Shown: one piece after another, positions 1 to 64,000 of the stretch
How positions within the stretch are numbered: position 1 is the stretch's first letter
How the letters are laid out: every line of letters begins with the position of its first letter
Assembly (NCBI GenBank): GCA_050248355.1
Contig: JBFWSN010000005.1
Span: 37,476 to 101,475 of the forward strand
Source of the DNA: Dehalococcoidia bacterium
Lineage (GTDB): Bacteria; Chloroflexota; Dehalococcoidia; UBA2979
Direction of reading: 5' to 3'
Length of the DNA stretch: 64,000 bases
Notes under the pieces: generated by a model
What the model saw: the letters and a program-made list of their open reading frames with translations, nothing else
What the model was told of the DNA's origin: nothing
Database searches by the model: none
Program-made: the position numbers and the translations under genes

Positions 1-247
1 GGACGAGGATCATCCAGCGTCTTCCGCCCTCGGGGTACTGGACATCGAGATGGACGGGGTAGCCTGCGGACTCGGAGGACATAGTCGCGGACATGGTGGC
101 CATCGGGCGCACCTCCTTTCGGACCGTGAAAACGTATCACTTCCGTTAAGGGCGTGGGCAGGGCCGTTCCGCATCTGTATCGGGGGAAGAACGGGCAGCG
201 GGGAGGTCGAACGGCCTCCCCGCTGTTGTCACGCGAACGGACGGGCG

Positions 248-508
248 TCAGGCGGTCTGGGCGAACCAGATCGACGGCTCCCCGGCGACGCCGGCGCCCG
301 CCATCGCACCGTGGAGCTCGGGACTCGCCGCGAAGGCCTGGGCCGCCTCGAGGGACGCGAACTCGTGCGTCACGGTGATGTCGTTCGGGTTGTCCGCGGC
401 GCGGTACACGGCGTGGCCCGTGACGCCGAGCCGAGCCTGGGTGGGGCCGAACTCGTCGTAGACCTTCCGCCATGCCGCGTAGTCCTGCACCTGATGTCGC
501 ACAAACAT
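248..508 (-). CDS. small conserved hypothetical protein, possibly a dimeric alpha+beta barrel; function unknown
   Basis: ORF 248..577 in the track; likely real start at the internal Met (MFVRHQVQDYAAW...). Compact, non-low-complexity composition. Divergent from the MarR gene. Confidence 0.4.
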   Translation of the reverse strand: MFVRHQVQDYAAWRKVYDEFGPTQARLGVTGHAVYRAADNPNDITVTHEFASLEAAQAFAASPELHGAMAGAGVAGEPSIWFAQTA

Positions 509-658
509 GATCGTCACGCTTCGCCTCCTTCTGCTGCGAATGACCGCGCATCCCTCGTACTCGGTGCGCTCGCGCATATTGCTTCATATATATCTGTCTT
601 GTCAACTACTGTCGGTGATGAAATTGCATTGTCTCATTTATATCGATAGGCTAGAGCC
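509..658. promoter_or_regulatory. AT-rich divergent intergenic region, probable promoters and MarR operator
   Basis: Locally AT-rich in a 68% GC genome: ...TTGCTTCATATATATCTGTCTTGTCAACTACTGTCGGTGATGAAATTGCATTGTCTCATTTATATCGATAGG... It contains a semi-palindromic GACAA/TTGTC arrangement and TATAT-type -10-like hexamers immediately upstream of the marR ATG. Confidence 0.35.
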
Positions 659-1132
659 ATGACAGGTACGGCACTGGGGACGGATGGGGCGTGGTTCGAT
701 TCCTGGCGGGGGATCGTGTTCACCCACGCGCGGGTGCTGGATGAGATCGGGCGCCGTCTCGAGGCGCACTCAGGGATCTCGCTCGCGTTCCTCGACGTGC
801 TGGGGCGGCTCTACGACGCCCCCGACCGCCGGCTACGGATGCAGGAGTTGCAGCGGCGGTCGTTGTTCACGCGCAGCGGTATGACACGGGTCGTGGACCG
901 GATCGAGGAGGCAGGGCTCGTCCAGCGCGAGCGAGTGCCCGGCGACCGCCGCGGGGTGTGGGTGGTCATCACGCCCGAGGGCGTCCGGACGTACGAGGCC
1001 GCGATGCGACGGCACACGCGAGACATCGAGGAGGTGTTTGGCGGAACGATGACTGAGGCCGAGCATCGAGCGGTCGGTGACGCGCTCTGGTGGGCGTGGC
1101 ACGACGAGGAGCCGGTGGCACCTTCGGAGTAG
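659..1132 (+). CDS. MarR family transcriptional regulator
   Basis: 157 aa with a winged-helix MarR-like core (..LAFLDVLGRLYDAPDRRLRMQELQRRSLFTRSGMTRVVDRIEEAGLVQRERVPGDRRGVWVVITPEG..). Confidence 0.85.
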   Translation: MTGTALGTDGAWFDSWRGIVFTHARVLDEIGRRLEAHSGISLAFLDVLGRLYDAPDRRLRMQELQRRSLFTRSGMTRVVDRIEEAGLVQRERVPGDRRGVWVVITPEGVRTYEAAMRRHTRDIEEVFGGTMTEAEHRAVGDALWWAWHDEEPVAPSE

Positions 1133-1178
1133 CCACCGACCTCGGAATCGAGGACGGCGGTCGAGGGTGCGAACCCGA

Positions 1179-1877
1179 CTATGCGCTGACGGGGACCGCA
1201 CCGAGGATCGAGAGCCAGATGGCGTTGCCATCCTCGCCGCCGAGGAGCGGGTCACAGGTCCGTTCGGGGTGGGGCATCATGCCGAGGACGTTGCGGCCCT
1301 CGGAGAGCACGCCCGCGATGTTGCGCAGCGACCCGTTCGGATTGGCCTCGGCGGTCACGTTTCCGGCGGCATCGGCGTACCGGAAGGCGACGCGGCCCGC
1401 GGCCTCGAGGGCGTCGAGCGTGGCTTCATCGGCGAAGTAGTTGCCTTCGCCGTGGGAGATGGGCACTTCGAGGACTCGGTCGCGGGCGATGCCTCGCGTG
1501 AACGGGGAGTCGTGCTCGGCCGCCACGAGGTGCGTGGGCTGGCAGCGGAACTGCAGCGAATCGTTGCGCATGAGCACGCCGGGAAGCAAGCCTGCCTCGC
1601 ACAGGATCTGGAAGCCGTTGCAAATGCCGACGACGAGGCCGCCGGCGTCGGCGTGATGGCGGACGGCATCCATCGCGGGTGAGAAGCGAGCAATAGCGCC
1701 GCAGCGGAGGTAGTCGCCGTATGAGAAGCCGCCGGGGAGGACGACGAGCTCGTCCGCGTCGAAGGGGGTGGCGTCGCGGTGCCAGACACGGCGCGAGTCA
1801 ATGCCCACGCGGCTGAGCGCGTAGACGCAGTCTCCGTCGCTCCAGGTGCCGGGAAAGACGAGGACGGCAGCGCGCAT
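1179..1877 (-). CDS. purQ: phosphoribosylformylglycinamidine synthase subunit PurQ (glutamine amidotransferase)
   Basis: Class I GATase motifs (GICNGFQ, catalytic Cys; HPER near the C-terminus). Start taken at the internal MRAAVLVFPG (cat at 1875-1877). The upstream part of track ORF 1179..2099 is Arg/Pro-rich and not coding. Confidence 0.9.
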   Translation of the reverse strand: MRAAVLVFPGTWSDGDCVYALSRVGIDSRRVWHRDATPFDADELVVLPGGFSYGDYLRCGAIARFSPAMDAVRHHADAGGLVVGICNGFQILCEAGLLPGVLMRNDSLQFRCQPTHLVAAEHDSPFTRGIARDRVLEVPISHGEGNYFADEATLDALEAAGRVAFRYADAAGNVTAEANPNGSLRNIAGVLSEGRNVLGMMPHPERTCDPLLGGEDGNAIWLSILGAVPVSA

Positions 1878-1923
1878 CGGAGCCTCCGAGATCGTTGCGA
1901 CCCCAGTATAGAAGCGCGCCCGG

Positions 1924-4173
1924 CTAGGGGCCGCCCTCGGGCGGGTCGGGGGGCCCGCCCGGGCCGGGGCCGGCCGGAAGCTGCGCGCGCGGGCGGGGGA
2001 GACGAGGCCAGCGCGGACCCTCGGAGTCGACCGTGTCGGCGAGCGGTACGCCGCGACGGCTGGCCAGCTCTCGGGCGGTGGGCTCCGGGTACTGGACACG
2101 TGGGTGGTAGACGGAGTTCAGGATCGAAGAATAGACGTCCGTGACGACTCGCAGGTCGCGCATCGAGATGGGACTCTCGTCGAACTGCCCTTCCTCGAGC
2201 CGTTCGCGGATCACGGCCTCGACGATGCTGCGAATGCGGTCGGCGGAGCGGTCGGCGGAAGCGCGGACGGTCGCCTCGGCCGAATCGGCAAGCATGACGA
2301 GGGCGGTCTCGCGGGACTGCGGCTTCGGGCCGGGGTAACGGAACATTTCCGGGTCGATGTCGGGGTCGATCGAGGCGGCGCGACGGTAGAAGTACGTGAC
2401 CAGGCGTGTGCCGTGGTGCTGGGGGATGAACTGCACGACGGCGTCGGGCAGGCCCTCGCGGCGCGCGATCTCAACGCCCGCGGTGACGTGTTGCAGGATC
2501 ACGCGGGTGCTCTGGAGCGGGTCGAGCGGCTGGTGCGGGCTCTCCTCGCCGCTGTTCTCGATGAAGAACGGCGGCGCCACGAGCTTGCCGATGTCGTGGT
2601 AGTAGGACCCGATGCGGACCAACAGCGGGTCTGCGCCGATGCGTTCGGCGGCGCGCTCGGCGAGGTTGCCGACGAGGATCGAGTGCTGGAAGGTGCCCGG
2701 CGCCTCGTCCTGCAGACGCCGGAGGAGCGGATGGCTGAGCTGCGTGAGCTCCATCAATTCGACGCGGGTGATGATGCCGAACGGCCGGCTAAACAGCACG
2801 AACACTCCGACGGCGATGAGGGCGGCGAGAACCCCGCTGACGCCGACGGCAACCGCCATCCAGAGGAGGTCGAGACTTCCGCGTTCGACCTCGACGAGCC
2901 ACACCATGAGGAGCGCGGCGCCGGCGGCGGCGCCCGAGGCGAGCCCGGCGACCAGATAGCGGTGCAGCCGCTCGGCTCGGGCGGCGACGTACACGCCGGC
3001 GAGCGAAGAGGCGGAGACGGTCAGGGCCAGCCTCGCGGTCTCGATCTCGCCGGCCGCGACCCCATGGCTCAGCGGGAGCATCACGGACGCGAACGCGGCG
3101 ATGACCGCGAGGAGCACCGAGAGCAGGATGCCGAGTCCGACATCGAGGAGGACGGCGGCAGCCATGGGCGCCGCGGCGACCGGCAGCGCGTACGCCACGA
3201 AATGGCGGTCCTGGTCGGGGAGCAGGACGGAGAGCGCAAGCTTCATCGCGAAGGCAGGCAGCACCAGCAACAGCACGAGCAGCGTCACGCGGCGCGCGCT
3301 CGCGAGCGATGCGGGCTGGGTGACGAGGACGTAGCCACCCACCGCGGTGCCCGCGACGGCAGCCAGGAGGGCGACGGCGAGGACGTCACTCACGCGGACA
3401 CCATCGACCTGTAACCCGGCCTCCTCGAGGAGTTCGATGTCGGCGGCGGTGAGCTGCTGGCCCTCGGTGACAAGGACATCGCCTCGCGCGCGGCTGACAT
3501 GCACGGGGGGCGTGCTCTGCCGGGCCTCGGCCCGGAGCGCGTTCGTGCGTGCGGAGTCCACGACAAGCGTCGAGACGATGTGCCCCGAGAGCAGCTCCGT
3601 GAGGGCCGAGATCTGGGCGGGTGACAGGAACGGCGAGAGGAAGCCCGAGACCTGTTCCCGCGCCAGGGGGAGGTCTCGCTCCTGGAGCGTGCCGGCTAGC
3701 GCGCGGCCCAGGGCGGCGGTGGCCTCGGTGACCATGGTGTCCCACTCGGCGGCAGTCGCGGAGGCGAACGTCGCCGCGGCGGATGGAGAGAGTTCGACAT
3801 CCCGGACGGCGCGTATGGCGCTCTCACGCGCGGAGGCCGCGAGGCCGGGCTCATCACGGATGCCGCGGATGGCGGACAGCTGGCTGTCGAGGAGCGTGAG
3901 CTGGCGGTCGCGGACCGTGGGGTCGAGGACGAAGACATCGGGGACGGCCGCCGCGGCCTCGGCGCGCACCTGCTCGGTGCGGATGGCGGAGTCGAATGAC
4001 AGCGCGCGAGGCGAGGTGAGCGTCCAGGGCGCGCGATCCCCCTCGGTCACATCGGTGCCGAGCGGGTACCACGGGAACACCGCCACCAGCACTCCAACGG
4101 CCACGATGAAGCCGAGGAAGAGGCTCGCGCCGCTGGAGAAACGGAAGGCCGGGGCAGGCGGGCGGGCTAGCAT
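1924..4173 (-). CDS. 7TM receptor with intracellular HD hydrolase (PgpH/YqfF-like HD phosphohydrolase, candidate c-di-AMP phosphodiesterase)
   Basis: 749 aa: N-terminal extracellular region, a multi-TM hydrophobic core, and a C-terminal HD domain (YYHDIGKL...HHG). Bacillus-like synteny with yqeY and rpsU. Confidence 0.85.
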   Translation of the reverse strand: MLARPPAPAFRFSSGASLFLGFIVAVGVLVAVFPWYPLGTDVTEGDRAPWTLTSPRALSFDSAIRTEQVRAEAAAAVPDVFVLDPTVRDRQLTLLDSQLSAIRGIRDEPGLAASARESAIRAVRDVELSPSAAATFASATAAEWDTMVTEATAALGRALAGTLQERDLPLAREQVSGFLSPFLSPAQISALTELLSGHIVSTLVVDSARTNALRAEARQSTPPVHVSRARGDVLVTEGQQLTAADIELLEEAGLQVDGVRVSDVLAVALLAAVAGTAVGGYVLVTQPASLASARRVTLLVLLLVLPAFAMKLALSVLLPDQDRHFVAYALPVAAAPMAAAVLLDVGLGILLSVLLAVIAAFASVMLPLSHGVAAGEIETARLALTVSASSLAGVYVAARAERLHRYLVAGLASGAAAGAALLMVWLVEVERGSLDLLWMAVAVGVSGVLAALIAVGVFVLFSRPFGIITRVELMELTQLSHPLLRRLQDEAPGTFQHSILVGNLAERAAERIGADPLLVRIGSYYHDIGKLVAPPFFIENSGEESPHQPLDPLQSTRVILQHVTAGVEIARREGLPDAVVQFIPQHHGTRLVTYFYRRAASIDPDIDPEMFRYPGPKPQSRETALVMLADSAEATVRASADRSADRIRSIVEAVIRERLEEGQFDESPISMRDLRVVTDVYSSILNSVYHPRVQYPEPTARELASRRGVPLADTVDSEGPRWPRLPRPRAQLPAGPGPGGPPDPPEGGP

Positions 4174-4201
4174 GAGCGGGTGCGCCGCGGACGCCGGGGA
4201 G

Positions 4202-4654
4202 TCATGTAGAAGAGGCTAGCATCTCCCGAACCAGGGCGTTGACTCGACCGCCCTCGGCGCGCCCCGCGACGCGTTTCATGAGCGGGCCCATTACCTTGCC
4301 GAGGTCGCCCGGACCGACGGCACCAGCCTCGGTGATCGCCTCGCGCACGAGGGTCTCGAGCTCCTCGTCCGTGAGGTCGGCCGGGAGATAGGAGGCGATG
4401 ATCGCGAGCTCCGCCTCCTCGTGGTCAACGAGGTCCTGCCGGCCGCCCGCGTGGTACTGCTCAATGGAGTCACGACGCTGGCGGGCCTCCCGCTGGAGTG
4501 CAGCGACGGCCTCCTGATCCGTGAGGTCGTGGCCGGCGGCGATGCGAGCGTAGTCGAGGGCAGCGATCAGCAGCCGGAGCGTGTCGCGCCGGCTGGCGTC
4601 CCCGGCGCGCCAGGCGGCGGTCATGTCATCCCGGATGGTCTGCACGAGTGGCAT
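4202..4654 (-). CDS. GatB/YqeY domain protein
   Basis: Start at the internal MPLVQTIRDDMTAAWRAGD. YqeY-like helical protein immediately upstream (minus strand) of rpsU, as in Bacillus. Confidence 0.8.
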   Translation of the reverse strand: MPLVQTIRDDMTAAWRAGDASRRDTLRLLIAALDYARIAAGHDLTDQEAVAALQREARQRRDSIEQYHAGGRQDLVDHEEAELAIIASYLPADLTDEELETLVREAITEAGAVGPGDLGKVMGPLMKRVAGRAEGGRVNALVREMLASST

Positions 4655-4702
4655 CGACGGGCCTCGAGAAAGCAGAACCCCGGCTGCGCCGGGGTCCACC
4701 AG

Positions 4703-4909
4703 TTAGCGCTGGCGCGCGGCCTGCGTGCGGATGGCCTTGCGCAGCTTGCGGATGCGGGCGGCTTCCTTCTTCTTGCGGCGTACGGAAGGCTTCTCGTAGT
4801 ACTCGTGCCGCCGGGCATCCGAGAGGATGCCATCCGCCTGGACGCGCTTGTTGAAGCGCTTGAGGGCGGACTCCAGGGATTCCATGTCTCCGACTTGAAC
4901 TTCGCTCAC
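4703..4909 (-). CDS. rpsU: 30S ribosomal protein S21
   Basis: [58 protein letters not shown] start at 4909 preceded by GGAGGAG. Confidence 0.85.
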
Positions 4910-4973
4910 TTCGTCTCCTCCACCTCCTTCCATCGGTCACCGCGGTCAACGCGGCGCGTCGCCCCGGACTTCG

Positions 4974-5003
4974 ATCGTAGGAGGGGTCTTCGAGCCGCGT
5001 CAA
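4974..5003 (-). promoter_or_regulatory. putative sigma-70-type promoter of rpsU (TTGACG-N18-TACGAT on the minus strand)
   Basis: The minus strand reads gtTTGACGcggctcgaagacccctccTACGATcg about 60 nt upstream of the rpsU GTG. Confidence 0.35.
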
Positions 5004-5021
5004 ACGCCCCGGGAGACGAGA

Positions 5022-5044
5022 CAGGAGACGCAACGCGTCTCCTG
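5022..5044 (-). terminator. hairpin terminator candidate at the end of the cytochrome bc operon
   Basis: Perfect 10-bp stem CAGGAGACGC / GCGTCTCCTG with a 3-nt loop. On the minus strand it is followed by UCUCGUCUCC, directly after the stop of the last small ORF (5068). Confidence 0.4.
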
Positions 5045-5067
5045 CGCTCCCGAACGCCGCCGCCGAT

Positions 5068-5211
5068 TTAGTCGGCCGAGGGCAGCACCTTCGGCTGGAG
5101 CTCCTCGAGGCCACGGCCGTCGATGTTCAGGTTGCAGTTGCCGGGCTTGATGCAGAGCACCTCGACACCGGACAGCTCGTCTTTGTAACGCTTACCGAGT
5201 GCAACAGCCAT
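5068..5211 (-). CDS. small desulforedoxin-like protein, degenerate paralog (47 aa), absent from the ORF track
   Basis: MAVALGKRYKDELSGVEVLCIKPGNCNLNIDGRGLEELQPKVLPSAD. Strong SD AGGGGGCAGG precedes the ATG. Paralogous to the adjacent 39-aa ORF (GKRY...G.L.C core), with the N-terminal CxxC replaced by D..S. Confidence 0.45.
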   Translation of the reverse strand: MAVALGKRYKDELSGVEVLCIKPGNCNLNIDGRGLEELQPKVLPSAD

Positions 5212-5223
5212 TGAACCTGCCCC

Positions 5224-5343
5224 CTACAGCTGAACGAGATCGGTGTTGTCGCAGCCGCGAAGTTCGCCCTCGCCACCACGAGTGACGATGAACTCAGCGT
5301 TGCAAACGGTGCAACGGTAGCGCTTGCCTGTGACTACGGGCAT
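5224..5343 (-). CDS. small desulforedoxin (Dx)-like metal-binding protein (39 aa), absent from the ORF track
   Basis: MPVVTGKRYRCTVCNAEFIVTRGGEGELRGCDNTDLVQL aligns with the desulforedoxin fold pattern (Y.C..C...V.V..GG..L.C). Strong SD AAGGGGGAA. Begins 64 nt after the cytochrome c stop. Confidence 0.5.
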   Translation of the reverse strand: MPVVTGKRYRCTVCNAEFIVTRGGEGELRGCDNTDLVQL

Positions 5344-5406
5344 TGTTCCCCCTTCGCCCACCCCTGGGCAGATTCCACGCCGCGGCCCGTGCGGACTCGC
5401 GTCGCC

Positions 5407-6333
5407 CTACTCCACGGACTTGATGTACTCCACGAGTGCCGCCACCTGGTCGTCGGTCAGGCTTGCGAATGCCGGCATCACGGGCGCGAACCCCTTTACG
5501 ATCTTCGCGCTGGGGTTCTTGATCGATTCCGTCAGGAACGCATCGTCGGCGGTCACGGTAGAGCCATCCGCGAGCTCCACTTGCGCGCCCGCGAGGCCCT
5601 TCCAAGTCGGGCCGGTGCTGTTCACGCCGGTGACGGTGTGGCAGCCGACGCAGCCGTTCGAGGTCGCAAGTTGCTTGCCCTGCGAGACGAGGTCGCTGCC
5701 GCCATCGGCGCCGGGCGTGCCGGTCGGCTCGGGCGTCCCAGTCGCGAACGGGTCGCGGCTGCGGAACGGCGCTGCCGTCTCAGCGTTGAACTGGCCGCAG
5801 TTCTTCTGGGTGACACCGGAGAGGCTAGCGGGATCGGCGAGGATGTCCTCCTCGGTCTGACCCGTCTCCTCATCGTGCTCGGCACCGATCTCGTGGAGCA
5901 CGTCCCAGTACCCGCCCGTGATCATCGTCACGATCTGGTTAATCTGAGTGTCAGACAGGGTCCCACCGAAGCGCTGACCCCACATTGGCATGAACGTGCC
6001 GGTGCGACCGCACGCGATGGTGTTGAAGAGGTAGTTCCGGATGTCAGTCGCCTGGCCGTCGGGCGTGGCGGGCAGGCCGAACTCGTTGTCCTCCTCGAGG
6101 ATCAGGTATGCGCCGCTGTTGAGGGCGGGTCCAATGTGCCCCTCGCCCTCGAGGCCGTGACAGCTGCGGCAGTTATTCACGAAGAGGCGCGCGCCGCGCT
6201 CGGCGATGCGCTCGTTGATCTCCTCGGTGGCGTGCACCTGGCGGTTGCTCTCGTTCAGCATGTAGCCGCCGAAGAGGAGGATGGACAGCAGCACCACGCC
6301 GATCATGATGTTGACTTGTTTGCTGGTGTTCAT
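5407..6333 (-). CDS. membrane-anchored di-haem cytochrome c of the bc complex
   Basis: Two CxxCH haem-binding motifs (CRSCH, CVGCH) plus an N-terminal TM helix. Last large gene of the b6-subunit IV-Rieske-cytochrome c operon. Confidence 0.85.
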   Translation of the reverse strand: MNTSKQVNIMIGVVLLSILLFGGYMLNESNRQVHATEEINERIAERGARLFVNNCRSCHGLEGEGHIGPALNSGAYLILEEDNEFGLPATPDGQATDIRNYLFNTIACGRTGTFMPMWGQRFGGTLSDTQINQIVTMITGGYWDVLHEIGAEHDEETGQTEEDILADPASLSGVTQKNCGQFNAETAAPFRSRDPFATGTPEPTGTPGADGGSDLVSQGKQLATSNGCVGCHTVTGVNSTGPTWKGLAGAQVELADGSTVTADDAFLTESIKNPSAKIVKGFAPVMPAFASLTDDQVAALVEYIKSVE

Positions 6334-6375
6334 CTTGCTGCCATTCCGCTTGCTTCGGCTGGTTCCGCGCGCTGC

Positions 6376-7068
6376 CTAGCTCGGCAGCTGCGGGTGCTGG
6401 ACGGCTCGTTGCGGGTTATTGACGCCGCCTGACTCGCGAGCGCCGGTGTTCACCGTGATGTTCCCGGCGCCATCGATGCTGATGGCCATGGTGTCCATCG
6501 AGCGGGGCGCGGGACCGAACACGCGCACGCCGGCCTTGGTGTAGGTAGAGCCGTGGCACGGGCAGCGGAACCAGCCCTGATCGCCCTCGTAGGTGAATTC
6601 GGGCCGCCAGGGTACCGTGCAACCGAGGTGCGGGCACTTGTGCCACAGGGCGAGGAGGCCGGCACCGCCGCCGGAACCGCCCAGGCGGGATTCGCCGGGA
6701 TCCAGGTTCACGAGGAAGAACTGGCCATCCGGGAAGTGCTTCGGGTCGCCGCCCAGCGGGTACTCGGAGACGTTGCCACCCGGCACCGGACCACCGAACC
6801 CCTTCACGTTGCGGGGGTAGAGATAGTCGAGCAAGAAGCCGACGGAGCCGAGGAGAGCGAGGCCAAGGCCACCGAGGAACGAGCCACGAATGAAGGTACG
6901 GCGGGAAACATCGGGGTCCTGGCGCGAGGCCTGAGCGCCCGGCACGGCCTGACCTGCGGCCTGCTGGGTGCGGCGGGTGGCGATCGCCTGGCGCCAGGCA
7001 TCGCCGCTCTCGCCGGCGGCCGGCGAAGCGCCGATGCCGGCGCCACTGCTGTCGGCTGCGTTCGTCAT
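6376..7068 (-). CDS. Rieske [2Fe-2S] iron-sulfur subunit of the cytochrome bc complex
   Basis: Rieske boxes CPHLGC...CPCHGS, Tat-type signal SRRTFIRGSF and a TM anchor. The track ORF starts with TTG at 7122; ATG at 7068 is preferred because it has a GAGGGGG SD. Confidence 0.9.
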   Translation of the reverse strand: MTNAADSSGAGIGASPAAGESGDAWRQAIATRRTQQAAGQAVPGAQASRQDPDVSRRTFIRGSFLGGLGLALLGSVGFLLDYLYPRNVKGFGGPVPGGNVSEYPLGGDPKHFPDGQFFLVNLDPGESRLGGSGGGAGLLALWHKCPHLGCTVPWRPEFTYEGDQGWFRCPCHGSTYTKAGVRVFGPAPRSMDTMAISIDGAGNITVNTGARESGGVNNPQRAVQHPQLPS

Positions 7069-7135
7069 CCCTGACGCCCCCTCAAGTGCTCGTCTCCACC
7101 GCCCGAGAGCGGTGACTGTCAAACGGCGCCCGCTC

Positions 7136-8017
7136 CTAAGAGACGGGCGTCTTCACCTCCCAGAACGGAAGGAGCTCCATGCCCTGACCTCGGAACGCGG
7201 TGCCGATGATGGTCATCAGGACGTACACCGCGATGAACCCGGAGAACTGGAGGATCATGTGGTCGCGCCTGGTCCGCGCAAGACCGACTTTCCAGGCGAC
7301 AGCGGACAGGATCAAAGGCAGACCGACCATCAACGAGACCGGAATGATCTGCTGCACGATCAACGCGGGAATGTTGACATCCAGGTCGATCGCGGGCAGC
7401 CCGAGGAGGTCCGTGCGAAGCACCTTCTCGCCGATCGGGACGGTACGCCAGCTCTCGGGCCAGGCGATTTCCTTGTCGAGTGCCGTGGCACTGCGGAGCC
7501 AGTTGAGCTTCGCAGGCCAGTCCGCCTCGGTGTTCCCGGTGAGCTTGGCCCAGAGGACGACGTGCTTGCCGCCGTCCCAGAAGATCAGGAGCAGCGTGCC
7601 GACGGTGCCGACGACAGCACCGACGACCGTGTTGGCGATGGCCCGCGGAGTGCCGAACCACTCGCCCTGCCCCTCGTTCGAGCGGTCGAAGTAGGGGATC
7701 GCGCCGAGGGCGACCAGGGCGACCGTGGGGACGATGACTCCGGCGAGGGCCGGGTGCATGTGGAGCAGCAGCTCCTGAAGGTTCAGGAAGTACCAAGGCG
7801 CCTTCGCGGGGTTCGGGGTGACCGTCGGGTTCGCGCGGTCGAGCAGGGGCGCGTTAATCGCGACGGACAGCGCGAAGATCGTGACCGTGAAGAGGACGGC
7901 GGCGATGAACTCGATGAATACGAGGTCGGGCCAGACGAGGAGTTCCTCGTCCCGCTGCCGCTTCGCGCGGCCGCGTACGGCCTGGGAGGCAGCCTGCTCC
8001 TGAGTCGCGGAGACCAT
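7136..8017 (-). CDS. cytochrome bc complex subunit IV (cytochrome b C-terminal-domain protein, PetD-like)
   Basis: 293 aa. The PetD/cyt b C-terminal-like core (PWYFLNLQELL..) sits immediately downstream of the split cytochrome b6 gene. Confidence 0.85.
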   Translation of the reverse strand: MVSATQEQAASQAVRGRAKRQRDEELLVWPDLVFIEFIAAVLFTVTIFALSVAINAPLLDRANPTVTPNPAKAPWYFLNLQELLLHMHPALAGVIVPTVALVALGAIPYFDRSNEGQGEWFGTPRAIANTVVGAVVGTVGTLLLIFWDGGKHVVLWAKLTGNTEADWPAKLNWLRSATALDKEIAWPESWRTVPIGEKVLRTDLLGLPAIDLDVNIPALIVQQIIPVSLMVGLPLILSAVAWKVGLARTRRDHMILQFSGFIAVYVLMTIIGTAFRGQGMELLPFWEVKTPVS

Positions 8018-8038
8018 CGATGTGTCCCTTCGCCTCGG

Positions 8039-8794
8039 CTACAGCGGCCGGGCCAGGCCGCCGTCGCGGCGGATGCGCCAGAAGTGCACGGCCATGAACA
8101 CCGCCGCGAGCAGCGGGAGCGCGATGACGTGCAGCGTGTAGAAGCGGATGAGCGCGGACGGGCCGACCTCGTAACCGCCGATGAGCGCGAAGCGGTTGGG
8201 TTCACCAAGGATGGGGGCGGATCCCACCATGTTGGTGCCGACGGTGATGGCCCAGAATGCGAGCTGGTCCCACGGCAGCAGGTAGCCCGTGAAGGAGAGC
8301 AGCAGCGTCAGGACGAGCAGTACGACGCCCACGACCCAGTTGAACTCCCGGGGCGGCTTGTACGCGCCCGTGTAGAACACGCGCATCATGTGCATGAGCA
8401 CCATGATCACCATGCCGTGCGCCATCCAGCGATGCATGTTGCGCATCAGGATGCCGAACCGGACATCCGTCTCCAGGCGAAGGATGTCCTCGTACGCTCG
8501 TTCGACCGAGGGCACGTAGTAGAACATCAACAGGACGCCGGAGATGGTCAGACCGAGGAAGAGGAAGAACGACAGCCCGCCGAGGCAGTACGTGTGCGTG
8601 ATCTTCACGTGAGTGCGATGGATACGGGTCGGGTGCAGGTGCAGGAAGACGTTCGTGGCGACGACCAGCATCTGGTTGCGCGGCGTGTTCGGGTAGCCGG
8701 ACCGGAAGATGGACCGCCAGAGCGTGTTATGGAACAGGATGTCGTACGCCCGGTCTCCCAGGCTGCGCGACTCCGGGCGCTCTCTCGTCGCCAT
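8039..8794 (-). CDS. cytochrome b6-type subunit (N-terminal cytochrome b, 4 TM, bis-His haem ligation)
   Basis: 251 aa with conserved cytochrome b motifs (...[40 protein letters not shown]..., [10 protein letters not shown]). A split b/subunit IV arrangement as in b6f/b6c complexes. Confidence 0.9.
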
Positions 8795-8829
8795 TCGATA
8801 CTCCTCGCCTACGGTGAGCTACCGAGGGC

Positions 8830-8937
8830 CTACGTCTCCCACCACTTGCCGAGCATCACCATGACGGCGAGTGAGGAGAAGATGGTGATTACGACACCAA
8901 CCAGCTCCAGCGTCTCGCCGACTTCACCGAAGATCAT
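8830..8937 (-). CDS. small hydrophobic single-TM protein (35 aa), candidate small subunit of the bc complex; absent from the ORF track
   Basis: MIFGEVGETLELVGVVITIFSSLAVMVMLGKWWET. ATG 35 nt upstream of the cytochrome b start, same strand, with one predicted TM helix. Confidence 0.4.
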   Translation of the reverse strand: MIFGEVGETLELVGVVITIFSSLAVMVMLGKWWET

Positions 8938-9018
8938 GGGTGATCCCCCCACGCTGGGAATCGGGGCGCAGGACGCACCGTTCCTGTTTTCACAAGCGCT
9001 CGGATACTAGCCAGCACC

Positions 9019-9780
9019 CTATGTAGCGTCAAGGAAAGTCCGCGGCGGGTCGGCGGGCGGTCGTGATACGCGCGGGACGCCTTTCGAACGGAGACGCCAG
9101 ATGCCGCGCAGATCCTCGGTCGCGGTCTTGACGATGTGGACCCGCGTGTCGGGGTCTTCGTCCCAGCGGACAGGAATCTCGTGGAGGCGGTAGCCGTTCT
9201 TCTGGGCGATGAGCAGCAGCTCTGAGTCGAAGAACCACTGCGTGTCCTTGACCAGCGGCACGATGGCCCTCGCGGCGTCGCGACGCATGGCCTTGAAGCC
9301 ACACTGCGCATCGGACACCTTGAGCCCCGCCAGCGTGCGCAGGATGAACACGTAGGACCGCGAGATGAACTCGCGCTTGAATGAGCGCTTCGTCTGCGAG
9401 CGCTTGTCGAGCCGCGTGCCGTAGGCCACATCCGCCTCGTCGTTCGTGAGTGGGTCGACGAGCTCGGGGATGTGCGCGATGTCCGTAGAAAGGTCGACGT
9501 CCATGTAGGCGACAACGTCGGCGGGCGAGGTGAGCCACGCGACGCGGAGCGCGATGCCGCGGCCCTTCGTCCCGATGTCGAGCGCGAGCACCTTGCCGCC
9601 GGTCTGCTCCTCGAGCTGACGGGCCACCTCGAGGGTGCCGTCGGTGGAAGCGTTGTTCGCGACCACGACGCGCCACTCGTGCTCAGGGTGGTGCTGGAGG
9701 TACCGCAGCAGCGTATCGACGCTGCCCGCGAGGACGTGCTCTTCGTTGTAGACGGGGATGACGAGGTCGACAGTTGCCAT
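9019..9780 (-). CDS. family 2 glycosyltransferase (dolichyl-phosphate mannosyltransferase-like)
   Basis: GT2 signature: LVIPVYNEE...DVDLSTD...CGFKAMRRD. Confidence 0.8.
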   Translation of the reverse strand: MATVDLVIPVYNEEHVLAGSVDTLLRYLQHHPEHEWRVVVANNASTDGTLEVARQLEEQTGGKVLALDIGTKGRGIALRVAWLTSPADVVAYMDVDLSTDIAHIPELVDPLTNDEADVAYGTRLDKRSQTKRSFKREFISRSYVFILRTLAGLKVSDAQCGFKAMRRDAARAIVPLVKDTQWFFDSELLLIAQKNGYRLHEIPVRWDEDPDTRVHIVKTATEDLRGIWRLRSKGVPRVSRPPADPPRTFLDAT

Positions 9781-9842
9781 GGCGCCATCCTACAGCGCTC
9801 GGAGGTAGTGTCCGAGCGGACGGCCCGCGCGGAGTCGAACGT

Positions 9843-11405
9843 TCAGTGGCGGAAGTGGCGGACTCCCGTCGTGCACAGGGCCAGGCCGAGCGCGTTCGCG
9901 GTGGTGACCGACTCCTCGTCGCGCAGGGAGCCACCCGGATGGACGGCGGCGACCACCCCGGCGGCCGCCGCGACCTCGAGGGAATCAGGGAACGGGAAGA
10001 AGGCGTCGGAGGCCATCACGGCCCCGCGAGCGAGTTCGCCGGCGCCGGCCGCCGCGAGGCGCGCGCTCTCGACGCGGTTCGGCTGGCCCGCGCCCATGCC
10101 GACGAGGACGCCGTCCTTCACGAAGACGATCGCGTTCGACCTTACGTGCCGGCAGACGGCCCAGGCGGTCCGCAGGTCGGTCAGCTCGGCCGGCGACGGC
10201 TGCCGGTCACTGACGACCTCGAACCCCGACTCCACGGACACATCGGCGTCCTGGACGAGGAGCCCGCCTCGGACCGCGCGGTACTCGAAGCGCTGTCGGT
10301 GAGGGTCGCCGAGAGGCACCTCGAGGATGCGCAAGTCCTTCGACTTCTTCTTCAGGTGATCGACAGCCGCCCGCTCGTACGACGGGACGATGACGATCTC
10401 GTAGAACATGCGCGCCTCCGTGAGGGGGCTGAGCACCTCTCGGAGGGCGGTGGCGAGGGACATATCGAGCGGGCGGTTGATGGCGACGATGCCGCCGTAC
10501 GCAGAGACCGGATCGCCCTGCCGGAGGGCGCGATCGTAGAGGGTGGCGAGGGGCTCCTCGCCGGTCGCGAAGCAGCAGGGATTGGTGTGCTTGATGATCG
10601 CAACCGCCGGCCGCGGGCAGTCGGCGACGAGATTGAAGGCGGCGTCGGCGTCCAGGAAGTTGGTGTAGGACATCCCCTTGCCGTGGTGCTGGACGTAGTC
10701 GCCGATGCCCTCGGCAGGCGTACGCACGGAGTCGAGGCGGTAGAGTGCAGCGCGCTGGTGGGGGTTCTCACCGTAGCGCAGCTGGTCCCCCGAACGGGTG
10801 AGGCCCACCGTGAGCTGGCCCGGAAAGGGATCCGCGTCGCCTCGCAGGTATTCGGCGATGGCGGTGTCGTAGTGCGCGACGTGCTGGAACGCCTTCGCGG
10901 CGAGCGCGCGGCGGGCAGCCTCGCCCAGACCGCCGGCGCGCAGAGCGTCAAGGACGGCTTCGTAGTCGGCGGGATCGACGACGGGGATCACCCATGGGTG
11001 GTTCTTGGCGGCGGCGCGGATCATCGTCGGGCCGCCGATGTCGATCTCCTCGAGCGCTTCGGGCAGCGAAACTCCGGGCCGCGCTACCGTCGCGATGAAC
11101 GGGTAGAGGTTGCCGACAACCATGTCGATGGGCTCGATGGCGTTGGCCTGCATATCGGCGGTGTCCCCGGCGTGGCCACGCCGGTAGAGGAGGCCGCCGT
11201 GCACCTTCGGGTGGAGCGTCTTCACGCGCCCGCCGAGCATCTCGGGCGACCCGGTGAGGTCGGCGACTGAAGTCACCGGGATGCCCGCCTCGGCGATCGC
11301 CGCCTGGGTGCCGCCCGTCGAGAACAGCTCCCAGCCGAGGTCATGCAGGCCGCGGGCGAAGCCGGTGATGCCGGTCTTTTCGTAGACGCTCAGAATCGCG
11401 CGCAT
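9843..11405 (-). CDS. purH: bifunctional AICAR transformylase / IMP cyclohydrolase
   Basis: 520 aa with an N-terminal MGS-like IMPCH domain (MRAILSVYEKTGI...) and a C-terminal AICARFT domain. Confidence 0.95.
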   Translation of the reverse strand: MRAILSVYEKTGITGFARGLHDLGWELFSTGGTQAAIAEAGIPVTSVADLTGSPEMLGGRVKTLHPKVHGGLLYRRGHAGDTADMQANAIEPIDMVVGNLYPFIATVARPGVSLPEALEEIDIGGPTMIRAAAKNHPWVIPVVDPADYEAVLDALRAGGLGEAARRALAAKAFQHVAHYDTAIAEYLRGDADPFPGQLTVGLTRSGDQLRYGENPHQRAALYRLDSVRTPAEGIGDYVQHHGKGMSYTNFLDADAAFNLVADCPRPAVAIIKHTNPCCFATGEEPLATLYDRALRQGDPVSAYGGIVAINRPLDMSLATALREVLSPLTEARMFYEIVIVPSYERAAVDHLKKKSKDLRILEVPLGDPHRQRFEYRAVRGGLLVQDADVSVESGFEVVSDRQPSPAELTDLRTAWAVCRHVRSNAIVFVKDGVLVGMGAGQPNRVESARLAAAGAGELARGAVMASDAFFPFPDSLEVAAAAGVVAAVHPGGSLRDEESVTTANALGLALCTTGVRHFRH

Positions 11406-11432
11406 TGCGGGTGACTCCTTCGTAAGGTGGGA

Positions 11433-12491
11433 CTAGATCGGAAGGCCGAGGACGCGGGGGGCATCCGGCCGCTGTTCGACGACTTCGCCGATGCGCCAGG
11501 CGCCCCCGAGAGCGGACTGCACCTCGGCGGCGTCCGCGGGGGAGACGGCGAGGATGATGCCGACGCCCATGTTGAACGTGCGGAACATCTCCGCAGGGGC
11601 GACGTTCCCGGCGCGCTGGATGAGTTCAAAGAGCGGCGGGACGAGCCAGGAGGCGGCGTCGACGCGCGCGCCGAGGTGATCCGGGAAGATGCGCGGGAGG
11701 TTGCCCGGAATGCCGCCGCCGGTGATGTGGGCGATGCCGTGCAGCTTCGGAAGGACCGGGCGCAGGACCTCGAGGTATGAGCGGTGGACGGCGAGGAGAG
11801 CGTCCCCGAGGGTGGCGCCGAGCTCCTCGTGGTGCTGCTCCAGAAGCGCGCGGTCGTGGCCGGCGCCGAGACCCTTGCCGATGCCGAACGCCTCGCGGAC
11901 GAGCGAGTAGCCGTTCGTGTGGAGGCCCGTGGAGGGCAGAGCGAGCAAGACGTCACCCGCCTCGATGCCGGACCCGTCGATGACAGCATCGCGCTCCACG
12001 ACGCCCACGATGAAGCCGGCGACGTCGAAGTCGCCCGCCTCGTACATGTCGGGCATGTCGGCGGTCTCCCCGCCGATGAGCGCGACGTGGTTCTCCTCAC
12101 AGGCCCTGCCCATGCCCGCGACCACCTCGACGCGCTGTTCCTGCGGCAGGTCGGCGGTGGCGAGGTAGTCGAGGAAGAAGAGCGGCTCCGCCCCGCTCGT
12201 CAGGATGTCGTTCACGCAGTGGTTCACGAGGTCCTGGCCGACGGTGTCGTAGCGCCCGGCGGCGATGGCGATGCGCAGCTTCGTGCCGACGCCGTCGGCG
12301 CTGCTGACGATGACGGGGTCGCGGTAGGCGCCGAGCTTAAAGAGGCCGGCGAACGGGCCGACGCCGCCCATCACCTCGGGGCGGGTGGCGCGGCGGGCGA
12401 TGTCGCGGTAGCGAAGGACGGTGGCCTCCGCGGCGTCGATGTCGACGCCGGAGCCGGCGTAGCTGAGGGAACGGTCGGGCGGCACGCTCAT
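11433..12491 (-). CDS. purM: phosphoribosylformylglycinamidine cyclo-ligase (AIR synthetase)
   Basis: 352 aa with the PurM N-terminal (GGVGPFAGLF) and C-terminal domains. Confidence 0.95.
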   Translation of the reverse strand: MSVPPDRSLSYAGSGVDIDAAEATVLRYRDIARRATRPEVMGGVGPFAGLFKLGAYRDPVIVSSADGVGTKLRIAIAAGRYDTVGQDLVNHCVNDILTSGAEPLFFLDYLATADLPQEQRVEVVAGMGRACEENHVALIGGETADMPDMYEAGDFDVAGFIVGVVERDAVIDGSGIEAGDVLLALPSTGLHTNGYSLVREAFGIGKGLGAGHDRALLEQHHEELGATLGDALLAVHRSYLEVLRPVLPKLHGIAHITGGGIPGNLPRIFPDHLGARVDAASWLVPPLFELIQRAGNVAPAEMFRTFNMGVGIILAVSPADAAEVQSALGGAWRIGEVVEQRPDAPRVLGLPI

Positions 12492-12561
12492 GGACGCGTC
12501 GAATCCTCGCGGGCTGCCGGGCGGGGAGCGCGCGAAAGCCGCGCCGCCCAGCGTATCCGGG

Positions 12562-14037
12562 TTAGCGGACGAGCGGAAGCGCGACGGGGGCGCGAGCCTC
12601 GGCCGGCGCCGACTCGAGGATGAACTTGTCGAGCTGGAGCGGGACTTCGCGCGGGTACTGGCCTGTGAAGCAGGCCGTGCACAGCGAGTCCTCGGACTGC
12701 CCGGTGGCCGCCGCAGTCGCCTCGATGGGGAGGTACCCGAGGGAATCCGCGCCGATGTGCTCGCAGATTTCCTCGGCCGTCCTGTACGAGGCGATCAACT
12801 CGCCGCGCGTCGCCATGTCGACACCGTAGAAGCACGGATCCTGGATGGGAGGCGACGTGATGCGCATATGCACCTCGAGGGCGCCTGCCCGGCGCAGCAT
12901 GGCGACCACACGCGGGGTAGTGGTGCCGCGGACAATCGTGTCGTCGACGACGACGACTCGCTTGCCGGCGAGGAGCTCGGGTAGCGGGTTGAACTTCAGC
13001 TGGACGCCACGGTCGCGAAGACGCTGGTCCGGCTGAATGAACGTACGTCCGACGTAGCGGTTCTTGACCAGCGCCTCGACGTAGGGAATGCCGGACTCCT
13101 GCGCGTAGCCGATCGCGGCGGCGGTGGCGGAGTCGGGGACACCGATGACGATGTCTGCCTCGACGGGATGCTCCCGCGCCAGGGCGGCGCCCATGCGCAT
13201 GCGCGCCTGGTACAGCAGCTGACCGCGCATCCGCGAGTCGGGACGCGCGAAGTACACGTACTCGAGGAGGCACAGCGCGGGGCGGAGCGGCTCGACGGGC
13301 TTCCACGACGTGATGCCGGTGGCGTCGAGGCGGACGACCTCGCCGGGCTCGACCTCGCGGAGGAACTTCGCACCGAGCTGGTCGAGGGCACACGTCTCGG
13401 AGGCGAGGACGAAGCCGCTGCCATTGAGCGTGCCGATGCAGAGCGGGCGGACGCCGTTCGGGTCGCGGACGCCGAAGACGGCGTCGCCGGTCAGGACGGC
13501 AAGGGAGTAGGCACCGTTGGCGCGGCGCATCATCTCGGCGAAGCGGTCTTCCCAGCCGGGGCCGGGCGCCGTGGCGAGAAGATGCGCGAGCACCTCGGAA
13601 TCGGTGGTGGTCTCGAAGGTGATGCCCTGCGCCTCGAGATCCTCGCGCAGGACATCGGCGTTCACGATGTTGCCGTTGTGGGCGAGGGCGAGACGGCGCA
13701 GGCCGTCGGTGACGATCGCGGGGTCGGGGAAGCGGTCCTCGACCAGCAAGGGCTGGATGTTGCACTCGATACTGGAGCCGGTCGTGGAGTAGCGGGTGTG
13801 GCCGATCGCCGCATGGCCAGTCAGGCCTTCGAGCTTCGCCTCGTCGAAGATCTGGGTGACGAGGCCCATCTCGGCGCAAACATGCAGCTCTTCGCCATCG
13901 GCGGTGGCGATCCCGGCCGACTCCTGCCCTCGATGCTGGAGCGCGTGGAGTCCGAAGAAGGTAAGCCGGGCTACGTCTTCACCCGGTGCGAAGACACCGA
14001 AGACGCCGCACTTCTCACGCAGGCTCGGGAATTGCAC
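12562..14037 (-). CDS. purF: amidophosphoribosyltransferase
   Basis: N-terminal nucleophile Cys (MQFPSLREKCGVFGVF), a type 2 GATase domain, a PRTase domain, and C-terminal Cys residues for a 4Fe-4S cluster. Confidence 0.95.
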   Translation of the reverse strand: MQFPSLREKCGVFGVFAPGEDVARLTFFGLHALQHRGQESAGIATADGEELHVCAEMGLVTQIFDEAKLEGLTGHAAIGHTRYSTTGSSIECNIQPLLVEDRFPDPAIVTDGLRRLALAHNGNIVNADVLREDLEAQGITFETTTDSEVLAHLLATAPGPGWEDRFAEMMRRANGAYSLAVLTGDAVFGVRDPNGVRPLCIGTLNGSGFVLASETCALDQLGAKFLREVEPGEVVRLDATGITSWKPVEPLRPALCLLEYVYFARPDSRMRGQLLYQARMRMGAALAREHPVEADIVIGVPDSATAAAIGYAQESGIPYVEALVKNRYVGRTFIQPDQRLRDRGVQLKFNPLPELLAGKRVVVVDDTIVRGTTTPRVVAMLRRAGALEVHMRITSPPIQDPCFYGVDMATRGELIASYRTAEEICEHIGADSLGYLPIEATAAATGQSEDSLCTACFTGQYPREVPLQLDKFILESAPAEARAPVALPLVR

Positions 14038-14094
14038 CCGATGCCACCCCCCGGTGTGAGCGCTGCTAGAGAGTGAGTGTACTCGCCGGACGAG

Positions 14095-14565
14095 TCAGAC
14101 GCGAGGCGGGGGCCCGGAGGTTTGCGCGTCCTCGGCGGAGCCGTCGTCGGGGAAGTCGAGCAGCCGCTGATGCTCGATCTTCGTGCAGCGGTCCATGACA
14201 ACCTGGAGGCCGGCGGCGCGGGCGCGCGCCGCTGCCTCCTCGTTCACAATCCCGAGTTGCAGCCAGACCGCCCGCGCGTGCGCCTCGATCGCGTCTTCGA
14301 CGACGGGCGGGACGTGCCCGGGGAGGCGAAATACGTCCACGATGTCGACCGGCTCGGGGAGGTCCTGAAGGCGGTCATAGACGGGCATGCCGAACACCTC
14401 GGTCTCATCCGGGTTGACCAGGTAGACCGTGTATCCAGCATCGATGAGGTAGCGCGTGACCTGATACGAAGGACGTGTGGGACGGCTCGAGATGCCGACC
14501 ACGGCGATCGTGCGGGCGTCGCGGAGCAGGCGGAGGGGCAACGTCAGACCGGCGTCGTCGGGCAT
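14095..14565 (-). CDS. CoA-binding domain protein (YccU-like)
   Basis: Start at the internal MPDDAG. CoA-binding Rossmann-like core (TIAVVGISSRPTRPSYQVTRYL...VYLVNP). Confidence 0.75.
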   Translation of the reverse strand: MPDDAGLTLPLRLLRDARTIAVVGISSRPTRPSYQVTRYLIDAGYTVYLVNPDETEVFGMPVYDRLQDLPEPVDIVDVFRLPGHVPPVVEDAIEAHARAVWLQLGIVNEEAAARARAAGLQVVMDRCTKIEHQRLLDFPDDGSAEDAQTSGPPPRV

Positions 14566-14566
14566 G

Positions 14567-15250
14567 TCAGGCCTCTCCGGGGGGCGGGGAGATGCGCCGG
14601 CTGCGACGGCGGCGGCGCGCGGGAGTCGCCGCGGTGACGCCCGTCGCGGCCACGTCAGGCGCTGGGACGGGGGCGAGGACGGCCTCAACGCCGGCCATGG
14701 CGGCCACGCGGTCGGCGAGACGGTTCGCGCGCTCCGCGCCGAGGTCGGCCAGCGCTCGCGCGGCCGCAACGGAGCCGACGGTGAGGCGCTTGTCGTTGTC
14801 CTTCACCATCACGACTTCCCACTGGACGATGTCCTGAACCTCGCCGCTGGCGAGTTCGTCGTCATAGTCGCTGGTCACCTCGATGTGCCTGATGCGGCGG
14901 AAGGGGACGAAGTCGACGGTGCCGATGCCCATGCCGAGGAAGCCCTGCTGCCACCTCGCGGACTGCTTCTTGCGCTCCATGAGGAAGCTGGACCCGATGG
15001 CGTTGTAGACGATGCCGAGGACGCCGACGGGCCCGAGGACGAGCGAGACGAGCAGAAGCAGCATCAACACCCAGAGCGGCAGCGAGTTCAGCCACAAGAC
15101 GATGGCGGCGACCGCGCCGAGCGCGAGCGCCAGTTCGAGGACCGGACCGAGCAACTGGCCCCGCGAAGGACGCACGGCGATCGAGTCCTCGCGGACGACG
15201 GCCACGGTGCGCTGCAGCGGGATGCGTTCAGCTGACATGCGGTCGCCCAT
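14567..15250 (-). CDS. hypothetical membrane protein (2 TM)
   Basis: Start taken at MGDRMSAERIP (cat at 15248-15250). Two hydrophobic helices followed by a soluble C-terminal domain. The upstream part of the track ORF is Arg-rich junk. Confidence 0.45.
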   Translation of the reverse strand: MGDRMSAERIPLQRTVAVVREDSIAVRPSRGQLLGPVLELALALGAVAAIVLWLNSLPLWVLMLLLLVSLVLGPVGVLGIVYNAIGSSFLMERKKQSARWQQGFLGMGIGTVDFVPFRRIRHIEVTSDYDDELASGEVQDIVQWEVVMVKDNDKRLTVGSVAAARALADLGAERANRLADRVAAMAGVEAVLAPVPAPDVAATGVTAATPARRRRRSRRISPPPGEA

Positions 15251-15272
15251 CGCTTTCAAGATGGAGCACGCT

Positions 15273-15309
15273 CGGGCCGTTTGCCCGCGCGCGTGCCGCC
15301 TCCCTATCA
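15273..15309 (+). promoter_or_regulatory. putative promoter TTGCCC-N18-TATCAT for the Trm112-like gene
   Basis: Hexamers found by eye in the 78-nt divergent intergenic region, about 20 nt upstream of the ATG at 15329. GGAGG SD at 15319-15323. Confidence 0.3.
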
Positions 15310-15328
15310 TCGCGCATTGGAGGTCTTG

Positions 15329-15538
15329 ATGCGCCGAGAGTTGATGGAGATCCTCGCATGCCCCGTCTGCAAGGGGCCGCTCACGCTCACGGCCGAGACG
15401 GTCGAGGGCGACGAGGTCATCGCGGGGACACTGCGCTGCGCGGCGTGCAACGAGGACTATCCGATCGAGGGCGGCATCCCGAACCTCTTGCCGCCCGAGA
15501 TGCGCCGCGCCATGGCGGCGGAGGCGGCACACTCATGA
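15329..15538 (+). CDS. Trm112-like protein (UPF0434/YcaR family)
   Basis: MRRELMEILACPVCKGPLTL...LRCAACNEDYPIEGGIPNLLPPE, the two CxxC pairs typical of Trm112. Confidence 0.7.
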   Translation: MRRELMEILACPVCKGPLTLTAETVEGDEVIAGTLRCAACNEDYPIEGGIPNLLPPEMRRAMAAEAAHS

Positions 15539-15738
15539 CACCAGAACGGTCACACCAGCTCGGGAAGGCGCTGATGGCGTTATCCCTGGTCCAGATGCTG
15601 CTGTTCCTGGTGGCAGCGATGCGACGCTCGTACGCGGCGCTGGCGATTCCCGTGTTCCTGGGGGTCGCACTCGTGTCGGCGCTCGGGTTCTGGGTCGGGT
15701 GGACGATGTCCGCCGCAGAGTGGGACGCCGAAGAGTAA
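15535..15738 (+). CDS. small membrane protein (67 aa, 2 TM), hypothetical
   Basis: Its ATG overlaps the Trm112 stop (ATGA). MTPERSHQLGKALMALSLVQMLLFLVAAMRRSYAALAIPVFLGVALVSALGFWVGW... Confidence 0.4.
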   Translation: MTPERSHQLGKALMALSLVQMLLFLVAAMRRSYAALAIPVFLGVALVSALGFWVGWTMSAAEWDAEE

Positions 15739-15844
15739 CCGCGTCCGGCTCGCCCCCCGAGCATCGCCCGTTCCAGTTCCTCGATCCGACGCCATTCCGT
15801 GTCGCGGGCTGCCCGAGGCCGTGCGCCGCGCCCGGAAAAGCGTC

Positions 15845-15928
15845 CGGCCCGACTGCTCCGCGCCTCATGGAGCAGTCGGGCCGGGACTGTGTGCGTTCGT
15901 CCTGCGCCTCATAGGCCGAACGCACTTC
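15845..15928. repeat. tandem pair of GC-rich hairpins with conserved loop GCGCCTCAT (minus strand AUGAGGCGC), downstream of sipW
   Basis: Hairpin 1: ccggcccgactgctcc-GCGCCTCAT-ggagcagtcgggccgg (perfect 16-bp stem). Hairpin 2: gtgcgttcg-tcct-GCGCCTCAT-agg-ccgaacgcac. They lie in the convergent intergenic region between 15738 and 16104. Confidence 0.5.
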
Positions 15929-16050
15929 CGCAGTATGGCAAACGGGGCGTTGCGCCGTCGTTCGCGTTTGGTTGCAGGACGGTTGCATTCGTGAATCCGG
16001 GCACAATTCCTTTACGCACTGCCCTGGCGGGCTCTCGGGCCTCCAGCACG

Positions 16051-16078
16051 CGAGAGCGGCCTCGATCGAGGCCGCTCT
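16051..16078 (-). terminator. perfect 28-nt palindrome / hairpin immediately downstream of sipW
   Basis: GAGAGCGGCCTCGATCGAGGCCGCTCTC forms a 12-bp stem with a GATC loop, 25 nt after the sipW stop. There is no U-tract, as is common in high-GC genomes. Confidence 0.4.
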
Positions 16079-16103
16079 CATTAGCGCTCCCCCACTCGGC
16101 GGA

Positions 16104-16634
16104 TCAGGCTGGAAGCGCGTCCTCGCGACGGCGCAGCGTGCGAACGATCGACACGAGCTCGAAGAGGATCACGAGCGAGCCCGGGACCACCGCCGCGGCG
16201 AGGTACCCCGCGGGAGACCGCATCCAGTGGGCGATGCTCCCGACGTACGGCACCTCGAAGAGGAAGCGACCGCGGACATTCCCGACGGGGACGGGCAGCG
16301 GGTCGGCGTCCGCGTTGTTGTCGCCCTTCGTCAGCAGCGAGGGGCTGTCTCCCGCGTAGCCCAGCACGCGGTGCGTGACCAGACCTCCCGAGCCGGAGTC
16401 GACAAAGGTGATGACGTCGCCGGGCTTCGCTTCGACGCCGGAGATGCGCTCGACGACGGCGACGCTGCCGTACTGGATGGCGGGTTCCATGCTCTGACCG
16501 GCAACGATGATGAACTGCCAGCCGAGGAGCCTCGGCGCGAGGGCGACGAAGACGAGTCCGGCGACGAGGCAGGCGAGCAGGCCGAGCGCGAGCCAGGAGA
16601 CCAGTCCGCTGATGAAACGAGCGAGCGTACGCAT
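16104..16634 (-). CDS. sipW: signal peptidase I, archaeal/eukaryotic type (SipW-like, S26B)
   Basis: N-terminal TM helix, catalytic region IIVAGQSMEP...VTHRV, and a C-terminal TM helix. Last gene of the operon with the two TasA-family proteins. Confidence 0.85.
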   Translation of the reverse strand: MRTLARFISGLVSWLALGLLACLVAGLVFVALAPRLLGWQFIIVAGQSMEPAIQYGSVAVVERISGVEAKPGDVITFVDSGSGGLVTHRVLGYAGDSPSLLTKGDNNADADPLPVPVGNVRGRFLFEVPYVGSIAHWMRSPAGYLAAAVVPGSLVILFELVSIVRTLRRREDALPA

Positions 16635-16657
16635 CGGAGTGCCTTTCTGCTGGACAG

Positions 16658-17545
16658 TCAGTAACCGGCGCCGGCGGGCGCCTCGAGGGTGGATTGCCCG
16701 TTCGGGCCGTTCAGGCGCAGGTTCTGGGAGCGCTCGTTGGTGATGCGCACGGCGAGGTAGGTGCCGCTCGGAAGCGCGACCTCGTTCGCGACGCGGAGCG
16801 TCAGGATGCGAGTGGCGCCGGACCCGTCGAGCCTGAAGCCGTCAGACTCGCTCGCGAGCGAAGTGAAGACGCCGTCACGGCAGATGCCGAGCTGGACGGT
16901 GTACGACACATTGCGCGAGGACGAGATGCCGGGGAAAGACAGGGTCGCGACATGGTCGCCGGCCGGTACCCGGGCTGCGCCCTCGGACGCTGGAGCGGCG
17001 AAGAGGACGCTGCTGTCCCTGCGGATCACGACGTTGCCATCCCCGGCGCCAGCTTGGAGCGACGCAGCGGCGGAACACACGCCTGGCGCTCCCGAGCGCA
17101 GCCGGAACGTCGGTATGCCGGATTGCTGCAGGGTGGCGGCGGCTGTCGCCGCCTGCGACCGCCACGAGTAGAGCGCGCTTTGGACGGAATAGCAGTGGAC
17201 GCCACCCGCGGCGGGCGCGTCGGTGGCGGTCAACGTGGTGGCCGTGAACGGCGAGCCGGGCAGCGCGGTGAACTCCCCGGGAGCGGAACAGTCGCCGCTC
17301 GCGCGCTGGACGATGAAGCTCGCGTTCGCGCCAGCGAGCGCATCCGGGTTGGTCCAGTCAAGGGTGACGGTCGCCCCGGATGTGGTGGCGATGAGGGCCG
17401 GGGTCTGCATGGTCTTCGCGGAGAAGGCGTTGACCGCGGTCTGCGTGCCGTCAGTGAAGCGGGCGGCGGTGGACTGCCCGACGGCAACCAGGAACAGCAC
17501 CTGCGCTGCGAGTCCAATGATGACGATGGCCTTGATTCCGCGCAT
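16658..17545 (-). CDS. secreted TasA/camelysin-family (SipW-cognate class) protein, paralog 2
   Basis: Start at the internal MRGIKAIVIIGLAAQVLFLVAVGQSTAARFTDGTQTAVNAFSA: a signal peptide followed by the A-A-R-F-T-D motif typical of SipW-cognate substrates. The upstream part of the track ORF is Arg/Pro-rich noncoding. Start coordinate by codon arithmetic (+/- a few nt). Confidence 0.7.
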   Translation of the reverse strand: MRGIKAIVIIGLAAQVLFLVAVGQSTAARFTDGTQTAVNAFSAKTMQTPALIATTSGATVTLDWTNPDALAGANASFIVQRASGDCSAPGEFTALPGSPFTATTLTATDAPAAGGVHCYSVQSALYSWRSQAATAAATLQQSGIPTFRLRSGAPGVCSAAASLQAGAGDGNVVIRRDSSVLFAAPASEGAARVPAGDHVATLSFPGISSSRNVSYTVQLGICRDGVFTSLASESDGFRLDGSGATRILTLRVANEVALPSGTYLAVRITNERSQNLRLNGPNGQSTLEAPAGAGY

Positions 17546-17609
17546 GGAAGCGACCTCGTGGGGCCTCGGATCCGGTGGGCGGATCCCGAGGCCCCTGGTA
17601 GCGAGTGGG

Positions 17610-18209
17610 CTAGTTGTTCGCCGTCTGCTCGGCGGTGAAGGTGAGGGTGGTCGTGGTGGCCGCGCCCTGGAACTCGTTTCCGGTCGCAATCGGGAGCGAC
17701 GCCTGGAGGCAGAGCACCTCGCTGCCGGCGGCGGCGAGCGAACGGTCACCGGATTGCGCGCCGGTGGCGACGTCACCGAACGCGGCCTTGCCGAGCGCGC
17801 CGTTGTAGGCGTACGTGGGCGACCCACTGAAGGCGGACGCGCCGCAGGAGCCGGCGTCGGCGACCTTCACAATCTTGAGCACGATCTGATCCGCGAGGTC
17901 CTTCTTGTTGTCGTTGGTCGAGGACGAGGTGAGCGCGTAGCGCAGACCGAGCGAGCCGGGGTTGCTGACCGTGACCGGCTTCGCGACGGAGTCGCCGGGG
18001 GCCATGTTCTCGAACGTGATGCTGGCCGAGACGTCGTCGGCGGGACCCTCGTTGTCGTCCTTGAGCTGGATGTCCAGGGTGCCGGTGTTGAACGTGTTGT
18101 CAGTGCTTGTGGCGGCGTCCGTGAAGACGGCACTGGTGGCGGCGGTGATCATGGCGGCAACCAGACCGATGACCGCCAGGCTCATGAAGACGCTGCGCTT
18201 CCCTTTCAT
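17610..18209 (-). CDS. tasA: TasA/camelysin family secreted protein (biofilm-fibre-like)
   Basis: MKGKRSVFMSLAVIGLVAAMITAATSAVFTDAATSTDNTFNTGTLDIQL...ENMAPGDSVAKPVTVSNPGSL...LKIVKV matches the TasA N-terminal signature. ATG at 18209 with a GGAGGAAG SD. Confidence 0.85.
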   Translation of the reverse strand: MKGKRSVFMSLAVIGLVAAMITAATSAVFTDAATSTDNTFNTGTLDIQLKDDNEGPADDVSASITFENMAPGDSVAKPVTVSNPGSLGLRYALTSSSTNDNKKDLADQIVLKIVKVADAGSCGASAFSGSPTYAYNGALGKAAFGDVATGAQSGDRSLAAAGSEVLCLQASLPIATGNEFQGAATTTTLTFTAEQTANN

Positions 18210-18256
18210 TGTTGCTTCCTCCAAGTGTGCTGCGAGTCGTTTGTTTGGGTGACTCG

Positions 18257-18339
18257 GGGGGACCGCCTCGCGCCTCTTTGAGGCGGTCCCCCGTCGTCTG
18301 GCACCCCCCGCCCCGCGCCTCATTGGGGCGGCGGGTGCC
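18257..18339. repeat. tandem pair of hairpins with the same conserved loop (GCGCCTCTTT / GCGCCTCAT) upstream of tasA
   Basis: Hairpin 3: gggggaccgcctc-GCGCCTCTTT-gaggcggtccccc (13-bp stem). Hairpin 4: ggcaccccccgcccc-GCGCCTCAT-tggggcggcgggtgcc (imperfect). Located between the response regulator stop (18509) and the tasA start (18209). Confidence 0.5.
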
Positions 18340-18508
18340 ATGGGATGAGTCTCGCGGCCGGCAGTTGCAGGCCCGTTATTCCAAACGTTGCGCGTCGGTT
18401 GCGATTCGTGAATGCGCGCACAAGCACAGACAGGGCGCCCAAGAGTCTCCCGGGCGACAGGCCTTCACCTGCGTCGATGCAGCAGACGAGCTGGCGGTAG
18501 GTCGGGGT

Positions 18509-19186
18509 CTACGGACGGAAGCGGTAGCCCACGGCGCGCACCGATTCGATGAGGCCGTCAGGGACGCCGGCACTGGCGAGCTTGCGGCGCAGGCGGTGGA
18601 TCACGAACTTGACCCGCTCCGCCCCGACCTCGGAGGGGTCGTTCCAGGCGCGCTCCAGCAATTGCTCTTCGGTCAGGACGTTCCCAGGGTGGCTGGCGAG
18701 GGCCTGCAGGACACGGAACTCGAGCGGCGTGAGCTGCAGCTCGGCGTCGCCGTAGAAGACACGGCGCTGGAGCAGGTCAAGGGCGAGGCCGCCCTGCTCG
18801 ATGGCGTCGCGCGACTCCGGGGAAGACGTGACGCGCCGGAGAATCGCGCGCACGCGGGCGACCAGTTCCTGCCCGCCGAACGGCTTCACCAGGTAGTCGT
18901 CGGCGCCCGCGTCCAGGCCCCGGACGCGGTCGGCCTCGAGGCCACGGGCGGTGAGCATGAGGACGGGGACGTTGCTCATGTCACGCAGCCGGTCGAGGGT
19001 CTGCCAGCCATCGAGTTCCGGCATGGCCACGTCCAGCAGCACAAGGTCGGGCGTGTCGGCGTGGAAGCGACGGAGGCCATCGCGACCGTTGGCCGCCTGG
19101 ACTACCTCATATCCGGCACGGGACAACATGAGAGCGACCGCCTGACGGATGTCGGCCTCGTCGTCGATGACCAGAATGCGGCTCAC
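18509..19186 (-). CDS. OmpR-family two-component response regulator
   Basis: GTG start at VSRILVIDDEADIRQ. Receiver domain (D..D...LLDVAMP..GW) plus a C-terminal winged-helix OmpR/PhoB DNA-binding domain (TPLEFRVLQAL...VGYRF). The start overlaps the HK stop (GTGA). Confidence 0.9.
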   Translation of the reverse strand: MSRILVIDDEADIRQAVALMLSRAGYEVVQAANGRDGLRRFHADTPDLVLLDVAMPELDGWQTLDRLRDMSNVPVLMLTARGLEADRVRGLDAGADDYLVKPFGGQELVARVRAILRRVTSSPESRDAIEQGGLALDLLQRRVFYGDAELQLTPLEFRVLQALASHPGNVLTEEQLLERAWNDPSEVGAERVKFVIHRLRRKLASAGVPDGLIESVRAVGYRFRP

Positions 19187-20649
19187 GAGGCGGCCTCGAG
19201 TGGCTCGCGGAGGAACGGGAGGCGGACCGTGGCGGTGGTGCCGGACGCGATGCTGCTCATCAGGTCGATGGAGCCGCCGTGGCGCTGGACGATGGCCCGT
19301 GCGATCGCCAGGCCGAGCCCCTGTCCGGGGATGCCGGTGGCCACCGCCTCCGCGCCGCGGGTGAACGGCTCGAAGGCTCCGCCCACCTCGGCGGGACGCA
19401 AACTGGCGCCGCTGTTCGTGACGGTGACGGTCCACGCGACGGCATCCACCGCGCAGCGGACGGCGATCGAGCCGCCGGATGGGGTGAACTTCACGGCGTT
19501 GCCGAGGAGGTTGTCGAAGAGCTGGCCGAGCCGGACCGGGTCGCCAGGAACGGGCGGGCCGTCCGTCAGCTCGCAGTCCAGGACGATGCCGGCCGCCGCG
19601 GCCCTGGGCCGCGCGAGGGTCACCGCGTCGCGGACCACTGCCGCGACGTTGACGCTCTCTTCAACAGCGTTGAACTCCTCGATCCCGGCGCCAAGGTAGA
19701 TGAGGTCCTCGACGAGGCGTTCGAGGCGGGCGACATTGCGCTCGATGACATCGAGGTAGCCGCCGACCTCGGCCGGGACGGCGGGGCTCGTCCGCGCCAG
19801 CTCGGTGAACATGGAGATGGCGGTGATGGGTGTGCGGAACTCGTGGGAGACGGAAGCCAGGAGCGTCTCGCGAGTCTGACGGCTCGCCTCATCGGCGCTG
19901 GCGTCACGCATGACGCCGACGAACACGGGGTCCTGGTGCTCGGGTGCGACGCGGCTAACGTGGAGGTCGAGCGGGAATTCGTCGCCGTCGGAGCACTGGC
20001 CGCGCAGGCGCAGCCAGTGGTTCAGCAGGCCGCGCCGGTCGATGCCGCCGAGGTACTGGTCGCGGAACTCTGGCGCCACCAGGCCGGTGACGGGAGACCC
20101 GATCACCTCGGCGGCCGTGTACCCGAACATCCGCTCAGCGGCGGGGTTGAAGCGGATGATCTCGCCGGCGGCGGAGGCGAGGACGATCGCGTCGGTCGAC
20201 TCCTCAACGACGCTGGCGAGCAGCCGCTCGCTCCGTTCGCGCTCGGTGATGTCGAAGGCCACGGCCAGGACGCCGGCGATTGTCCCCGCACGAATCAGCG
20301 GCTGCGACGAGAACTGGAACGTCGCCTGGCCGACGCTCATCTTCCCTTCGACGCTCCGGCCGGCCAGCGCCTGCCGCACGACGTCGAGCAGTCCGGGGTC
20401 GTTGGCGTGGAGATCCTCGTAGGAGCGGCCGACGAACTCGGCCGGCACGATGCCGAGGCCGCTGAGACCCCCGCCTTCCGCGAGGATGTACCGGCCTTCC
20501 GCATCGAGCGCGAAGAGCATGACCGGAAGGCGGTTCACGGCCTCGACGGCGATGGACGCCTCGATCATGCGCACCAGCGCGAGGTCGTCGACCTCGGGAA
20601 GACGGCTCAGCGCGTCGAAGACGAAGGAGCGATCGGCGTCAGGCTGCAC
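19183..20649 (-). CDS. PAS-domain sensor histidine kinase
   Basis: PAS/PAC domains, an HisKA H-box (SHEFRTPITAI) and an HATPase_c domain (N, G1 DNLLGNAVKF, G2 GQGLGLAIA). The true start is uncertain; it must lie below 20720, and a GTG near 20649 or ATG at 20568 are candidates. Confidence 0.8.
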   Translation of the reverse strand: MQPDADRSFVFDALSRLPEVDDLALVRMIEASIAVEAVNRLPVMLFALDAEGRYILAEGGGLSGLGIVPAEFVGRSYEDLHANDPGLLDVVRQALAGRSVEGKMSVGQATFQFSSQPLIRAGTIAGVLAVAFDITERERSERLLASVVEESTDAIVLASAAGEIIRFNPAAERMFGYTAAEVIGSPVTGLVAPEFRDQYLGGIDRRGLLNHWLRLRGQCSDGDEFPLDLHVSRVAPEHQDPVFVGVMRDASADEASRQTRETLLASVSHEFRTPITAISMFTELARTSPAVPAEVGGYLDVIERNVARLERLVEDLIYLGAGIEEFNAVEESVNVAAVVRDAVTLARPRAAAAGIVLDCELTDGPPVPGDPVRLGQLFDNLLGNAVKFTPSGGSIAVRCAVDAVAWTVTVTNSGASLRPAEVGGAFEPFTRGAEAVATGIPGQGLGLAIARAIVQRHGGSIDLMSSIASGTTATVRLPFLREPLEAAS

Positions 20650-20719
20650 GTACGCATGATTTAACCCCACGGCGACGGATGCAATGGGGGCGTCGGGAGA
20701 GCATGTACGGCCGGGCGGG

Positions 20720-21481
20720 TCAGGGCCGCGCGCGACTGAGTGCGCCCTCCACCTCGGGGTGCTCGCGCTCGAGGCGGGTCGTGCGGATCGGGTTGCCCTC
20801 GCGGGTTTCCTCGTACGCCTGGACAAGCACGCCGCGCTCGACGAGGCGATTCATCACCACGTCGACGATCGAGGGGTCGATGCGATTCGCCGGGTGGCGG
20901 ACGTAGCCGGCGGCGTCGCGGAACGTCGGCAGGTAGCCCTCGTAGCGCGAGTCTTCGTACTTGACGAGGGCGCGGATGATGGCCTCTTCGTCCGCGGGCG
21001 TGATCTCGGCGAGCTCGAGGGGATCCTCGGAGCCTGCAGCCTCGACGAGGTCGCGGCTGACCGAGCCGGGGACGCCGGCGACGACGACCTGCTTGTCGAA
21101 CCGGTAGCGCAGGCGGGCGACGACGCGCACGTAGTCGCTGTCGCCGGCCATGAGCACGAACGTGCTGATCGTGGGACGATCCTGCGCGGTCTCGTACATG
21201 TCCAGGCCGAGGTTCATATCGACGGTCGACTGAGTGACCTCGCCACGCACCTTGGCCGGGCAATGGAACGGCTCGATGTTGGCGTTGCGGAAGCTGGTCT
21301 CCATCGAGCGGAAGAGGTCCGTGCCGAAGTCGGCGTACACGCGGGCGAAGGCGATGGGGCCGTAACGCCTCGCGTGGGCGATGAGGCGGCCGGGGTTGGG
21401 CTGCTGGCCGAAGGACTTGTGAAGCGACGTGGCGACGTTCTCGAGGTCGATGAAGAGGGCGACCTCGTCCCGACGCAGCAT
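20720..21481 (-). CDS. NYN-domain (LabA-like) protein
   Basis: MLRRDEVALFIDLENV...FVLMAGDSDYVRVV is the NYN/LabA PIN-like nuclease fold, with an extra C-terminal domain. Confidence 0.75.
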   Translation of the reverse strand: MLRRDEVALFIDLENVATSLHKSFGQQPNPGRLIAHARRYGPIAFARVYADFGTDLFRSMETSFRNANIEPFHCPAKVRGEVTQSTVDMNLGLDMYETAQDRPTISTFVLMAGDSDYVRVVARLRYRFDKQVVVAGVPGSVSRDLVEAAGSEDPLELAEITPADEEAIIRALVKYEDSRYEGYLPTFRDAAGYVRHPANRIDPSIVDVVMNRLVERGVLVQAYEETREGNPIRTTRLEREHPEVEGALSRARP

Positions 21482-21547
21482 GTAAACCTCCGCAAGAGGG
21501 CTCTGAAGGCCGCGAACTCCGCGGCGACTAGAGGATAGCGGGCAGGC

Positions 21548-22072
21548 TTACGGCCGCCACCAGCCGGGGCCCGCGAGCACCTCGATGCCCGGGGGATCGA
21601 CCTCATCGAGGAGGTCGCGGGCGGTGCGGTGAAGGAGGGGGTGCTCGATGTCGGGGGTCACCTCGGCGAGCGGGACGAGGACGAACGCACGCTCGTGGAG
21701 GCGGAGATGGGGGACCGTGAGATCGGGGTCGTCGATGACTTCGCCTTCGATGAGCAGGATGTCGATGTCGACGGGGCGGGGGCCGTTGCGGACGGTGCTG
21801 AAGTCCCGTCCGCGCTCCGCCTCGATGCGCTTGCAGAGGCGGAGCAGCGCGTGCGCATCGAGGGCGGTGCGCGCCTCGACGGCGATGTTGACGAAGCGGG
21901 GCTGATCCTCGATGCCCCAGGGCGGCGTCTCGTAGACAGACGAGACCGCCTCGATGGCGACGCCCGCGGCCTCGAGGGCATCGAGCGCGGCGCGCAGGTG
22001 GGCGGTGCGGTCACCGAGGTTGCCGCCCAGGGCGAGCCAGACCCGGCGCTCGTGATCTGCTCGTGTGGTCAT
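21548..22072 (-). CDS. folK: 2-amino-4-hydroxy-6-hydroxymethyldihydropteridine pyrophosphokinase (HPPK)
   Basis: 174 aa: LALGGNLGDR...YETPPWG...DIDIL...HLRLHERAFVLVPL. Confidence 0.9.
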   Translation of the reverse strand: MTTRADHERRVWLALGGNLGDRTAHLRAALDALEAAGVAIEAVSSVYETPPWGIEDQPRFVNIAVEARTALDAHALLRLCKRIEAERGRDFSTVRNGPRPVDIDILLIEGEVIDDPDLTVPHLRLHERAFVLVPLAEVTPDIEHPLLHRTARDLLDEVDPPGIEVLAGPGWWRP

Positions 22073-22923
22073 CGGGGCGGGCTCCAGCCGCGGACGACGG
22101 CGTCCGCCATACTCGCGACATCGGCCATGGCGCGGACATCGTGGACTCGCACAATGTCCACGCCGGCCTGCACAGCGAGGGCGACCGTGGCGGCGGTGCC
22201 CCAGAGGCGGTCGTCCTCGGTGCGGTCGAGCACAAGGCCCAGCGTCGATTTGCGGGACGTGCCGAGAAGCAACGGGCGGCCGACGCCGCGCAGCTCGGCG
22301 AGGCGTCGCAGCAACTCGAGGTTCTGCGCGGGCTGCCAGCCAAAGCCGAAGCCAGGGTCGAGGATGAGCATCCGCTCGTCGACGCCGGCGTCGCGGGCCA
22401 GCCGGAGCGACTCCTCGAAAGCCGCGCGGACGTCGGCGATCACATCGCCCGTCGAGGGGCGGCCACGCTGGTTGTGCATGAGCACGGCAGGCCGTCCGGA
22501 GGCGGCGAGCGCCGCCGCCATGCGGGCGTCGCCGCGCAGGCCGTTCACATCATTCAGAGCGTCCGCGCCCGCCTCGAACGCCCGCGTGGCGACCTCCGCC
22601 TTCGACGTGTCGACGGACAGCGGCACGTCGACGGCCGCGCGGACGGCGCGCAGGACCGGGCCGAGGCGGGCCCACTCCTCCTCGGCGGTCACGACCGCGG
22701 CGCCCGGGCGGGTGGACTCCGCACCGAGATCGAGGAGGTCGGCACCGTGCTCGACCATGCGGGCGGCCTGCTCGGCGGCGCGCGCGGGATCGAGGACGCC
22801 GTCGCCGGAGAACGAGTCGGGGGTGACGTTGAGGATGCCCATGACGTAGGTGCTCGCACCCCACGCGAACGTGCGGCCGCCGATGCGGATGGGGGCGGGG
22901 CAGGGCGGACAGTCGGGGGCCAT
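22069..22923 (-). CDS. folP: dihydropteroate synthase
   Basis: GILNVTPDSFSGDG...LLDLGAESTRPGA... pterin-binding TIM barrel. Overlaps folK by 4 nt. Confidence 0.9.
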   Translation of the reverse strand: MAPDCPPCPAPIRIGGRTFAWGASTYVMGILNVTPDSFSGDGVLDPARAAEQAARMVEHGADLLDLGAESTRPGAAVVTAEEEWARLGPVLRAVRAAVDVPLSVDTSKAEVATRAFEAGADALNDVNGLRGDARMAAALAASGRPAVLMHNQRGRPSTGDVIADVRAAFEESLRLARDAGVDERMLILDPGFGFGWQPAQNLELLRRLAELRGVGRPLLLGTSRKSTLGLVLDRTEDDRLWGTAATVALAVQAGVDIVRVHDVRAMADVASMADAVVRGWSPPR

Positions 22924-22933
22924 CGAGACCAGC

Positions 22934-23371
22934 CTACACGACCTCGATCGGCTCCTCGATGACGTGGGGAGTCTCGCGGACGATGCGCCAGGCGCGGACA
23001 GACGGCGGCTCCTCCGCCAGCGACACGAGGATGTAATAGGCCTCCGGGTACATGAAGAGGCCGCTCTCGATCTCGCCGGGAGGGAAGAATGCCTGGCGGA
23101 TGTCGGTCATCGAGGGACGCGCCTCGGACGCGACGTGGGAGTGGTAGATCGCGAACAGCTGCTCGCCAGACTCGTCGCGCTGCCGCTCCAGGCGGGCCAC
23201 TTCGAGGCCGTCCATCTCGTAGCGGTACGGGCTGGCAGTGGTGTTCTTGACGCGGTGGACGGCGATCGGGACGCCATCGCGTGAATGGACCATGCCGCAG
23301 GCCTCATTGGGGAGATCGTCCCGGGCGTGGGCGACCATCTCGTCGATCAGGGCGCGAGGAATGCGCGGCAT
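22934..23371 (-). CDS. JAMM/MPN+ metalloprotease (Mec+-like, CysO/MoaD C-terminal peptidase)
   Basis: JAMM motif E...HSHVASEARPSMTD. Start at the internal MPRIPRALIDEM with a GGGAG SD. Sits in the sulfur-carrier island. Confidence 0.8.
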   Translation of the reverse strand: MPRIPRALIDEMVAHARDDLPNEACGMVHSRDGVPIAVHRVKNTTASPYRYEMDGLEVARLERQRDESGEQLFAIYHSHVASEARPSMTDIRQAFFPPGEIESGLFMYPEAYYILVSLAEEPPSVRAWRIVRETPHVIEEPIEVV

Positions 23372-23449
23372 CGTGACTCCCGAGTCGTGCGCGGCCATGT
23401 GGGCTCGATTGTGCGGCGCGGGAGCGCTGCTCGCCACGGTCTGCGGGCG

Positions 23450-23923
23450 TCAGGTGTCCCGACAGGCGTCGTGCGCAGATGGCCAGGGCTCGGCGTTGTC
23501 GAGCACCTCGAAGCAGTCGTCCGAGATCGGAACCTGGACGATGACGATCTCGGGGCCGGACCTGGTCGTGCCCCGGCCGAGCACGACGCCCTCCGCGGGT
23601 ACGCCCGTGCAGAGGCCTTCCGACGTGAGCGTGACTCCGTCCGGTGGCCGGCACTCGGCGGGGGGGACGAAGCCGACTGACGCGGCGTACTTCGAGGGGA
23701 TGACCTCGATGCGGAACATGCGGAACCCTGAACTCGTGCGGTAGGTGGCATAGACCAGCGCCGAGGAACCATCGGCGGATGGCTCGCCCGGCGTACCAGC
23801 GATCACCTCGGGAGTGACGGCCGAGGGACTGCGATCGGGGGTGGTGAACGAGAGACCGGCGGCGAAGGCTGCGAGGAGGATGAACAACCCCAGGCCGACG
23901 ACGACGACCGCGCCCGGCTTCAT
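23450..23923 (-). CDS. membrane-anchored secreted protein with 4 conserved Cys, unknown function (paralog A)
   Basis: 157 aa. N-terminal TM/signal anchor and a conserved core ADGSSALVY...YAASVGFVPPAECRPPDG...IVIVQVPI..CF.VL....WPS..D.CR shared with the adjacent paralog. Confidence 0.5.
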   Translation of the reverse strand: MKPGAVVVVGLGLFILLAAFAAGLSFTTPDRSPSAVTPEVIAGTPGEPSADGSSALVYATYRTSSGFRMFRIEVIPSKYAASVGFVPPAECRPPDGVTLTSEGLCTGVPAEGVVLGRGTTRSGPEIVIVQVPISDDCFEVLDNAEPWPSAHDACRDT

Positions 23924-24079
23924 CGGCTATCCCTCACAGGATCCTTTTCCCGCCCACGTACAGAGGCCGCCCGTCGGTCATGCCGGCGGGGTGCGGCATC
24001 CTCATCCGGGCGGTGGCGTGTAGCGATGCCGGCTCGATTGTCAGGTGCCAGAGCGCTGGTCGCCACGACTCCGGGCGAG

Positions 24080-24550
24080 TCAGGACTCGCGGCAGCCGTC
24101 GAGCTCGGAGGGCCAGCGGTCGCCCTCCTTCAGTACGTCGAAACAGCGCGCGAAGATCGGAACCTGCACGATGACCAGGGCGTGACCGGAACTCAGCGTA
24201 CCGCTTCCGACGACCTCGCCGGCGGCGGGGATCCTGGCGCACGGCCCCTCGGCGAGGAGCGCTGCGTCCTGATCAGGGAGGCAGCCGGCGGGCGGCACGA
24301 AGCCGACGGAGGCAGCGTAGTCCGCCGCGACCAGCTGGAGGCCGAACAGGCGAAGCCCGGCGTTGGTGCGAAGCGTGCCATACACGAGCGCCGAGGAGCC
24401 ATCGGCAGGCGGTTCGGCCGGGCCATCGACGGCCGTGGCGGGTCCGCTTCCAGACGAGGTCTCAGTGCCGGTTACGGTGACGCCCGCGGCGAGCAGCCCA
24501 CCGATGACCACCACCACCAGCCCGACGACGATGATCGCCCCGGACTTCAT
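24080..24550 (-). CDS. membrane-anchored secreted protein with 4 conserved Cys, unknown function (paralog B)
   Basis: Start at the internal MKSGAIIVVG, also 157 aa. About 45% identical to paralog A over the whole length, with the same four Cys. Confidence 0.5.
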   Translation of the reverse strand: MKSGAIIVVGLVVVVIGGLLAAGVTVTGTETSSGSGPATAVDGPAEPPADGSSALVYGTLRTNAGLRLFGLQLVAADYAASVGFVPPAGCLPDQDAALLAEGPCARIPAAGEVVGSGTLSSGHALVIVQVPIFARCFDVLKEGDRWPSELDGCRES

Positions 24551-24575
24551 CGCGAGGACGGGCCTGCTGCTTCTC

Positions 24576-24962
24576 TCACGTCCACTGCTGCGCTTCGCCG
24601 TCGTCGATGCAGGCCGCGCCCGCAAGGCGCATGCGGAGAAAGTTGAAGCTGGCGGGCTCGATCACCAGATGCTCGACCCAGTGGGCGCGCTCGGCCTCGG
24701 GGAGACGATCGATGAGGTCCTCGAACGGCACTTGCACCTCGGTGTCCTCGGCGGCGATGCCGACATCGAGCGACCATCTGCCCGGGAACGACACGCGGCC
24801 GACGGTGCGCGTGCGGATGAGACTCGCGCCTCGCTCGCGGTAGCGGTCCATGACGGAGGCCTGGAAGCGGAGAATCAGGCGGCCCGAGTCCTTCGACGCG
24901 AAGGCGCGGGTCAGCAGCAGACGCTGCAGCGCCGCGGTGACGGCCGCCTGGTCCTCATCCAT
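24576..24962 (-). CDS. hypothetical protein
   Basis: 128-aa ORF with balanced composition, same strand as its neighbours. No motif recognised. Confidence 0.4.
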   Translation of the reverse strand: MDEDQAAVTAALQRLLLTRAFASKDSGRLILRFQASVMDRYRERGASLIRTRTVGRVSFPGRWSLDVGIAAEDTEVQVPFEDLIDRLPEAERAHWVEHLVIEPASFNFLRMRLAGAACIDDGEAQQWT

Positions 24963-24984
24963 TCCTGCCCCCCGGCCTCGCGGG

Positions 24985-25809
24985 CTACTTCTCGACGGGA
25001 ACGCCGATCAGCGAGCCATACTCGGTCCAGGAGCCATCGTAGTTCTTCACATCGCTGTAGCCGAGGATGTGCTTCAGCACGAACCAGGTGTGCGACGAGC
25101 GCTCACCAATGCGGCAGTAGGCGATGGTAGGCGTGCCCTCCTGGACGCCCGCATCCCCGTAGAGGGTCTTGAGGTCCTCGGGCGACCTGAACGTGCCGTC
25201 CTCATTGACGGCGCGCGCCCAGGGAATGTTCTTCGCGCCGGGGATGTGGCCGGCGCGCTGCGCGGTCTCCGTCATGCCGGGTGGGGCGATGATCTCGCCG
25301 TTGTACTCGGCCGGGCTACGGACATCGACGAGCTGGCTCGCGGCGCCGCCGACGGCCTGCAGCACCTCGTCGCGCTGGGCGCGCAGGGCCGGATTCGCGT
25401 CCTTCGCGGCGTAGCTCGTGGTCGGGTAGCTCGGTACGTCGGTAGTCGTGGGGCGGCTGTCGGCCATCCACTTCAGCCGGCCGCCGTCCATGAGCGAAGC
25501 ATGCTCGTGGCCGTACAGCTCGAGGAGCCACAACGCGTACGCAGCGAACCAGTTGTTGTTGTCGCCGTAAAGCACGACGTGCGTGTCGTTGTTGATGCCC
25601 GAGGCGCTCAACAGCTCCTCGAGGCCAGCCTTCGAGATGATGTCGCGCTGGACCTGGTCCTGGAGCTGCGTGGTCCAGTTCCAGCCCACGGCGCCCTCGA
25701 TGTGGCCCGTGCCGTACGCCTCAGTGTCGACGTCGACCTCGACGAGGCGCACGTTGGGGTCCCCGCTGTGCTCGGCGACCCAGTCAACGGTGACGAGTTT
25801 GTCGGTCAT
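24985..25809 (-). CDS. thiosulfate / 3-mercaptopyruvate sulfurtransferase (tandem rhodanese domains)
   Basis: Two rhodanese domains with active-site CRIGERS in the second. Strong SD AGGAGGAAG. Confidence 0.85.
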   Translation of the reverse strand: MTDKLVTVDWVAEHSGDPNVRLVEVDVDTEAYGTGHIEGAVGWNWTTQLQDQVQRDIISKAGLEELLSASGINNDTHVVLYGDNNNWFAAYALWLLELYGHEHASLMDGGRLKWMADSRPTTTDVPSYPTTSYAAKDANPALRAQRDEVLQAVGGAASQLVDVRSPAEYNGEIIAPPGMTETAQRAGHIPGAKNIPWARAVNEDGTFRSPEDLKTLYGDAGVQEGTPTIAYCRIGERSSHTWFVLKHILGYSDVKNYDGSWTEYGSLIGVPVEK

Positions 25810-25928
25810 GACTTCCTCCTGAGTGGACTCGCGATCTGCGGGTTCTACCGGTGCGGCTCCCTCGCGGGGAGCAGTGTAGCCAACTCCATGCGGCGTGGTG
25901 CGCGGAGCCCGCTACCACCACAGCCCCG

Positions 25929-26864
25929 TTACCACCACAGCTTGGTGCCGACGTCCTCCTCGATGTTGTCGTAATCCTGGGTCCAGAGGCCGGACGAAAG
26001 GTACTTCCAGCCGCCGTCCGCGAGGAGACAGACGATGTGACCCTCGTCCATGCGCTCGGCCACCTTCTGGGCGGCGCGGACGGCCGCGCCGCTCGAGATG
26101 CCGGCGAAGACGCCGGCCTTCGCGGTCAACTCGCGCGTCGTACGGAACGACGTGCGGGAGTCAACGACGATGCGGCCGTCGAGGACGGACTCATCCAGGA
26201 CGGGCGGGATGTAACCCTCCTCGAGGCTGCGCAGCCCCTGCACGAGGTCGCCTGGATGGGGCGCGGCAGCGACGATGCGCACGTTCGGGTTGTGCTCCTT
26301 GAGCCGGCGGCCGACCCCGGTGAGGGTGCCGCCGGTGCCGAGGCCGGCGACGAAGACGTCGACTTCGGGGCAGTCGGCGATGATCTCCGGTGCTGTGGTC
26401 TCGTAGTGGGCACGCGGGTTGTCGCGATTTTCGTACTGGAACGGCATGAACCAGTCCGGGTGCTCGGCGTGGACCTGCCGCGCCATCTCGACGGACCCGT
26501 TGGTGCCGAGGTCGCCGGGGGAGTAGATGATCTCGGCGCCGAACGCGCGCAGGATCTCGACACGCTCCGGGCTGACGGCGTCCGGCATGACCACCTTCAC
26601 GGGGTAGCCTCGGAGCTGGCCGATCATGGCCAGGGCGATACCGGTGTTGCCGGACGTGGGCTCTAGGATGGTCTGGCCGGGACGCAGCCGCCCCTCGCGC
26701 TCCGCGGACTCGACCATGTACTTCGCGATCCGGTCCTTGACCGAGCCGGTGGGGTTCTGGCCCTCGAGCTTCACGTAGATGTGCACGGAGGGCTTCGGCG
26801 AGAGCACAGCGACCTCGACGAGCGGCGTGTTGCCGACCATGTCGAGCATGCTGCGGTAGAGCAT
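25929..26864 (-). CDS. cysM: cysteine synthase B-like (CysM, likely CysO-thiocarboxylate dependent)
   Basis: PLP fold type II: GNTPLVE...[10 protein letters not shown]...TSGNTG...GLGTGGT. Start at the internal MLYRSMLDMVGNTPLV. Lies 10 nt after the cysO stop. Confidence 0.85.
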   Translation of the reverse strand: MLYRSMLDMVGNTPLVEVAVLSPKPSVHIYVKLEGQNPTGSVKDRIAKYMVESAEREGRLRPGQTILEPTSGNTGIALAMIGQLRGYPVKVVMPDAVSPERVEILRAFGAEIIYSPGDLGTNGSVEMARQVHAEHPDWFMPFQYENRDNPRAHYETTAPEIIADCPEVDVFVAGLGTGGTLTGVGRRLKEHNPNVRIVAAAPHPGDLVQGLRSLEEGYIPPVLDESVLDGRIVVDSRTSFRTTRELTAKAGVFAGISSGAAVRAAQKVAERMDEGHIVCLLADGGWKYLSSGLWTQDYDNIEEDVGTKLWW

Positions 26865-26874
26865 CGGGTGCGTC

Positions 26875-27150
26875 CTAGCCGCCAGCGAGGGCGGGCAGGA
26901 TGGAGACCTGGTCGCCGTCCTTGAGCGCCGTGTCCGCGCCGCCGAGGTAGCGGATGTCCTCGTCATTCAGGTAGATGTTCACGAAGCGGTGGAGCTGTCC
27001 GGAGCCGTCCATGATCTGCGAGCGAAAGCCGGGGTAGCGGCGCTCGATGTCCTCAATGAGCTCGGCGACCGTCGAGCCGTCGGCGGCGAACTGACGCTGA
27101 CCGTCGACGGCCTTTTGAATCACTGACGTGACATGCACCTGCACCGACAA
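26875..27150 (-). CDS. cysO: sulfur carrier protein CysO/MoaD/ThiS family (beta-grasp, C-terminal GG)
   Basis: ...IEDIERRYPGFRSQIMDGSGQLHRFVNIYLNDEDIRYLGGADTALKDGDQVSILPALAGG*. Start is uncertain: TTG at 27150 or GTG at 27144 follows an AGAGGGGG SD. Confidence 0.75.
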   Translation of the reverse strand: MSVQVHVTSVIQKAVDGQRQFAADGSTVAELIEDIERRYPGFRSQIMDGSGQLHRFVNIYLNDEDIRYLGGADTALKDGDQVSILPALAGG

Positions 27151-27237
27151 AGCAGCCCCCTCTTCGCTGGTCGTGTCCGGCGCCGCGCGTGGCGGCGAGG
27201 TCCGGGGCGCACTACCGACGCCCCGGACCATCCTGTA

Positions 27238-28398
27238 CTAGTGGTGGGCGGCCCCCGTCGCGCCGGGCGCGACGAGCGGGGGCGAGCCGCAGAACTGGTC
27301 GTAATCGATGAGCTCCGTGACCGTCGGGTGGTCGCCGCAGAGCGGGCACTCCGGGTCACGGCGCAGCTTCATGGTGCGGAACTCCATCGTCAACGCGTCG
27401 ACGAGGAGGAGGCGCCCGACGAGGGGCTGGCCGATATCGAGCACCTGCTTGAACACCTCGGTGGCCTGGATCGAGCCGATGATGCCGGTGATCGCGCCCA
27501 GGACGCCGGCCTCTGCGCAGGACGGCACGAGGCCGGGGGGCGGCGGCGTCGGGTAGAGGCAGCGGTAGCAGCCCTGACCGGGCTTGAAGACGGTCGCCTG
27601 GCCGTCGAAGAGCAGGATGGAGCCATCGACGAGCGTCTTGCCGAGCAGGTAGCAGGCGTCGTTCACGAGGTAGCGCGTGGCGAAATTGTCCGCGCCGTTC
27701 ACGACGTAGTCGTAGTCGCGGATGATCTCCATCGCGTTGTCCGAGGTGATGGGGGCCTCATGCTGGCGCACGGTGACATGCGGGTTGTAGGCGTTCAGCG
27801 TCTCGACGGCGGACTGCATCTTCGTCTTGCCGACATCCTCGGTCTGGTGGAGCAGCTGCCGCTGGAGGTTCGAGAGGTCGACGGTGTCGAACTCGACGAT
27901 GCCGACCGTGCCCACGCCGGCGAGCGCAAGGTAGATCGCGACGGGAGAGCCGAGACCGCCCGCGCCGACGATGAGGACCTTCGCGTTGCGGAGCTTGCGC
28001 TGCCCGGTGGGCCCGACCTGGCCCATGATGATGTGCCGCGAGTAGCGCATGACTTCGTCGGGCGAGAGGGCGGCCGGGTTGCCGGCCGGCGTGTGCCCAT
28101 TCGTGGCGCCGTCGGCGTCCGGGGCGCCGCCCGCGAGCGCGGGGATGACCGCGACCTGGTCACCGTCGGCGACCGTGGTGTCCGTGCCGGAGAGGTCGTG
28201 AATTTCCTGGTTGTTCACGTAGATGTTGATGTGCGCCGGGATGGTGCGCTCGCGGTCGTAGACAAGGTTGCCGAAGCCCGGGTAGCGCTCGTCGACGGCG
28301 TCGAGCACTTCGGCGACGTTGCGGCCCTCGACCGACACATACTCATGGTTCTGCGTCAGACGCCGGAATGGCGAGGGGATGTAGACGCTCACGGCCAT
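27238..28398 (-). CDS. MoaD/CysO-like beta-grasp domain fused to an E1-like ThiF/MoeB adenylyltransferase
   Basis: Residues 1-91 form a MoaD-like domain ending ..VAVIPALAGG. A linker and the ThiF/MoeB domain follow (VLIVGAGGLGSPVAIYLALAGVG, catalytic CYRC, zinc CxxC at ECPLCG). Confidence 0.85.
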   Translation of the reverse strand: MAVSVYIPSPFRRLTQNHEYVSVEGRNVAEVLDAVDERYPGFGNLVYDRERTIPAHINIYVNNQEIHDLSGTDTTVADGDQVAVIPALAGGAPDADGATNGHTPAGNPAALSPDEVMRYSRHIIMGQVGPTGQRKLRNAKVLIVGAGGLGSPVAIYLALAGVGTVGIVEFDTVDLSNLQRQLLHQTEDVGKTKMQSAVETLNAYNPHVTVRQHEAPITSDNAMEIIRDYDYVVNGADNFATRYLVNDACYLLGKTLVDGSILLFDGQATVFKPGQGCYRCLYPTPPPPGLVPSCAEAGVLGAITGIIGSIQATEVFKQVLDIGQPLVGRLLLVDALTMEFRTMKLRRDPECPLCGDHPTVTELIDYDQFCGSPPLVAPGATGAAHH

Positions 28399-28433
28399 GG
28401 GGAAGTCCCTTTCGCTCTCGAATGCTCGATACG

Positions 28434-29372
28434 TTACAGCGCCACGCTGAGGTAGCGCTCGCCGGTATCACACAACATGGTGACGACGCGCTTGCCGGGC
28501 CCGAGGGCTTCGGCGACCTGGATTGCCGCCCAGACGTTTGCGCCGGAAGAGATGCCGACGAGCAGGCCTTCCTCGCGCGCGAGGCGCTTGGTCATCGCGT
28601 AGGCATCTTCGTCGCCCACGCTGATGATCTCGTCATACACCTCGCGGTTCAACACGCCCGGGACGAAGGAGGCGCCGATGCCCTGGATGCCATGCAGGCC
28701 GGCGCGACCGCCCTGGAGCACCGGCGCGCGGGCGGGCTCGACGGCCACGATGCGCGCGGGGACGCGCGCGTTGCGCAGCACTTCGCCTACGCCGGTGATG
28801 GTGCCGCCGGTACCGACCCCCGCGACGAAGGCGTCGAGCCGACCCTGGGTGGCCTCGACGATCTCGGGGCCGGTGGTGCGCCGGTGGATCTCGGGGTTGG
28901 CCGGATTGTCGAACTGCTGCGGCATGAAGTAGCCGCGCTCACGGGCCAGCTCCTGCGCCGTGAAGACGGCTCCAGTCATGCCCTCGATGGCCGGTGTCAG
29001 GATCAGCTCGGCGCCGAAGCGCTCGAGCAGACGACGGCGCTCGATGCTCATGTCCTCCGGCATGGTGAGGATCAGCCGGTAGCCCTTGCGGGCGCACACC
29101 ATGGCGAGGCCGATGCCGGTATTGCCGGAGGTCGGCTCGACGAGGGTGTCGCCGGGCTGGATACGGCCGGCGCGTTCCGCCTCCTCGATCATCGAGAGGG
29201 CAATGCGGTCCTTCACGGAGCCGGCCGGGTTGCGCGCCTCGAGCTTGCCGAGGACCTCGACGCCAGCCGGGGCGATGCGGCTCAGGCGCACGAGCGGCGT
29301 CGCCCCGATCAGCTCGAGGACGGAGTCCGCGATGAGCGGGGTCGCGAGGGGGTGCGCCTCCGGGACGGTCAT
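28434..29372 (-). CDS. cysK: cysteine synthase A (O-acetylserine sulfhydrylase)
   Basis: IGATPLV...[13 protein letters not shown]...[10 protein letters not shown]...GVGTGGT. Start at the internal MTVPEAHPL (cat at 29370-29372). Confidence 0.9.
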
Positions 29373-29388
29373 TCTGTCTCTCTCGCCT

Positions 29389-29832
29389 TCAGATCGAGTA
29401 GCTCGCGACGGCGGAGCGCAGGCGCTCGCGCTCGCGGGCGGCCAGGTCAGCCAGCGACACGGCGGCAAGCCGCGCGCGCATGTCATCGTAGATTTCGCGC
29501 CAGACCCACTGCTGGGCGCAGACGGAATGCGGCTCTCCGGAGTCGTCATCCTCGAGGCAGGGCATCGGGGCGAGCGAGCCTTCGAGGCTCTCGAGGACGT
29601 GCAGCAGACAGATCTCCTCGGGCGGCCGGGTGAGCTGATGGCCGCCGCCCGGGCCACGGGTGCTGCGCACGAACCCGTCACGGCGAAGCTGCGCGAGCAG
29701 GTGGTCGAGGTAGGACTCGGGGATGTGCTGACGGCGGGCGATCTCGGTGCGCTGCACCGGACCTTCGCTGCCGTACATGGCGAGGTCGATCAGCGCGCGC
29801 ACGCCGTAATCGCCCTTGGTACCGATGTGCAT
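29389..29832 (-). CDS. Rrf2 family transcriptional regulator (CymR/IscR-like)
   Basis: Start at the internal [18 protein letters not shown], the Rrf2 N-terminal wHTH. It lies directly downstream (same strand) of cysK and neighbours a second winged-helix gene on the other side, consistent with Cys-metabolism regulation. Confidence 0.8.
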
Positions 29833-30037
29833 GCCCCGCGCCTCTAATTCACGACTAACTTGGTCAAGATCATAGCACGCGACGAGCGGCGCTGCGCTCA
29901 CCCGCATCACCGAACAGCGAACGTGATGGCGTGGACGTGCGCCGCCCGCCGGCTCGGGCGCGCATCGTGTGGCAGCGTGCGGGACGAGCGAGTAGTCTCT
30001 CCCGCACCTCAGACGCAGGCGGACGGATATCCGATTC

Positions 30038-30340
30038 ATGAATCAGCCACCGCAGTGGACGTTCCTCACCAACCATGCGCATGTCCTGCTGTGCATCGCA
30101 CGCGACCCCACGGTGCGGCTGCGCGACGTGGCGGAGGCGGTGGGGATCACAGAGCGCGCGACGCAGCGCATCGTGCAAGAGCTGGAGGCCGAGGGGTACC
30201 TCGAGCATGAGCGGGTCGGGCGGCGCAACTACTATCGCCTGCATCAGCAGCGTCCGTTGCGCCATCCGCTGGAGCGCGAACATCGGGTGGCGGAGCTGCT
30301 CGCGGCGATCGGGGCCCCGCAGCTGGCAGCAACGCCATGA
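30038..30340 (+). CDS. small winged-helix DNA-binding protein (MarR/ArsR-like)
   Basis: 100 aa: LLCIARDPTVRLRDVAEAVGITERATQRIVQELEAEGYLEHERVGRRNYY. Divergent from the Rrf2 gene. Confidence 0.5.
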   Translation: MNQPPQWTFLTNHAHVLLCIARDPTVRLRDVAEAVGITERATQRIVQELEAEGYLEHERVGRRNYYRLHQQRPLRHPLEREHRVAELLAAIGAPQLAATP

Positions 30341-30379
30341 GGGCACGCCGCCGTTAGCGAGACAACTGCGCGCGAGGCG

Positions 30380-31303
30380 TCAGTTCACCGACAGCGGTCC
30401 CGAGTCGTAGACCACGAAACGCACGTTCCCGGAGGGGAATGTGATTGCGACGTGATGGTCATTCGAGGGCGTTGTCCGCGCGGTCGCGCTGACCACCGCG
30501 CCGAGGTCGCCGTGACACGTCACCTCGATCGTCAGCGTACGTGTGGGCGTCAGGATGTCCTCGTACACGACCGTCCCAGTCTTGTCCGCTTCTTCTGACC
30601 GGTACTTGAACTTGAATGCCTGCACTGAACCGCCGCCATTAATGCCATCCGGCGGATCCCCGGGGCCCCACCTGTTCCCATCGGGCGGGTCCTTCGACCG
30701 CAGCTGGAACGACCGGTTCGTGTAGTTTTCGAGGGCAATGACGCAATGATTGAACGTAGTGTCGATGAACAGCTCGGCTTCGGTGAAGTCGTCCGCCAGT
30801 GACCCGACTTCGGCGAGACCGAGATCTTGCAGCGAACCGGGCAACTCCTCCAGTAGGTCGGCATCGAACGTCATGGTCGCGGCGGAGGGGTCGTACGTTG
30901 GGTTGGTGAGTTCGAGCGGCAGGGTGACGCGCGAGTTGCCGGCGGTCGTCGCCACCAGCGCCGCATTCGGAGGCGGAATGTCCGCCTCCCAGACGTCGGA
31001 CAGCATCCGCGCAGGATCCATGGTGCCCGCATCTCGCTCGGGCCGGTCGCTGAAGTACGTACTTCGAGGCGCAACGTCACGCAACTCCAGCGTGAAGGTC
31101 CCGTCTCCGAGGTCGCGCAGCGTCCCCCCACTCGCCGTCTGCACGAAGAGGTAGCTCCCGGGGGAGGCCGACGCCTCGGCGGTCGCCGCAGCCGGCTCGC
31201 CGTCTCCGAGGCCAAACGGGTTGGCAAGATACGTGACCAGCAACAGCCCCACCGCGACCAGCAGCAGCGCGGAGGGCAGCAGCCATCGAGCGTTAGCGCG
31301 CAT
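30380..31303 (-). CDS. secreted hypothetical protein (N-terminal signal/TM)
   Basis: 307 aa with an N-terminal hydrophobic segment (MRANARWLLPSALLLVAVGLLLVTYLA) and a balanced soluble domain. No recognised motif. Confidence 0.5.
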   Translation of the reverse strand: MRANARWLLPSALLLVAVGLLLVTYLANPFGLGDGEPAAATAEASASPGSYLFVQTASGGTLRDLGDGTFTLELRDVAPRSTYFSDRPERDAGTMDPARMLSDVWEADIPPPNAALVATTAGNSRVTLPLELTNPTYDPSAATMTFDADLLEELPGSLQDLGLAEVGSLADDFTEAELFIDTTFNHCVIALENYTNRSFQLRSKDPPDGNRWGPGDPPDGINGGGSVQAFKFKYRSEEADKTGTVVYEDILTPTRTLTIEVTCHGDLGAVVSATARTTPSNDHHVAITFPSGNVRFVVYDSGPLSVN

Positions 31304-31397
31304 CGCCGGAAAGTATAGCAGGGGTCCGGAGGCGTCCCGGAGCCGCAGCGACCCGTGCGGAGACGGCCCAGCGGCCAGGTCGGCTCACCTCCTTCGT

Positions 31398-31427
31398 TTG
31401 AGCCACGCTTCATGACCTTGGTATGCT
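31398..31427 (+). promoter_or_regulatory. putative promoter TTGAGC-N18-TATGCT
   Basis: Found in the divergent intergenic region upstream of the 31524 gene. Confidence 0.3.
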
Positions 31428-31523
31428 CGGGCACGGACGGCTGCTATGCATGTCGTGAATCACTGAGCGCTCCTCGGCGTCCGTCGTGGCGGGCGAGGTG
31501 GCGCAGACCGGAAGGATGCCCGC

Positions 31524-31817
31524 GTGCTGCACATGATCGTGAACACCCACAACCCGCAGGACTGCGTCTTCCGAGGCGACGCCGAGAGCGAGGCGATGCG
31601 AGGCGCCCTGCGGAGATTCCACGACGTGGCTCGCGAGCATGGGATCGAGCCCCAGGGGACGTGGATGAGCCGCGCGGCGCATGAGATCTTCCTGCTCGTT
31701 GAGGCGCCGAACGTGCACGCGATCGAAGGCATCCTCGTCGAGGCGGGCCTCGTGGGACTCACCCGGAGCCAGGTGCTGCCGGTGCTCCCGGCCTCAGAGG
31801 TGATCGGCGTCGGTTAA
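31524..31817 (+). CDS. small hypothetical protein (97 aa)
   Basis: MLHMIVNTHNPQDCVFRGDAESEAMRGALRRFHDVAREHGIEPQGTWMSRAAHEIFLLVEAPNVHAIEGILVEAGL. Protein-like composition, no motif recognised. Confidence 0.45.
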   Translation: MLHMIVNTHNPQDCVFRGDAESEAMRGALRRFHDVAREHGIEPQGTWMSRAAHEIFLLVEAPNVHAIEGILVEAGLVGLTRSQVLPVLPASEVIGVG

Positions 31818-32605
31818 CCTCCCAGGGCCGGGTGGTCCCAGTCCGGTTCCCGCTTCTCGAGAAACGCGCGCTTGCCCTCGATGAGGTCGGTGGAGACGGC
31901 GGAGTGCTCCACGATCTCGCGCCAGGCGACATCGAGCGCTTCGTCCAGCGGCAGGTGTTTCGTCTGCCAGAGGACGCGCGTCGCGCGCTGTACGCCCTGC
32001 GGTGACTTCGAAGCGATGATCTCCGCATAGCGGTGAGCGATTGGCATCAGCTCGGCTGCCGGTACGACCTCGGTCACGAGGCCGGCGGCAAGGGCGGTCC
32101 GCGCGTCCGTGCGGTCGCTGAGACCGAGCAGGATCATGCGCATGACCGCCATCGGCGGCAGGCGGCGGGCGTAGATCATCGGCTCCTCGAGCGGGACCAT
32201 GCCGCGGTCGACGTGGGGGTCGAAGAACGTCGCATGGTCGGCGGCGATCGCGAGCTCGCACTCGCCGATCCAGTAGGCGGCGCCGCCAGCCGCGAGGCCG
32301 TTCACGGCGACGATCACGGGCTTGTAGCACTCGTTGCCCTTCGCGGTCATGCGCGCGATCCAGGGCCGCGTGACCAGCGGATCGCCGTCGGGCGTCGCGG
32401 CGACATCGACCCCCGAGGAGAAGGCGCGGTGACCCGCCCCGGTCAGGATTGCGACGCGCACCGCCGGGTCGTCACGCACCTCGGACCAGGCGCGGCTGAG
32501 CTCGAACGACATCTGTTCGTTGAAGGCGTTCAAGCGCTCGGGGCGGTTGAGCGTGATCGTGGCGACGTGGCCGTCCCGCTCAAAGCGAATTGTCTCGAAG
32601 TCCAT
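31814..32605 (-). CDS. enoyl-CoA hydratase/isomerase (crotonase) family protein
   Basis: ITLNRPERLNAF...VAILTGAG.AFSSGVD...PVIVAVNGLAAGGA crotonase fold. Confidence 0.85.
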   Translation of the reverse strand: MDFETIRFERDGHVATITLNRPERLNAFNEQMSFELSRAWSEVRDDPAVRVAILTGAGHRAFSSGVDVAATPDGDPLVTRPWIARMTAKGNECYKPVIVAVNGLAAGGAAYWIGECELAIAADHATFFDPHVDRGMVPLEEPMIYARRLPPMAVMRMILLGLSDRTDARTALAAGLVTEVVPAAELMPIAHRYAEIIASKSPQGVQRATRVLWQTKHLPLDEALDVAWREIVEHSAVSTDLIEGKRAFLEKREPDWDHPALGG

Positions 32606-32898
32606 CGCGCACCTCCTCCGGCCCGGCGGGCAGGGATGCTAGCACGACGGCGACGCGTACTGACGGGGGGAAGGTAAGAGCGACCCGGGGTGGGCCGCTC
32701 TTGTCGTGCGCTCCGGAATCCTCGTTGGCCGCGAGCCAGGCCGAAGCCGCGGGGCGCGATGATGTTGCGCTGGATGCCACCGCGCCGCGTGGGCGCGAGT
32801 AGCGCGCTCGCCGCGCCCGTGATCTTCGCCAGTCTGTCGCGTTGGCGCGGCCGTGCGCGCAGTTCGCGTAGTCCGCGTGGTCCTTGTGCCGGCGGAGC

Positions 32899-33174
32899 CT
32901 ACCCGCCCGCCACAGCAGGGACGATGGAGACCTCGTCGCCCTCCTTAAGGGCGCTGTCGAGGCCGCTCAGGAAGCGCACGTCCTCGCCGTTCACGTACAC
33001 GTTGACGAAGCGGCGCAACGAGCCGGAGTCGTCGCACAGGCGCTCGCGCATGCCCGGAAACTCGGTCTCGAGGTGCTGAACGAGCTCACCGAGGGTCGCG
33101 CCCTGGCCGGGTACCGTGTCGCGGTCGCCGGTGAGCGTGCGCAGCGGGGTGGGGATCTTCACGTTGATGGGCAT
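32899..33174 (-). CDS. MoaD/ThiS-family sulfur carrier protein (MetO-like), C-terminal GG
   Basis: Start at the internal MPINVKIPTPLRTL...FVNVYVNGEDVRFLSGLDSALKEGDEVSIVPAVAGG*. Last gene of the operon with the ThrC-like enzyme. Confidence 0.75.
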   Translation of the reverse strand: MPINVKIPTPLRTLTGDRDTVPGQGATLGELVQHLETEFPGMRERLCDDSGSLRRFVNVYVNGEDVRFLSGLDSALKEGDEVSIVPAVAGG

Positions 33175-33209
33175 CGGTCTGCAGTCTCCGTCCGTTCGCT
33201 GATTGGGGG

Positions 33210-33455
33210 TTAACCCTCGACGACGTCGCCGAGGAGCGGGTCGACTCGTACGCCTTTGGCCTCGGCCCAATGGATGCCGCGCTCGATCTCCTCCGGCTCG
33301 CCCTCGAGCTCGAGGACGACCCAGCCGACCTGCTCGTCGACATCCGCCATCCGGATGTTGGTAACGATGCGGAACTCGTGGCCGAGCTGGTAGATGAACG
33401 GCTCCCGGATAAGCTGCGGCTCAAAGGTGAAGCGGACGCGCTTCGTGGCCATCAT
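33210..33455 (-). CDS. small NIL/ferredoxin-fold-like protein (81 aa)
   Basis: MMATKRVRFTFEPQLIREPFIYQLGHEFRIVTNIRMADVDEQVGWVVLELEGEPEEIERGIHWAEAKGVRVDPL. Its start overlaps the ThrC-like stop (ATGA), implying translational coupling. Confidence 0.5.
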   Translation of the reverse strand: MMATKRVRFTFEPQLIREPFIYQLGHEFRIVTNIRMADVDEQVGWVVLELEGEPEEIERGIHWAEAKGVRVDPLLGDVVEG

Positions 33456-34708
33456 GCACCTCCCACGCCGGCGCCGACCGCCTCGCGGCTGGCCAGCGCT
33501 TCATCGAACGAGGCCTGGTTCGCGGAGACGCGAAGCGGTGCGGTGAGCTTGCCCTGCACCGCCTCGATGGTCTTGAGGCCGCCGCCGGTGATGAAGGCGA
33601 CCGTTTCCTCGCCGCGGCGGATGGCGCCACTCTCGACGAGCCGCTTGAGGCACGCGATAGTCACGCCGCCGGCGGTCTCGGCGAAGATACCCTCCGTTTC
33701 GGCGAGGAGCTTCACGCCCTCGACGATCTCATCGTCGGTCGCGGCTTCGGACCCGCCCTGCGTCTCCTCCATCACCTTGAGTGCATAGTACCCGTCCGCG
33801 GGATTGCCGATGGCGAGTGAGCGGGCGATGGTGTTGGGCTTCTGCGGCACGAAGTTCAGCGTGTGGTTCTCGAAGGCGGTAGTGATCGGCGAACAGCCGC
33901 GCGCCTGCGCCCCCGACATGCGGGTGTGCGGCTCCTCGATGAGGCCGGCCTTGTGGAACTCCTGAAAGCCCTTCCAGATCTTGGTGAAGAGGGAGCCCGA
34001 GGCCATCGGGGACACAACGTGATCCGGGGCACGCCAGCCGAGTTGCTCGGCGACCTCGTAGGCGAGAGTACGGGATCCCTCGGCGTAATAGGGGCGGACG
34101 TTGATGTTCACGAAGGCCCACCGGCGCGAGCCGGCAACCTCGGTGCAGAGGCGGTTCACGTCGTCGTACGAACCGTCGACCATCACGAGGGTGGGGTCGT
34201 AGATCGCGCTCCCAACGACCTTGCCCTCCTCGAGGTCGTGCGGAATGAAGACGTAGGCCGGCATACCCGCAGCGGCGGCGTGCGCCGACACCGAGTTGGC
34301 GAGGTTGCCGGTGCTCGCACAGGCCATCGCCTCGAAGCCGAACTGGCGCGCACGGGCGATGGCGATGCTGACCACTCGGTCCTTGAACGACCAGGTGGGG
34401 TTCACCGTGTCGTTCTTGATCCAGAGCGTGTCGAGGCCGAGGCGCTTCGCCAGGCGGTCGGCGCGAATGAGCGGCGTGTACCCCGTGCCGAGGTCGACCC
34501 GGTAGTCCGGGTCGCACGGGAGGAAGGGCGCGTAGCGCCAGATGGTGGGCGGCCCGGCCTCGATGGAGTCACGGGAGACCGCCTCACGGATGCCCTCGAG
34601 GTCATAGGCGACTTCGAGGGGCCCGAAGCAGAACTCGCAGGAGAAGATGGGGTTGAGTGGGTACTCACGACCGCACTCGCGACAGCGCAGGGCGGATTCA
34701 AACGACAT
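33452..34708 (-). CDS. threonine-synthase-like PLP enzyme with N-terminal zinc ribbon (MetM-like candidate O-phosphohomoserine sulfhydrylase)
   Basis: 418 aa: N-terminal C-x2-C...C-x2-C ribbon and the PLP lysine motif SFKDR in a ThrC fold. Co-operonic with a MoaD-GG carrier and a NIL-like protein, and preceded by a SAM-I-like riboswitch. Confidence 0.85.
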   Translation of the reverse strand: MSFESALRCRECGREYPLNPIFSCEFCFGPLEVAYDLEGIREAVSRDSIEAGPPTIWRYAPFLPCDPDYRVDLGTGYTPLIRADRLAKRLGLDTLWIKNDTVNPTWSFKDRVVSIAIARARQFGFEAMACASTGNLANSVSAHAAAAGMPAYVFIPHDLEEGKVVGSAIYDPTLVMVDGSYDDVNRLCTEVAGSRRWAFVNINVRPYYAEGSRTLAYEVAEQLGWRAPDHVVSPMASGSLFTKIWKGFQEFHKAGLIEEPHTRMSGAQARGCSPITTAFENHTLNFVPQKPNTIARSLAIGNPADGYYALKVMEETQGGSEAATDDEIVEGVKLLAETEGIFAETAGGVTIACLKRLVESGAIRRGEETVAFITGGGLKTIEAVQGKLTAPLRVSANQASFDEALASREAVGAGVGGA

Positions 34709-34894
34709 CGTGTGGACTCCGGCGCGCCCGCTGGCGGGCGGCGTACTCGAACGCTGAGTGGTGCGTGGTGCAGGCCCGAGCCGCTAGGAGCGGTCGGGCC
34801 GTGGCATCGCCATGGCGCGCATCGAGGCGGCCCGTGCGGGCGAGGTGCTGAAGGGGCAGATGAGGTCAGTCGACATGTCTGGGGACGCCTTCGA

Positions 34895-35012
34895 TTTCAT
34901 CTCTCCCGGCGCGACGCCGCCGGGCCGGAATTGGCACCGTACCCACCCGGGCGAGGGGCGGCTCGGTTGCCGTGGTTTCACAGGGCCGACGCCCTCCACC
35001 ACTCTGGATGAA
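34895..35012 (-). promoter_or_regulatory. SAM-I (S-box) riboswitch aptamer in the 5-prime UTR of the ThrC-like gene
   Basis: The minus strand reads UUCAUCCAGAGUGGUGGAGGGCGUCGGCCCUGUGAAACCACGGCAACC...GGGUGGGUACGGUGCCAAUUCCGGCC...GCCGGGAGAGAUGAA. This matches the S-box blocks AGAGnGGnGGAGGGA, GGCCC-AUGAAACC, GGCAACC, GGUGCuAAuUCC and the P1-closing GAGAGAUGA. The ATG is about 185 nt downstream, with GGAG close to it. Confidence 0.75.
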
Positions 35013-35150
35013 CCGCACGAGTGGTCGTGCGTGCAGAGAGGCTAGAAGGCGGCGAGGCGTTCTGTCAATTGAAGCGTCCCGCCGGGCGTTTCGCCCGGGA
35101 GTAGTATGCGGACGCCTCGAAGCGAGGCCGGGCGAGGAAGGAGTTCCGCG

Positions 35151-36065
35151 ATGGCGATCCAGGTCGGGGACATGTTCCACGTGATCCACATGTACGACGA
35201 GCTGGGCCCGCTCGACGAGTGGTACGACAAGATCTTCGCGGTGAAGCGGAGCATGCATGGGAACTACAGCGAGGTGGAGAAGCGAGACGCCTCGCTGGCG
35301 TTCATCGCGGACTTCTGCATGGAGCCAATGGCGCCCTCGTACCGGGTGGAGGGCGCCGAGGAGATGCCCGTGGGGCGGTTCCACCGGCGCTTCGGGAACC
35401 GACTGCACTCGGTAGCGTGGTACATCGACGGCGGCTTTGCAGAGCTGTTCGGCAAGCTCAAGGACGGCGGTGTGCGGCTCTTCACCGACGGCGGTGGAGC
35501 GGCGACGTCGGCGGACAACCTTGTGGCCGCGGCGTTCACGCATCCCCGTGACACGGGCTGCCAGTGGGAACTCATGCCGCGCCGTGAGGGGATGAGCATC
35601 GGGACGGGCGCCATCCCGGGCTACGACGAGCGCTTCTGGCCAGAGGAGCACCCGCTGGGCATCGTGCCCCGCGCCTGGCACATCACGATGGCGGTGAACG
35701 ACCTCGAGCGAGGCAAATCGAGGTACGTGGACTTCCTCGACGGGCGGCTGCTGCACGAGGAAGAGAACCCGGCCTCGCGGACCCGCAGCGCGTTCATCGC
35801 CGTGGGAACGACGACCGTCATCGAAGTCGCGACGCCACTCGACTCGGATAGCCTGCTGGCGCGGGACCTCGAGCAGAACGGCGACATCATCCACTCGGTG
35901 ACGTGGGGCGTGAAGGACGTGGCGAAGGCCGCGCAGTTCCTGCGGGCGAATGGCGTGGGAGTCGAGGAACGGACGGCAGACACCTACCTGATGGACCCCG
36001 CCGACTCGTTCGGCGCGGTCATGTACGTGAGCCAGCGGCGCATCCCCGGTGACTCGCGCAGCTGA
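35151..36065 (+). CDS. two-domain VOC (glyoxalase/extradiol dioxygenase-like) family protein
   Basis: Start at the internal MAIQVGDMFHVIHMYD. Two beta-alpha-beta-beta-beta modules carry conserved His/Glu (HVIHM.., HITMAV..E). The overlapping antisense ORF 34866..35894 is Arg-rich and rejected. Confidence 0.75.
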   Translation: MAIQVGDMFHVIHMYDELGPLDEWYDKIFAVKRSMHGNYSEVEKRDASLAFIADFCMEPMAPSYRVEGAEEMPVGRFHRRFGNRLHSVAWYIDGGFAELFGKLKDGGVRLFTDGGGAATSADNLVAAAFTHPRDTGCQWELMPRREGMSIGTGAIPGYDERFWPEEHPLGIVPRAWHITMAVNDLERGKSRYVDFLDGRLLHEEENPASRTRSAFIAVGTTTVIEVATPLDSDSLLARDLEQNGDIIHSVTWGVKDVAKAAQFLRANGVGVEERTADTYLMDPADSFGAVMYVSQRRIPGDSRS

Positions 36066-36071
36066 AGGAGC

Positions 36072-36332
36072 CTACGTACGGCCCTCGATGTGCGTGCCGG
36101 CGTCGAGGGCCGATGTTACCGCGCGAAGGTTGATCGGAGCGCGCGTCACGACGGCGCCATCGACCGCAATGACGGGGATTTCGAAGACATAGCGGCGTGC
36201 GAGGTCGTCGTCGGAGTGGATGTCGACGACGCGCAATGTGAACACGTGCGAGCGCCGGAGCGCTTCGAGTGCGGCCTCGGCGTCCTCGCAGAGATGGCAC
36301 CCGGGTTGGCCGTAGAGGACGACCTCGGGCAT
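36072..36332 (-). CDS. glutaredoxin-like protein (thioredoxin fold, CxxC)
   Basis: MPEVVLYGQPGCHLCEDAEAAL...FEIPVIAVDG. Confidence 0.7.
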   Translation of the reverse strand: MPEVVLYGQPGCHLCEDAEAALEALRRSHVFTLRVVDIHSDDDLARRYVFEIPVIAVDGAVVTRAPINLRAVTSALDAGTHIEGRT

Positions 36333-36341
36333 TTGCAGCCG

Positions 36342-37211
36342 CTATCCGCCGCGCCGCGCCGCGGCCGGCCGCGGTACGGCCGAGCGCTCGGGCTGCGACT
36401 GGAGTGGCCGGGGTGGCTGCTTCGCGAAGTACCAGATCGCGGGGACCGACGCCAGGATCACCAGCAGCGAGACGACCTGCGGCGTGCGCAGCGGCGTGCC
36501 GAGGACCTCCTCGGAATCGATACGCAAATAAGTGACGAGAAAGCGCATGACCGCGTATCCGACCAGAAAGACGAAGAACGTCAGGCCGGGGCGGTCGCGG
36601 AAGACGCGGAGCAGCGCGTAGAACAGCAAGCCGAGGATGACGAGGTCGGCGAGCATCTCGTACGTCGTTGCCGGATGGTGCGCGCCAACCTGCAACGAGT
36701 GCGTGAACGCGGGCGAATCAGGGTGGGTGTACAGCACGCCCCACGGGAGATCGGTCGCGCGAGCCAGATGCTCGCCGTTGACGAGGTCACCGAGGCGACC
36801 GATCGCCATGCCGAGGATGGCGCCAAACGCCGCGATGTCGAGCCCGCGCGCGATCGGGTACTTCCTCCATAGCGCAAAGAGGACGGCGCCGATGATGCCA
36901 CCGAGCACGGCACCCCAAATGGAGATGCCGCCCTCGTTGATCTTGAAGATCTCCCCCACGTTGCTGCCGTAGAAGTCCCAGTGCTCGGCAACGAAGAGCG
37001 CGCGAGCGCCCACGATGCCACTCGGCACCCCCACGAGCGCGAGCGTATAGGCCTGGTCGGGGTCGTATCCCACGACGCGGGCCATGCGGAGCGACAGTTG
37101 CACTCCGGCAAGAATGCCGATGGCGGTGAAGAGCCCATGCCAGGTGAGCAGGAACCCGCCGATCGTCGTGATGTTCGGGCTCCAGCCGATCTCGATGGTC
37201 AGTGGAGGCAA
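36342..37211 (-). CDS. lgt: prolipoprotein diacylglyceryl transferase
   Basis: Polytopic membrane protein with Lgt signature motifs (GGISIWG, HPATTYE, 7 TM). Confidence 0.9.
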   Translation of the reverse strand: MPPLTIEIGWSPNITTIGGFLLTWHGLFTAIGILAGVQLSLRMARVVGYDPDQAYTLALVGVPSGIVGARALFVAEHWDFYGSNVGEIFKINEGGISIWGAVLGGIIGAVLFALWRKYPIARGLDIAAFGAILGMAIGRLGDLVNGEHLARATDLPWGVLYTHPDSPAFTHSLQVGAHHPATTYEMLADLVILGLLFYALLRVFRDRPGLTFFVFLVGYAVMRFLVTYLRIDSEEVLGTPLRTPQVVSLLVILASVPAIWYFAKQPPRPLQSQPERSAVPRPAAARRGG

Positions 37212-37277
37212 CGCAAGCTCCGTCCTCGGTGGGCCTTCTCATGCTACTAGAGCGGAGGGCGGGCCGCTGCGCGGAGG

Positions 37278-38057
37278 CTATCCCGCGGTGAACAGCCGCG
37301 TGTACAGCGTGCGCACGACGGCCGGAGCGAGATCCTGGCCGAGGAAGCCGGCGGCGACGCGCACCTCGGCGTGAAGGTGGATCTCCGTGCCCGGGGCCTC
37401 GATGGACTCGGGCGTGCCGGACTCCCCGACGCCACCGAGCTGCTGACCCTGGCGCACCCGCACACCGACCGCGATGCCGGAGGCAATCGACGTCAGGTGG
37501 CAGTATCGCGTCACCACGCCCTGGCCGTGATCGACCCACACCTGACGGCCGCGATACGCGTCCAGGACATCCGGGGGTGTGGTGCCGGCGGCGGCCGTGT
37601 CGGCACGCAGCTTCGCGAGGACCGCCGGTGTCAGTTCCTCGTAGCCGAGATCGGCGCGAATGACGGCGCCATCCAGCATGGCGAGGACGGCGGTCCCCTT
37701 CGCAATGGGAGCGCACGCGAGGCCCGGATAGAAGTCGACGCCCTCGTGAACGCCCATGCGGTACGTCCGGGGGGCATTCGGCATCAGGTTGTCACTGTCG
37801 GGAAGACAGGCGCCCGCGATCGGGAATGCGAAGCCATTGAGGTCATCGAGGCGAAGGCGAGCCGGCGCCGTGGAAGCGGCGAGCGTCGCCGTCGCGGTCG
37901 CCGGAGGGATGGCGGGCGTGGACGGGCCCTCGGCGGTCGGGGTGCCGATCGTGACATCCCCGGTCGAGGCCGCGCCATCTTCGCCATCGTCACCGCACGC
38001 GGCGACGGCGAACGGCAGAGCGAGCCCGAGGGTGAGCAGGCGGCGGCGGGTGAACAT
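37278..38057 (-). CDS. M23 family metallopeptidase lipoprotein
   Basis: Start at the internal MFTRRRLLTLGLALPFAVAACG (lipobox VAAC). LytM motifs HEGVDF...HLHAEV. Confidence 0.8.
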   Translation of the reverse strand: MFTRRRLLTLGLALPFAVAACGDDGEDGAASTGDVTIGTPTAEGPSTPAIPPATATATLAASTAPARLRLDDLNGFAFPIAGACLPDSDNLMPNAPRTYRMGVHEGVDFYPGLACAPIAKGTAVLAMLDGAVIRADLGYEELTPAVLAKLRADTAAAGTTPPDVLDAYRGRQVWVDHGQGVVTRYCHLTSIASGIAVGVRVRQGQQLGGVGESGTPESIEAPGTEIHLHAEVRVAAGFLGQDLAPAVVRTLYTRLFTAG

Positions 38058-38121
38058 GAGATCAGGATTGGGAGGTGATGCCCGCAGCGTCAAACGGCGG
38101 GATGCGCCGCGCGGTGCGGAG

Positions 38122-38886
38122 TCACGGGTTCCGGCGCCCTCGCCGCCGCGCGACCGCCGCAGCGGCCTCGTGCGCACGCTGGGCGTACGCGTCCGGGGGA
38201 AGCGGGTCGAGCGTGACGTCCGGCCCGTAACGGTGCCGCAGGGCAGCGAGGATCAGGCGGTCCGTCACGCTCGGGTTCTTCGGCAGCAACGAACCGTGCA
38301 GATAGGTCCCGATCGCCTCGCGGTACACGGCGCCCTCGGTGCCATCGTCGCCGTTGTTGCCGTAGCCGTGGCGGACGCGAGCGAAGGGGCGGGCGCCTGG
38401 CCCGAGGTAGGTGCGTCCCCCGTGGTTCTCGAAGCCGACGACCTCGCCGAAGCCGGACGCATCTGCCAGGACGTCTCCGATGCAGCGCGGGGCGCCCGGG
38501 GCCGGCGCGACGGTCGTGACATCGAAGATGCCGACGCCGGGAAGCTCCTCGCCCTCGGCTGTGCGGTAGAAGTGGCCGAAGAGCTGGAAGCCACCGCAGA
38601 CAGCGAGCATGGCGACATCGTCCTCGGCCCAGTCTCGGAGGCGCACGCCCTTCCCCGCGAGGTCGGCGGCGATCCGTCGCTGCTCCTGATCCTGCCCACC
38701 GCCGATGAGGACCAGGTCGGCGTCCGCGGGCAGCTCGTCCCCGATGCCTGAAGCCGTTACCTCGCACACGATGCCGTACTGACGGCAGCGCGCACGCAGT
38801 GCGATCAGGTTCCCCCGGTCTGCGTAGATGCTCATCACCTCGGGGTACAGCGTCACGACCCGGATCGTGCGCCGCGGGTCGATCAC
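38122..38886 (-). CDS. gatD: lipid II isoglutaminyl synthase glutaminase subunit GatD (CobQ-like GATase)
   Basis: GTG start at 38886 overlaps the murT stop (GTGA). Core VVTLYPEVMSIYADRGNLIAL...CGGFQLFG...H. Confidence 0.85.
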   Translation of the reverse strand: MIDPRRTIRVVTLYPEVMSIYADRGNLIALRARCRQYGIVCEVTASGIGDELPADADLVLIGGGQDQEQRRIAADLAGKGVRLRDWAEDDVAMLAVCGGFQLFGHFYRTAEGEELPGVGIFDVTTVAPAPGAPRCIGDVLADASGFGEVVGFENHGGRTYLGPGARPFARVRHGYGNNGDDGTEGAVYREAIGTYLHGSLLPKNPSVTDRLILAALRHRYGPDVTLDPLPPDAYAQRAHEAAAAVARRRGRRNP

Positions 38887-40286
38887 GGCGCATCCTCCCA
38901 GTAATGCCCGCCGCCCGAGAGGCTTGCCAGCAGTTCGCGGACCTCGAGCATCGCCGTGTACGTCGCCACGATCTCCAGCCGTCCGCCGGGCGGTGTCGCG
39001 AGGAGCGCCGTCTCGAGGGCCGCGCGCGTGTCTGTGCTCACGGCCGCAGGTTCGATCCCGGCGAGGGCGAAGCGGAGGGCGAGGTCCTCGGCGCGGCGGC
39101 CGGAGACGACCAGCTTGCCCACAAGGCCGACGAGGCGCTCCACGTCCGCGTCGTAGATCCACGACACATCGCGTCCATCCTGGATGCCGTCATTGAGCAT
39201 CGCAAGGATGGTCAGCGGCGGCCAGGCCGCCTCGAGCGCGCGGAACACCTCGTTGAGCCCGGTGGGATTCTTCGCGAGGAGGAGACGCACGGTGCGGCCC
39301 TCCACGTGGAAGCGCTCCTGGCGGCCGAAGGCTGGGCCCGACGCAGCGAGGGCGCGCGCGGTCGCTTCGATCGAGAGCCCAAGTGCGTGCGCCCCCGCCG
39401 CAGCAGCGAGCGCGTTGTACACGGAATAGAGACCGGCAAGTGGCGTCGCGACCGGGACGCGCCGCTCGCCGATCACGAGGTCGAACTGCGTCTCCTCTGC
39501 GCCCAGGTGGACGCGCTCGGCGACGACGGACGGCGCCGGACGACGGCGCTCGCAGCCGCGGCAGCGCCAGACGCCGACGTGGCCCATGTAGATGGCGTCA
39601 TACGCGTACGTGGAACCGCAGCGGCAGAATCGGGCGTCGGTGGCGTGCTCCGGCGCGGGGAGCGACACCGCGGAGTCCTGGATGCCGAACCCGACGACCT
39701 CGCCGCGCGTGTCCTCCTGGAGCTGTGCGACCGACGGGTCGTCGACGTTCAGGACGAGCGTCGACGTGGCGCCGGGACCGCTGACGGCGGCACGCCAGCC
39801 GGCCGCGATCGAGTCGACCTCACCGTAGCGGTCGAGCTGGTCGCGGAACAGGTTGAGGAACAACGCCACGCGTGGATGGAGGCGGGGCGCCAGTAGCGGC
39901 CAGTGCGCCTCGTCGACCTCGAAGACGCCGAGGCGCCGCTCGGCGTCGCGCACACCGCCGCCGCTGCCGATGGCGTCGACAAGCGCGCTGACGATGCCTC
40001 GTTCGAGGTTGGAGCCGGAGCGATTGGCGAGCGGGCGCAGGCCGGCGCCGCGCGCGACGGCCGAGAGCAGGTGGGCGGTGGTGGTCTTGCCGTTGGTGCC
40101 GGTGACGGTCACCACTCCGTGGCCGAGCAGGAGGGCCGCGGACTCGACGATGCTGGGAGCGAGGCGGGCGGCGATGAGCCCCGGGAGCGCCGTGCCGCCG
40201 CCCCGACCCAGGCCGCGGACGACCTGTCCGGCGGCTCGGCCGGCGAGCAACGCGCCTCGTTCGCGGGGGCCGAAGCCGGGGGCCAT
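38883..40286 (-). CDS. murT: lipid II isoglutaminyl synthase ligase subunit MurT (Mur ligase family)
   Basis: Start at the internal MAPGFGPRERGALLAGRAAGQVVRGLGRGGGTALPG, then the Mur ligase P-loop VTGTNGKTTT and a C-terminal DUF1727-like region. Confidence 0.85.
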   Translation of the reverse strand: MAPGFGPRERGALLAGRAAGQVVRGLGRGGGTALPGLIAARLAPSIVESAALLLGHGVVTVTGTNGKTTTAHLLSAVARGAGLRPLANRSGSNLERGIVSALVDAIGSGGGVRDAERRLGVFEVDEAHWPLLAPRLHPRVALFLNLFRDQLDRYGEVDSIAAGWRAAVSGPGATSTLVLNVDDPSVAQLQEDTRGEVVGFGIQDSAVSLPAPEHATDARFCRCGSTYAYDAIYMGHVGVWRCRGCERRRPAPSVVAERVHLGAEETQFDLVIGERRVPVATPLAGLYSVYNALAAAAGAHALGLSIEATARALAASGPAFGRQERFHVEGRTVRLLLAKNPTGLNEVFRALEAAWPPLTILAMLNDGIQDGRDVSWIYDADVERLVGLVGKLVVSGRRAEDLALRFALAGIEPAAVSTDTRAALETALLATPPGGRLEIVATYTAMLEVRELLASLSGGGHYWEDAP

Positions 40287-40361
40287 GGGAGAACTCGGCT
40301 CTCGAACGCAGACGCGCGGCACGAGGCCGCGCGTCGTCAACTCACGATGGAAGCGTGCCGG

Positions 40362-40580
40362 CTAGCCGGAGCTGGACCCGTCCTTCGCGCCGCCCGACGA
40401 GGCAGCCCCCGCTGCGGGGGGCGCGTCCGAGGAGTCATCCGGGCGGCCCGCCTCGCTGCGGAACTCACGAATGCCGCGGCCGAGCGCGCCGCCCATGTCG
40501 GCGACGCGACTCGCGCCGAACACCAGCGCGAGGATCACCAGAACGATCAACAGTTCCTGCCAGCCGAGGCTACCGAGCAT
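40362..40580 (-). CDS. tatA: twin-arginine translocase protein TatA/E (copy 1)
   Basis: MLGSLGWQELLIVLVILALVFGASRVADMGGALGRGIREFRSEAG: a TM helix, an amphipathic helix and an acidic tail. Confidence 0.8.
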   Translation of the reverse strand: MLGSLGWQELLIVLVILALVFGASRVADMGGALGRGIREFRSEAGRPDDSSDAPPAAGAASSGGAKDGSSSG

Positions 40581-40612
40581 GCATGCGCTCCTTCATGAGT
40601 GGACAGCCGGCG

Positions 40613-40837
40613 TCAGCCGTTGCGCGTCGAGGTCTCCCCGGACTTGGTGCCCGTCGCTGTCTTGTCCTTGTCATGATCCTTGTCATCGGAGGAGTCCGAA
40701 CTGCCGGCCTCCTGGCGGAACTCGCGGATGCCGCGCCCGAGCGCGCCGCCGAGGCCCGCAACCCTCGATGCGCCGAAGATCAGCGCGAGGATGACGAGGA
40801 TGATGAGGAGCTCTTGCCAACCGAGACTACCGAGCAT
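40613..40837 (-). CDS. tatA: twin-arginine translocase protein TatA/E (copy 2, tandem duplicate)
   Basis: MLGSLGWQELLIILVILALIFGASRVAGLGGALGRGIREFRQEAG. About 90% identical to copy 1 over the first 45 aa, with a divergent tail. Confidence 0.8.
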   Translation of the reverse strand: MLGSLGWQELLIILVILALIFGASRVAGLGGALGRGIREFRQEAGSSDSSDDKDHDKDKTATGTKSGETSTRNG

Positions 40838-40993
40838 CGGTGTGTCCTTCCCGGCGGATGTGCGCCGTCAGACGATCGTAACACCCCGCGTCGCACGGTA
40901 CAGCGCAGGCAACAGGCGTACCAGCGGTACGCCCGTTCGTGCGCTGCGGATTTGAAGAGATGGGTTCGCGGCCGGAGAGTCCGGCGGGGGCGG

Positions 40994-41308
40994 TTAGCCT
41001 GTGACGCGCTCGATGAAGACTTCCATCACGCCGCCGCAGATCTTGTCCTCGCCTTCGACGGGCTCGGTGAGGTCGACGACGACGACGCGCGGCTGGCCGT
41101 CGGCCATCGTCTCCATGGCCTCCTGCCAGACCTCGGCCTCCCCGCAGCCACCGCCGATGGTGCCACTGAAGGTGCCGTCGGGCCGGAGCAGCAGGTGGGC
41201 GCCCGGACCTCGGGGGGTGGACCCACGGGTTGCGGCGACCGTCGCGAGGACACGCGGTTGACCGGCCTGCTGCGCTTCACGGATTTCGGCAAAGAGTTCG
41301 CGAGACAT
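40994..41308 (-). CDS. XdhC/CoxI-family N-terminal domain protein (molybdoenzyme maturation accessory)
   Basis: 104 aa: ...LATVAATRGSTPRGPGAHLLLRPDGTFSGTIGGGCGEAEV. Preceded by a TATAAT -10 box and a GGGAG SD. Confidence 0.7.
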   Translation of the reverse strand: MSRELFAEIREAQQAGQPRVLATVAATRGSTPRGPGAHLLLRPDGTFSGTIGGGCGEAEVWQEAMETMADGQPRVVVVDLTEPVEGEDKICGGVMEVFIERVTG

Positions 41309-41680
41309 CGTCGCTCCCTGTCCCAGGTACCTTGTGATTATAGCCGTACTGACGTCGCCGCGGTTGGCCGCGAGGCGAGAGATCCGCCGGCCCGGCTACG
41401 CCGTATCTATCAGTGACACCACGAGGGGCTGGGGGTGTTAGATAGCACAAGGGCCGATTACTCGGCCCTTGTGCCCCAGAGGGATACCCCCGAGATGCAA
41501 CCGTGCGCAACACCTCGGCAGGGGCTGGCGATGTGTCAGCGTCCGGGGTGACTTACCCCATCAGCTAGGTCAGCATAACACAACGGATCAAGGGGTTTAC
41601 GTCGCGTTTTCGCGAGCGTTCCCCTCGTTTACGTCGTGCGAGGGACGTGTTCGTACGCGGGTGTCAGCACGTGCATTGGA
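41309..41680. other. 370-nt non-coding, hairpin-rich spacer between two xdhC-like genes (candidate structured RNA or regulatory region)
   Basis: No credible ORF in it. A perfect 11-bp hairpin cacaagggccg-attactc-cggcccttgtg lies at 41446-41473. A nested GGGG...CGCGUUUUCGCG...CCCC structure lies at 41591-41635, with a direct repeat cgtaaac. On the minus strand ggcTATAATcac sits about 30 nt before the 41308 ATG. Confidence 0.3.
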
Positions 41681-42529
41681 TTATGTAGCTTCGGCTGCGC
41701 GGCGGCTCGTGATCGTCGAGAGCATGCGTCCGGTGCCGCCTTTTCGGATCAGGACGATCTCCGCGAGGATCGCGAGCGCGATCTCCTCGGGCGTCTCGGC
41801 GTTGATGTCGAGGCCGATCGGGGTGTGGACCCGCGCGAGGTCATCCGCGCTGTAGCCCTCGTCGCGGAGCTGCTGCAGCACGGTCGCCGTGCGGCGGCGG
41901 CTGCCGATCATGCCGAGGTACGCGGGGCCCCTCGAGACGGTATGGCGGAGCGCGAGCGCGTCCTGCATGTGACCGCGCGACACGAGCACGATGAACGTGG
42001 TGTGGTCGATGCGCGTCCCGTCGAGCTCCTCGGCGATGTCGCCGCACATCACTTCTTCAGCCATTGGGAAGCGCTCCGGGTTGGCGAACTCGGGACGGTC
42101 ATCGAGGACCGCGATCGAGAAACCGACGATCGCGCCGATCCGCGCGATGGAGAGGCCGACGTGTCCGCCGCCGACGACGAGCAGCCGAGCGGGCGCCTCG
42201 AACAGTTCGACCATGAGCTGGGCGTCGCCGGGCCGCGACTGGTGGCGGCGCTTGACGACACCGCCCTCGTGGTGGACCCAGAGCGTCTGGGCCGGGATGC
42301 GGGGAAACGCCTCGTACGCTTCGAGGCCGGCGGCAGCGACCGTGGCGTCGACGTCGGGGTCGATGCCTCCGACGGTCGAGCCGTCACGGTGGACGAGCAG
42401 CTTGGCGCCGGCTGGCAGGCCAAGCTCGCCGCCGTTCACGACCGTCGCGACGACAACGGAGGGCCCGCCCCCGAGGGCCTCCTCAATCTCACCCATGATC
42501 TGCATGCGTGTCTCGACATCGTTGGTCAT
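41681..42529 (-). CDS. XdhC family protein (xanthine dehydrogenase / CO dehydrogenase accessory factor, two-domain)
   Basis: XdhC_CoxI N-domain plus a Rossmann-like C-domain (LLVVGGGHVGLSIARIGAIVGF). ATG at 42529 with a GGAGGAG SD. Confidence 0.8.
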   Translation of the reverse strand: MTNDVETRMQIMGEIEEALGGGPSVVVATVVNGGELGLPAGAKLLVHRDGSTVGGIDPDVDATVAAAGLEAYEAFPRIPAQTLWVHHEGGVVKRRHQSRPGDAQLMVELFEAPARLLVVGGGHVGLSIARIGAIVGFSIAVLDDRPEFANPERFPMAEEVMCGDIAEELDGTRIDHTTFIVLVSRGHMQDALALRHTVSRGPAYLGMIGSRRRTATVLQQLRDEGYSADDLARVHTPIGLDINAETPEEIALAILAEIVLIRKGGTGRMLSTITSRRAAEAT

Positions 42530-42608
42530 CGCGGCTCCTCCGCGGGGAATCATACGGCGGGAGTGCCGAGGCGGGGGGCGGCGGTGGCTGACTTCCAGAA
42601 CGCACCGG

Positions 42609-42980
42609 CTAGCCCGGGGCCACCGCCGCCAGGTGCTCCTTGATCACCTCGTGCGGCACAAGACGCACCAGCAACCACAACACGAGGGCGACGGCGAGGA
42701 TGTCGTCGAGCTGGCCGATGACGGGGATAAAGTCGGGTATCACGTCGATGGGGAAGGCGAGATAGGCGGCGAGGGCCAGCGGCAGCCAGCGCGCGACGCG
42801 GGGGACGCGGCGGTCGCGGGCGATGGCGCGAGCGACCTCGAAGCGCTGGCGCCAGGTGAGGCACTGCAGCGCTGCGAGGGTAGCGCAAGCGAAGCGGTCG
42901 CGCCGGAGCTGGAACGCGGCGGCGGCCGCCGCCAGCAGGAATGCGAGAGCGACGAGGAGCAGCCAGAGCCACCAGGGCAT
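42609..42980 (-). CDS. DUF1232 (YkvA-like) membrane protein
   Basis: Start at the internal MPWWLWLLLV. Motif PIDVIPDFIPVIGQLDD. Confidence 0.7.
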   Translation of the reverse strand: MPWWLWLLLVALAFLLAAAAAAFQLRRDRFACATLAALQCLTWRQRFEVARAIARDRRVPRVARWLPLALAAYLAFPIDVIPDFIPVIGQLDDILAVALVLWLLVRLVPHEVIKEHLAAVAPG

Positions 42981-43014
42981 GCGGCGTCTCCTCGATACGT
43001 CCTTTCGCGGCGCC

Positions 43015-44106
43015 TCAAACGTTGAAGAGGATGTTGAGGACGTCGCCATCCTGCACGACGTACTGCTTGCCCTCGGTGCGGAGGCGGCCGCGCTTCTTCA
43101 GCTCGGCGACCGAGCCCGCCTCAGCAAGCTCGTCCCAGCGCGCAACCTCGGCGCGGATAAAGCCGCGTTCGAGGTCGGAGTGGATCTTGCCGGCGGCCTC
43201 GGGGGCGCTGGCGCCTCGGCGGACGGTCCAGGCGCGACACTCGTCGTCGCCAGCGGTGAGGAACGACTGCAGGCCGAGCAGCGAGTAGGCGGCCTGGATC
43301 GCACGGTCGAGGGGCGACACCTCGGGGAGGCCGAGGTCGCGTCGAAACTCCTCGGCTTCGGCGGGCTCGAGCCCGGCCAGCTCGGCTTCCACCTTCGCGC
43401 ACAGTGCGGCTACGGCGACGCCGGGGCCGCCGTAGCGGGCGGCGTATTCGGCCTCGACCGTCTCGATGCGGTCGAGGTCGGCCTCGCCGACGTTGACGAC
43501 GAGCAGTACCGGGAGCGCGGTGACGAACTGGTAGGCGGCGAGCTGGCGGCGCTCGTCCTCGGTCAGGTCGAGTGAGCGGATGCCACGGCCCGCCTCGAGC
43601 TCCGTCTGGAGGCGCTGGAGGAGCGCCCGGTCGACCTCGAGCCGGCCGCGGTCGGCGGCTTTCATCGAGCGCATTTCGGCATCGATGCGGCCGAGGCGGC
43701 GCTCGATCAGGCCGAGGTCGGCGAAGGCCAGCTCGAGGTCGAGCGACTCGATATCGCGGGCTGCATCGACGCTGCCTTCGGGGTGGGGCACCGCCTCGTC
43801 CTCGAAGGCGCGGGCGACGTGGACGAGGGCGTCGAGACCGGCGATCTCGGCGAGGAAACGGTTGCCGGGGCCCTCGGCGCCGAAGCCGGCGACGGGGTAG
43901 TCCACCCAGCGGATCTCGGCGTAGGTCGTCTTCTTTGGGTGGAAGACGGCGGCGAGGGCGTCGACACGGGAGTCGGGGACCCGAGCGATGCCGACGTTCG
44001 GCTCCTGCTGTGACGAATAGGCGCCGACCTGGGCGCTGCCTCGTGTGACGGCGTTGAAGAATGAGGTCTTGCCCGAGCGCGCGAGGCCGATGATGCCGAT
44101 GTCCAT
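43015..44106 (-). CDS. ychF: redox-regulated ATPase YchF (Obg-like ATPase)
   Basis: Start at the internal MDIGIIGLARSGKTSFFNAVT. G1-G4 motifs, and a C-terminal TGS domain ending GDVLNILFNV. Confidence 0.95.
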   Translation of the reverse strand: MDIGIIGLARSGKTSFFNAVTRGSAQVGAYSSQQEPNVGIARVPDSRVDALAAVFHPKKTTYAEIRWVDYPVAGFGAEGPGNRFLAEIAGLDALVHVARAFEDEAVPHPEGSVDAARDIESLDLELAFADLGLIERRLGRIDAEMRSMKAADRGRLEVDRALLQRLQTELEAGRGIRSLDLTEDERRQLAAYQFVTALPVLLVVNVGEADLDRIETVEAEYAARYGGPGVAVAALCAKVEAELAGLEPAEAEEFRRDLGLPEVSPLDRAIQAAYSLLGLQSFLTAGDDECRAWTVRRGASAPEAAGKIHSDLERGFIRAEVARWDELAEAGSVAELKKRGRLRTEGKQYVVQDGDVLNILFNV

Positions 44107-44184
44107 GGCGTCAGTGTCGGAGGCCGCCGGTGCGGGGGCAAGGCGGCGCAACGAGTATCCTCGGTGCGGTCCGAGGAGCAGCGC

Positions 44185-44586
44185 ATGGACAAGAAGCCGA
44201 CCACGCTCGACGAATACCTCGCAACCGTGCCGGAGGAGTTCCGGGCGGCGCTCGAGGAGCTGCGACAGCAGATCCGCGGCGTCGTGCCGGACGCGACCGA
44301 GGGCGTGGCGTACGGCCTCGCGGCGTTCAAGTACCGGGGGAAGCCACTGGCGTACATCGGAGCGGCGAAGCGGCATTGCGGGCTGTACGGCATGGACGCG
44401 ACCGGCTTCGAGGAGCCATTGGCGGGGTACGAGGTGTCCAAGGGGACGATCCGCTTCGTGCCACCGCAGACGCTACCGCCCGCGGTGGTCGAGGGGATGA
44501 TCCGGCGGCGGGCGGCCGAGATCGACGCGGACGCGCCGACGCGAAAGACGAAGAAGGGCGCTCGGGACGAACCCAGTCCGCCGTAG
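44185..44586 (+). CDS. DUF1801 (YdhG-like) domain protein
   Basis: Start at the internal MDKKPTTLDEYLATVPEEFRAALEELRQ...GVAYGLAAFKYRGKPLAYIGAAKRHCGLY. Confidence 0.6.
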   Translation: MDKKPTTLDEYLATVPEEFRAALEELRQQIRGVVPDATEGVAYGLAAFKYRGKPLAYIGAAKRHCGLYGMDATGFEEPLAGYEVSKGTIRFVPPQTLPPAVVEGMIRRRAAEIDADAPTRKTKKGARDEPSPP

Positions 44587-44616
44587 CGACGGCTATGCTC
44601 CTCGCGGGACACTCCC

Positions 44617-45639
44617 ATGCGCCTCAGGAGGAGCCTCATGCCCGGCCGAAGAACCAATCCCCCGCCTCGAATCGCGACGAACGAGATCCGGAACAAGCGC
44701 CACCGAGTGCCCCGGGTGGAGCAGCAGGCCCAGCGCGAGATGCGCAACCGTCGTCTGACGCTCCTCGATGCGACGCAGGAGCGCATCGCGGTGACGCGCA
44801 CAGGCTCCGATGCTCAGCGGCGGCTGCGCGAGGAGCTTGTCCGTCGATTCTCCGGGGAGCCCTCGGACCTCGAGCGGTACGTGGGCGACGCCATCGCGGA
44901 ATACGCGTCCGGCTTCGACCGCGCAATCCTGTATGAATGGCCCGACGGCATCTTCGATAGGTACTGGCCGGACGTCGTGCTGGAGCCGCCGCCCCCGCCC
45001 GACGGAGAGTTCTGGTGGGCGAGCACCGACTGGCACACGCAGCGAGGGATCACCGCGGACTTCCTCACGGACGGGCTGCACTTCTGGGGGTTCGCGGCGT
45101 ACCGAGACGACCCGCTGATCAGCTTCAGCGCGGGGGCGGTCTCGCACTTCGAGCTCCACGCGAACCGCCGGCCGCACTCGAACGTGGGGCGTTGGGCGTC
45201 GCTGCCAGCGATCGATCTCATCGGCCGCATCGAAGGGATGACCGGCTTCTACCACTGGCTGTACGCCGCCGACGACAAGTGGGCGAAATGCTGGTTGGTG
45301 TTGCGGCAGACGGCGTATCAACTCGTGCCGCATGACTTCGGGGTGCCGGGGATGCACGCAGTGCCTCAGGCCGTCGTCGTCGCGGAACGGGTGGACCGGC
45401 GGACGTTGATCGACGAGGAGAACAACAGCCGCTTCGTCGACGCGTTCCTGCCGGGGTTCACGCCCATGCCCGCTGTGGAGTTCGGCCTCGTCAACCCGAA
45501 CCTCTCGGTATGGGTCGACCTCGAGGTGCGCTTCGACATGCAGCTCGAGGGGTGGTCGCAGCTGGTCTTCAGCCCCGAGCAGAACCCGATGGGGTCTGTG
45601 GTGCTGCGGACGCCGCAGTGGCGGATCCAGGCACTCTAG
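44617..45639 (+). CDS. hypothetical protein (340 aa)
   Basis: Long ORF with balanced, Trp/Phe-rich composition. No recognisable motif. The start may be the second Met (44638). Confidence 0.45.
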   Translation: MRLRRSLMPGRRTNPPPRIATNEIRNKRHRVPRVEQQAQREMRNRRLTLLDATQERIAVTRTGSDAQRRLREELVRRFSGEPSDLERYVGDAIAEYASGFDRAILYEWPDGIFDRYWPDVVLEPPPPPDGEFWWASTDWHTQRGITADFLTDGLHFWGFAAYRDDPLISFSAGAVSHFELHANRRPHSNVGRWASLPAIDLIGRIEGMTGFYHWLYAADDKWAKCWLVLRQTAYQLVPHDFGVPGMHAVPQAVVVAERVDRRTLIDEENNSRFVDAFLPGFTPMPAVEFGLVNPNLSVWVDLEVRFDMQLEGWSQLVFSPEQNPMGSVVLRTPQWRIQAL

Positions 45640-45758
45640 CGGCGCGGCGGCAATCCGGACGCAAGACGTATGACTCGCAGTGGGCACGGCGGGCGAGCCG
45701 ACACCACATGTCGTGTGCTGCACGAGGATCGCGCGTAAGAGCGACCTGGGAGGCGCGG

Positions 45759-46208
45759 TCACCCTGCCCACTTCGGCAGCTTCGCCTTCGGCACCGCGTC
45801 GTAGTAGGCGATGTAGGGCTTCACATCAAGGACGGGGGTGCCATCCACAAGGTCGAGGCCTTCGAGGAGGAGCGCGTCGCCCTCGATGCCTCGCAGCCGG
45901 CAGACGGTGAAGGAGACGGGGTTGGGGCGGGCGCCGCCACGGAGGGCAAGCGCGCCCTGGAGCGGGAGGCGTTCGTCGCCGGCCGGGTAGGCCTGAAGGC
46001 GGGCACGCAGCTCATCGGGGATCCGGTCGAGCCAGCCTAGGACGATGACGTGCGAATAGTCGCGCAGGCCGAGGAGAGCGGCCCCGAGGCCCTCGCGGAG
46101 GCGGACCTCGCTGCGGACGTGCGACCAGTCCTGGCGAGCAACATCGTGCTCGCTGTTCGCGACATGGCCGATGGGCGTCAAGCGGATGTCGTAGGTCATG
46201 GACGGCAT
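45759..46208 (-). CDS. TsaA/YaeB (TrmO-like) family methyltransferase
   Basis: ...LTPIGHVANS...RLREGLG.L..L.DYSHVIVLGWLD...LLEGLDLVDGTPVLDVKPYIAYYD matches the UPF0066/TrmO fold. The start is among MPSMTYD. Confidence 0.8.
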   Translation of the reverse strand: MPSMTYDIRLTPIGHVANSEHDVARQDWSHVRSEVRLREGLGAALLGLRDYSHVIVLGWLDRIPDELRARLQAYPAGDERLPLQGALALRGGARPNPVSFTVCRLRGIEGDALLLEGLDLVDGTPVLDVKPYIAYYDAVPKAKLPKWAG

Positions 46209-46357
46209 TGTAGCCGCGCCGGCTGACCCGCTTCCGGCATCGGCGCCACGCTCTGGCACGCCCCGCGTAGAGACCGAAACGGGCCGATCCAGCGACATGG
46301 CGAGCGCTTTGAGCGCATCGCGACCGCCTTCGCGGCGGGGCTGGGGGCACAGGCGGC

Positions 46358-46368
46358 TGTGCTAGAAT
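46358..46368 (+). promoter_or_regulatory. putative extended -10 promoter (TGcTAGAAT) upstream of gyrB
   Basis: gctgTGcTAGAATagagg lies about 125 nt upstream of the gyrB ATG. No good -35 was found. Confidence 0.3.
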
Positions 46369-46494
46369 AGAGGTCGTGGCAGGGGCGTCGCGGCAGCGAC
46401 CGTTCCGCCATGCTCGCGACTTTCCCCGTCGCGATGAGCATGGGCGCTGGTGCGATGCGGCGACCCGGTATGTGAGACGGTTGAGCGAGGACGC

Positions 46495-48432
46495 ATGACG
46501 ACGACCGCACGCAGGGCGGATGGCACGAACGCGCAGAACGGCGAGTACACCGCGGCCAATATCCAGGTGCTGGAAGGCCTCGAGGCCGTCCGCCGACGTC
46601 CGGGCATGTACATCGGTTCGACGGATCAACGCGGCCTGCACCACCTGATCTACGAGATCGTCGACAACGCCGTCGACGAGGCGATGGCCGGCTTCTGCGA
46701 CCGCGTCGAGGTCATCATTCAGCCCGACGGCAGCGTGAGCATCGAGGACAACGGGCGCGGCATCCCGGTCGACCGGCACGAGAAGACCGGTCTCTCCGCC
46801 CTCGAGACGGTGCTGACCGTCCTGCACGCCGGCGGGAAGTTCGGCGGCGGCGGGTACAAGGTATCCGGCGGTCTGCACGGCGTCGGCGCCTCCGTGGTGA
46901 ACGCGCTCTCCGAGGACCTCACGGCCGAAGTCGCGAAGGACGGCGCCCTCTATCGCCAGTCGTACCGTCGAGGGGCGCCTACGGGTGACATCGAGAAGGT
47001 GCGCGGCCAGAAGCCGGAGCACAACGGCACGAAGATCTCCTTCAAGCCGGACTCCGAAATCTTCGAGACGCTTGACTACGACTTCGCAACGCTCGCGGCG
47101 CGCTTTCGCGAAATGGCGTACCTGACCAAGGGCTTGTGGATCCAGTTCATCGACCTGCGCGGCGATGGGCAGGAGCAGAACTTCTACTTCGACTCGGGCA
47201 TCGAGGCGTATGTCCGGCACGTGAACCGAGGCCGCAACGCGCTGCACGCGGACCCGATCGTGATCCAGGGCGAGCGCGACAACATCTCGATCGAGGTCGC
47301 GCTGCAGTACAACGCCTCATTCAGCGAGTCGGTGCACTCCTTCGCGAACTGCATCAACACCATCGACGGCGGGAGCCACATGACGGGCTTCCGCTCCGCG
47401 CTCACGCGCGCGCTGAACGACTACGCGCGGCGCGCGAAGCTCCTCAAGGACGACGACGCGAACCTCTCCGGCGACGATGTGCGCGAAGGGCTGTCCGCGG
47501 TCATCAGCGTGAAGCTCCCGGAGCCGCAGTTCGAGGGCCAGACGAAGACCCGCCTCGGCAGCCCCGAGGTGAAGGGGCTCGTCGACTCCCTGGTGGCCTC
47601 GAGCTTGAACACCTACCTGGATGAGAACCCGAGCGTGGGACGTCGCATCATCGAGAAGGCGCTCACAGCCTCGCGAGCCCGCGAGGCTGCCCGCAAGGCG
47701 CGCGACCTGGTGCAGCGCAAAGGCGTCCTCGAGGGCTCTATGCTGCCGGGCAAGCTGGCGGACTGCTCCGAGTCGAACCCGGAGTACTCGGAGATCTATC
47801 TCGTTGAGGGTGAATCGGCGGGCGGCTCGGCGAAGAGCGCCCGCGACCGGCGGACGCAGGCGATCCTGCCGTTGCGAGGCAAGATCCTGAACGTGGAGAA
47901 GGCGCGCCTCGACAAGATGCTCGCGCACGAAGAGATCCGCATCCTGATCACGGCCCTCGGCACGGGCTTCGGCGACGACTTCGACATCGCGAAGCTGCGC
48001 TATGGCAAGGTCATCATCATGACCGACGCCGATGTCGACGGAGCGCACATCCGGACGTTGCTGCTGACCTTCTTCTACCGCTTCATGCCTGAACTGATCG
48101 AACATGGTCACCTCTACATCGCGCAGCCGCCGCTCTACAGCGCGCAGCAGGGCCGCAATGTGACCTGGCTGTTCAGCGACGTCGAGCGGGAAGCCTACTT
48201 CTCGGTGGAGCGCAAGAACGTGAACGTCCAGCGTTACAAGGGCCTCGGGGAGATGAACCCGGACCAGCTGTGGACGACGACGATGGACCCGACGACCCGT
48301 TCCCTGCTCCAGGTCGAGATCAACGACGCTGAGCGGGCGGATGAGCTGTTCACGAAGCTGATGGGCGACGAGGTGCCACCTCGGAAGTCGTTCATCATGA
48401 CGCACGCGCTCTCCGCGACGCTGGACGTCTAG
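46495..48432 (+). CDS. gyrB: DNA gyrase subunit B
   Basis: GHKL ATPase (EIVDNAVDEAMAG...DNGRGIP), a transducer domain, a Toprim domain (EGESAGGSAK...DADVDGAHI) and a C-terminal tail. 645 aa from the ATG at 46495 with a GAGGA SD. Confidence 0.95.
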   Translation: MTTTARRADGTNAQNGEYTAANIQVLEGLEAVRRRPGMYIGSTDQRGLHHLIYEIVDNAVDEAMAGFCDRVEVIIQPDGSVSIEDNGRGIPVDRHEKTGLSALETVLTVLHAGGKFGGGGYKVSGGLHGVGASVVNALSEDLTAEVAKDGALYRQSYRRGAPTGDIEKVRGQKPEHNGTKISFKPDSEIFETLDYDFATLAARFREMAYLTKGLWIQFIDLRGDGQEQNFYFDSGIEAYVRHVNRGRNALHADPIVIQGERDNISIEVALQYNASFSESVHSFANCINTIDGGSHMTGFRSALTRALNDYARRAKLLKDDDANLSGDDVREGLSAVISVKLPEPQFEGQTKTRLGSPEVKGLVDSLVASSLNTYLDENPSVGRRIIEKALTASRAREAARKARDLVQRKGVLEGSMLPGKLADCSESNPEYSEIYLVEGESAGGSAKSARDRRTQAILPLRGKILNVEKARLDKMLAHEEIRILITALGTGFGDDFDIAKLRYGKVIIMTDADVDGAHIRTLLLTFFYRFMPELIEHGHLYIAQPPLYSAQQGRNVTWLFSDVEREAYFSVERKNVNVQRYKGLGEMNPDQLWTTTMDPTTRSLLQVEINDAERADELFTKLMGDEVPPRKSFIMTHALSATLDV

Positions 48433-48440
48433 CGCCCTCG

Positions 48441-48914
48441 ATGCCGCCCGGCGCGCGCTCCGCGATCGAGCCGGCCGGGGGGCGCGGCCTCTTCGTCGAG
48501 TTCGACACGGATGAACCGTGTCCATTCGGCTTCCTCGGCGACCCGACTGTCGTGCTGTTCTTCATCTCCTGGGCGTTCAGCATGCGCTTCGGCGGGATGC
48601 ACGAGCTTGCACAGGCGGCGCTGCACATGCAGCGCAAGCATCGAGTGGACCTGAAGCCGCTGCTGACCTACGCCGACCGCGACGCCGAGTCCGACGACGA
48701 TCGCCGCGAACTGGATCGCGCCTGGCAAGAGGCGGCGCCCCTCGCGGCGTCCGCACGTGCTGTCGCGACGGCCCTCGAATCGGGTGACGCGGAGCTGCGG
48801 CAGCTGACGGCCGGCTACGAGGAACTGGCGCCGCGGCTGCGCGAGCTGGCGGCTATATGCGACTGGGCCGCCTCGCGGGGCGCGGGAGTACGGCTGTCGT
48901 TCTGGCTGGAGTGA
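48441..48914 (+). CDS. hypothetical protein (157 aa)
   Basis: ORF directly after gyrB. Acidic, helical composition, no motif recognised. Confidence 0.45.
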   Translation: MPPGARSAIEPAGGRGLFVEFDTDEPCPFGFLGDPTVVLFFISWAFSMRFGGMHELAQAALHMQRKHRVDLKPLLTYADRDAESDDDRRELDRAWQEAAPLAASARAVATALESGDAELRQLTAGYEELAPRLRELAAICDWAASRGAGVRLSFWLE

Positions 48915-48996
48915 GCTGAAGCTCGATGTACCGCGGGGGCTGCCATGGCCCTGACCCGTCTTTGTCTGCACTGACGCCTCGTGCCACGATGGCTGC

Positions 48997-49695
48997 ATGA
49001 GTGAGGCGCGGCGCGGGAGCGAGTACGAGCGGTGGCTCGCGGGGCGCGATCCCCACTCCGCGGTGATCCGCTGGGTGATGAGCGCACCCGGGCAATGGGC
49101 CGTCAACAGCCCGCTGATGAAGCTGCCTGAGAACCTCGCGCTGAGGCGGGAGCAGCGCTGGCTCGATGTCGGATGCGGACGCGGGGCGCTGCTCCGCCTG
49201 GTAGACCAGCGGGTTGGGTTCGCGACGCCGCCCACGGGCGTCGACTTCTCGATGCAGGCGCTCCGCCTCGCGAGGCGTGATGCCCAGAAGCACGGTCACG
49301 AGGTGCGGCTCACAGGCGGGACGGCGACAGCGCTGCCATTTCGAGACCGGTCGTTCGACCTCATCACCAGCGGCTACCTGATGAAGCACCTAACGGAGGA
49401 CGAGCTCGACACGTTCCTCTCCGAGGTGCGCCGCGTGCTGACGGGAGGCGGGCTGGCGTTGCTATGGGAGTTCGCGCCCAGCGGGAGCGCGCGCCTCGAC
49501 GCGTGGAACCGCCGCGTGCTCGGGCCGCGCGTCCACGACCCGATGCTGCGCAGCACCTCGACGCTGCTCCAGCACGCCGAACGAGCGGGCTTCGAGTTCG
49601 CCCGCGATGCCATCCTGCGGCCATTCCTTTTCCCGCCGATCCCGCGCGCGTCGATCCTTGTCGGCCGGGCGCCCGAAGGCTGGCAGTCAGGCTAG
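48997..49695 (+). CDS. class I SAM-dependent methyltransferase
   Basis: Motif I LDVGCGRG, and a motif post I / II pattern (DLITSGYLMKHL). Confidence 0.8.
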   Translation: MSEARRGSEYERWLAGRDPHSAVIRWVMSAPGQWAVNSPLMKLPENLALRREQRWLDVGCGRGALLRLVDQRVGFATPPTGVDFSMQALRLARRDAQKHGHEVRLTGGTATALPFRDRSFDLITSGYLMKHLTEDELDTFLSEVRRVLTGGGLALLWEFAPSGSARLDAWNRRVLGPRVHDPMLRSTSTLLQHAERAGFEFARDAILRPFLFPPIPRASILVGRAPEGWQSG

Positions 49696-49696
49696 T

Positions 49697-50305
49697 TCAG
49701 CGGTACAGCCCGAGCTCGTCGATCACCGCGCGCACCCCCTCGGGCAGCAGGACCGCCGTCGAACGTCCGGTGGCTACGCGCTCCCGGAGGTCAGTCGAGG
49801 AGACCTCGAGGGGTGGCATCGGGACAATATTCACGCGGTCCACGATGTCGGGAAAGCGAGCGCGCACCCTGGAGGGGATGACGGGTACGCCGGGCAGACG
49901 CCAGACGAGCGCGAGCCGCGCCGCCGCGAGCAGCCGATCTGGCTCATGCCAGTTCGGCATGTCCGCCAGGGCGTCGTCGCCGGCGATGAACCACCAGTCG
50001 ACGTCGTCTCCCGCCTCCCGCAGGAGCTGCTCCATCGTGTCCGCCGAATACGAGGGGCCGCCACGCTCGACCTCGACGGTACAGACCTCCGCCCACAACA
50101 GCGGGTCGAGCGCGGCGCGCAGCATGCGCAGCCGGACGGCAGCGGGAGTGACGTCGCGGTCCGCCTTCCGCCAGGGGTCGCCGGCGGGCACGAAGAGCAC
50201 GCGGTCGAGTGCGAGCTCGTGCCTGGCGGCGGCGCCCACCGCGAGGTGAGCAATGTGCGGCGGGTCGAATGTACCGCCGAGGACGCCGGCCCTCACACGC
50301 CCCAT
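49697..50305 (-). CDS. nadD: nicotinate-nucleotide adenylyltransferase
   Basis: Start at the internal MGRVRAGVLGGTFDPPHIAHL ((H/T)xGH motif). ...SSTDLRERV. Confidence 0.9.
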   Translation of the reverse strand: MGRVRAGVLGGTFDPPHIAHLAVGAAARHELALDRVLFVPAGDPWRKADRDVTPAAVRLRMLRAALDPLLWAEVCTVEVERGGPSYSADTMEQLLREAGDDVDWWFIAGDDALADMPNWHEPDRLLAAARLALVWRLPGVPVIPSRVRARFPDIVDRVNIVPMPPLEVSSTDLRERVATGRSTAVLLPEGVRAVIDELGLYR

Positions 50306-51564
50306 TCCACCTCGACGTCGCCGATGCGGATACGTTCTCCCGGCCGCACCTTCAAGCGATCCAGGGCGCGGCCGACACCCAGCTTGCGTAGACGGTCGAA
50401 CAGCTCCTGGCGGGCCTCGAAGTCCGCCAGATTGAGGGTGCTGGCAAGCCACTCCGGGGTGTTGCCGGTGACGACCGCCGTGCCGTCCTCGGCGCGCGCT
50501 GCCTCGAAGCGCTGACGGCGAGGCTCCGGCTGGAGCACGGGAAGTGGTGGTGCCTCCGCTTCGTGCGCGCGTAGGTCCTGGAGCAGCCGCCAGGCGCGCT
50601 GAGCGAGCTCCTGGGTGCCTTCTCGGGTAGCCGCGGAAATGGGCAGCCAGGCCGCTCCCTCTGCCTCGAGAGCGTCTCCCAGGGCGGCCGCGCGCTCCCG
50701 CGCCTCCGCGTCGTCGATCTTGTTGAGCGCGACCACTTGAGGTTTCGCCGCGAGACCGTGCCCGAAGGCCGACAACTCCGCGTCGATGAGATCGCGGTCG
50801 GCCGCGGGATCCTCACGCGTCATGTCGAGGACGTGCACCAGCACCCGCGTGCGCTCAATGTGGCGCAGAAACTCGTGGCCGAGGCCGACGCCCTGGCTGG
50901 CGCCCTCAATGAGGCCGGGCATGTCGGCGGCCACGAAGGTGTCGTAGCCCACCTCGACCACGCCCAGCTCGGGTTCGAGGGTTGTGAACGGGTAAGGAGC
51001 GACCTTTGGCGTGGCCGCCGACCAGGCGCGCAGGAGCGTGGACTTGCCGGCGTTAGGCAGCCCGACGAGCCCGACATCCGCGAGCAGCTTCAGCTCAAGG
51101 CGGAGCGGGCGCCGGTCCCCCTCGCTGCCCCATTGCGCGAAGCGGGGCGTCTTTCGGGTGGGGGTGGCGAAGCGCTTGTTTCCCCAGCCCCCCCGGCCGC
51201 CGCGAGCGACCACGACGCGCTTACCGTCGACATCGAGGTCGGCGATGGCCTCTGCGCCCTCGGCGTCCTCATCTCCGGTCCAGACGACCGTTCCCACCGG
51301 CAGGCGAAGCTCGAGTGCGCGGGCCGAAGCCCCGCGACGCTGGTTCGGACCGCCGCGACCACCATCGTCAGCCTTGAACGTCTGCCCTTCGCGAATGTGA
51401 CGAAGGGTCGAGTAAGACCGGTCGGCGATGAACACCACGTCGCCGCCCCGGCCTCCGTCGCCACCGTCCGGGCCGCCGCGCGGCACGAACTTCTCGCGAT
51501 GGAAGGACACGGCGCCGTCACCTCCTCGACCGGCCGCGACCTCGATGGATGCCTGGTCGATCAT
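50293..51564 (-). CDS. obg: GTPase Obg/CgtA
   Basis: Gly-rich Obg fold (GGDGGRGGDV), a G domain (GLPNAGKST, DMPGLIEGA, NKID) and a C-terminal OCT-like domain. Confidence 0.95.
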   Translation of the reverse strand: MIDQASIEVAAGRGGDGAVSFHREKFVPRGGPDGGDGGRGGDVVFIADRSYSTLRHIREGQTFKADDGGRGGPNQRRGASARALELRLPVGTVVWTGDEDAEGAEAIADLDVDGKRVVVARGGRGGWGNKRFATPTRKTPRFAQWGSEGDRRPLRLELKLLADVGLVGLPNAGKSTLLRAWSAATPKVAPYPFTTLEPELGVVEVGYDTFVAADMPGLIEGASQGVGLGHEFLRHIERTRVLVHVLDMTREDPAADRDLIDAELSAFGHGLAAKPQVVALNKIDDAEARERAAALGDALEAEGAAWLPISAATREGTQELAQRAWRLLQDLRAHEAEAPPLPVLQPEPRRQRFEAARAEDGTAVVTGNTPEWLASTLNLADFEARQELFDRLRKLGVGRALDRLKVRPGERIRIGDVEVEWGV

Positions 51565-51905
51565 CGGCCGGGCGCTCTTGTGGATGGATGTACAGGTGCC
51601 TTGAGATTCATGGGTCGATCCATCGTAGGAGACAAGTCGTCGTAGTAGGGGTGTTGGTCGTGTGGATGCAGCTACGACGCAGATTCGGTGTCAGATGTGG
51701 AATCCGCTGTCTGCGCCGTCTGTGTATGTGGACAGTTGCACCGGAGTCTTCGCCAGGCGCTCGAGTGCGTTTCTCCATGTTTCCGCGACAGGAGGTTCTC
51801 CTCAAGCCAGCACAGCTACATCCGCTGGATATCGACGCAGATGTCAACAGTAAAGAGGCATACGAGTATGCAATTGATCGCGCCGACGGGATGTGGGTAA
51901 GGGGT
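51565..51905. other. candidate oriC segment: cluster of DnaA-box-like 9-mers plus an AT-rich stretch, downstream of dnaA
   Basis: TGTGGATGG (51579), TGTGGATGC (51661), TGTGGAATC (51707), TGTGGACAG (51729), TGTGGGTAA (51891) against the TGTGGATAA consensus. AT-rich element cagatgtcaacagtaaagaggcatacgagtatgcaattgat at 51836-51880. Confidence 0.45.
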
Positions 51906-53273
51906 TTAAGCGACCTGGCGAGCGCGGTCGATCAGCTCACGCAGGCTGCCGATGTCTCGCTTCGTCTCGGGGTCGACGACGAGGGAGCGCTCCATCTTCC
52001 GCCAGCCGTGGTGAACCGTGGAGTGGTCGCGGCCCCCGAGCGCGGCGCCGATCTCGACGAGTGAGCGCTGGGCCAGCTCGCGCATGAGGTACATCGAGAT
52101 CTGGCGAGGGTAGGCGACGCGCTTTTCGCGGCTCTTTGAGAGCAGCGCGTCGCGGTCAATCCCGAAGTATCGGCAGACGACGTCCATGATGAGCTCGGGA
52201 GACGGCGGGAGACGTGGCTCGTCGGGCTGTAGCGATGCCAGCGCCGACTGTACGAGCTCCGTCGTCAGCGGTTCGCCCGTGAGCCGCGAGTACGCGAGGA
52301 CACGCGTGAGCGAGCCCTCCAGCTCGCGGATGTTGTTCGTGTACCGGGCGGCAATGAGCTGGAAGACCTCATCCGGCACGCGGGCGCGCTGGTCGCGTGC
52401 CTTTGCCTGCAGGATGGCGACTCGCGTCTCCATGTCGGGCGCCTGGATGTCGGCGATCATGCCCCACTCGAACCGCGTGCGCAGGCGCTCCTCGATCTGC
52501 GGGATGAGCGCCGGGCTCTTGTCCGAGGTGATGACGATCTGCTTCGCGTCCTCGTAGAGCTCGTTGAAGGTGTGGAAGAACTCCTGCTGAGTCTGCTCCT
52601 TGCCGGCGATGAACTGGATGTCATCGATCAGCAGCACGTCGGCGGAGCGGTAGCGCGCGCGGAATTCCTCCTGCTTGCGTTGCTGGATGGCGGTGATGAG
52701 CTGGTTGGTGAACTGCTCGGCCGAGAGGTACACGACGCGCAGCCCCTCCTCCATCGTGCGATGGCCGATCGCCTGGAGCAGGTGCGTCTTGCCCAGACCG
52801 GCCGCGCCATAGAGGAACAGCGGGTTGTAGAGCCGTCCCGGCTCGGCGGCCACGCCCTCGGCGGCGGCGAACGCGAGACGGTTGGCTGGACCGACGATGA
52901 AGTGGTCGAACGTGTAGCGCTCACGCAGGCGGGGACGTGGAAAGAGTGGTCCGGGCGCGACATGTTCCGCGAACCCCTGAAGCGCCGGCGTCGGCTCCTC
53001 AGCCCGTGCGCGGAGGGTCTCGAAGCGGATGTCGACAGGCTGCGCCGCAAGCTCGGTGAGGGTCCGGACGATCAGGGGGCGCAGGCGCTTCTGGATCCAC
53101 TCCGTGACGAACTCGGACCGTGTACCGACCACGAGCGCGCCGTTCTCGAAGCGCAGGCCCTCGGTCCCCTCGAGCCACGTGTCAAAGTTCGCCCGTGACA
53201 CATGCTGCGCGAGGTGACGGAGGGCCTGTTGCCAGAGGTCGACGGGGTCGCCAAGGGCCGCGTCACTGCGCAC
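51906..53273 (-). CDS. dnaA: chromosomal replication initiator protein DnaA
   Basis: AAA+ Walker [17 protein letters not shown], sensor motifs, and a C-terminal DnaA box-binding HTH ([17 protein letters not shown]). The track ORF begins with TTG at 53333. GTG at about 53273 is preferred because it is preceded by GGGAG and the conserved DLWQQAL follows. Confidence 0.9.
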
Positions 53274-53319
53274 GAGGGCTCCCACTACCGTGGCGGAGGT
53301 ACGCGCGATGCCGTCCCGC

Positions 53320-53645
53320 GACCGCAGGCACAATCATCCACAAACGTTTGTAACGTGTGGATATCGGAGCTATCGCTAGGTGGACAGACGCCTATCCCCG
53401 CAAGGGGTCGCTTGGTTGGTTGTTAATGCACTATCAGGTCAGATCACCGGCTCATGCCGCATCGAGCTGGCGTTTTCGGACCGGGGCGGACGATAGCATT
53501 GCCCGAGAATGCCGATCAAGCAGCTTATGTGTAGTCCAGATGAATTTCCTTGGAATACCAAGGGAAGCGGTCTCTCGGCGCCGCTGTGTATAATCGCCGG
53601 CACCCCGGTTTCGAGGGCACGCGCTCCCAACTCGGACGCTGGACG
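53320..53645. other. dnaA upstream region with DnaA-box-like motifs and AT-rich/palindromic elements (second part of the candidate origin)
   Basis: TCATCCACA (53327) and TGTGGATAT (53355) are each 1 mismatch from the consensus. TGGACAGAC, palindrome ttccttggaataccaaggga, and gtgTATAATcg -10 boxes before coaX. Confidence 0.4.
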
Positions 53646-54434
53646 ACCATGACGACGCCTTCGCTCCTGCTCGCGATCGACATCGGCAACACGAGCATCG
53701 CCATTGGCCTCTACGACCGTGAGAAGCTCGCCGCCACGTTTCGCATCGCCACCGATCAAGAGAACCTCCCGGACGAGTATGCCATGCTCGTCCTCTCGCT
53801 TCTGCGTACCCGGGACATCGACCCGACGCACGTCGGATCCGCGATCATCTCCTCGACGGTGCCGCCGCTGCTCCTGACGTTTGGCGAGGTCTGCCGGAAC
53901 TACTTCCACGTCGAGCCCCTGACCGTCGGGACGGGCGTCCGGACGGGCGTCCGGGTCCGCTACGATAATCCGCGCGAGGTGGGCGCGGACCGCATTCTGC
54001 ACGCGGTGGCCGCGCTCGCGAAGTACGACCCTCCGCTGATCATCGTCGACCTCGGTACGGCGCTCGTCTTCGACGCGGTGTCCCGCGAGGGCGACTACCT
54101 CGGCGGCGCGATCTCACCCGGCATCAACATCGCCGCGCAGGCGCTCTTCAGCCGGGCCGCGATGCTTCGGCGCGTCAGCATCGAACGCCCCTCGACGGGG
54201 TCGGTGATCGGCAAGAACACCGTGCACGCGATCCAGTCCGGCCTGTTCTTTGGCTACGCCGACATGATCCACGGCATGGTGCGTCGGTTCAAAGCGGAGA
54301 TCGGCGAGGACGCCACCGTGATCGCGACGGGCGGATACGCCCCGATCCTGATCGACGAAATGGACTGCATCGACCACGTGGAGCCCGACCTCAACCTCGA
54401 GGGCCTGCGCCTGGTGCACGAGGCGAACCGGTGA
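53646..54434 (+). CDS. coaX: type III pantothenate kinase
   Basis: Start at the internal MTTPSLLLAIDIGNTSIAIGLYD. ASKHA fold motifs (DLGTALVFD, ATGGYA). Confidence 0.9.
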   Translation, partial: TMTTPSLLLAIDIGNTSIAIGLYDREKLAATFRIATDQENLPDEYAMLVLSLLRTRDIDPTHVGSAIISSTVPPLLLTFGEVCRNYFHVEPLTVGTGVRTGVRVRYDNPREVGADRILHAVAALAKYDPPLIIVDLGTALVFDAVSREGDYLGGAISPGINIAAQALFSRAAMLRRVSIERPSTGSVIGKNTVHAIQSGLFFGYADMIHGMVRRFKAEIGEDATVIATGGYAPILIDEMDCIDHVEPDLNLEGLRLVHEANR

Positions 54435-55636
54435 GCGGTCCGCTCGCCGGACGCCGCGTCGTGCTCGGCGTGTCGGGGTCGATCGCCTCTTACAAGGCGG
54501 CGGAGCTGTGCAGCCGCCTCGTGCAGGAGGGAGCGCACGTCGAGGTCGTGATGACGTCCGGGGCCACCGAGTTCATCGCTCCGCTCTCGTTTCGCGCTCT
54601 CACCGGCCGGCGGCCGTACATCGACCTGTACCGCGACGGCAACGAGGGGGAGAGCCACGTCGAGCTGGCGCGGCGCGCGGACCTGATGCTCATCGCACCG
54701 GCATCGGCCTCGACGCTGGCGCGGCTCACGCACGGGCTGGCCGAAGACTTCGTCTCGCTGACTGCGATCGCGACGCAGGCGCCGGTGCTGGTCGCCCCGG
54801 CCATGGACAGTCAGATGTGGGAGCACCCGGCGGTGCAGGCAAACCGGGCGACGCTCGAGGAACGCGGCGTGCAATTCCTCGGACCGGTTTCCGGGCGGCT
54901 GGCGTCGGGCCGGAGCGGCTCGGGCCGGCTGATGGAGCCCGCTGAGATGGTCGAGCATGTGAAGGCCCGCCTCGGGCGCGAGCATGGCGACCTCGCCGGC
55001 CGGACGGTCGTCGTCTCCGCGGGCGGCACGCGCGAGGCGATCGACCCGGTGCGCTACGTGGGCAACCGCTCCAGCGGCAAGATGGGGTATGCCCTCGCGG
55101 AGGCCGCGCGCGACCGCGGCGCCTCGGTGGTGCTGGTGACATCCGCGGGGCTGCCGAAGCCCGCGGCCATCGAGGTGGTGTCCGTGGAGTCGGCGGCGGA
55201 GATGCTGGACGCCGTGCAGACGGCGTGTAAGCGCGCTGACGCACTGATCATGGCTGCGGCCGTGGCGGACTACCGCCCGGCGGAAGCCGCCGACCAGAAG
55301 CTCAAGAAGGTGGCCGGGCAGTCCGGCCGCACCATCGAGCTGGTCGAGACGACGGACATCATCGCCTCGGTGCAGGGCGAGCGCCTCGTGAAGGTTGCCT
55401 TCGCGGCCGAGACGCAGGATCTCCTGGAGAATGCACAGAAGAAGCTCGCCTCGAAGGGGGCCCGGTTCGTCGTCGCCAACGACGTTACGGCCGCTGACGC
55501 CGGGTTCGCCGTGGACACGAACCGCGTGACCATCCTCGACGACCAGGGCGGACGCGAAGCACTACCCCTGATGATGAAGTACGACGTCGCATGGCGCGTC
55601 CTGGACCGCGTGGTGGCCCTGCTGCCGGTGCGGTAG
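54431..55636 (+). CDS. coaBC: bifunctional phosphopantothenoylcysteine decarboxylase / phosphopantothenate-cysteine ligase
   Basis: N-terminal flavoprotein domain (VLGVSGSIASYKAAEL) and C-terminal CoaB domain (VVVSAGGTREAIDPVRYVGNRSSGKMG). Overlaps the coaX stop. Confidence 0.95.
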   Translation: MSGPLAGRRVVLGVSGSIASYKAAELCSRLVQEGAHVEVVMTSGATEFIAPLSFRALTGRRPYIDLYRDGNEGESHVELARRADLMLIAPASASTLARLTHGLAEDFVSLTAIATQAPVLVAPAMDSQMWEHPAVQANRATLEERGVQFLGPVSGRLASGRSGSGRLMEPAEMVEHVKARLGREHGDLAGRTVVVSAGGTREAIDPVRYVGNRSSGKMGYALAEAARDRGASVVLVTSAGLPKPAAIEVVSVESAAEMLDAVQTACKRADALIMAAAVADYRPAEAADQKLKKVAGQSGRTIELVETTDIIASVQGERLVKVAFAAETQDLLENAQKKLASKGARFVVANDVTAADAGFAVDTNRVTILDDQGGREALPLMMKYDVAWRVLDRVVALLPVR

Positions 55637-55653
55637 TCGCGCCCGCCCCGGGG

Positions 55654-57834
55654 CTACGGCTCGGGGTCGGGCTCGTGGATGACCAGGGCGACCGGCCCCG
55701 TCGCACGTGTGAGCGCGACCTGCACACCGGTGCCCGCACGTTGCAGCCGGATGTCCGCTCGTGCGTCCGCAACCTCGAGACCGGTGATCGTGAGGTCGTC
55801 GAGGAACGAGGGGAGTGCGGGCTCCGCGAAGTGCACGGTGCGGCGCTCGGCGTCTACACACAGGCCGAGGCTCGCGTCGAGCAGCATGAACACGGCCCCG
55901 GCGGCCCACGCCTGCGGGAGGCATGCAACCGGGTACTGCGTGGGCCCCTGGCCGTCGCGGCGTTCGAAGCCGCAGAACAGCTCCGGCATGCGCTGCAGAT
56001 CGAGGTGGCGGACCGCGTCGAACTGCGCGTGGAGTAACGTCATCGCCTCAGCGCGGAAGCCGTACGCGCTTAAGCCACCAGCGATGAGCGCGTTGTCGTG
56101 GGGCCAGACCGAACCGTTGTGGTAGGACATCGGGTTGAAGCGCACCGTCCCCTGCGCCAGCGTGCGGACGCCCCATCCGCTGAAGAGCTTCGGGTCGAGG
56201 AGCGAGCGAGCGAGGCCGGCCGCGCGCGCCGGCGAGACGATGCCGCTGAAAAGCCCATGGCCGGGATTCGATGTCTCGACGAGGCAGGGCCGCTTGGCGC
56301 CGTCGAGGGCCAGCGCGTAGCCCCCGAGGTCATCGTCCCAGAACCCCTCGTCGAAACGTCGGCGGAGGCGTGCCGCCTGACGGGCCTGCTCCCGCGCGAG
56401 GGGACGGTCGCCTCGTACGCGGGCAAGGCGGGCCATCGCTCGCCGGGCGGCGAAGACGTACCCCTGCACCTCGCACAGCGCGATGGGGCCCTCGGCGAGG
56501 GCGCCATCCACGTGGAACACCGAGTCGAACGAGTCCTTCCAGCCCTGGTTGACCAGGCCATGCTCGGTCGAGGCCTGATACTCGACGAAGCCGTCGCCGT
56601 CCGGGTCACCGGGGCCGTCGATCCACTCGAGGGCCGCGCGCAGGTGGGGCCAGAGCGTTTCGATCAGCGCGTGGTCGCCCGTGCGCCGGAAGTAGGCATC
56701 CGCGAGCACGATGAACAGCGGCGTGGCGTCCACGCTCCCGTAGTAGCGGGCGAACGGGATCTCGCCCAGGGCCGCCATCTCGCCGCCTCGAGCCTCGTGC
56801 AGGATCTTCCCCGGCGCGGCGTCGCTCGCCGGATCGGAGGCTGTCGCCTGCGTCGCTGCGAGGTAGCGGAGCACGCCAGCGCTGAGCGCGGGGTGATAGG
56901 TAAGGGTCTCGAGGGCGGTGACGATGCCGTCGCGCCCGAAGGGGGCGCTGTACCACGGCACGCCCGCATACACGTAGGGTCCCGTGGGCGTCTCGGTGCC
57001 CATCATGCGGATGTCCGCGGCCGAGCGGTCGAGCCACTCGTTGAACTGGTCGTTCGAGGTCGTGACGCGCGCCCACTCGCCTTCGGCGGCGGCGGCCTCC
57101 TCGTGCGACTCGCCGCGGGCGGCGGCGAAGGTGAGCGCCGGGGTGGCGCTCGCGTCGGGCGACTCCTGTATGCACGACACGGTGAGCTCCACCGCGCGCG
57201 TCTCGCCCGGTCCGAGGAACAGCCAGAAGACGGCGCGCTCCTCATCGAGCGACGACGGCGGCGGGTCGAAGCGAAGGGTCGTGCCGCGCACCCGACCGTC
57301 CAGGCCCCCGTATCGGAGCTGCACGATGTCGTCCGCGACATCGTTGGGCAGGTAGCGACCACGCCGGCGCCTCGATGTGCCCCGCACTTCGAAGACGTCG
57401 CGGAAATCGGCATCGAACTCCCAGGTGAGGCTCACGGCCGCTGACGTCATGCCGTAGTTCGCCACCTCGAGGCGCTCGTAGCAGGCCGCCCCGAAAAGCA
57501 GCTTCGACCGCAGCAGATGGATGGTGTCCTGCGGGCACAGCCCTCCCTCGTCTCCAGGGAGCTCCGGATTCGTCATATCGACGACCAGCGCTGCGTTGTC
57601 GGCGGTGATGCCGGAACTGAGCAGGAGGGGGCGGACCCCGTTAATGCGCAGGACGAGGTGAGACAGGTGACGGGTGCCCTCGTGGTAGAGGCCGCGGTCG
57701 CCCGTCTCCGCAGGCTGGATGTCCCCAAAGCGATCACAGACGACGAAGGTCTCGCCGTGCTTCAAGACACGACTGTGGTCTTCCGAGGCGGTCGGATGGA
57801 TGTGGATGAGGTGCTCGTCGGCGCTGGTGTTCAT
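55654..57834 (-). CDS. glycogen debranching enzyme (amylo-alpha-1,6-glucosidase, GDE_C family)
   Basis: 726 aa: GDE N-terminal beta-sandwich and an (alpha/alpha)6 catalytic domain (...GYVFAARRAMARLA..., GWGVRTLA, SYHNGSVWPHDNA). Confidence 0.85.
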   Translation of the reverse strand: MNTSADEHLIHIHPTASEDHSRVLKHGETFVVCDRFGDIQPAETGDRGLYHEGTRHLSHLVLRINGVRPLLLSSGITADNAALVVDMTNPELPGDEGGLCPQDTIHLLRSKLLFGAACYERLEVANYGMTSAAVSLTWEFDADFRDVFEVRGTSRRRRGRYLPNDVADDIVQLRYGGLDGRVRGTTLRFDPPPSSLDEERAVFWLFLGPGETRAVELTVSCIQESPDASATPALTFAAARGESHEEAAAAEGEWARVTTSNDQFNEWLDRSAADIRMMGTETPTGPYVYAGVPWYSAPFGRDGIVTALETLTYHPALSAGVLRYLAATQATASDPASDAAPGKILHEARGGEMAALGEIPFARYYGSVDATPLFIVLADAYFRRTGDHALIETLWPHLRAALEWIDGPGDPDGDGFVEYQASTEHGLVNQGWKDSFDSVFHVDGALAEGPIALCEVQGYVFAARRAMARLARVRGDRPLAREQARQAARLRRRFDEGFWDDDLGGYALALDGAKRPCLVETSNPGHGLFSGIVSPARAAGLARSLLDPKLFSGWGVRTLAQGTVRFNPMSYHNGSVWPHDNALIAGGLSAYGFRAEAMTLLHAQFDAVRHLDLQRMPELFCGFERRDGQGPTQYPVACLPQAWAAGAVFMLLDASLGLCVDAERRTVHFAEPALPSFLDDLTITGLEVADARADIRLQRAGTGVQVALTRATGPVALVIHEPDPEP

Positions 57835-57863
57835 GGGCGTCCGAGGAGGGAGAGCGTGTGTCG

Positions 57864-58967
57864 TCAGGACGCCAGAGGCGTGGCTTCCGCCGCCGGGCCC
57901 GCGCGTCCGGCGATGACCTCACGATAGACACGCAGGTAATCGAGCGCCATCCGGCGCGCCGTGAAGCGCTCCTCGAAGGCCCTCCGGGCGCGCGATCGGT
58001 CGAGGGCGCACGCGGCCGCGGCGGCGCGCACGGCGTCCTCGATGTTGTCGACGATGAACCCCGACACGCCCTGCTCGATGACTTCAGGGACGGCGCCGCT
58101 GCGATAGGCCACAACTGGGGTGCCGCATGCCATCGCCTCGATCATGACCATGCCGAAGGGTTCGGCCCAGTCGATTGGGAACAGCAGCGCGCGCGCGTTG
58201 CCCAGGAAGTCCTGCTTCTCGGCTTCACCGATCTCGCCGATGAACTCGATCAGCGGGTCGGCGAATCGCGGCTCGATCACCTCCCGGAAGTACTGGCGGT
58301 CGGCCACGGCGACCTTTGCGGCAATGCGTAACGGGATGCCGATGCGTCGCGCGATCTCGATGGCGCGGTCCGGCCGCTTCTCCGGCGAGATGCGGCCGAG
58401 GAACGCAAGGTAGCCGCCCCGACCCTCCCCGCGGTGGTACAGAAGCTCCGGAAGGCCGTGCAGCACGGCGCCGGCCCAGTTCGCCTGGGGCAGTGGCCGC
58501 TGCTGATCCACGGACACCGATACGACCGGGATATCCGCGAACTCTCGATAGAGCGGCTGCAACTCGGCGTGGTCGAGACGGCCGTGCAGCGTCGTGACGT
58601 GAGGCGTACGGAGCCGGCGGGCGAGCGGGAAGTGGAGGTAGTCCGTGTGGAAGTGGATGAGGTCGAACTCGGCAGCGCGCTGCGCGACTTGCTCGAGCAT
58701 CAGGATGTGAGGCGCCGTTTCCTCGATGACCGTGCCGTCGAGGCGCAACGCACGTCGCCCGATGGCGACGTGGCGGGCGCGGGTGATCGAGTCCCCGCTG
58801 GCAAACAACGTCACGTCATGGCCGAGGGCGAGCAACTCGTCCGTGAGGTAGGCGACGATGCGCTCGGTGCCGCCGTAGAGCAGCGGCGGGACACGTTCGA
58901 ACAACGGCGCGACCTGCGCGATCCTCACTCCGCCGCTCCAGTCGCCACCTGTCGCCCCGCTGCCCAC
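57864..58967 (-). CDS. GT4 family glycosyltransferase (group 1)
   Basis: GT-B fold with the EX7E-type motif EPFGMVMIEAMACGTPVVAYRSGAVPEVI. Confidence 0.85.
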   Translation of the reverse strand: MGSGATGGDWSGGVRIAQVAPLFERVPPLLYGGTERIVAYLTDELLALGHDVTLFASGDSITRARHVAIGRRALRLDGTVIEETAPHILMLEQVAQRAAEFDLIHFHTDYLHFPLARRLRTPHVTTLHGRLDHAELQPLYREFADIPVVSVSVDQQRPLPQANWAGAVLHGLPELLYHRGEGRGGYLAFLGRISPEKRPDRAIEIARRIGIPLRIAAKVAVADRQYFREVIEPRFADPLIEFIGEIGEAEKQDFLGNARALLFPIDWAEPFGMVMIEAMACGTPVVAYRSGAVPEVIEQGVSGFIVDNIEDAVRAAAAACALDRSRARRAFEERFTARRMALDYLRVYREVIAGRAGPAAEATPLAS

Positions 58968-59043
58968 TGTAGCAAGGCAGACTAGGCGGTTCCGTGGGGC
59001 GGGCAGCGCTACTCCTCGCGAGGCCGGGGGCGGCGCGCGCGAT

Positions 59044-60540
59044 TCAGCGCGCGCGGCCGAGCACGAAGTGCACGAGGGTGCGCACGGGCGCGCCCGTGCT
59101 CCCTTTCACGAGGATTCCCTTCTCCGCCGTCGAGTCCGAGACCGCGGCGATGTCCAGGTGCGCCCAGGGCGTGTCGTGCGCGAAGCGCTCGAGGAACTTC
59201 GCGGCCGTGATCGAGCCGGCGGAGGGCCCGCCCGTGTTCTTGATGTCGGCCACGTCCGACTTGATCAGGTCGAAGTACTCCGCATCGAGCGGCATCCGCC
59301 AGAGCCGCTCGCCCGCCGTCGCAGCCGCCCGCTCGAGGTCTGCGAAGAGACGGTCGTTGTTGGCGAATGTGCCGATGCGGACGTTGCCCAGGGCGATGTT
59401 CATCGCGCCGGTGAGGGTGGCGACATCGACGAGCACCGAGCAGCGCTCGCGGCGCGCGTAGGCGAGGCCGTCAGCGAGCACGAGCCGACCCTCGGCGTCG
59501 GTGTTCAGCACCTCGATGGACTGGCCGTCCATGGCGTAGACGACGTCGCCTGGCTTGGTGGCAGAGCCGCTGGGCATATTCTCGGTGCAGGGCGCGATGG
59601 CGAGCACGTTGACCTCGGGACCGAGGCGGGCGATGGCCTCCATCGCGCCGATCACGGCGGCTGCGCCGGTCATGTCTCCCTTCATCCGCTCCATCCCCGC
59701 GGCGGGCTTGATGGAGATGCCCCCGGTGTCGAAGGTGATGCCCTTGCCGATCAGGCCGATGGGGCGCGCCCGGCCGCCGTTGCGGTACCGCAGCACGATG
59801 AACTTCGGCGGCTGTACCGAGCCATTCGCGACGCTGAGGTACGAACCCATGCCGAGGCGTTCGGCCTCCGCGCGCTCGATGATGGTGCACTCGAGGCCGG
59901 TCGCTGCGGCGACGGCCTGCGCGCGCTCGGCGACGATGGTGGGCGTCATCAGGTTCGCGGGCTCATTGGCCAGGTCGCGCGTCAGGTTCGTCGCGTCGGC
60001 GAGGATGCCGCCGGCTTCCACGCCTCGCTCGATTGCCGCGAGGCGCCGCGTGGCACCCTCGACCAGGGTGATCGAGTCGACGGAGCCTCGAGGACGGTCC
60101 TCGGACCGCGTGTGGTGGCGGTCGAATCGGTACAGGCCCAGGAGCACGCCTTCAGCGAGAGCGCGTCCGGCGGCTTCGGCGTCGAGGTCATCCGTCTGCT
60201 GGAGGCTGATCGCCACCGACTTCGCGTCGAGCCCTCGCAATGCGCGCCCAAGGTTGCCGGCGCGGGTGCGGACGCCGTCGACCGTCTGTGCCTCTGGCTT
60301 TCCCGTCCCGTGGACGACGACGCGCTTCGCGGGGATGCGGCCGAGGGATGCGACCGCGGTGACCTCGCCGGTGCGGCCGGCGATCAGGCCGTCGCGGAGC
60401 ATCGCGGTGATCGCGCCGTCGAGCGCCGCGTCCACCTGCGCTACCGGGCCGCTGAGGCGAGTGGCGCCCTCTGCGACTTCGACGACGAGGGTCTCGACCT
60501 GCTGCTCGGCCAGGTTGCCGGCGACCGCACGCACTTCCAT
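59044..60540 (-). CDS. pepA: leucyl aminopeptidase (M17)
   Basis: NTDAEGRLVLADGLAYA M17 signature, with N- and C-terminal M17 domains. Confidence 0.95.
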   Translation of the reverse strand: MEVRAVAGNLAEQQVETLVVEVAEGATRLSGPVAQVDAALDGAITAMLRDGLIAGRTGEVTAVASLGRIPAKRVVVHGTGKPEAQTVDGVRTRAGNLGRALRGLDAKSVAISLQQTDDLDAEAAGRALAEGVLLGLYRFDRHHTRSEDRPRGSVDSITLVEGATRRLAAIERGVEAGGILADATNLTRDLANEPANLMTPTIVAERAQAVAAATGLECTIIERAEAERLGMGSYLSVANGSVQPPKFIVLRYRNGGRARPIGLIGKGITFDTGGISIKPAAGMERMKGDMTGAAAVIGAMEAIARLGPEVNVLAIAPCTENMPSGSATKPGDVVYAMDGQSIEVLNTDAEGRLVLADGLAYARRERCSVLVDVATLTGAMNIALGNVRIGTFANNDRLFADLERAAATAGERLWRMPLDAEYFDLIKSDVADIKNTGGPSAGSITAAKFLERFAHDTPWAHLDIAAVSDSTAEKGILVKGSTGAPVRTLVHFVLGRAR

Positions 60541-60747
60541 GCTCTGACTCCGTTCTCTCCGTCGCGGGGCGCCCCTCGCGATGTGCTGGCGGGAGCATAG
60601 TGACCGAGGTCGCAGGCCCGCAAACAGATGTTGTCCCGGGGCCGGCGCCCCCAGGTTGGTCGCAACCGAACGCTACAATGGCACTTCACGAATCGGAGAG
60701 AAGGCAGGACGCTCCCCGTGCCACTGCGTCGCCGGCTCGCTCGCTTC

Positions 60748-61554
60748 ATGCTGCGTGCCACGAGCCCGCAACGGCGGGGCGTGGGCTGGTGGGACATGTC
60801 CGAGGTTGCGCTGGTGGCGCTCGGCTTCCTGCTCTACTTCTTGGTCCGCGGCGCTCCGGCCGACCGCACCGAGGACGCGCTCAGGCATGCCCGCTGGATC
60901 GTGGACCTCGAACGCGCGACGGGCACGTTCATCGAGCCACAGGTGCAGGAATGGGTGCTAAGTTCGGGCATCCTCTGGCGCATCATGAACTTCGTCTACT
61001 TCTGGTTCGACTTCCCGCTCATCGTTGGCGTCGGCCTGTTCATGTTCTTCCGTAGCCGAAATCACTACACGCTGCTGCGGGACTCGTTGTTGCTCTCCGG
61101 CGGCATCGCGCTCCTCATCTACTACACGTTCCCCGTTGCTCCGCCGCGTTTCCTGACCGAGCTGGGCTTCGTCGACACGCTCGAGGTCTACTCGAACCTG
61201 TCGTACCAGGCGCAGTCCATGCAGCCGTTTGTGAACCCCTACGCCGCCGTGCCCTCGCTGCACGTTGGGTGGTCGGCGCTCCTCGTCTATGTCGTCGTCC
61301 GTGCCACGCCGAACGCGCTCGCTCGCGCCGCCGTGGTGGCCGTGTTCGTGCTGCAAAGCATCGCGGTCGTGGGGACCGGCAACCACTTCGTGTTCGACGG
61401 GCTGGCCGGCCTCGTCGTGTGCGCGGCGGGGCTCGCCATGGCTCTCTGGCTGCAGTGTGTCGGCTACCCGGCGGCCCGAGTTTGGCTCGCTATCCGCGCC
61501 CATGCGGGACCGGGCCGCAAGCGACGGCGGGCGCGCGAGGTGAGCACCGAGTAG
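60748..61554 (+). CDS. PAP2-superfamily membrane protein (inositolphosphotransferase/AUR1-like phosphatase fold)
   Basis: Six TM helices with PAP2 motifs ...PSLHVGWS... and ..HFVFD. The start is uncertain (Met at 60748 or 60796); the upstream part of the track ORF is Arg-rich. Confidence 0.7.
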   Translation: MLRATSPQRRGVGWWDMSEVALVALGFLLYFLVRGAPADRTEDALRHARWIVDLERATGTFIEPQVQEWVLSSGILWRIMNFVYFWFDFPLIVGVGLFMFFRSRNHYTLLRDSLLLSGGIALLIYYTFPVAPPRFLTELGFVDTLEVYSNLSYQAQSMQPFVNPYAAVPSLHVGWSALLVYVVVRATPNALARAAVVAVFVLQSIAVVGTGNHFVFDGLAGLVVCAAGLAMALWLQCVGYPAARVWLAIRAHAGPGRKRRRAREVSTE

Positions 61555-61557
61555 GCG

Positions 61558-63246
61558 ATGGACGACGAGGCACTGGGCCACCTCGCTCGCGGCCAGGATG
61601 AACTGCGTCGCTGGGACTGGGTGTCGGCGCGCCGGGCCTTCGAGCGGTCTGTAGCGATCGAAGACTCACCCGAAGCGCAGGAGGGGCTGGCGCGGGCCTG
61701 TGGCTGGCTGCACGACGAGCGGTGCATGCAGCATTGGGAGCGCGCGTTTCAACTCTACCGGCAACGGGGCGACGCGCCCCGCGCGGCCATGGCCGCGGTC
61801 TGGCTGGCGAACGACCTCGTGGACTTTCGTGGCGCGGTGGCGGTCGCCGACGGATGGGTCTCGCGCGCACGCCGGCTGCTCGACGACCTCGAGCCGAGGG
61901 CCGAGCACGCCTGGCTCGCCCTGTGGGATGCGGCGGCCGCGCTCATGGGAGTCAACGACCCGGCTGGCGCGATCGAGGCGGCCCGCCGCGCTATCGCGCT
62001 CGCGCGTCAGTTTGGCGTCGCGGATGTCGAGTTCACGGCCATGGCCATCGAGGGCCTCGCGCTGGTCAGCCAGGGCGGCATCAGCGAAGGCATGCGCCTG
62101 GTCGATGAGGCCGCGGCCGCGACGGTCGCCGGCGACGTCGATAACCCGAACATGCGCATGACGATCCTCTGCTCGCTCATGGATGCGTGCGACCGTGCAC
62201 GGGACTACGAGCGTGCCTCGCAATGGTCGGCCCGGATCCACGAGGTAGCTCGGCAGTGGGGCGCCGAGGAGGTGTTCTCGGCATGCCGCCCCCACTACGC
62301 GGTCGTGCTGACCTGGCATGGCGCGTGGACGGAGGCTGAGGCGCAGCTCACCGCCGCCGTGCGTGAGCTCAGCGCCATCCGGCCCGCCATGGCCATTGAG
62401 GGCGTGGTCCGTCTGGCGGAGCTGCGGATGCTCCAGGGACGTCACGAGGAAGCGGCGGCGCTCTTCGCGGGCGTCGAGCACGAGCCGCTGGCGCAGCTGG
62501 GCCGGGGGCGGCTGGCTCTCGAAGGGGGCGACTCCTCGATGGCGGTGGAGCTGGCCGAGCGATACCTGCGGCGCATTCCCATGGAGGACCGCATGGAGCG
62601 CGTGGGCGGTCTCGACCTCCTCGTACGGGCGCAGATCGCGGCCGGCCAGGCAACACAGGCTCGGGAGCCCGCCGCCGAGCTGCGGGCGATCGCGGATGCC
62701 ACCGGCGCACCGTTGCTGCGGGCCGCCGCCTGTGCCTCGGAAGGGCTGTTGGCCGCTGCGGCGGGCGAGCACGAGGTTGCTCGCCGCGCCTTCGAGGAGT
62801 CGGTGGACTGCTATGGCGCTGCCCACGCGCCCTTCGAAACCGCGCGGGTGCGGCTGGATCTGGCCCGCGAGCTCGATCTCGCCGGCTACCGGACCTCGGC
62901 GCTGCGTGAGGTCGAATCCGCGCTCACGACGTGCATCGAACTAGGGGCGCAGGGCGAGGCAGCCCGTGCACGGATGCTCCTCGCGGAGCTGGCGCGACAG
63001 CCCGCGTCCGAAGCGCGGGAGCGTGCCGCCGACGCCGGGCTGACCGGACGCGAGGTGGAGATCCTGCGGCTGATCGCCAGCGGTCTTAGCAACCGGGCGA
63101 TCGCCGACGAGCTGGTGCTCAGCGTGCGCACCGTGGAGCGGCATATCTCCAACGTCTACGGCAAGCTGGGCGTCGATGGGCGGACGGCGAGAGCGGCCGT
63201 GACCGCGCACGCGTTTCGCATGGGGCTGCTTCCGCCTTCAGTCTGA
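61558..63246 (+). CDS. LuxR-family transcriptional regulator with N-terminal TPR-like helical repeats
   Basis: C-terminal LuxR HTH (LTGREVEILRLIASGLSNRAIADELVLSVRTVERHISNVYGKLGV) with about 480 aa of Ala/Leu-rich helical repeats upstream. Confidence 0.8.
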   Translation: MDDEALGHLARGQDELRRWDWVSARRAFERSVAIEDSPEAQEGLARACGWLHDERCMQHWERAFQLYRQRGDAPRAAMAAVWLANDLVDFRGAVAVADGWVSRARRLLDDLEPRAEHAWLALWDAAAALMGVNDPAGAIEAARRAIALARQFGVADVEFTAMAIEGLALVSQGGISEGMRLVDEAAAATVAGDVDNPNMRMTILCSLMDACDRARDYERASQWSARIHEVARQWGAEEVFSACRPHYAVVLTWHGAWTEAEAQLTAAVRELSAIRPAMAIEGVVRLAELRMLQGRHEEAAALFAGVEHEPLAQLGRGRLALEGGDSSMAVELAERYLRRIPMEDRMERVGGLDLLVRAQIAAGQATQAREPAAELRAIADATGAPLLRAAACASEGLLAAAAGEHEVARRAFEESVDCYGAAHAPFETARVRLDLARELDLAGYRTSALREVESALTTCIELGAQGEAARARMLLAELARQPASEARERAADAGLTGREVEILRLIASGLSNRAIADELVLSVRTVERHISNVYGKLGVDGRTARAAVTAHAFRMGLLPPSV

Positions 63247-63378
63247 CCGCCGGTCTGCGTGTTCACCGACATGCCCGCCGAAGAGTTGGGGGTGGAGTTG
63301 CGCGTCCGCACGGATGGGCCGGCAGCGACCCGCGCCGAACATGCGTGCCGAGGAGAGTGGTCGCGGAAGGAGACGGCG

Positions 63379-63870
63379 ATGACGACGCAAGAGCAGACCG
63401 ACATGGTGGCGCAGATGTTCCCGTTGCCCGACGGGGCGAAGCGGCTCCAGTGGTTCGTGGGGGAGTGGACGCTGAGCGGGACGCTGCAGATGGGCGAGGA
63501 CACCCTGCCTATCAGCGGGGACTGGTCGATGACGCCGGCGGCCGGCGGCTGGGGGGTGCGGTCGCATCTCGAGGGGACGATCGAGGGCTTCGGCGCGATG
63601 CTCGAGGACGACCTGCTCGGGTTCGACCAGGAGACCGGCCTGGTCCATCTCTATAGCCTGACCAACACCGGCAACGTGCACGACCACACCGGGCCGTGGC
63701 GCGAGGACGGCGATGTTGACCTCGTATGTGAGGGCACGCAGCAGGGGCAGCCGTATCGCGAGGAGATCGAGCTGCGCTGCGATGGCGACCGCCGGTTCAC
63801 TGTACGCGCGGTGGAACGCGTCGGCGGCGAGGTGACATCGGTGATGGTGGCGACGCTGACCCGTAAGTAG
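63379..63870 (+). CDS. hypothetical protein (DUF1579-like beta-rich domain)
   Basis: Start at the internal MTTQEQTDMVAQMFPLPDGAKRLQWFVGEWTLSGT. The upstream part of the track ORF is likely non-coding. Confidence 0.5.
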   Translation: MTTQEQTDMVAQMFPLPDGAKRLQWFVGEWTLSGTLQMGEDTLPISGDWSMTPAAGGWGVRSHLEGTIEGFGAMLEDDLLGFDQETGLVHLYSLTNTGNVHDHTGPWREDGDVDLVCEGTQQGQPYREEIELRCDGDRRFTVRAVERVGGEVTSVMVATLTRK

Positions 63871-64000
63871 GCGCCTGCCCCGGGCGAGGCGGCGCGGTCG
63901 CCGTCTCGTCCGGGCATCGTTGCTCGATGGTTGGGGGCTGTGCTAGCGTGAACGCACGCTCTCTTGACTCGCGGTGATCGCAGCGGGGCGTCGTGCCGGT

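Follow-up and report, generated by a model that had tools for sequence, protein, structure and literature searches.

In the window, the whole 64,000-nucleotide stretch of DNA that we analysed, one minus-strand ORF encodes a sulfur-carrier domain and an E1-like adenylyltransferase as a single protein. The frame reads from 28398 down to 27241 and is closed by the TAG codon at 27240-27238. Residues 87-91 of the protein are A-L-A-G-G, the codons of Gly90-Gly91 lie at 28131-28126, and the frame passes from Gly91 into Ala92 without a stop. The first-pass annotation had described a carrier (residues 1-91, ending in ALAGG), a linker and a ThiF/MoeB domain on one chain, and both Pfam and codon reading confirm this architecture; the annotation gave no strand. 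The fusion and its parts are laid out as follows:

27238..28398, minus strand: Ubl-linker-E1 fusion ORF, 386 aa plus the TAG stop, a CysO-type Ubl with a MoeB/ThiF-type E1
28126..28398, minus strand: Ubl (beta-grasp sulfur-carrier) domain, residues 1-91, Pfam ThiS, ending in I-P-A-L-A-G-G
28069..28125, minus strand: linker, residues 92-110 (APDADGATNGHTPAGNPAA), with the putative cleavage site Gly91|Ala92
27283..28068, minus strand: E1-like adenylyltransferase domain, residues 111-372, Pfam ThiF

The neighbouring genes of the window are the following:

29389..29832, minus strand: Rrf2-family regulator that heads the gene string, also found in L001-L003
28434..29372, minus strand: CysK, scoring above the equivalog cut-off of TIGR01139, immediately upstream and 35 nt away from the fusion
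26875..27150, minus strand: standalone CysO-like carrier, 91 aa, TTG start, ending ALAGG-stop
25929..26864, minus strand: CysM-like PLP cysteine synthase, above the cysKM subfamily cut-off only
24985..25809, minus strand: two-domain rhodanese sulfurtransferase
22934..23437, minus strand: JAMM/MPN+ metalloprotease, probable start 23371, candidate for the cut after Gly91
32899..33174, minus strand: third carrier, free and MetO-like, ending AVAGG-stop
33452..34708, minus strand: ThrC-like PLP enzyme with an N-terminal zinc ribbon (MetM-like)
33210-33455: NIL-domain ORF, after the MetM-like gene

The carrier, the E1, the PLP cysteine synthase and the JAMM protein are all encoded on the minus strand within 22.9-29.4 kb, and the gene order CysK followed by the fusion is repeated in L001-L003, the loci of the window's Chloroflexota group. 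The standalone CysO and the JAMM gene that the first-pass annotation had claimed are both present on this strand. The JAMM protein matches Pfam Prok-JAB (E 5.9e-20) and has the full EACG...HSHVASEARPSMTD motif (E...HSHx7SxxD); its gene is not adjacent to the fusion and lies about 3.8 kb downstream. A scan of 21.5-30.5 kb for promoters and terminators gave no signal above the shuffled background and carries no information on operon structure.

Anatomy of the fusion protein

Residues 7-91 of the fusion match ThiS (PF02597) with an E-value of 1.7e-12 and a score of 48.1 bits against a cut-off of 22.5. The nearest solved relatives of the Ubl in a sequence search of the PDB are the CysO-type chains 4n6e_B (8e-12) and 3dwg_C (6e-10). 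The domain belongs to a diverged branch, with 30-35% identity to fused Ubls from other phyla and 37% identity to the standalone CysO-like carrier of the window. The fused Ubls of other phyla are closer to the window's MetO-like carrier than to its fused Ubl.

The C-terminal part matches ThiF (PF00899) at residues 119-352 with an E-value of 4.3e-81. The GAGGLG nucleotide loop (145-150) and the RYSRH arginine-finger helix (118-122) are invariant in homologs. CYRC (277-280), CPLC (351-354) and Cys294 are invariant in 116 sequences and match their MoeB equivalents. Cys294 aligns with the Cys of TCVEAGV in E. coli MoeB (1jw9), to which the domain scores 197 bits. It corresponds to the conserved crossover-loop Cys of this E1 family. 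What the first-pass annotation called a Zn CxxC pair is really two CxxC motifs, CYRC and CPLC, as in a tetracysteine zinc site. With a score of 300.7, the E1 passes the cut-off (266) of PRK05690, the NCBIfam MoeB subfamily model, and it stays below the equivalog cut-offs for MoeB (PRK08762, 385.7 against 449), MoeZ (PRK07878, 368.7 against 647) and the SAMP-E1 UbaA (327.7 against 450). No rhodanese domain is found on the fusion chain by Pfam, and the protein stops about 30 aa past CPLC. The separately encoded rhodanese is likely the persulfide donor, replacing the E1-fused rhodanese of most relatives.

Adenylation by an E1 requires a free C-terminal carboxylate on the carrier, which is established E1 chemistry. 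As encoded, Gly91 is internal and peptide-bonded to Ala92, and the fusion therefore has no free Gly carboxylate for adenylation or thiocarboxylation. The premise of the first-pass annotation that the GG carboxylate is blocked unless the fusion is cut is sound on these grounds, and a free carboxylate on Gly91 could be attained only by proteolysis.

The AF2 prediction, made for the fusion monomer, contains two confident domains with a pTM of 0.64. Within the Ubl, residue blocks 1-50 have a pLDDT of 84-92, those of 51-80 one of 79-89, and block 81-90 has 67. Residues 88-108, with a pLDDT below 50, are predicted to be disordered. Because of this disorder and the pTM value, the model suggests that the junction is exposed, without confident docking. 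The GG is kept in 115 of 116 close homologs and in all 40 fused loci, which span many phyla. Conservation of the Ubl tail (residues 83-91) is 94%, and the mean pairwise identity of the linker is 24%. The linker is of low complexity as well as long and disordered; it varies from 9 to 39 aa, the shortest linkers (9-10 aa) being those of L002 and L003, and the distance from GG to RYSRH is 10-35 aa in close homologs. The P1' residue among the 116 close homologs is Ala in 98 (84%), Ser in 15 and Asp in 3, and never Cys.

Fused, split and E1-only loci

Relatives have split versions in the same gene order, as might be seen if the fusion were a sequencing or assembly artefact of one genome (a frameshift, a misassembly or a lost stop joining two neighbours). 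We consider such an artefact ruled out for practical purposes, since both Pfam domains are listed by 119 clusters among the best 120 (69-98% identity), which come from many independent assemblies, and the junction frame is continuous in 40 species-representative genomes from several phyla. The one exception among the best 120 clusters is P0008 (462 aa), which lists PF00899 alone. Fusions within a single ORF are present as well in Acidobacteriota, Gemmatimonadota, Bacteroidota, Verrucomicrobiota and Thermoplasmata archaea, and most often a rhodanese follows at their C-terminus. The Ubl-E1 fusion is confirmed as real and widespread, not rare.

The locus set comprised 40 fused loci (those of the species-representative genomes), 32 split loci and 8 E1-only loci. 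Loci were called fused or split by inspection of the junction; the tblastn alignments crossed in-frame stop codons in 16 of them. Fused and split states interleave among close relatives. The E1 of the fused locus L017 is 92% identical to that of the split locus L039, and the E1 of L009 is 86-87% identical to those of L054 and L059. Residues beyond GG are present in 28 of the 32 split carriers (1-8 residues in 25, 12 or more in 3), and the remaining 4 end at GG. Because most split carriers have such residues after GG, the carrier lineage appears, from its sequences, to be made generally as a precursor that needs trimming.

JAMM linkage and probable release of the carrier

Of the 40 fused loci, 37 have a JAMM gene no more than 6 kb away, compared with 21 of the 32 split and 1 of the 8 E1-only loci. 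Typically it is found directly upstream and overlaps the start of the fusion, in the order PALP > JAMM > Ubl-E1-Rhd; PALP > JAMM > Ubl-E1 is a conserved order across other phyla. The JAMM calls were made by iterated jackhmmer over all ORFs (tblastn with the window JAMM reached just 22 of the 40 fused loci), and at five loci, one of them archaeal, they were confirmed by Pfam. The E1-fused rhodaneses were called from Pfam on representative proteins; the jackhmmer rhodanese model overlooked these domains. By Pfam, P0140 has JAB-ThiS-Rhodanese-ThiF on one chain, and its GG is kept. P0251 appears to be JAB-Ubl-like-ThiF-Rhodanese, also with the GG, its Ubl-like segment being read from the sequence without a Pfam call. 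The CysO pathway requires the JAMM in any case, for cysteine release, and therefore co-occurrence alone is not proof of processing.

Outside L001-L003, the fused Ubl is the sole Ubl found beside the JAMM gene and also beside the cysteine synthase, which 31 of 37 loci have, and therefore it must be the working carrier there. The CysM of the thiocarboxylate pathway depends on O-phosphoserine and accepts the carrier thiocarboxylate. As for the PLP partner in the window, its two PLP enzymes are about equally similar (about 42-46% identity) to the PALPs found upstream in other phyla.

We consider it probable that the fusion is the precursor of a thiocarboxylate sulfur-transfer system, with the carrier freed by the JAMM of the island. 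Release by the JAMM, which the first-pass annotation had proposed, is favoured at the sequence level by the invariant GG next to a variable linker, the JAMM linkage of the fused loci, the interchange of fused and split states, the tailed split carriers, P0140 and apparently P0251. The sequences show the domain anatomy, the pattern of conservation, the gene neighbourhoods and the fused/split polymorphism, whereas we infer that the fusion is cleaved, which protease does it, how the sulfur flows and which PLP enzyme takes part, as follows. Translation would give a CysO-type carrier tied to its own E1 by a flexible linker, as in a polyprotein. The Mec-type JAMM would cleave the Gly91-Ala92 bond and leave a carrier with a C-terminal Gly-Gly carboxylate. 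The freed E1, presumably a dimer like MoeB, would then adenylate this carboxylate, and persulfide from the separately encoded rhodanese would convert it to the carrier thiocarboxylate. From the thiocarboxylate, a PLP cysteine synthase would make cysteine, and the JAMM would recycle the carrier. The two free carriers, CysO-like and MetO-like, are probably served by this E1 and this JAMM as well.

Alternatively, the fused Ubl may be a permanent, uncleaved domain, while the free CysO-like and MetO-like proteins carry the sulfur. It could act as a pseudo-substrate or autoinhibitor in the carrier site of the E1, or as a scaffold for CysK/CysM or for E1 assembly. Two free carriers that end in GG are found in the window lineage, and therefore the fused carrier is not strictly required there. 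In the same lineage, the JAMM gene is non-adjacent and the fused Ubl belongs to a diverged branch, both of which count against the precursor model. However, within the clade the GG and the tail are the most conserved part of the domain. This is what one would predict for the end of a carrier or for a site of cleavage, although the tail of a pseudo-substrate could be conserved too. L003, a Chloroflexota locus whose Ubl belongs to this branch, carries the fusion, and no free carrier was found in the 12.7 kb recovered from it. The loci of other phyla have no nearby carrier besides the fused Ubl, and the free switching between fused and split forms in close relatives fits an obligatory tether poorly. 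We therefore regard a permanent domain as unlikely.

Cleavage by something other than the JAMM of the island, either a housekeeping peptidase acting in the disordered linker or self-processing, is in our view highly unlikely. The long, disordered and low-complexity linker would suit a peptidase. For the MoaX protein of M. tuberculosis, processing is ascribed to "an as yet unidentified protease", and in E. coli the protein is cut, though at the wrong place (PMC4326299). Non-specific cuts in the linker would, however, leave extra residues, whereas exact exposure of Gly91 is required. JAMM proteins are proven to cut after a carrier GG (PMC8832034, PMC3227635), and the tight adjacency of the JAMM gene and the single-chain arrangement of P0140, and apparently of P0251, also argue for the JAMM. 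As for self-processing, Ser or Thr at P1' in 17 of the 40 fused loci could in principle permit an N-to-O acyl shift. The P1' residue is nevertheless mostly Ala and never Cys, and therefore an intein-like acyl shift cannot be general. We rejected intein-like self-cleavage as a general mechanism for this reason, and the "self-priming E1" considered in the first-pass annotation finds no support.

Another possibility is that the fusion is an E1 zymogen, in which the tethered carrier, or its linker, blocks the adenylation site and the JAMM cut is a regulated switch. We consider this quite unlikely, and we know of no described proteolytic on-switch for an E1 in bacteria or eukaryotes. If it were true, one cut would free the carrier and turn on the E1 shared by the three carriers of the island, and the switch would control cysteine and homocysteine synthesis.

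Relation to known systems and implications

The island resembles the CysO-CysM-Mec+-MoeZR thiocarboxylate cysteine pathway of M. tuberculosis (Burns et al., 2005; PMC3227635), in which Mec+ hydrolyses the CysO-Cys adduct at the bond directly after the CysO GG (PMC3227635), a bond of the same kind as Gly91-Ala92. Both have a GG-ended CysO-type carrier, a MoeB/MoeZ-type E1, a PLP cysteine synthase and a JAMM. In contrast to M. tuberculosis, the window carrier is the N-terminus of the E1, and the E1 has no C-terminal rhodanese such as that of MoeZR, with a separate two-domain rhodanese instead. Further genes of the window island encode a second CysO, which is free, as well as a bona fide CysK and a pair resembling MetM/MetO.

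Fusions of a carrier to a pathway partner are known to be cleaved. MoaX, a MoaD-MoaE fusion of M. tuberculosis, must be cleaved at Gly82|Ser83 for function (PMC4326299). DRJAMM cleaves the MoaD-MoaE protein of D. radiodurans (DR2607), and HvJAMM1 cleaves linear SAMP1 fusions including SAMP1-MoaE (PMC8832034). The window fusion shares with these proteins a GG-ended carrier joined through its GG to a pathway partner, and an encoded JAMM. Its partner is the activating E1, however, and not a sulfur-accepting synthase subunit, and its cleavage is a prediction.

Ubl-E1 fusions were catalogued by Iyer, Burroughs and Aravind, who proposed JAB release of fused ThiS/MoaD (Iyer et al., 2006), and "Ubl-E1-TBP ... 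shared with bacteria" was noted later (Makarova and Koonin, 2010). The catalogued fusions likewise place the Ubl on the N-terminal side of the E1 Rossmann domain, often with a solo carrier in the operon, and operon type 4c (ThiS/MoaD + E1-rhodanese + JAB + cysteine synthase) matches the relatives of the window (Iyer et al., 2006). The window fusion is therefore a known arrangement, and the novelty implied by the first-pass annotation was overstated, as both the architecture and the idea of JAMM release were published in 2006 and 2010. The same catalogue contains a C. jejuni-type Ubl-ThiF, found in thiamine operons without JAB, whose Ubl is "distinct from ThiS" and a predicted non-carrier (Iyer et al., 2006). 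The family in the window differs from this type in being CysO-like, GG-invariant and JAMM-linked, with a Ubl that matches PF02597 and CysO structures. The neighbours of the window fusion are cysK, cysO, cysM, rhodanese and JAMM rather than thiG/thiC/thiE, and the one feature shared with the C. jejuni type is a co-occurring solo carrier. In the literature searched, we found no experimental study of a carrier-E1 fusion, nor of the cleavage of any Ubl-E1 fusion.

The QbsE/QbsD and HcyS/HcyD systems have carriers with short C-terminal extensions that are trimmed by JAMM proteases. For the MetO pathway, Mec is needed for the maturation of MetO (GapMind 2026 preprint). The split relatives of the window fusion follow the logic of these trimmed carriers, in which maturation precedes activation, as 25 of the 32 have GG plus 1-8 residues and are found beside a JAMM gene, whereas in the window fusion the extension is the whole 295-residue E1.

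Release by the JAMM would be an outcome that specialists expect. If the precursor model is right, the family would be a widespread prokaryotic parallel to ubiquitin precursors, present in many bacterial phyla and some archaea, in which the modifier is freed by a JAMM/Rpn11-type protease ahead of E1 activation. The E1 as the fusion partner would guarantee 1:1 production and immediate hand-off. The family would then inform how the Ubl-E1-DUB triad came to be connected before eukaryotes. In practice, tools such as GapMind that annotate thiocarboxylate-dependent synthesis of cysteine and methionine should seek carriers inside genes labelled "MoeB".

The carrier-E1 fusion and its gene string

The fusion is a single minus-strand ORF of 386 aa running from 28398 to 27241 (stop 27240-27238), in which the carrier is joined to the E1 through GG as the first-pass annotation had described; the strand is added here. 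The carrier domain ends in IPALAGG (glycine codons 28131-28126), and Ala92 follows without a stop or frameshift. An assembly or sequencing artefact as the source of the fusion was excluded. Pfam matched residues 7-91 to the ThiS/MoaD family (E 1.7e-12) and residues 119-352 to a ThiF-family E1 domain (E 4.3e-81), and detected no rhodanese domain in the fusion. The solved structures nearest to the fused carrier domain (Ubl) are the CysO-type carriers 4n6e_B and 3dwg_C, the latter being M. tuberculosis CysO, deposited under the name cfp10A; for the E1 part, the nearest is E. coli MoeB (1jw9). The cysteine and CxxC pair attributed to the E1 are present as Cys294 and two CxxC motifs (277-280 and 351-354), alongside a GAGGLG loop and an RYSRH helix, and all are invariant in 116 homologs. 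The fusion passes the MoeB subfamily cut-off of NCBIfam and none of the equivalog cut-offs. Its nearest database protein, from a Dehalococcoidia MAG, is 98% identical.

The fusion lies within a co-directional string of genes, listed here in order:

Minus strand, Rrf2 regulator
Minus strand, CysK, passing the cysK equivalog cut-off
27238-28398, minus strand, the fusion
Minus strand, free CysO-like carrier of 91 aa, ending ALAGG-stop, 37% identical to the fused Ubl
Minus strand, CysM-like PLP enzyme
Minus strand, two-domain rhodanese
23450-24962, minus strand, three ORFs between the rhodanese and JAMM genes, without Pfam family matches: a 128-aa ORF (24576-24962) and two paralogous proteins that appear N-terminally membrane-anchored (24080-24625 and 23450-23923)
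Minus strand, Prok-JAB (JAMM) protease with the full E...HxHx7SxxD motif
22069-22923 and 21548-22072, minus strand, the folate genes folP and folK

The folate genes, surprising neighbours for a sulfur-carrier protease, start only 10 nt past the JAMM gene. A second set lies about 4.5 kb upstream of the string:

33452-34708, minus strand, ThrC-like PLP enzyme with an N-terminal zinc ribbon
33210-33455, minus strand, NIL-domain ORF
32899-33174, minus strand, third CysO/MoaD-like carrier, free, ending AVAGG-stop

This set resembles the newly reported MetM/MetO thiocarboxylate pathway that converts O-phosphohomoserine to homocysteine, in which carrier maturation needs Mec (GapMind 2026 preprint), and NCBIfam models may therefore have mislabelled the ThrC-like enzyme as "threonine synthase". 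The window is thus a sulfur-carrier island, holding three carriers and a single E1, JAMM and rhodanese.

Architectures and conservation of the junction

Both Pfam domains (ThiS and ThiF) were found in 119 of the 120 best protein clusters, which are 69-98% identical to the fusion and come chiefly from Chloroflexota/Dehalococcoidia MAGs. We also scanned species-representative genomes by tblastn and classified the best 80 loci, taking into account in-frame stops spanned by the alignments: 40 are single-ORF fusions, 32 are split into adjacent Ubl and E1 genes, and 8 carry the E1 only. Full-length matches among these loci extend to Acidobacteriota, Gemmatimonadota, Bacteroidota, Verrucomicrobiota, Elusimicrobiota, Eisenbacteria and Thermoplasmata archaea. 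Most fusions beyond Chloroflexota have the arrangement ThiS-ThiF-Rhodanese and a length of about 480-520 aa. In the 50%-identity library, P0130 is arranged ThiS-Rhodanese-ThiF and P0140 carries JAB-ThiS-Rhodanese-ThiF on one chain, with GG kept at the Ubl end. Pfam identified P0251 as JAB-ThiF-Rhodanese and missed a Ubl-like segment that we read from its sequence between JAB and E1 (...LLATSGG followed by MDVD), again with GG kept. In P0140, and apparently in P0251, the protease is thus physically tied to its presumed substrate. At two Chloroflexota loci (L033 and L050), an E1 69-71% identical to that of the window has no fused Ubl, in the order Rrf2, E1, CysM-like, and no carrier gene was detected near it, so the fusion is not fixed even inside Chloroflexota.

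The junction P-A-[LIVM]-A-G-G is kept in 115 of 116 close homologs, where P1' is Ala (98), Ser (15) or Asp (3) and 10-35 residues rich in A/G/P/D/S separate GG from RYSRH. Pairwise identity averages 94% over the tail (residues 83-91), 81% over the E1, 66% over the entire Ubl and 24% over the linker. Across phyla, GG is kept in all 40 fused ORFs, with P1' being A in 16, S in 15, V in 3, T in 2, and K, N, R and D in one each, and never Cys. An AF2 model of the fusion (pTM 0.64) has both domains confident and residues 88-108 at pLDDT <50, which points to a flexible, exposed junction without confident inter-domain docking.

JAMM linkage and probable release of the fused carrier

Within a distance of 6 kb, a JAMM gene is present at 37/40 fused, 21/32 split and 1/8 E1-only loci. 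At fused loci it is mostly directly upstream and overlaps the fusion start, in the order PALP, JAMM, Ubl-E1-Rhd; Pfam confirmed the JAMM neighbourhood at five loci, including the archaeal one. Among the best 80 loci, the fused ones that do not belong to the Chloroflexota group of the window (L001-L003) showed no Ubl other than the fused one beside the JAMM gene and, where a cysteine synthase is present (31 of 37), beside that gene too. The fused Ubl must therefore be the working carrier there, which is chemically impossible unless the blocked carboxylate of Gly91 is freed.

Compared by E1 identity, fused and split loci are interspersed among close relatives, which argues for the functional equivalence of the two forms. 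The E1 domains of L017 (fused) and L039 (split), both Acidobacteriota species representatives, are 92% identical, and those of L009 (fused) and L054 or L059 (split) 86-87%. The Ubl of L017 is fused via a 39-aa linker, whereas in L039 the carrier gene stops after GGV and the E1 has its own start about 350 nt further downstream; fusion or fission must have happened very recently here. Only 4 of the 32 split carriers end exactly at GG, and 28 continue beyond it (25 by 1-8 residues, 3 by at least 12; for example GGD*, GGAA*, GGNGDR* and GGSCADGE*, the asterisk marking the stop). As a rule, carriers of this lineage are thus produced in precursor form, with the fusion as the extreme case. Several tails contain Cys (GGRPLRCACS*, GGSSCCR*, GGLNLRCICR*, GGC* and the last example above), at L018, L019, L041, L055, L061, L074 and further split loci, where the E1 gene immediately follows that of the Ubl; this could be chance, a linker remnant in another frame, or functional.

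We infer that the fusion protein is probably a precursor. The Mec-type JAMM would cut Gly91|Ala92, the E1 would adenylate the freed carrier, the separately encoded rhodanese would serve its thiocarboxylation, and a PLP cysteine synthase would use the product before JAMM recycles the carrier. An uncleaved regulatory or pseudo-substrate Ubl seems unlikely, though least so in the window's lineage. In its favour, the window's JAMM gene is about 3.8 kb from the fusion, two free carriers are present and the fused Ubl belongs to a diverged branch; however, GG is invariant within the clade, a Chloroflexota relative (L003) has a fusion without a free carrier nearby, and fused and split forms interchange.

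For the precursor model, precedents exist: JAMM (Mec+) hydrolyses the bond after the GG of CysO in the CysO-cysteine adduct (PMC3227635), DRJAMM cleaves MoaD-MoaE and HvJAMM1 cleaves linear SAMP1 fusions (PMC8832034), and the fused carrier of MoaX needs a cut after GG (Gly82|Ser83) to work (PMC4326299). The documented JAMM reactions are of exactly the type needed at Gly91|Ala92. Cleavage by another protease or by self-processing is less likely still, since GG has to be exposed exactly and P1' is Ala. The main interpretation of the first-pass annotation, release of the fused carrier by JAMM, is supported by inference.

Relation to catalogued architectures

N-terminal Ubl-ThiF fusions, in operons also with solo ThiS, and the operon type "ThiS/MoaD + E1-rhodanese + JAB + cysteine synthase", including Solibacter, Salinibacter and Chloroflexus, were described by Iyer, Burroughs and Aravind (2006), and Ubl-E1 fusions common to archaea and bacteria by Makarova and Koonin (2010). 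The 2006 paper already put forward that JAB releases fused ThiS/MoaD. Our literature search turned up no experiments on a carrier-E1 fusion. The window gene therefore belongs to a catalogued architecture whose hypothetical mechanism is of long standing. Quantitative support for that mechanism is added here by the invariance of GG, the adjacency of JAMM, the interleaving of fused and split forms, the precursor tails and the four-domain fusions. Within this architecture, the Chloroflexota branch is one in which the rhodanese domain was lost and additional free carriers were acquired.

Follow-up and report, generated by a model that had tools for sequence, protein, structure and literature searches.

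A SAM-I riboswitch, a methionine-codon leader ORF and a conserved hairpin precede a metM-like operon in a Dehalococcoidia bacterium

Results

A metM-like operon and its leader

The locus lies on the minus strand of a 64,000-nucleotide stretch of a Dehalococcoidia (Chloroflexota) metagenome-assembled genome (GCA_050248355.1, contig JBFWSN010000005.1, positions 37,476 to 101,475 of the forward strand; hereafter, the window). It consists of a leader followed by a metM-like gene, a gene for a NIL-domain protein and a gene for a small sulfur carrier (Table 1). The solved structures nearest to the metM-like product are threonine synthases, and the solved chain nearest to the carrier, which terminates in ...VAGG, is CysO of Mycobacterium tuberculosis (3dwg_C, E = 1e-23). 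Comparison of 80 related loci showed that the pairing of a ThrC-family enzyme with a ThiS/MoaD carrier is kept in 77 and the whole operon in 63; the NIL gene lies downstream of metM in 65 and is absent from the Actinomycetota loci.

A ThrC-family PLP enzyme encoded beside a carrier that ends in Gly-Gly is the arrangement of MetM/MetO operons, a pathway described in the GapMind 2026 preprint. Gene context and the literature (PMC12172450, on Streptomyces albulus, and the GapMind 2026 preprint) suggest that the metM-like gene encodes a MetM-type homocysteine synthase. By homology and context, the metM-NIL-metO-like operon probably corresponds to the thiocarboxylate route to homocysteine, and hence to methionine. 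The leader described below supports a role in methionine, not threonine, synthesis for the downstream 'threonine synthase'.

Table 1. Features of the leader and operon, in the order in which they are read on the minus strand (energies are predicted).
Feature	Position in window	Strand	Basis or detail
Putative promoter -35 box, TTGACA	35063..35068	-	Sequence and conservation
Putative -10-like box, TAGCCT, 18 nt past the -35 box	35039..35044	-	Sequence and conservation
P0, small 5'-terminal hairpin GCACGA-CCAC-UCGUGC, abutting P1 directly	35015..35030	-	-7.1 kcal/mol
SAM-I (S-box) aptamer	34894..35014	-	RF00162, 76.9 bits; 121-nt RNA
SD-like GAAGGCG of leader ORF, 1-2 nt 3' of P1	34886..34892	-	Nearly invariant in aptamer-bearing leaders
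Leader ORF (uORF), 30 codons, MSTDLICPFSTSPARAASMRAMAMPRPDRS*	34784..34876	-	Sequence and cross-leader frame conservation
Met-codon cluster ATG CGC GCC ATG GCG ATG (M-R-A-M-A-M)	34805..34822	-	ATGs at 34822, 34813 and 34807
Conserved hairpin GGCCCGACCGC-UCCUAG-CGGCUCGGGCC, uORF stop (34786-34784) in loop	34773..34800	-	-21.8 kcal/mol
C-rich, G-poor spacer past the hairpin	34741..34772	-	Base composition
Second small hairpin CGCCCG-CCAG-CGGGCG, shortly before the metM SD	34725..34740	-	-10.3 kcal/mol
GGAG, metM Shine-Dalgarno (SD), 8 nt before ATG	34717..34720	-	Sequence
metM-like gene, product of 418 aa, a PLP enzyme of the threonine synthase family with a zinc ribbon at its N terminus	33452..34708	-	Pfam PALP E = 3e-68; NCBIfam thrC
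NIL-domain protein, 81 aa, start overlapping the metM stop by 4 nt	33210..33455	-	Pfam NIL E = 5e-14
ThiS/MoaD-type sulfur carrier ending in GG (MetO/CysO-like), 91 aa	32899..33174	-	Pfam ThiS E = 1e-21; NCBIfam SAMP1/MoaD

The leader contains a full-length SAM-I aptamer

A search with the Rfam 15 covariance models gave a single match within the window, to RF00162 (SAM-I), at 35014..34894 on the minus strand. Its score lies well above the gathering score of 44.4 bits (E = 2.6e-16 when the whole window is searched, 2.2e-18 when the 551-nt leader is searched alone), and the match spans the full model, positions 1-108 of 108, covering P1-P4. No second Rfam family was found in the leader at E<=10. 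Alignment to the consensus showed the S-box core blocks in the right order: AGAGnGG, GGAGGG, GCCC, UGAA, GCAACC, GGUGCcAAuuCC and AGAUGA. A preliminary description of this DNA, made by reading the letters alone, had placed a SAM-I (S-box) riboswitch at 34895-35012, within 1-2 nt of the RF00162 match. The covariance model bears out this class, and the blocks that it quoted (AGAGUGGUGGAGGGC, GGCCCUGUGAAACC, GGCAACC and GGUGCCAAUUCC), as well as its P1 closure UCAUC...GAUGA, are all present on the minus strand.

Of the 70 related genome loci scanned, most have a SAM-I aptamer at the equivalent place ahead of metM, and the location of the aptamer in the 5' leader of a methionine-pathway operon is thus conserved in the relatives. 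Judged by sequence and conservation, the segment is a genuine and functional-looking SAM-I aptamer. By itself, it adds one more ordinary example to a known class, and SAM riboswitches ahead of metM are not new: a passage of PMC12172450, citing Hasebe et al., states that metM of S. albulus is preceded by a SAM riboswitch. As a bare aptamer call the result would be routine, since this type of metM gene is already known to carry SAM-I.

Upstream of P1, the motif TTGAC[AG]-N15-20-TAG[CT]CT is conserved in 43 distinct related leaders, and because of this conservation we infer that TTGACA and TAGCCT act as the promoter. A simple sigma-70 scan did not call it because the -10 box reads TAGCCT. The position of P0 is likewise occupied by a hairpin in related leaders, of variable sequence and with a mean predicted energy of -13.4 kcal/mol (43 leaders).

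A conserved leader ORF ends in a cluster of methionine codons

The SD-like element beside P1 is followed by an ATG 6-13 nt downstream in most leaders. The first ATG after the P1-adjacent GAAGGC was found to be in frame with the Met-codon cluster, with the frame open through to the cluster, in all 51 distinct leaders. Their uORFs fall into 18 distinct lengths, each a multiple of 3, and all of them end in TAG; by our own arithmetic, the chance that the frame would be kept across 18 lengths is at most (1/3)^18. An alternative start, the ATG inside the P1 3' strand (GATGAAC...), was rejected, as about one leader in three has it in frame, the share that chance alone would give. The body of the uORF is unconserved in sequence and C-rich (C/G = 1.48). 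A conserved and apparently undescribed ORF, equipped with an SD and a start codon, lies between the aptamer and metM; it is a small, predicted-translated frame that gene callers will miss. The preliminary description missed it within what was called a long GC-rich leader, along with its SD directly after P1, its Met-codon cluster and the position of its stop codon in the loop of a hairpin that was quoted.

The ORF ends in the motif M-x-M-R/P, so that codons for the end-product amino acid of the pathway are clustered just before its stop. All family members with the module of ORF and hairpin have M-x-M, and a third Met codon stands 3 codons upstream in 19 of 54 (35%). Methionine accounts for just 1.9% of the residues in the uORF body, yet it is fixed at two near-terminal positions. 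The middle codon of the cluster is variable (V, A, D, M, L or S), and the Arg codon past it varies synonymously among CGC, CGT and CGG. In one locus (L040), the first AUG of the conserved block is replaced by GUG, and some low-GC relatives have a single Met codon near the uORF end. In the window and in L001/L002, L046 and L065, the stop codon is shifted by 4-9 codons while M-x-M is kept.

These features also bear on the idea that the product is an arrest peptide, in which the nascent M-x-M-R/P would sense free methionine or SAM within the ribosome by a mechanism like that of TnaC or SpeFL. The conserved residues do lie at the extreme C-terminus, beside a conserved UAG that is followed by C and then by the hairpin, and 2-3 regulatory codons are fewer than in most starvation attenuators. 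However, the stop is displaced in the loci just named with M-x-M intact, and the remaining peptide, which varies in length from about 11 to 43 residues, shows no conservation, which leaves little room for a defined tunnel-binding motif. We consider this explanation unlikely.

A covarying hairpin and a C-rich spacer separate the leader ORF from metM

The hairpin near the end of the ORF, which the preliminary description had noted as GGCCCGACCGCUCCUAGCGGCUCGGGCC, has an invariant base, GCCCG/CGGGC. Covariation is seen at pairs 5 and 6, and the upper stems are wholly different between loci. The covariation score was 0.276 vs 0.070 for shuffled alignments, and none of 500 shuffles scored as high. 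In most relatives TAG directly abuts the hairpin; the stop codon in the loop is a derived state that is common to the window, L001 and L002.

Predicted hairpin energies range from -18 to -37 kcal/mol across the relatives, and such a strong GC hairpin directly past the uORF, in a high-GC genome with few canonical terminators near the locus, might be read as an intrinsic terminator that lacks a U-tract, with the uORF made an antiterminator by the ribosomes that reach it. Nevertheless, no U-run follows the hairpin in any lineage compared, and in L079, which is more distantly related, a normal terminator with a U-tract is used. The logic would also be inverted, as plentiful Met-tRNA would turn a methionine-synthesis operon on. 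This reading is highly improbable. The absence of a U-rich terminator, which had been pointed out previously, agrees with our scan of 34300-35500, where no site with a stem and a T-run was found on either strand.

The spacer that follows the hairpin contains, family-wide, 44.7% C and 25.7% G (C/G = 1.74), vs C/G ratios of 1.16 for the metM coding region and 0.90 for the aptamer. This composition is rut-like and suggests that Rho may be used here. Hairpins occur at the position of the second small hairpin in many, but not all, relatives. The GGAG near an ATG that had been reported was found 8 nt ahead of the metM start at 34708, and 75 nt separate the uORF stop from the metM start in the window.

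The ORF-hairpin module is found without the aptamer

The module was found to be kept in at least 15 genomes in which its leader has neither a SAM aptamer nor any other Rfam match at E<=1, and some of these aptamer-less leaders show decayed remnants of P1 and the SD. A different arrangement was observed in the low-GC loci L041, L052 and L055, which have SAM-I and the P1-adjacent SD, and where the uORF stop abuts the metM AUG. A search of the window for further copies of the module returned the known site and one chance match with 1 mismatch, at 23987-24005. Among 37 metagenome contigs containing ATGGYGATGCGCTAGCCCG, the full architecture occurred only upstream of metM or on contigs that end before the gene. 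For about ten of the matches, the surrounding sequence is unrelated and metM does not follow (L082, L083, L086, L091-L093, L096, L098, L099, L101, L106).

Pairings that could connect the aptamer or the leader ORF to metM

No recognizable expression platform that competes with P1, whether terminator/antiterminator or SD/anti-SD, was found in the tested leaders. The read-out therefore differs from that of a textbook SAM-I riboswitch, while membership of the aptamer family is unaffected. Across the family leaders, no conserved pairing able to pass SAM binding to the uORF SD was found either. A P1 extension between an upstream CGCCUUC (35051-35045) and the uORF SD was considered; in the window this segment falls in the promoter spacer, between the -35 and -10 boxes, and is therefore not transcribed. 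The group L004-L007 has a comparable P1 extension (GCCUU/AAGGC). An anti-SD in the 5' leader or P0 was not enriched (mean z +0.14), nor, across the family, was an anti-P1 strand in the uORF, which is UCAUCU in the window (mean z +0.07). A thermodynamic switch at the uORF SD was evaluated in 33 leaders with P1 forced or blocked, and no systematic difference was seen.

The preliminary description had proposed that the leader acts by sequestering the SD of the downstream gene, as in high-GC Gram-positives. Such a plain SAM-I riboswitch would control the metM SD directly, by long-range or local sequestration, with the leader ORF and hairpin being incidental. It would fit the lack of a terminator and the GGAG near the metM ATG, and actinobacterial orthologues do have short leaders with CCUCC, or an aptamer that abuts the start codon. 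However, the organism belongs to the Chloroflexota and is no high-GC Gram-positive, the 3' end of the aptamer is 185 nt upstream of the metM start, and neither a conserved anti-SD pairing nor an anti-SD linked to the aptamer was found. The ORF, moreover, is in frame in every one of the 51 leaders despite their 18 lengths, and the ORF-hairpin module outlives loss of the aptamer. Direct control of metM by the aptamer is thus very unlikely. Leaders that are short and have a CCUCC element, as had been envisaged, occur in the actinobacterial orthologues L066-L080; the window has no such leader.

Pairings typical of classical attenuators, i.e., between the hairpin 5' arm and the uORF body and between its 3' arm and the downstream leader or SD, gave mean z values of about 0, and the 3' arm showed no covariation with the SD. 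We found no set of mutually exclusive 1:2, 2:3 and 3:4 hairpins combined with a terminator or SD sequestor. Masking of the RNA by simulated ribosomes stalled at the Met codons or the stop did not systematically alter the predicted accessibility of the metM SD, in GC-rich or low-GC leaders. The sole conserved hairpin found is the one described above, plus a lineage-specific helix between the Met-codon cluster and the metM start. Complementarity between the cluster and the downstream leader was enriched (mean z -1.1; 34% of leaders below -1.64), and 28 of 76 leaders allow the cluster to pair with the metM start (permutation P about 0.03). This helix was predicted by RNAalifold in one subfamily and is absent in the window itself.

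Such pairing is also what might be expected if AUGGYGAUGCGCUAG and the hairpin formed a non-coding RNA element, e.g., a protein-binding site or a second ligand sensor, with the ORF left untranslated. The very high nucleotide-level conservation of this 15-nt block and of the hairpin base, and the GUG that replaces its first AUG in L040, point the same way. Nevertheless, the frame is kept through the 18 length classes with the SD and ATG rightly placed, the middle codon is free and the Arg codon changes synonymously. Where the stop has moved (the window, L046 and L065), the frame is still open into the hairpin, and the region has no Rfam family match. We judge a non-coding element to be quite unlikely.

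Discussion

The aptamer resembles other SAM-I riboswitches in its full-length four-helix fold, its conserved core and its place upstream of a methionine-pathway operon. Classically, SAM-I riboswitches act through a terminator/antiterminator or, in certain species, through SD sequestration; we found neither in this leader, where the SD of the leader ORF begins 1-2 nt past P1. What may be notable is the read-out, in which SAM-I would hand over to a leader ORF with Met codons and a hairpin, in dozens of Dehalococcoidia and Chloroflexota genomes.

In the attenuators of trp, his, leu, thr, pheA and ilv, a short ORF with clustered codons for the end product precedes a stable hairpin, and the cysteine-responsive uORFs of mycobacteria are grouped with this leader-peptide attenuation of amino-acid operons. 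The present leader is like them in having end-product codons just upstream of a hairpin whose base a terminating ribosome would melt. Unlike them, it has no U-tract terminator and no detectable 1:2/3:4 pairings, and its module stands in series with a riboswitch. To our knowledge, no methionine-codon attenuator is known, and none was found in the full-text literature on leader peptides and uORFs. Literature on SAM riboswitches, threonine synthase, NIL, MoaD and Dehalococcoidia likewise described no Met-codon uORF. No report of a Met-codon uORF, whether by itself or downstream of a SAM riboswitch, was found in searches whose coverage was incomplete and which are weak evidence of novelty.

Two other kinds of system are similar in part. 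The B12 riboswitches of M. tuberculosis metE and ppe2 (Kipkorir et al. 2024, PMC11260477) also lie upstream of a short ORF whose translation modulates the downstream gene, and that of ppe2, as a precedent for a relay, controls a uORF that the downstream gene needs (PMC11260477). The stop-start arrangement of L041, L052 and L055 is likewise in favour of the relay principle and resembles the termination-reinitiation proposed for ppe2 (PMC11260477), but direct reinitiation is unlikely in the window, where the uORF stop is so far from the metM start. The mycobacterial systems differ in ligand and aptamer class and have no counterpart of the Met-codon cluster or the conserved hairpin. Salmonella mgtA combines a Mg2+ riboswitch with the proline-codon mgtL and acts through Rho, and uORFs are also linked to Rho in tnaC and toiL (reviewed in PMC12360218; toiL in PMC12121999). 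These share with our leader a metabolite-sensing RNA, a uORF that reports translation or charging, and C-rich, G-poor flanks compatible with Rho loading. Unlike in these cases, the uORF SD here adjoins P1 and an invariant hairpin abuts the stop; a use of Rho is suggested here by base composition.

We lean towards a model in which the expression platform is a relay through a translated leader ORF, and is neither a terminator nor a direct SD sequestor. When SAM is bound, P1 would be closed and the leader ORF would be poorly translated, so that a naked, C-rich leader would keep metM off. When SAM is low, the leader ORF would be translated. If charged Met-tRNA is also scarce, ribosomes would stall at the Met codons that immediately precede the hairpin and repression would be relieved, either because the stalled ribosome hides the Rho loading region or because it melts a helix that masks the metM start. 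In this model, SAM would gate translation of the leader ORF, and the Met codons would sense charging of Met-tRNA. The final step of repression would be Rho action or masking of the metM start. The leader may in this way respond to SAM as well as to the supply of methionine.

A broader proposal, on which we are about evenly divided, is that the module represents an undescribed type of Met-responsive, ribosome-mediated attenuator of the Chloroflexota. It would be autonomous in some genomes and, in the window, would stand in series behind SAM-I, so that translation of one uORF integrates the signals of end product and precursor, SAM and charged Met-tRNA. If this is true, it would be the first methionine leader-peptide attenuator of which we are aware. 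It would also be a clear example from nature of a riboswitch coupled in series to a codon-sensing uORF, with SAM and Met-tRNA sensed together, and would offer a testable model of how riboswitches may act in high-GC, terminator-poor bacteria.

The metM operon is headed by a SAM-I aptamer

The preliminary description had called a SAM-I (S-box) riboswitch at 34895-35012 on the minus strand. Scanned with Rfam 15 at gathering thresholds, the whole window gave RF00162 (SAM-I/S-box) as the sole match, displaced from those coordinates by only 1-2 nt. It scored 76.9 bits (gathering score 44.4; E = 2.6e-16), with untruncated coverage of model positions 1-108 of 108. This match is far beyond chance. All of the S-box sequence blocks that had been listed were found when 34500-35300 was read on the minus strand. 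When the leader alone (34600-35150) was scanned permissively, at E<=10, RF00162 again came up and nothing besides, with no Rfam family over the uORF (the leader ORF between aptamer and metM) or the hairpin that follows it. With the covariance model, core blocks and genomic context all positive for RF00162 membership, the element is almost certainly a SAM-I riboswitch aptamer, for which ligand binding is predicted. The leader hairpin and the GGAG near the ATG were likewise located (Table), and the reported lack of a terminator held, as a hairpin followed by a T-run was absent from both strands of 34300-35500.

By sequence, the three genes downstream match those of the thiocarboxylate-dependent conversion of O-phosphohomoserine into homocysteine. 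The ThrC homologue of this route, MetM, is "often misannotated" as threonine synthase, and its sulfur-carrier protein is MetO (GapMind 2026 preprint). Because a SAM riboswitch has been reported upstream of metM in Streptomyces albulus (PMC12172450), the riboswitch-gene pairing is not new.

For comparison, 80 loci were collected by a MetM protein search, with one genome per species. The closest MetM (99% identity) came from a Dehalococcoidia MAG (JAWKPL010000001.1); the organism is therefore a member of the Chloroflexota and not one of the high-GC Gram-positives to which its leader had been compared. The metM-NIL-carrier operon was kept in 63 of the 80 loci, and the NIL gene was missing in Actinomycetota loci. 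In L066-L080 (Acidimicrobiia/Actinomycetota), metM is followed directly by the ThiS-type carrier gene.

Two further observations concern the surroundings. The mechanical ORF start of the divergent glyoxalase/VOC-family gene lies at 35106, but an internal ATG near 35151 (MAIQVGDMF...) has an GGAAGGAG SD ahead of it, so that the real intergenic region, in which the riboswitch promoter also lies, is probably about 440 bp. Four related Dehalococcoidia loci carry c-di-AMP (ydaO/yuaA, RF00379) riboswitch matches of 83-87 bits 2-3 kb downstream of metM; the Rfam scan of the window gave no RF00379 match.

Features of the metM locus in the window, and RF00379 matches in related loci (L-numbers)
Feature	Position	Strand	Remark
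Promoter TTGACA-N18-TAGCCT	35068-35063 and 35044-35039	minus	conserved in leader comparison
P0, small 5' hairpin	35015-35030	minus	no spacer to P1
SAM-I aptamer	35014..34894	minus	RF00162
GAAGGCG, SD-like	34892-34886	minus	almost invariant in leader comparison; 1-2 nt after P1 3' strand
uORF, MSTDLICPFSTSPARAASMRAMAMPRPDRS*	34876-34784	minus	ORF reading
Hairpin	34800-34773	minus	predicted -21.8 kcal/mol
GGAG	34720-34717	minus	8 nt ahead of metM ATG (34708)
metM, threonine-synthase-family PLP enzyme, N-terminal zinc ribbon, 418 aa	34708-33452	minus	closest solved structures are threonine synthases
NIL-domain protein, 81 aa	33455-33210	minus	overlaps metM stop
ThiS/MoaD-type carrier, 91 aa, Gly-Gly end	33174-32899	minus	closest solved relative is M. 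tuberculosis CysO
Glyoxalase/VOC-family gene	35106-36065	plus	divergent
RF00379, L023	5630-5765
RF00379, L026	4428-4562
RF00379, L027	4902-5037
RF00379, L038	5471-5605

The leader contains an ORF ending in a Met cluster

The aptamer end and the metM start are 185 nt apart in the window, and leaders of 130-290 nt are typical among related Dehalococcoidia. Set side by side, the leaders shared the order promoter, P0, aptamer, GAAGGCG, ATG (a few nt further 3'), uORF, hairpin, C-rich spacer and metM SD. P0 varied in sequence and always lay directly against P1, both in the window and at the corresponding site of 43 related leaders; possible roles are stacking on P1 or 5'-end protection. The uORF was highly variable in length and sequence, and always ended in ...M-x-M-R(or P)-TAG, with the stop codon touching the invariant GCCCG/CGGGC base of the hairpin. 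In the window and its two closest relatives (L001, L002), CCA-CGG replaces the usual CGC-TAG, so that the frame continues into the hairpin and the stop codon falls in the loop. L043 and L094 carry a short tandem-repeat insertion of CCTCGAAG-like and GACCCGGTCA-like units in the hairpin-to-metM interval (about 230 nt), which places the uORF stop ~320 nt from metM; the uORF, hairpin and GAGGAAGG SD are all kept.

The uORF frame was tested with the P1-3'/GAAGGC motif and the Met-cluster/hairpin motif as two independent anchors. In all 51 distinct leaders, the first ATG 3' of the SD-like sequence shared its frame with the Met cluster, and no stop codon intervened. The distances fell into 18 classes, every one a multiple of three, and all stops were TAG, compared with 18 of 40 among long ORFs of the window. 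By our own arithmetic (1/3 per independent length class), the chance of such agreement is below ~3e-9. The family was gathered by MetM homology and not by the motif, so its recurrence is not circular. A rival reading takes the Met-cluster/hairpin block as a non-coding motif; alongside the frame agreement, the Arg codon 3' of the cluster showed synonymous changes (CGC, CGT, CGG) and the middle codon of M-x-M was free, with V, A, D, M, L and S all found. Methionine made up 1.9% of uORF-body residues and was fixed at two cluster positions, with a third in 19 of 54 leaders. The body consisted mostly of P, R, A, S, L, T and H, residues with C-rich codons, and its variability speaks against the rival proposal that the uORF product is a ligand-sensing arrest peptide. 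From these comparisons, a real and regulatory leader ORF is very probable.

Other candidates were set aside. A 72-aa GTG-initiated ORF (34784-35002, minus strand) is not a separate gene, being only the uORF frame open backwards through the aptamer. An ATG in the P1 3' strand (GATGAAC) was in frame in about one third of relatives, as expected by chance. At 23987-24005, minus strand, ATGAGGATGCCGCACCCCG fits the Met-cluster/hairpin-base pattern with one mismatch; this is most likely chance, since 4 of 100 shuffles gave at least two matches.

The hairpin base is conserved and covaries

Every leader had a strong single hairpin at the post-uORF position, predicted at -18 to -37 kcal/mol in GC-rich leaders, with upper stems wholly different from locus to locus. 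With the seven basal pairs aligned in a fixed register, pairs 1-4 never varied and pairs 5 and 6 covaried (A-U, G-C, C-G, U-A, G-U). The covariation score was 0.276 against 0.070 in shuffles, none of 500 shuffles scored as high, and sliding the partner columns collapsed it. A rival interpretation makes this hairpin a U-less terminator; another rival invokes direct control of the metM SD.

Most obvious RNA-switch models failed

Most of the obvious RNA-switch models that we tested failed. Neither the 5' leader nor P0 was enriched in complementarity to the uORF SD (mean z +0.14), nor was the P1 3' strand in complementarity to the uORF body (mean z +0.07), and attenuator-type pairings of the hairpin 5' arm with the uORF body and of the 3' arm with downstream sequence were likewise not enriched (mean z about 0). 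Forcing or blocking P1 in folding shifted uORF SD accessibility in no consistent direction. An upstream CGCCUUC was rejected as a transcribed pairing partner in the window because it sits in the promoter spacer. Ribosome-footprint masks at the Met codons or the stop left the predicted accessibility of the metM SD unchanged, both in GC-rich leaders and in low-GC ones, for which cleaner predictions are expected.

Complementarity between the Met cluster and the downstream leader exceeded shuffled controls (mean z -1.1; 34% of leaders below -1.64). In 28 of 76 distinct leaders, AUGGYG could form 6 bp or more with the YRYC-AU at the metM start, and there was a GUG/CAC versus GCG/CGC association (permutation P about 0.03). 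For the L024/L028/L029/L030/L031/L097 group, RNAalifold independently predicted this Met-cluster:metM-start helix, 9 bp long, around the hairpin; this helix is absent from the window itself. Family-wide, the uORF body and post-hairpin spacer were C-rich and G-poor (C/G 1.48 and 1.74, versus 1.16 in metM and 0.90 in the aptamer), and the spacer in low-GC relatives was also G-poor and unstructured. Rho loading sites have this kind of composition.

The ORF-hairpin module occurs without the aptamer

In at least 15 genome loci (L020, L022, L025, L033, L036, L037, L039, L042, L044, L045, L047, L049-L051, L053, L054), the promoter, SD, uORF with M-V-M-R-TAG and hairpin were kept and the SAM aptamer was absent; L065 is a variant. 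An Rfam scan gave no gathering-level SAM match in L020, L022, L025, L033 and L036, and a permissive scan (E<=1) found no RNA family in L020, L025, L036, L045, L047, L053, L065 and L060; at the other loci absence was judged only from missing P1/aptamer sequence motifs. GAUGA(A)CGAAGG remnants in L020, L022, L025 and L047 indicate that the aptamer apparently decayed while the module was retained. These loci argue that the module is autonomous and can stand alone.

Other lineages differed. Acidimicrobiia and Actinomycetota loci had no uORF; in some the leader was short and carried a CCUCC element, and in the others the aptamer abutted the start codon. The L066-L080 leaders contain a conserved CCGCTCGAGGCGCTCGAG block and the CCUCC element and have no uORF, and in L069 and L077 the start codon lies 5-6 nt after the aptamer end. 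L079, a more distant relative, has a normal U-tract terminator 3' of the aptamer.

In the low-GC relatives L041, L052 and L055, the promoter and aptamer are the same, GGAGGCG lies next to P1, and a 25-codon uORF (MDY[RYC]FYSF...KTEES*; about 2411-2503) without a Met cluster ends in a stop that abuts the metM AUG (UAA-AUG or UAG-A-AUG). This would be a termination-reinitiation type of relay, unlike the arrangement in the window. It suggests that in this clade the aptamer's target is the leader ORF and that uORF translation acts positively on metM. A riboswitch-uORF relay has experimental precedent in the M. tuberculosis ppe2 B12 riboswitch (PMC11260477).

Discussion

By our own estimates, which place the ribosome's leading edge ~13 nt beyond the first nucleotide of the P site, a ribosome awaiting Met-tRNA at the cluster would leave the hairpin wholly or nearly intact, and one at the uORF stop would melt its conserved base or, in the window variant, the whole hairpin. 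Because stalled and terminating ribosomes would differ in this way, we favour codon sensing. With SAM bound, the uORF would go untranslated, the leader would be naked and folded, and metM would be off. With SAM low and Met-tRNA charged, brief translation and release would leave metM largely off; with Met-tRNA also scarce, ribosomes parked on the Met cluster would turn metM on, by covering rut-like uORF RNA and blocking Rho or by opening a helix that masks the metM start. Anatomy and conservation in this scheme were computed, and each regulatory arrow is what we infer. Sensing of Met-tRNA by the uORF is somewhat favoured, SAM gating of uORF translation is a tentative proposal at slightly less than even chances, and either particular final step, Rho or start-codon masking, is rather unlikely on its own.

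The unit resembles three known kinds and fits none of them. It is similar in kind to riboswitch-controlled uORFs (M. tuberculosis metE, ppe2) and to dual-signal leaders acting through Rho (mgtA/mgtL); with leader-peptide attenuators it shares a short ORF with end-product codons, but it shows neither their terminator nor their alternative hairpins. In the literature on leader peptides, uORFs, methionine attenuation and gene context, of which our coverage was incomplete, no methionine-codon leader ORF was found described, with or without a SAM riboswitch; its novelty is thus probable rather than certain.

At face value, the original call is of low interest, as one more SAM-I riboswitch before a gene type already known with one. 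The interest rests on features that it passed over, the conserved Met-codon uORF and the invariant-base hairpin, which together appear to be the actual expression platform.

Follow-up and report, generated by a model that had tools for sequence, protein, structure and literature searches.

A probable chromosomal origin of the BUS plan between dnaA and obg in a Dehalococcoidia bacterium

Described origins and DnaA-binding elements

The expression of dnaA is autoregulated via DnaA boxes in its promoter or leader in E. coli and B. subtilis (incA/incB). Origins which are not flanked by dnaN are known from Caulobacter (hemE/RP001), Helicobacter (oriC1-dnaA-oriC2) and cyanobacteria. The incC region of B. 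subtilis, or basal unwinding system (BUS), was reportedly described with its DnaA-trios by Richardson in 2016. It comprises DnaA-box#6/#7, DnaA-trios and an AT-rich DUE, and reads 3'-AATAGGTGT TTAGGTGT CCGG GATGATAAT...-5', with 12 nt between the upstream box and the first trio. The BUS of B. subtilis has since been characterised (Pelliciari 2021, PMC8287927; Pelliciari 2023, PMC10721633). According to the published rules, a DnaA box lies at most 16 bp from the trios, with a spacer peak at 10–13 bp as counted from the better box, and the BUS search requires at least three consecutive 3'-NAN-5' trios (PMC8287927). Trios are recognised through the exocyclic amine of the central base, so that C can stand in for the central A (PMC10721633). 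Within the Chloroflexi, BUS predictions were made in the DoriC oriC regions at 1.6–1.9 kb of Dehalococcoides mccartyi records (195, CBDB1), and also for Roseiflexus, Anaerolinea and Thermomicrobium (Pelliciari 2021 Table S1, PMC8287927). These predictions for cultured members of the same phylum are weak, consisting of a single degenerate box and A-rich 'trios', whereas the module described below is a clear tandem-box, GAT-type BUS found across many uncultured lineages. The position of 1.6–1.9 kb in the D. mccartyi records is presumably just downstream of dnaA.

Gene neighbourhood and DnaA boxes around dnaA

The window, i.e. the whole stretch of 64 kb which was analysed, contains dnaA followed by obg and nadD (Table 1). 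The sequence-only reading had noted that dnaN is missing downstream of dnaA and that gyrB lies 3.5 kb away on the opposite strand. Both points were confirmed: the distance from the end of gyrB to the dnaA stop is 3.47 kb, and gene calls and a DnaN profile agree on the former. The profile matched neither the 64-kb window nor any of 56 Dehalococcoidia loci, while it detected dnaN directly after dnaA in 22 outgroup loci. The neighbourhood had also been called non-canonical, which holds in comparison with Bacillus only, since the gene order coaBC-coaX / dnaA / obg-nadD...gyrB is kept throughout this Dehalococcoidia lineage. In a bipartite origin of the Bacillus type, dnaN comes right after the unwinding region; here, it is obg that follows. 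Like the other origins without dnaN, the present candidate is defined by boxes and an unwinding element rather than by a dnaA-dnaN pair, but it differs from them in being adjacent to dnaA in most lineages and tightly linked to obg. The open reading frame of dnaA reaches further than the annotated start, up to a TTG at 53333. A tRNA scan of the window gave no hit. A metagenome scan with the protein encoded at the left end of the window recovered only relatives with at most 66% identity, too distant to extend the obg side within the same clade.

Table 1. Genes and sequence elements at the dnaA-obg locus (positions in the window)
Feature	Sequence	Position	Strand	Remark
gyrB		46450-48432	+	NCBIfam equivalog level
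nadD		49697-50452	-	NCBIfam equivalog level
obg		50293-51564	-	NCBIfam equivalog level; always accompanies the candidate origin module
Distal co-oriented DnaA box	CCATCCACA	51579-51587	-	14 nt from obg ATG
Predicted unwinding / helicase-loading stretch		51588-51630		Relatively low GC; between trios and distal box; putative function, after the BUS model
DnaA-trio array	GAT GAT GCT GCT GAA CAG (3'->5')	51631-51648	+	
GC spacer	CCC	51649-51651	-	3 nt; CCN in most of 45 loci
BUS DnaA box 2	CGACCAACA	51652-51660	-	Degenerate; tandem and co-oriented with box 1
BUS DnaA box 1	GCATCCACA	51661-51669	-	Upstream anchoring box; TCCACA core invariant in alignment A1
DnaA-box-like site	GATTCCACA	51696-51704	-	Co-oriented
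DnaA-box-like site	CTGTCCACA	51727-51735	-	Co-oriented
AT-richest patch of the gap	TTGCATACTC	51840-51885 (approx.)		Next to dnaA stop; conserved motif
DnaA box	TTACCCACA	51892-51900	-	1 mismatch; directly after dnaA stop
dnaA		51906-53273	-	455 aa; NCBIfam equivalog level
DnaA box	TCATCCACA	53334-53342	+	
DnaA box	ATATCCACA	53356-53364	-	
Convergent DnaA-box pair	TCATCCACA-N13-TGTGGATAT	53334-53364		In dnaA leader
Putative dnaA promoter	TTGATC-N18-TATCGT	53490-53519	-	TGC before it
'Box' with 1 mismatch	TTATACACA	53585-53593	-	Overlaps TATAAT of coaX
TATAAT, perfect	TATAAT	53589-53594	+	Upstream of coaX
coaX		53649-54434	+	NCBIfam equivalog level
coaBC		54431-55636	+	NCBIfam equivalog level

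At least five boxes had been proposed between dnaA and obg, and five co-oriented DnaA-box-like sites were indeed found in this gap of 341 bp (51565-51905). They appear as TGTGGNNNN sites on the + strand at 51579, 51661, 51696, 51727 and 51892, and four to five of them deviate by at most two mismatches from TTATCCACA. Across the whole window, four of the six matches with at most one mismatch fall inside the 717 bp of the two gaps flanking dnaA (binomial p = 2e-7). First-order Markov simulations of the window never gave five matches (at most two mismatches) in any 341 bp (0/300), and four same-strand matches in 341 bp were obtained once (1/300). The clustering of boxes in the dnaA-obg gap is far above chance and represents a significant cluster of the kind that marks bacterial oriC. 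Three box-like matches at 35.0–35.3 kb were considered as a second cluster and rejected, as they are scattered. GANTC and GATC are enriched 2.5-fold and 1.2-fold in the gap, for which its lower GC content largely accounts. Scans of both gaps with Rfam (E <= 1) and for consensus promoters and terminators revealed no family in the non-coding parts and no such signal. The sole Rfam match was a sub-threshold AsdA located within the dnaA coding sequence.

The BUS-like module upstream of obg

The decisive feature of the gap, which the sequence-only reading did not contain, is a module of tandem boxes, spacer and trios at 51631-51669. Its grammar can be written as box(9)-box(9)-CCN-[C(T/G)A]x5, located about 70 nt upstream of obg. 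Box 2 and box 1 are 3 nt and 12 nt away from the first trio, respectively, in agreement with the published distance rule, and the latter spacing is as in B. subtilis. On the minus strand the trio array reads CTA CTA CGA CGA CTT GTC, and the register of the trios relative to box 2 is fixed in all loci. The degenerate state of box 2 in the window speaks against the origin call; the same slot is occupied by good boxes in relatives, such as CTGTCCACA (L004, L014) and CGATCCACA (L027).

The module was present in 45–48 of 48 Dehalococcoidia loci, over a range of DnaA identity of 54–98%, and about 50 related genomes carry it as a conserved, single element in the correct orientation. A position-weight matrix was built from it and used for scanning 2.65 Mb. 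In the 64-kb window the matrix gave one match of 44 bits, the next best reaching 15 bits, and each Dehalococcoidia locus showed exactly one match, always just upstream of obg. The canonical dnaA-dnaN gap of three Patescibacteria loci was matched as well. Relatives with low GC content display a textbook form, TTATCAACA AAATCAACA CCC CTACTACTACTAC, after which come about 40 bp with 10–12% GC. The module core CAACACCCCTACTACGACGACTT is identical in the window and in the two other members of its clade (L045 and L001), while the remaining gap sequence diverges. The distance from module to obg ranges from 40 to 120 nt across loci, with the module pointing towards obg. In five genomes with an inversion, obg is now found beyond coaBC, apart from dnaA, and the module has moved with obg; in this rearranged clade, coaBC-coaX (about 2.6 kb) lies between the module and dnaA with its upstream region.

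Overall, the element can be classed as a variant of an origin type which is already known. It shares with the B. subtilis BUS the strand of dnaA, a position downstream of this gene and the order of parts: a tandem pair of boxes in the same orientation, a short GC spacer, then five to six 3-nt repeats starting with 3'-GAT-5', a lower-GC stretch and the next gene. Alignment of the window DnaA to 8BTG also revealed that the equivalents of Asn187, Ile190 and Arg264 of the B. subtilis protein are all kept. The trio-contacting Asn and the ISM residue Ile are intact in the motif FTNQLI, and the arginine finger is found in RLRTRF. The differences from B. subtilis are the next gene, obg instead of dnaN, the composition of the trios, of which about half in this clade are 3'-GCT-5' or 3'-ACT-5', and the unwinding stretch, which is only relatively AT-rich and closed by an extra co-oriented box in about 15 loci.

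Due to the high proportion of C-centred trios, the window does not comply with the strict search rule of three consecutive NAN trios, as two GAT are followed by two GCT, a point against the origin call; only 12 of the 45 orthologous modules satisfy it. When A or C is accepted as central base, six consecutive trios are present in the window, and at least three and at least five are found in 38 and 34 of the 45 loci, respectively. Among 225 trios, about 95% have a central A or C (GAT 99, GCT 79, ACT 22). This composition fits the published finding that C replaces the central A, and the comparison makes us lean towards considering the 3'-GCT-5' and 3'-ACT-5' repeats as natural C-centred DnaA-trios. 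If this is true, the model in which trios are bound through amine recognition would receive its first support from comparative data, since natural variation limited to A and C is predicted by this cryo-EM and biochemical model, with Asn187 contacting the exocyclic amine. The published genome-wide BUS search demanded a central A and was thus blind to C-centred modules, suggesting that origins in high-GC genomes may be under-called.

An AT-rich DUE-like element had been proposed in the gap. AT-rich patches do exist, but the one which was probably meant, next to the dnaA stop, is about 200 bp away from the trios. A second patch, at approximately 51588-51640, adjoins the trios. Following the BUS logic, the trios and the adjoining low-GC stretch of roughly 45 bp on the obg side, not the dnaA stop, would be the expected place of unwinding. 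The 69 nt from trios to obg have about 58% GC in the window and are AT-rich only in relative terms, which also counts against the origin call. Over 45 loci the mean GC of the unwinding stretch is 0.53 against 0.67, and GC from the trios to obg is about 0.13 under the locus mean; across positions +10 to +70 the deviation from locus GC is about -0.07 to -0.26, with the minimum between +20 and +60. About 12 loci have a further co-oriented box 49–51 nt beyond the fifth trio, and three more have one at 40–48 nt.

What the comparison establishes is the architecture of the module, its single occurrence, its conservation and attachment to obg, and the intact DnaA residues. On the model of B. subtilis we infer from this the following course of events. 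DnaA would bind the co-oriented box array ending in the tandem pair at 51652-51669, from which a DnaA-ATP filament would grow onto one strand across the trios, here a mix of canonical 3'-GAT-5' and C-centred 3'-GCT-5', by capturing the 3'-G(A/C)-5' dinucleotide of each trio. The capture is predicted to open the lower-GC stretch up to the distal box before obg, where the helicase could be loaded.

GC skew and competing interpretations

Since the dnaA-obg gap harbours a conserved unwinding module of boxes and trios, it is probably the BUS-type oriC of the chromosome of this Dehalococcoidia bacterium, for which we estimate a probability of about 0.74. Of the candidate origin proposed on both sides of dnaA, this gap thus held up as an oriC-type element, while the dnaA-coaX half is more likely to be regulatory and the GC-skew test did not come out clean. 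Such an assignment would give many uncultured Dehalococcoidia a precise and testable oriC, with boxes, trios and unwinding stretch, and would make obg, and not dnaN or even dnaA, the gene to which the origin of this group is tied.

The skew check suggested earlier gave a mixed result. Of the 32 relatives whose loci extend 7 kb to each side, 25 have their local minimum of cumulative GC skew no further than 100 nt from the trios. In the five inversion genomes, the raw skew changes from -0.055 to +0.035 exactly at the module, and the switch covers 10 kb of non-syntenic genes beyond dnaA. The window itself has no local switch: its + strand stays G-rich across the locus, from -10 kb to +51 kb, in both gene orientations and in non-coding stretches. 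The skew likewise keeps the same sign on both sides in L045 and L001. In this clade, the strand bias of the orthologues on the obg side is reversed compared to sister clades: the GC3 skew of obg is -0.13 against +0.03, and that of gyrB, on the other strand, -0.09 against -0.27. Taken at face value, this means that for a long time the obg side has been replicated by forks running towards the locus and not away from it. Codon usage of highly expressed genes was rejected as a cause of the anomaly because the genes at 1–46 kb are ordinary biosynthetic and housekeeping genes and the bias is of strand type, not coding type. An inversion or translocation was rejected too, as no single rearrangement fits both gene orientation and skew with either origin position. 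A sub-clade whose local skew disagrees with its conserved origin module offers a concrete test case for the reliability of skew as an indicator of origin use.

The absence of a switch over 61 kb, and a reversal that only the window, L045 and L001 show, the sister clades having their switch at the module, would be explained if the module were an ancestral oriC-type element for DnaA binding and unwinding which is no longer the (main) bidirectional origin of this sub-clade. Replication would then begin at another place on the obg side, or run from the site in a very asymmetric or even unidirectional manner; equally, another origin could be in use while an intact BUS, still under selection, is kept by dnaA for titration or for the control of obg or dnaA. 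We regard this as unlikely. All three members of the clade have the same module core despite diverged flanks, dnaA is intact, and 43 of the 49 genes left of the locus, on the obg side, are oriented away from it, as a fork leaving the module would be; the failure of any rearrangement history to reconcile gene orientation with skew counts against it as well. Moreover, no switch within 7 kb is seen in five other lineages either, there in the opposite sense, which makes local skew a noisy signal in this group. A fixed place upstream of obg, on the other hand, is also expected for a promoter or leader element of this gene. The gap could accordingly be read as a DnaA-controlled obg promoter/leader devoid of origin function, the trinucleotide repeats being part of the obg 5' region and the upstream pair the dnaA operator; the constant position and orientation of the module towards obg, and its moving along with obg away from dnaA, agree with such a role. 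It is nevertheless very improbable, as the order box-box-GC-trios, the 12-nt spacing, the 3-nt periodicity and the central A or C are the rules by which characterised origins are built, the matrix also detects dnaA-dnaN origins outside the phylum, skew minima coincide with the module in most relatives, and the gap contains neither promoter-like hexamers nor an Rfam family.

Returning to the probable origin in the dnaA-obg gap, the remaining question concerns the boxes on the other side of dnaA, which had been proposed as second half of a bipartite arrangement similar to Bacillus incAB/incC. The claim of near-consensus boxes in the dnaA-coaX gap stands for a convergent pair, but the third 'box' coincides with the TATAAT of coaX. 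An origin that is truly bipartite, as in Bacillus or Helicobacter, with both clusters needed and cooperating by looping, would agree with boxes flanking dnaA on both sides in this genome and with the recurrence of the pair in distant relatives, low-GC ones included. Its probability is slighter still: the pair, found 34–110 nt upstream of the dnaA start in 12 of 55 relatives, is missing in the other 43, many relatives have no box at all (at most two mismatches) in the 450 bp upstream of dnaA, and in the rearranged clade module and upstream region are parted by coaBC-coaX. A second origin half on this side of dnaA is improbable. Given its restricted occurrence and its location inside the dnaA leader, autoregulation is the likelier role, and the pair is most likely an operator through which DnaA represses its own transcript. 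The upstream region thus looks like a site of dnaA autoregulation with divergent promoters rather than a conserved second origin half. Near-consensus boxes between a promoter-like element and the start codon are also typical of the known autoregulated dnaA genes, but unlike in E. coli or B. subtilis, there is one convergent pair with a 13-nt spacer and a patchy distribution among relatives. The AT-rich palindrome announced for this gap was recovered as TTTCCTTGG-N4-CCAAGGGAA at 53545-53566. Elements of the type TTGATC-N18-TATCGT are kept in 10 loci, distant ones included, and GATTATAC, the TATAAT region upstream of coaX, is conserved in 16 loci.

Gene neighbourhood of dnaA

Genes around the locus were named at the NCBIfam equivalog level, with Pfam in addition. 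The source MAG has a GC content of 68%, and the top DnaA matches were to proteins titled 'MAG: Dehalococcoidia bacterium', including one at 100% identity. The start codon of dnaA is GTG, the one also used by P0002, an identical protein in the database, and the open reading frame extends to a TTG at 53333. The longest frame of nadD shares 160 nt (50293-50452) with the 3' end of obg; since the family match begins only at residue 52, the real start of nadD is probably close to the obg stop codon. A sub-threshold match to Rfam AsdA, the antisense RNA of dnaA mRNA (52754-52811, plus strand; 29 bits versus a gathering score of 52), sits within the coding region of dnaA, whose conservation as coding sequence probably accounts for it.

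For comparison, 80 dnaA loci from species-representative genomes were used, about 56 of which are from Dehalococcoidia with DnaA identities of 54-98%. Across the Dehalococcoidia loci the gene order is kept: coaBC and coaX in one direction, dnaA, the gap, obg and nadD in the other, then the methyltransferase gene and gyrB. The dnaA-obg gap measures 220-550 bp in relatives. A DnaN profile made from the outgroup loci picked up dnaN directly after dnaA in 22 outgroup genomes and had zero matches in the 64-kb window and in all Dehalococcoidia loci scanned, which bears out the absence of dnaN proposed in the sequence-only reading. That reading also called the origin neighbourhood non-canonical. It is so in having obg in place of dnaN, but it is not unusual as such, the order being conserved in relatives and dnaN-less origins being known in Chloroflexi. 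For records of Dehalococcoides mccartyi, published predictions of a basal unwinding system (BUS) lie in DoriC oriC regions at 1.6-1.9 kb and are weak calls. A dnaA-adjacent origin without dnaN is nothing new for Chloroflexi. The 1.6-1.9 kb interval is presumably just after dnaA.

Features of the dnaA region (window coordinates)
Feature	Position	Strand	Detail
gyrB	46450-48432	+	NCBIfam equivalog
methyltransferase	48997-49695	+	NCBIfam/Pfam
nadD	49697-50452	-	NCBIfam equivalog
obg	50293-51564	-	NCBIfam equivalog
Distal co-oriented DnaA box	51579-51587		14 nt ahead of obg ATG
Unwinding module (predicted)	51669-51631	-	GCATCCACA CGACCAACA CCC CTA CTA CGA CGA CTT GTC
AT-richest patch of gap	~51840-51885		conserved TTGCATACTC; adjoins dnaA stop, ~200 bp from trios
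dnaA	51906-53273	-	NCBIfam equivalog
Convergent near-consensus DnaA-box pair	53334-53364		TCATCCACA-N13-TGTGGATAT; ~60 nt upstream of dnaA GTG
Promoter-like element	53519-53490	-	TTGATC-N18-TATCGT; conserved; preceded by TGC; box pair downstream
Palindrome	53545-53566		TTTCCTTGG-N4-CCAAGGGAA; just upstream of coaX TATAAT
Third 'box'	53585-53593		TTATACACA; overlaps perfect TATAAT (53589-53594), coaX direction
coaX	53649-54434	+	NCBIfam equivalog
coaBC	54431-55636	+	NCBIfam equivalog

A predicted unwinding module in the dnaA-obg gap

The dnaA-obg gap holds what is, with a probability above 0.9, an oriC-type BUS element. The module went unnoticed in the sequence-only reading and came to light when the corresponding gaps of relatives were printed. 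Two DnaA boxes in tandem and in the same orientation are followed by a CCN spacer and, read in the sense of dnaA, by at least five C(T/G)A trinucleotides; the distance from the end of the module to the obg start codon is mostly about 70 nt, within a range of 40-120 nt. On the plus strand the trios of the window read 3'-GAT GAT GCT GCT GAA CAG-5', and about 45 bp of lower GC follow up to the distal box. Low-GC relatives display the textbook form, TTATCAACA AAATCAACA CCC CTACTACTACTAC, then about 40 bp at 10-12% GC. All three members of the clade (the window and the related loci L045 and L001) have the same module core, while the surroundings diverge.

The BUS of Bacillus subtilis was given by Pelliciari et al. 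as 3'-AATAGGTGT TTAGGTGT CCGG GAT GAT AAT GAA GAT GAT-5'. The upstream box and the first trio are 12 nt apart there and likewise in the window. The module shares with the incC/BUS origin its plan, its position and its polarity relative to dnaA, and would function in a similar way. In contrast to that origin, the downstream partner is obg instead of dnaN, the distal box closes the predicted unwinding stretch, the putative DUE is only relatively AT-rich, and the trios are partly C-centred, so that a strict A-centred rule fails. The published search rule requires at least three consecutive 3'-NAN-5' trios (PMC8287927), which were found in only 12 of 45 loci, the window not being one of them. Among the first five trios of 45 modules, GAT was counted 99 times, GCT 79, ACT 22 and GGT 7, with a few others; the central base is thus A or C in about 95%. 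Consecutive A-or-C-centred trios number at least three in 38 loci and at least five in 34. C was reported to replace the central A in vitro and in vivo, while G and T do not, A and C both presenting an amine to Asn187; a wider sequence range read by DnaA homologues was raised as a possibility (Pelliciari et al., 2023; PMC10721633). The DnaA of the window retains the equivalents of Asn187, Ile190 and Arg264. The A/C pattern is what the amine-recognition model would predict for a high-GC lineage, and this natural alternation, together with the unexplained skew behaviour, is the main interest of the locus. One sub-clade (loci L037 and L039-L044) is an exception, with a G-centred 3'-GGT-5' at trio 2.

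Both strands of 2.65 Mb of the compared loci were scanned with a 37-nt weight matrix for the module at a cut-off of 25 bits. The window gave a single match of 44 bits, the runner-up site reaching 15 bits. Exactly one match above 25 bits was obtained per Dehalococcoidia locus, always in a gap of the dnaA-obg type and always pointing at obg. In three Patescibacteria loci the matrix picks out the gap between dnaA and dnaN as well, so it detects genuine canonical origins too. Five genomes (L016, L029, L033, L048, L054) carry an inversion of the coaBC-coaX-dnaA segment with respect to obg. In these, a convergent 520-aa gene lies 45 bp after dnaA, and the entire box/trio gap is found between obg and coaBC with its orientation toward obg kept (module at about 7330-7360, minus strand).

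The good boxes of the window gap (51892, 51727, 51696, 51661; also a weak one at 51652) are all co-oriented toward the trios. The distal box, which brackets the predicted unwinding stretch, comes at a fixed 49-51 nt past the fifth trio in some 12 loci; in three others it comes at 40-48 nt, and in some relatives an inverted box pair takes its place. The DUE-like element described earlier probably corresponds to the AT-richest patch, which does exist, but BUS logic places no unwinding there. This patch forms an 11-bp hairpin in L045 and none in the window. In the window gap (51565-51905) and orthologous gaps, GANTC is enriched 2.5-fold and GAWTC 4.7-fold versus the flanks, for which lower GC may be the mere cause, and a CAGATTC/GAATCTG motif is repeatedly found immediately upstream of box 1.

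GC skew and gene orientation

The cumulative-skew minimum lies at most 100 nt from the trios in 25 of the 32 loci that have 7 kb to either side of the module. At the very position of the module, raw GC skew in the five inverted genomes rises from about -0.055 to +0.035, and it is positive as well over 10 kb of unrelated genes past dnaA. The base composition inherent to dnaA and obg accounts for part of the precision of the minimum; the switch in the inverted clade, however, argues that there is more to it.

The plus strand of the window is G-rich throughout (1-64000), in genes of either strand, on both sides of dnaA and in non-coding stretches. No local switch was detected at the module in the window, nor in its two closest relatives, L045 (98%) and L001 (90%), where the cumulative-skew extremum falls at the span edge. 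This lowers our confidence that the element is an active bidirectional origin in the window's own genome, which we still consider likely. Five other lineages also have no switch within 7 kb, but in the opposite sense, which makes local skew a less than fully reliable guide here. In the window sub-clade, the GC3 skew of obg-side orthologues is shifted by 0.15-0.2 in opposite directions according to strand, a reversal of strand bias relative to sister clades: -0.13 versus +0.03 in sister clades for obg, -0.09 versus -0.27 for gyrB and +0.03 versus -0.12 for the methyltransferase gene. Such a shift is a signature of replication type, not of coding type; read conventionally, forks have long crossed the obg side toward the module. 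Yet 43 of 49 obg-side genes (1-51.5 kb, minus strand), ordinary biosynthetic genes, point away from it. Skew and gene orientation are thus at odds in the window, and no rearrangement history was found that reconciles them with the conserved module core.

The gap between dnaA and coaX

Every DnaA box previously noted on the two sides of dnaA is present, and their clustering is beyond chance: four of six window-wide matches to TTATCCACA (at most 1 mismatch) sit in the two flanking gaps (p = 2e-7), and none of the Markov simulations of the window gave five matches (at most 2 mismatches) inside 341 bp. In nearly all of the compared loci, 3-10 box-like sites occur between dnaA and obg, versus 0.3-0.7 per kb elsewhere. 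The bipartite, Bacillus-like arrangement stands as far as boxes on both sides are concerned, but the upstream gap is probably not a required half of the origin. The convergent pair was found in 12 of 55 relatives, distant low-GC ones among them, and many lineages have no box within 450 bp upstream of dnaA. The third box overlaps the coaX TATAAT, and the motif GATTATAC around it is conserved in 16 loci. A cooperative role of this gap in the origin is conceivable. We read the gap instead as a pair of divergent promoters, for dnaA and for coaX, plus a predicted DnaA operator, which would mean autoregulation. The palindrome, kept in the closest relatives only, may be a regulator site. As the promoter-like element lies far upstream of the dnaA start, the leader would be long (about 210 nt, down to 53274); it carries conserved blocks such as GGGGATAGGCG.
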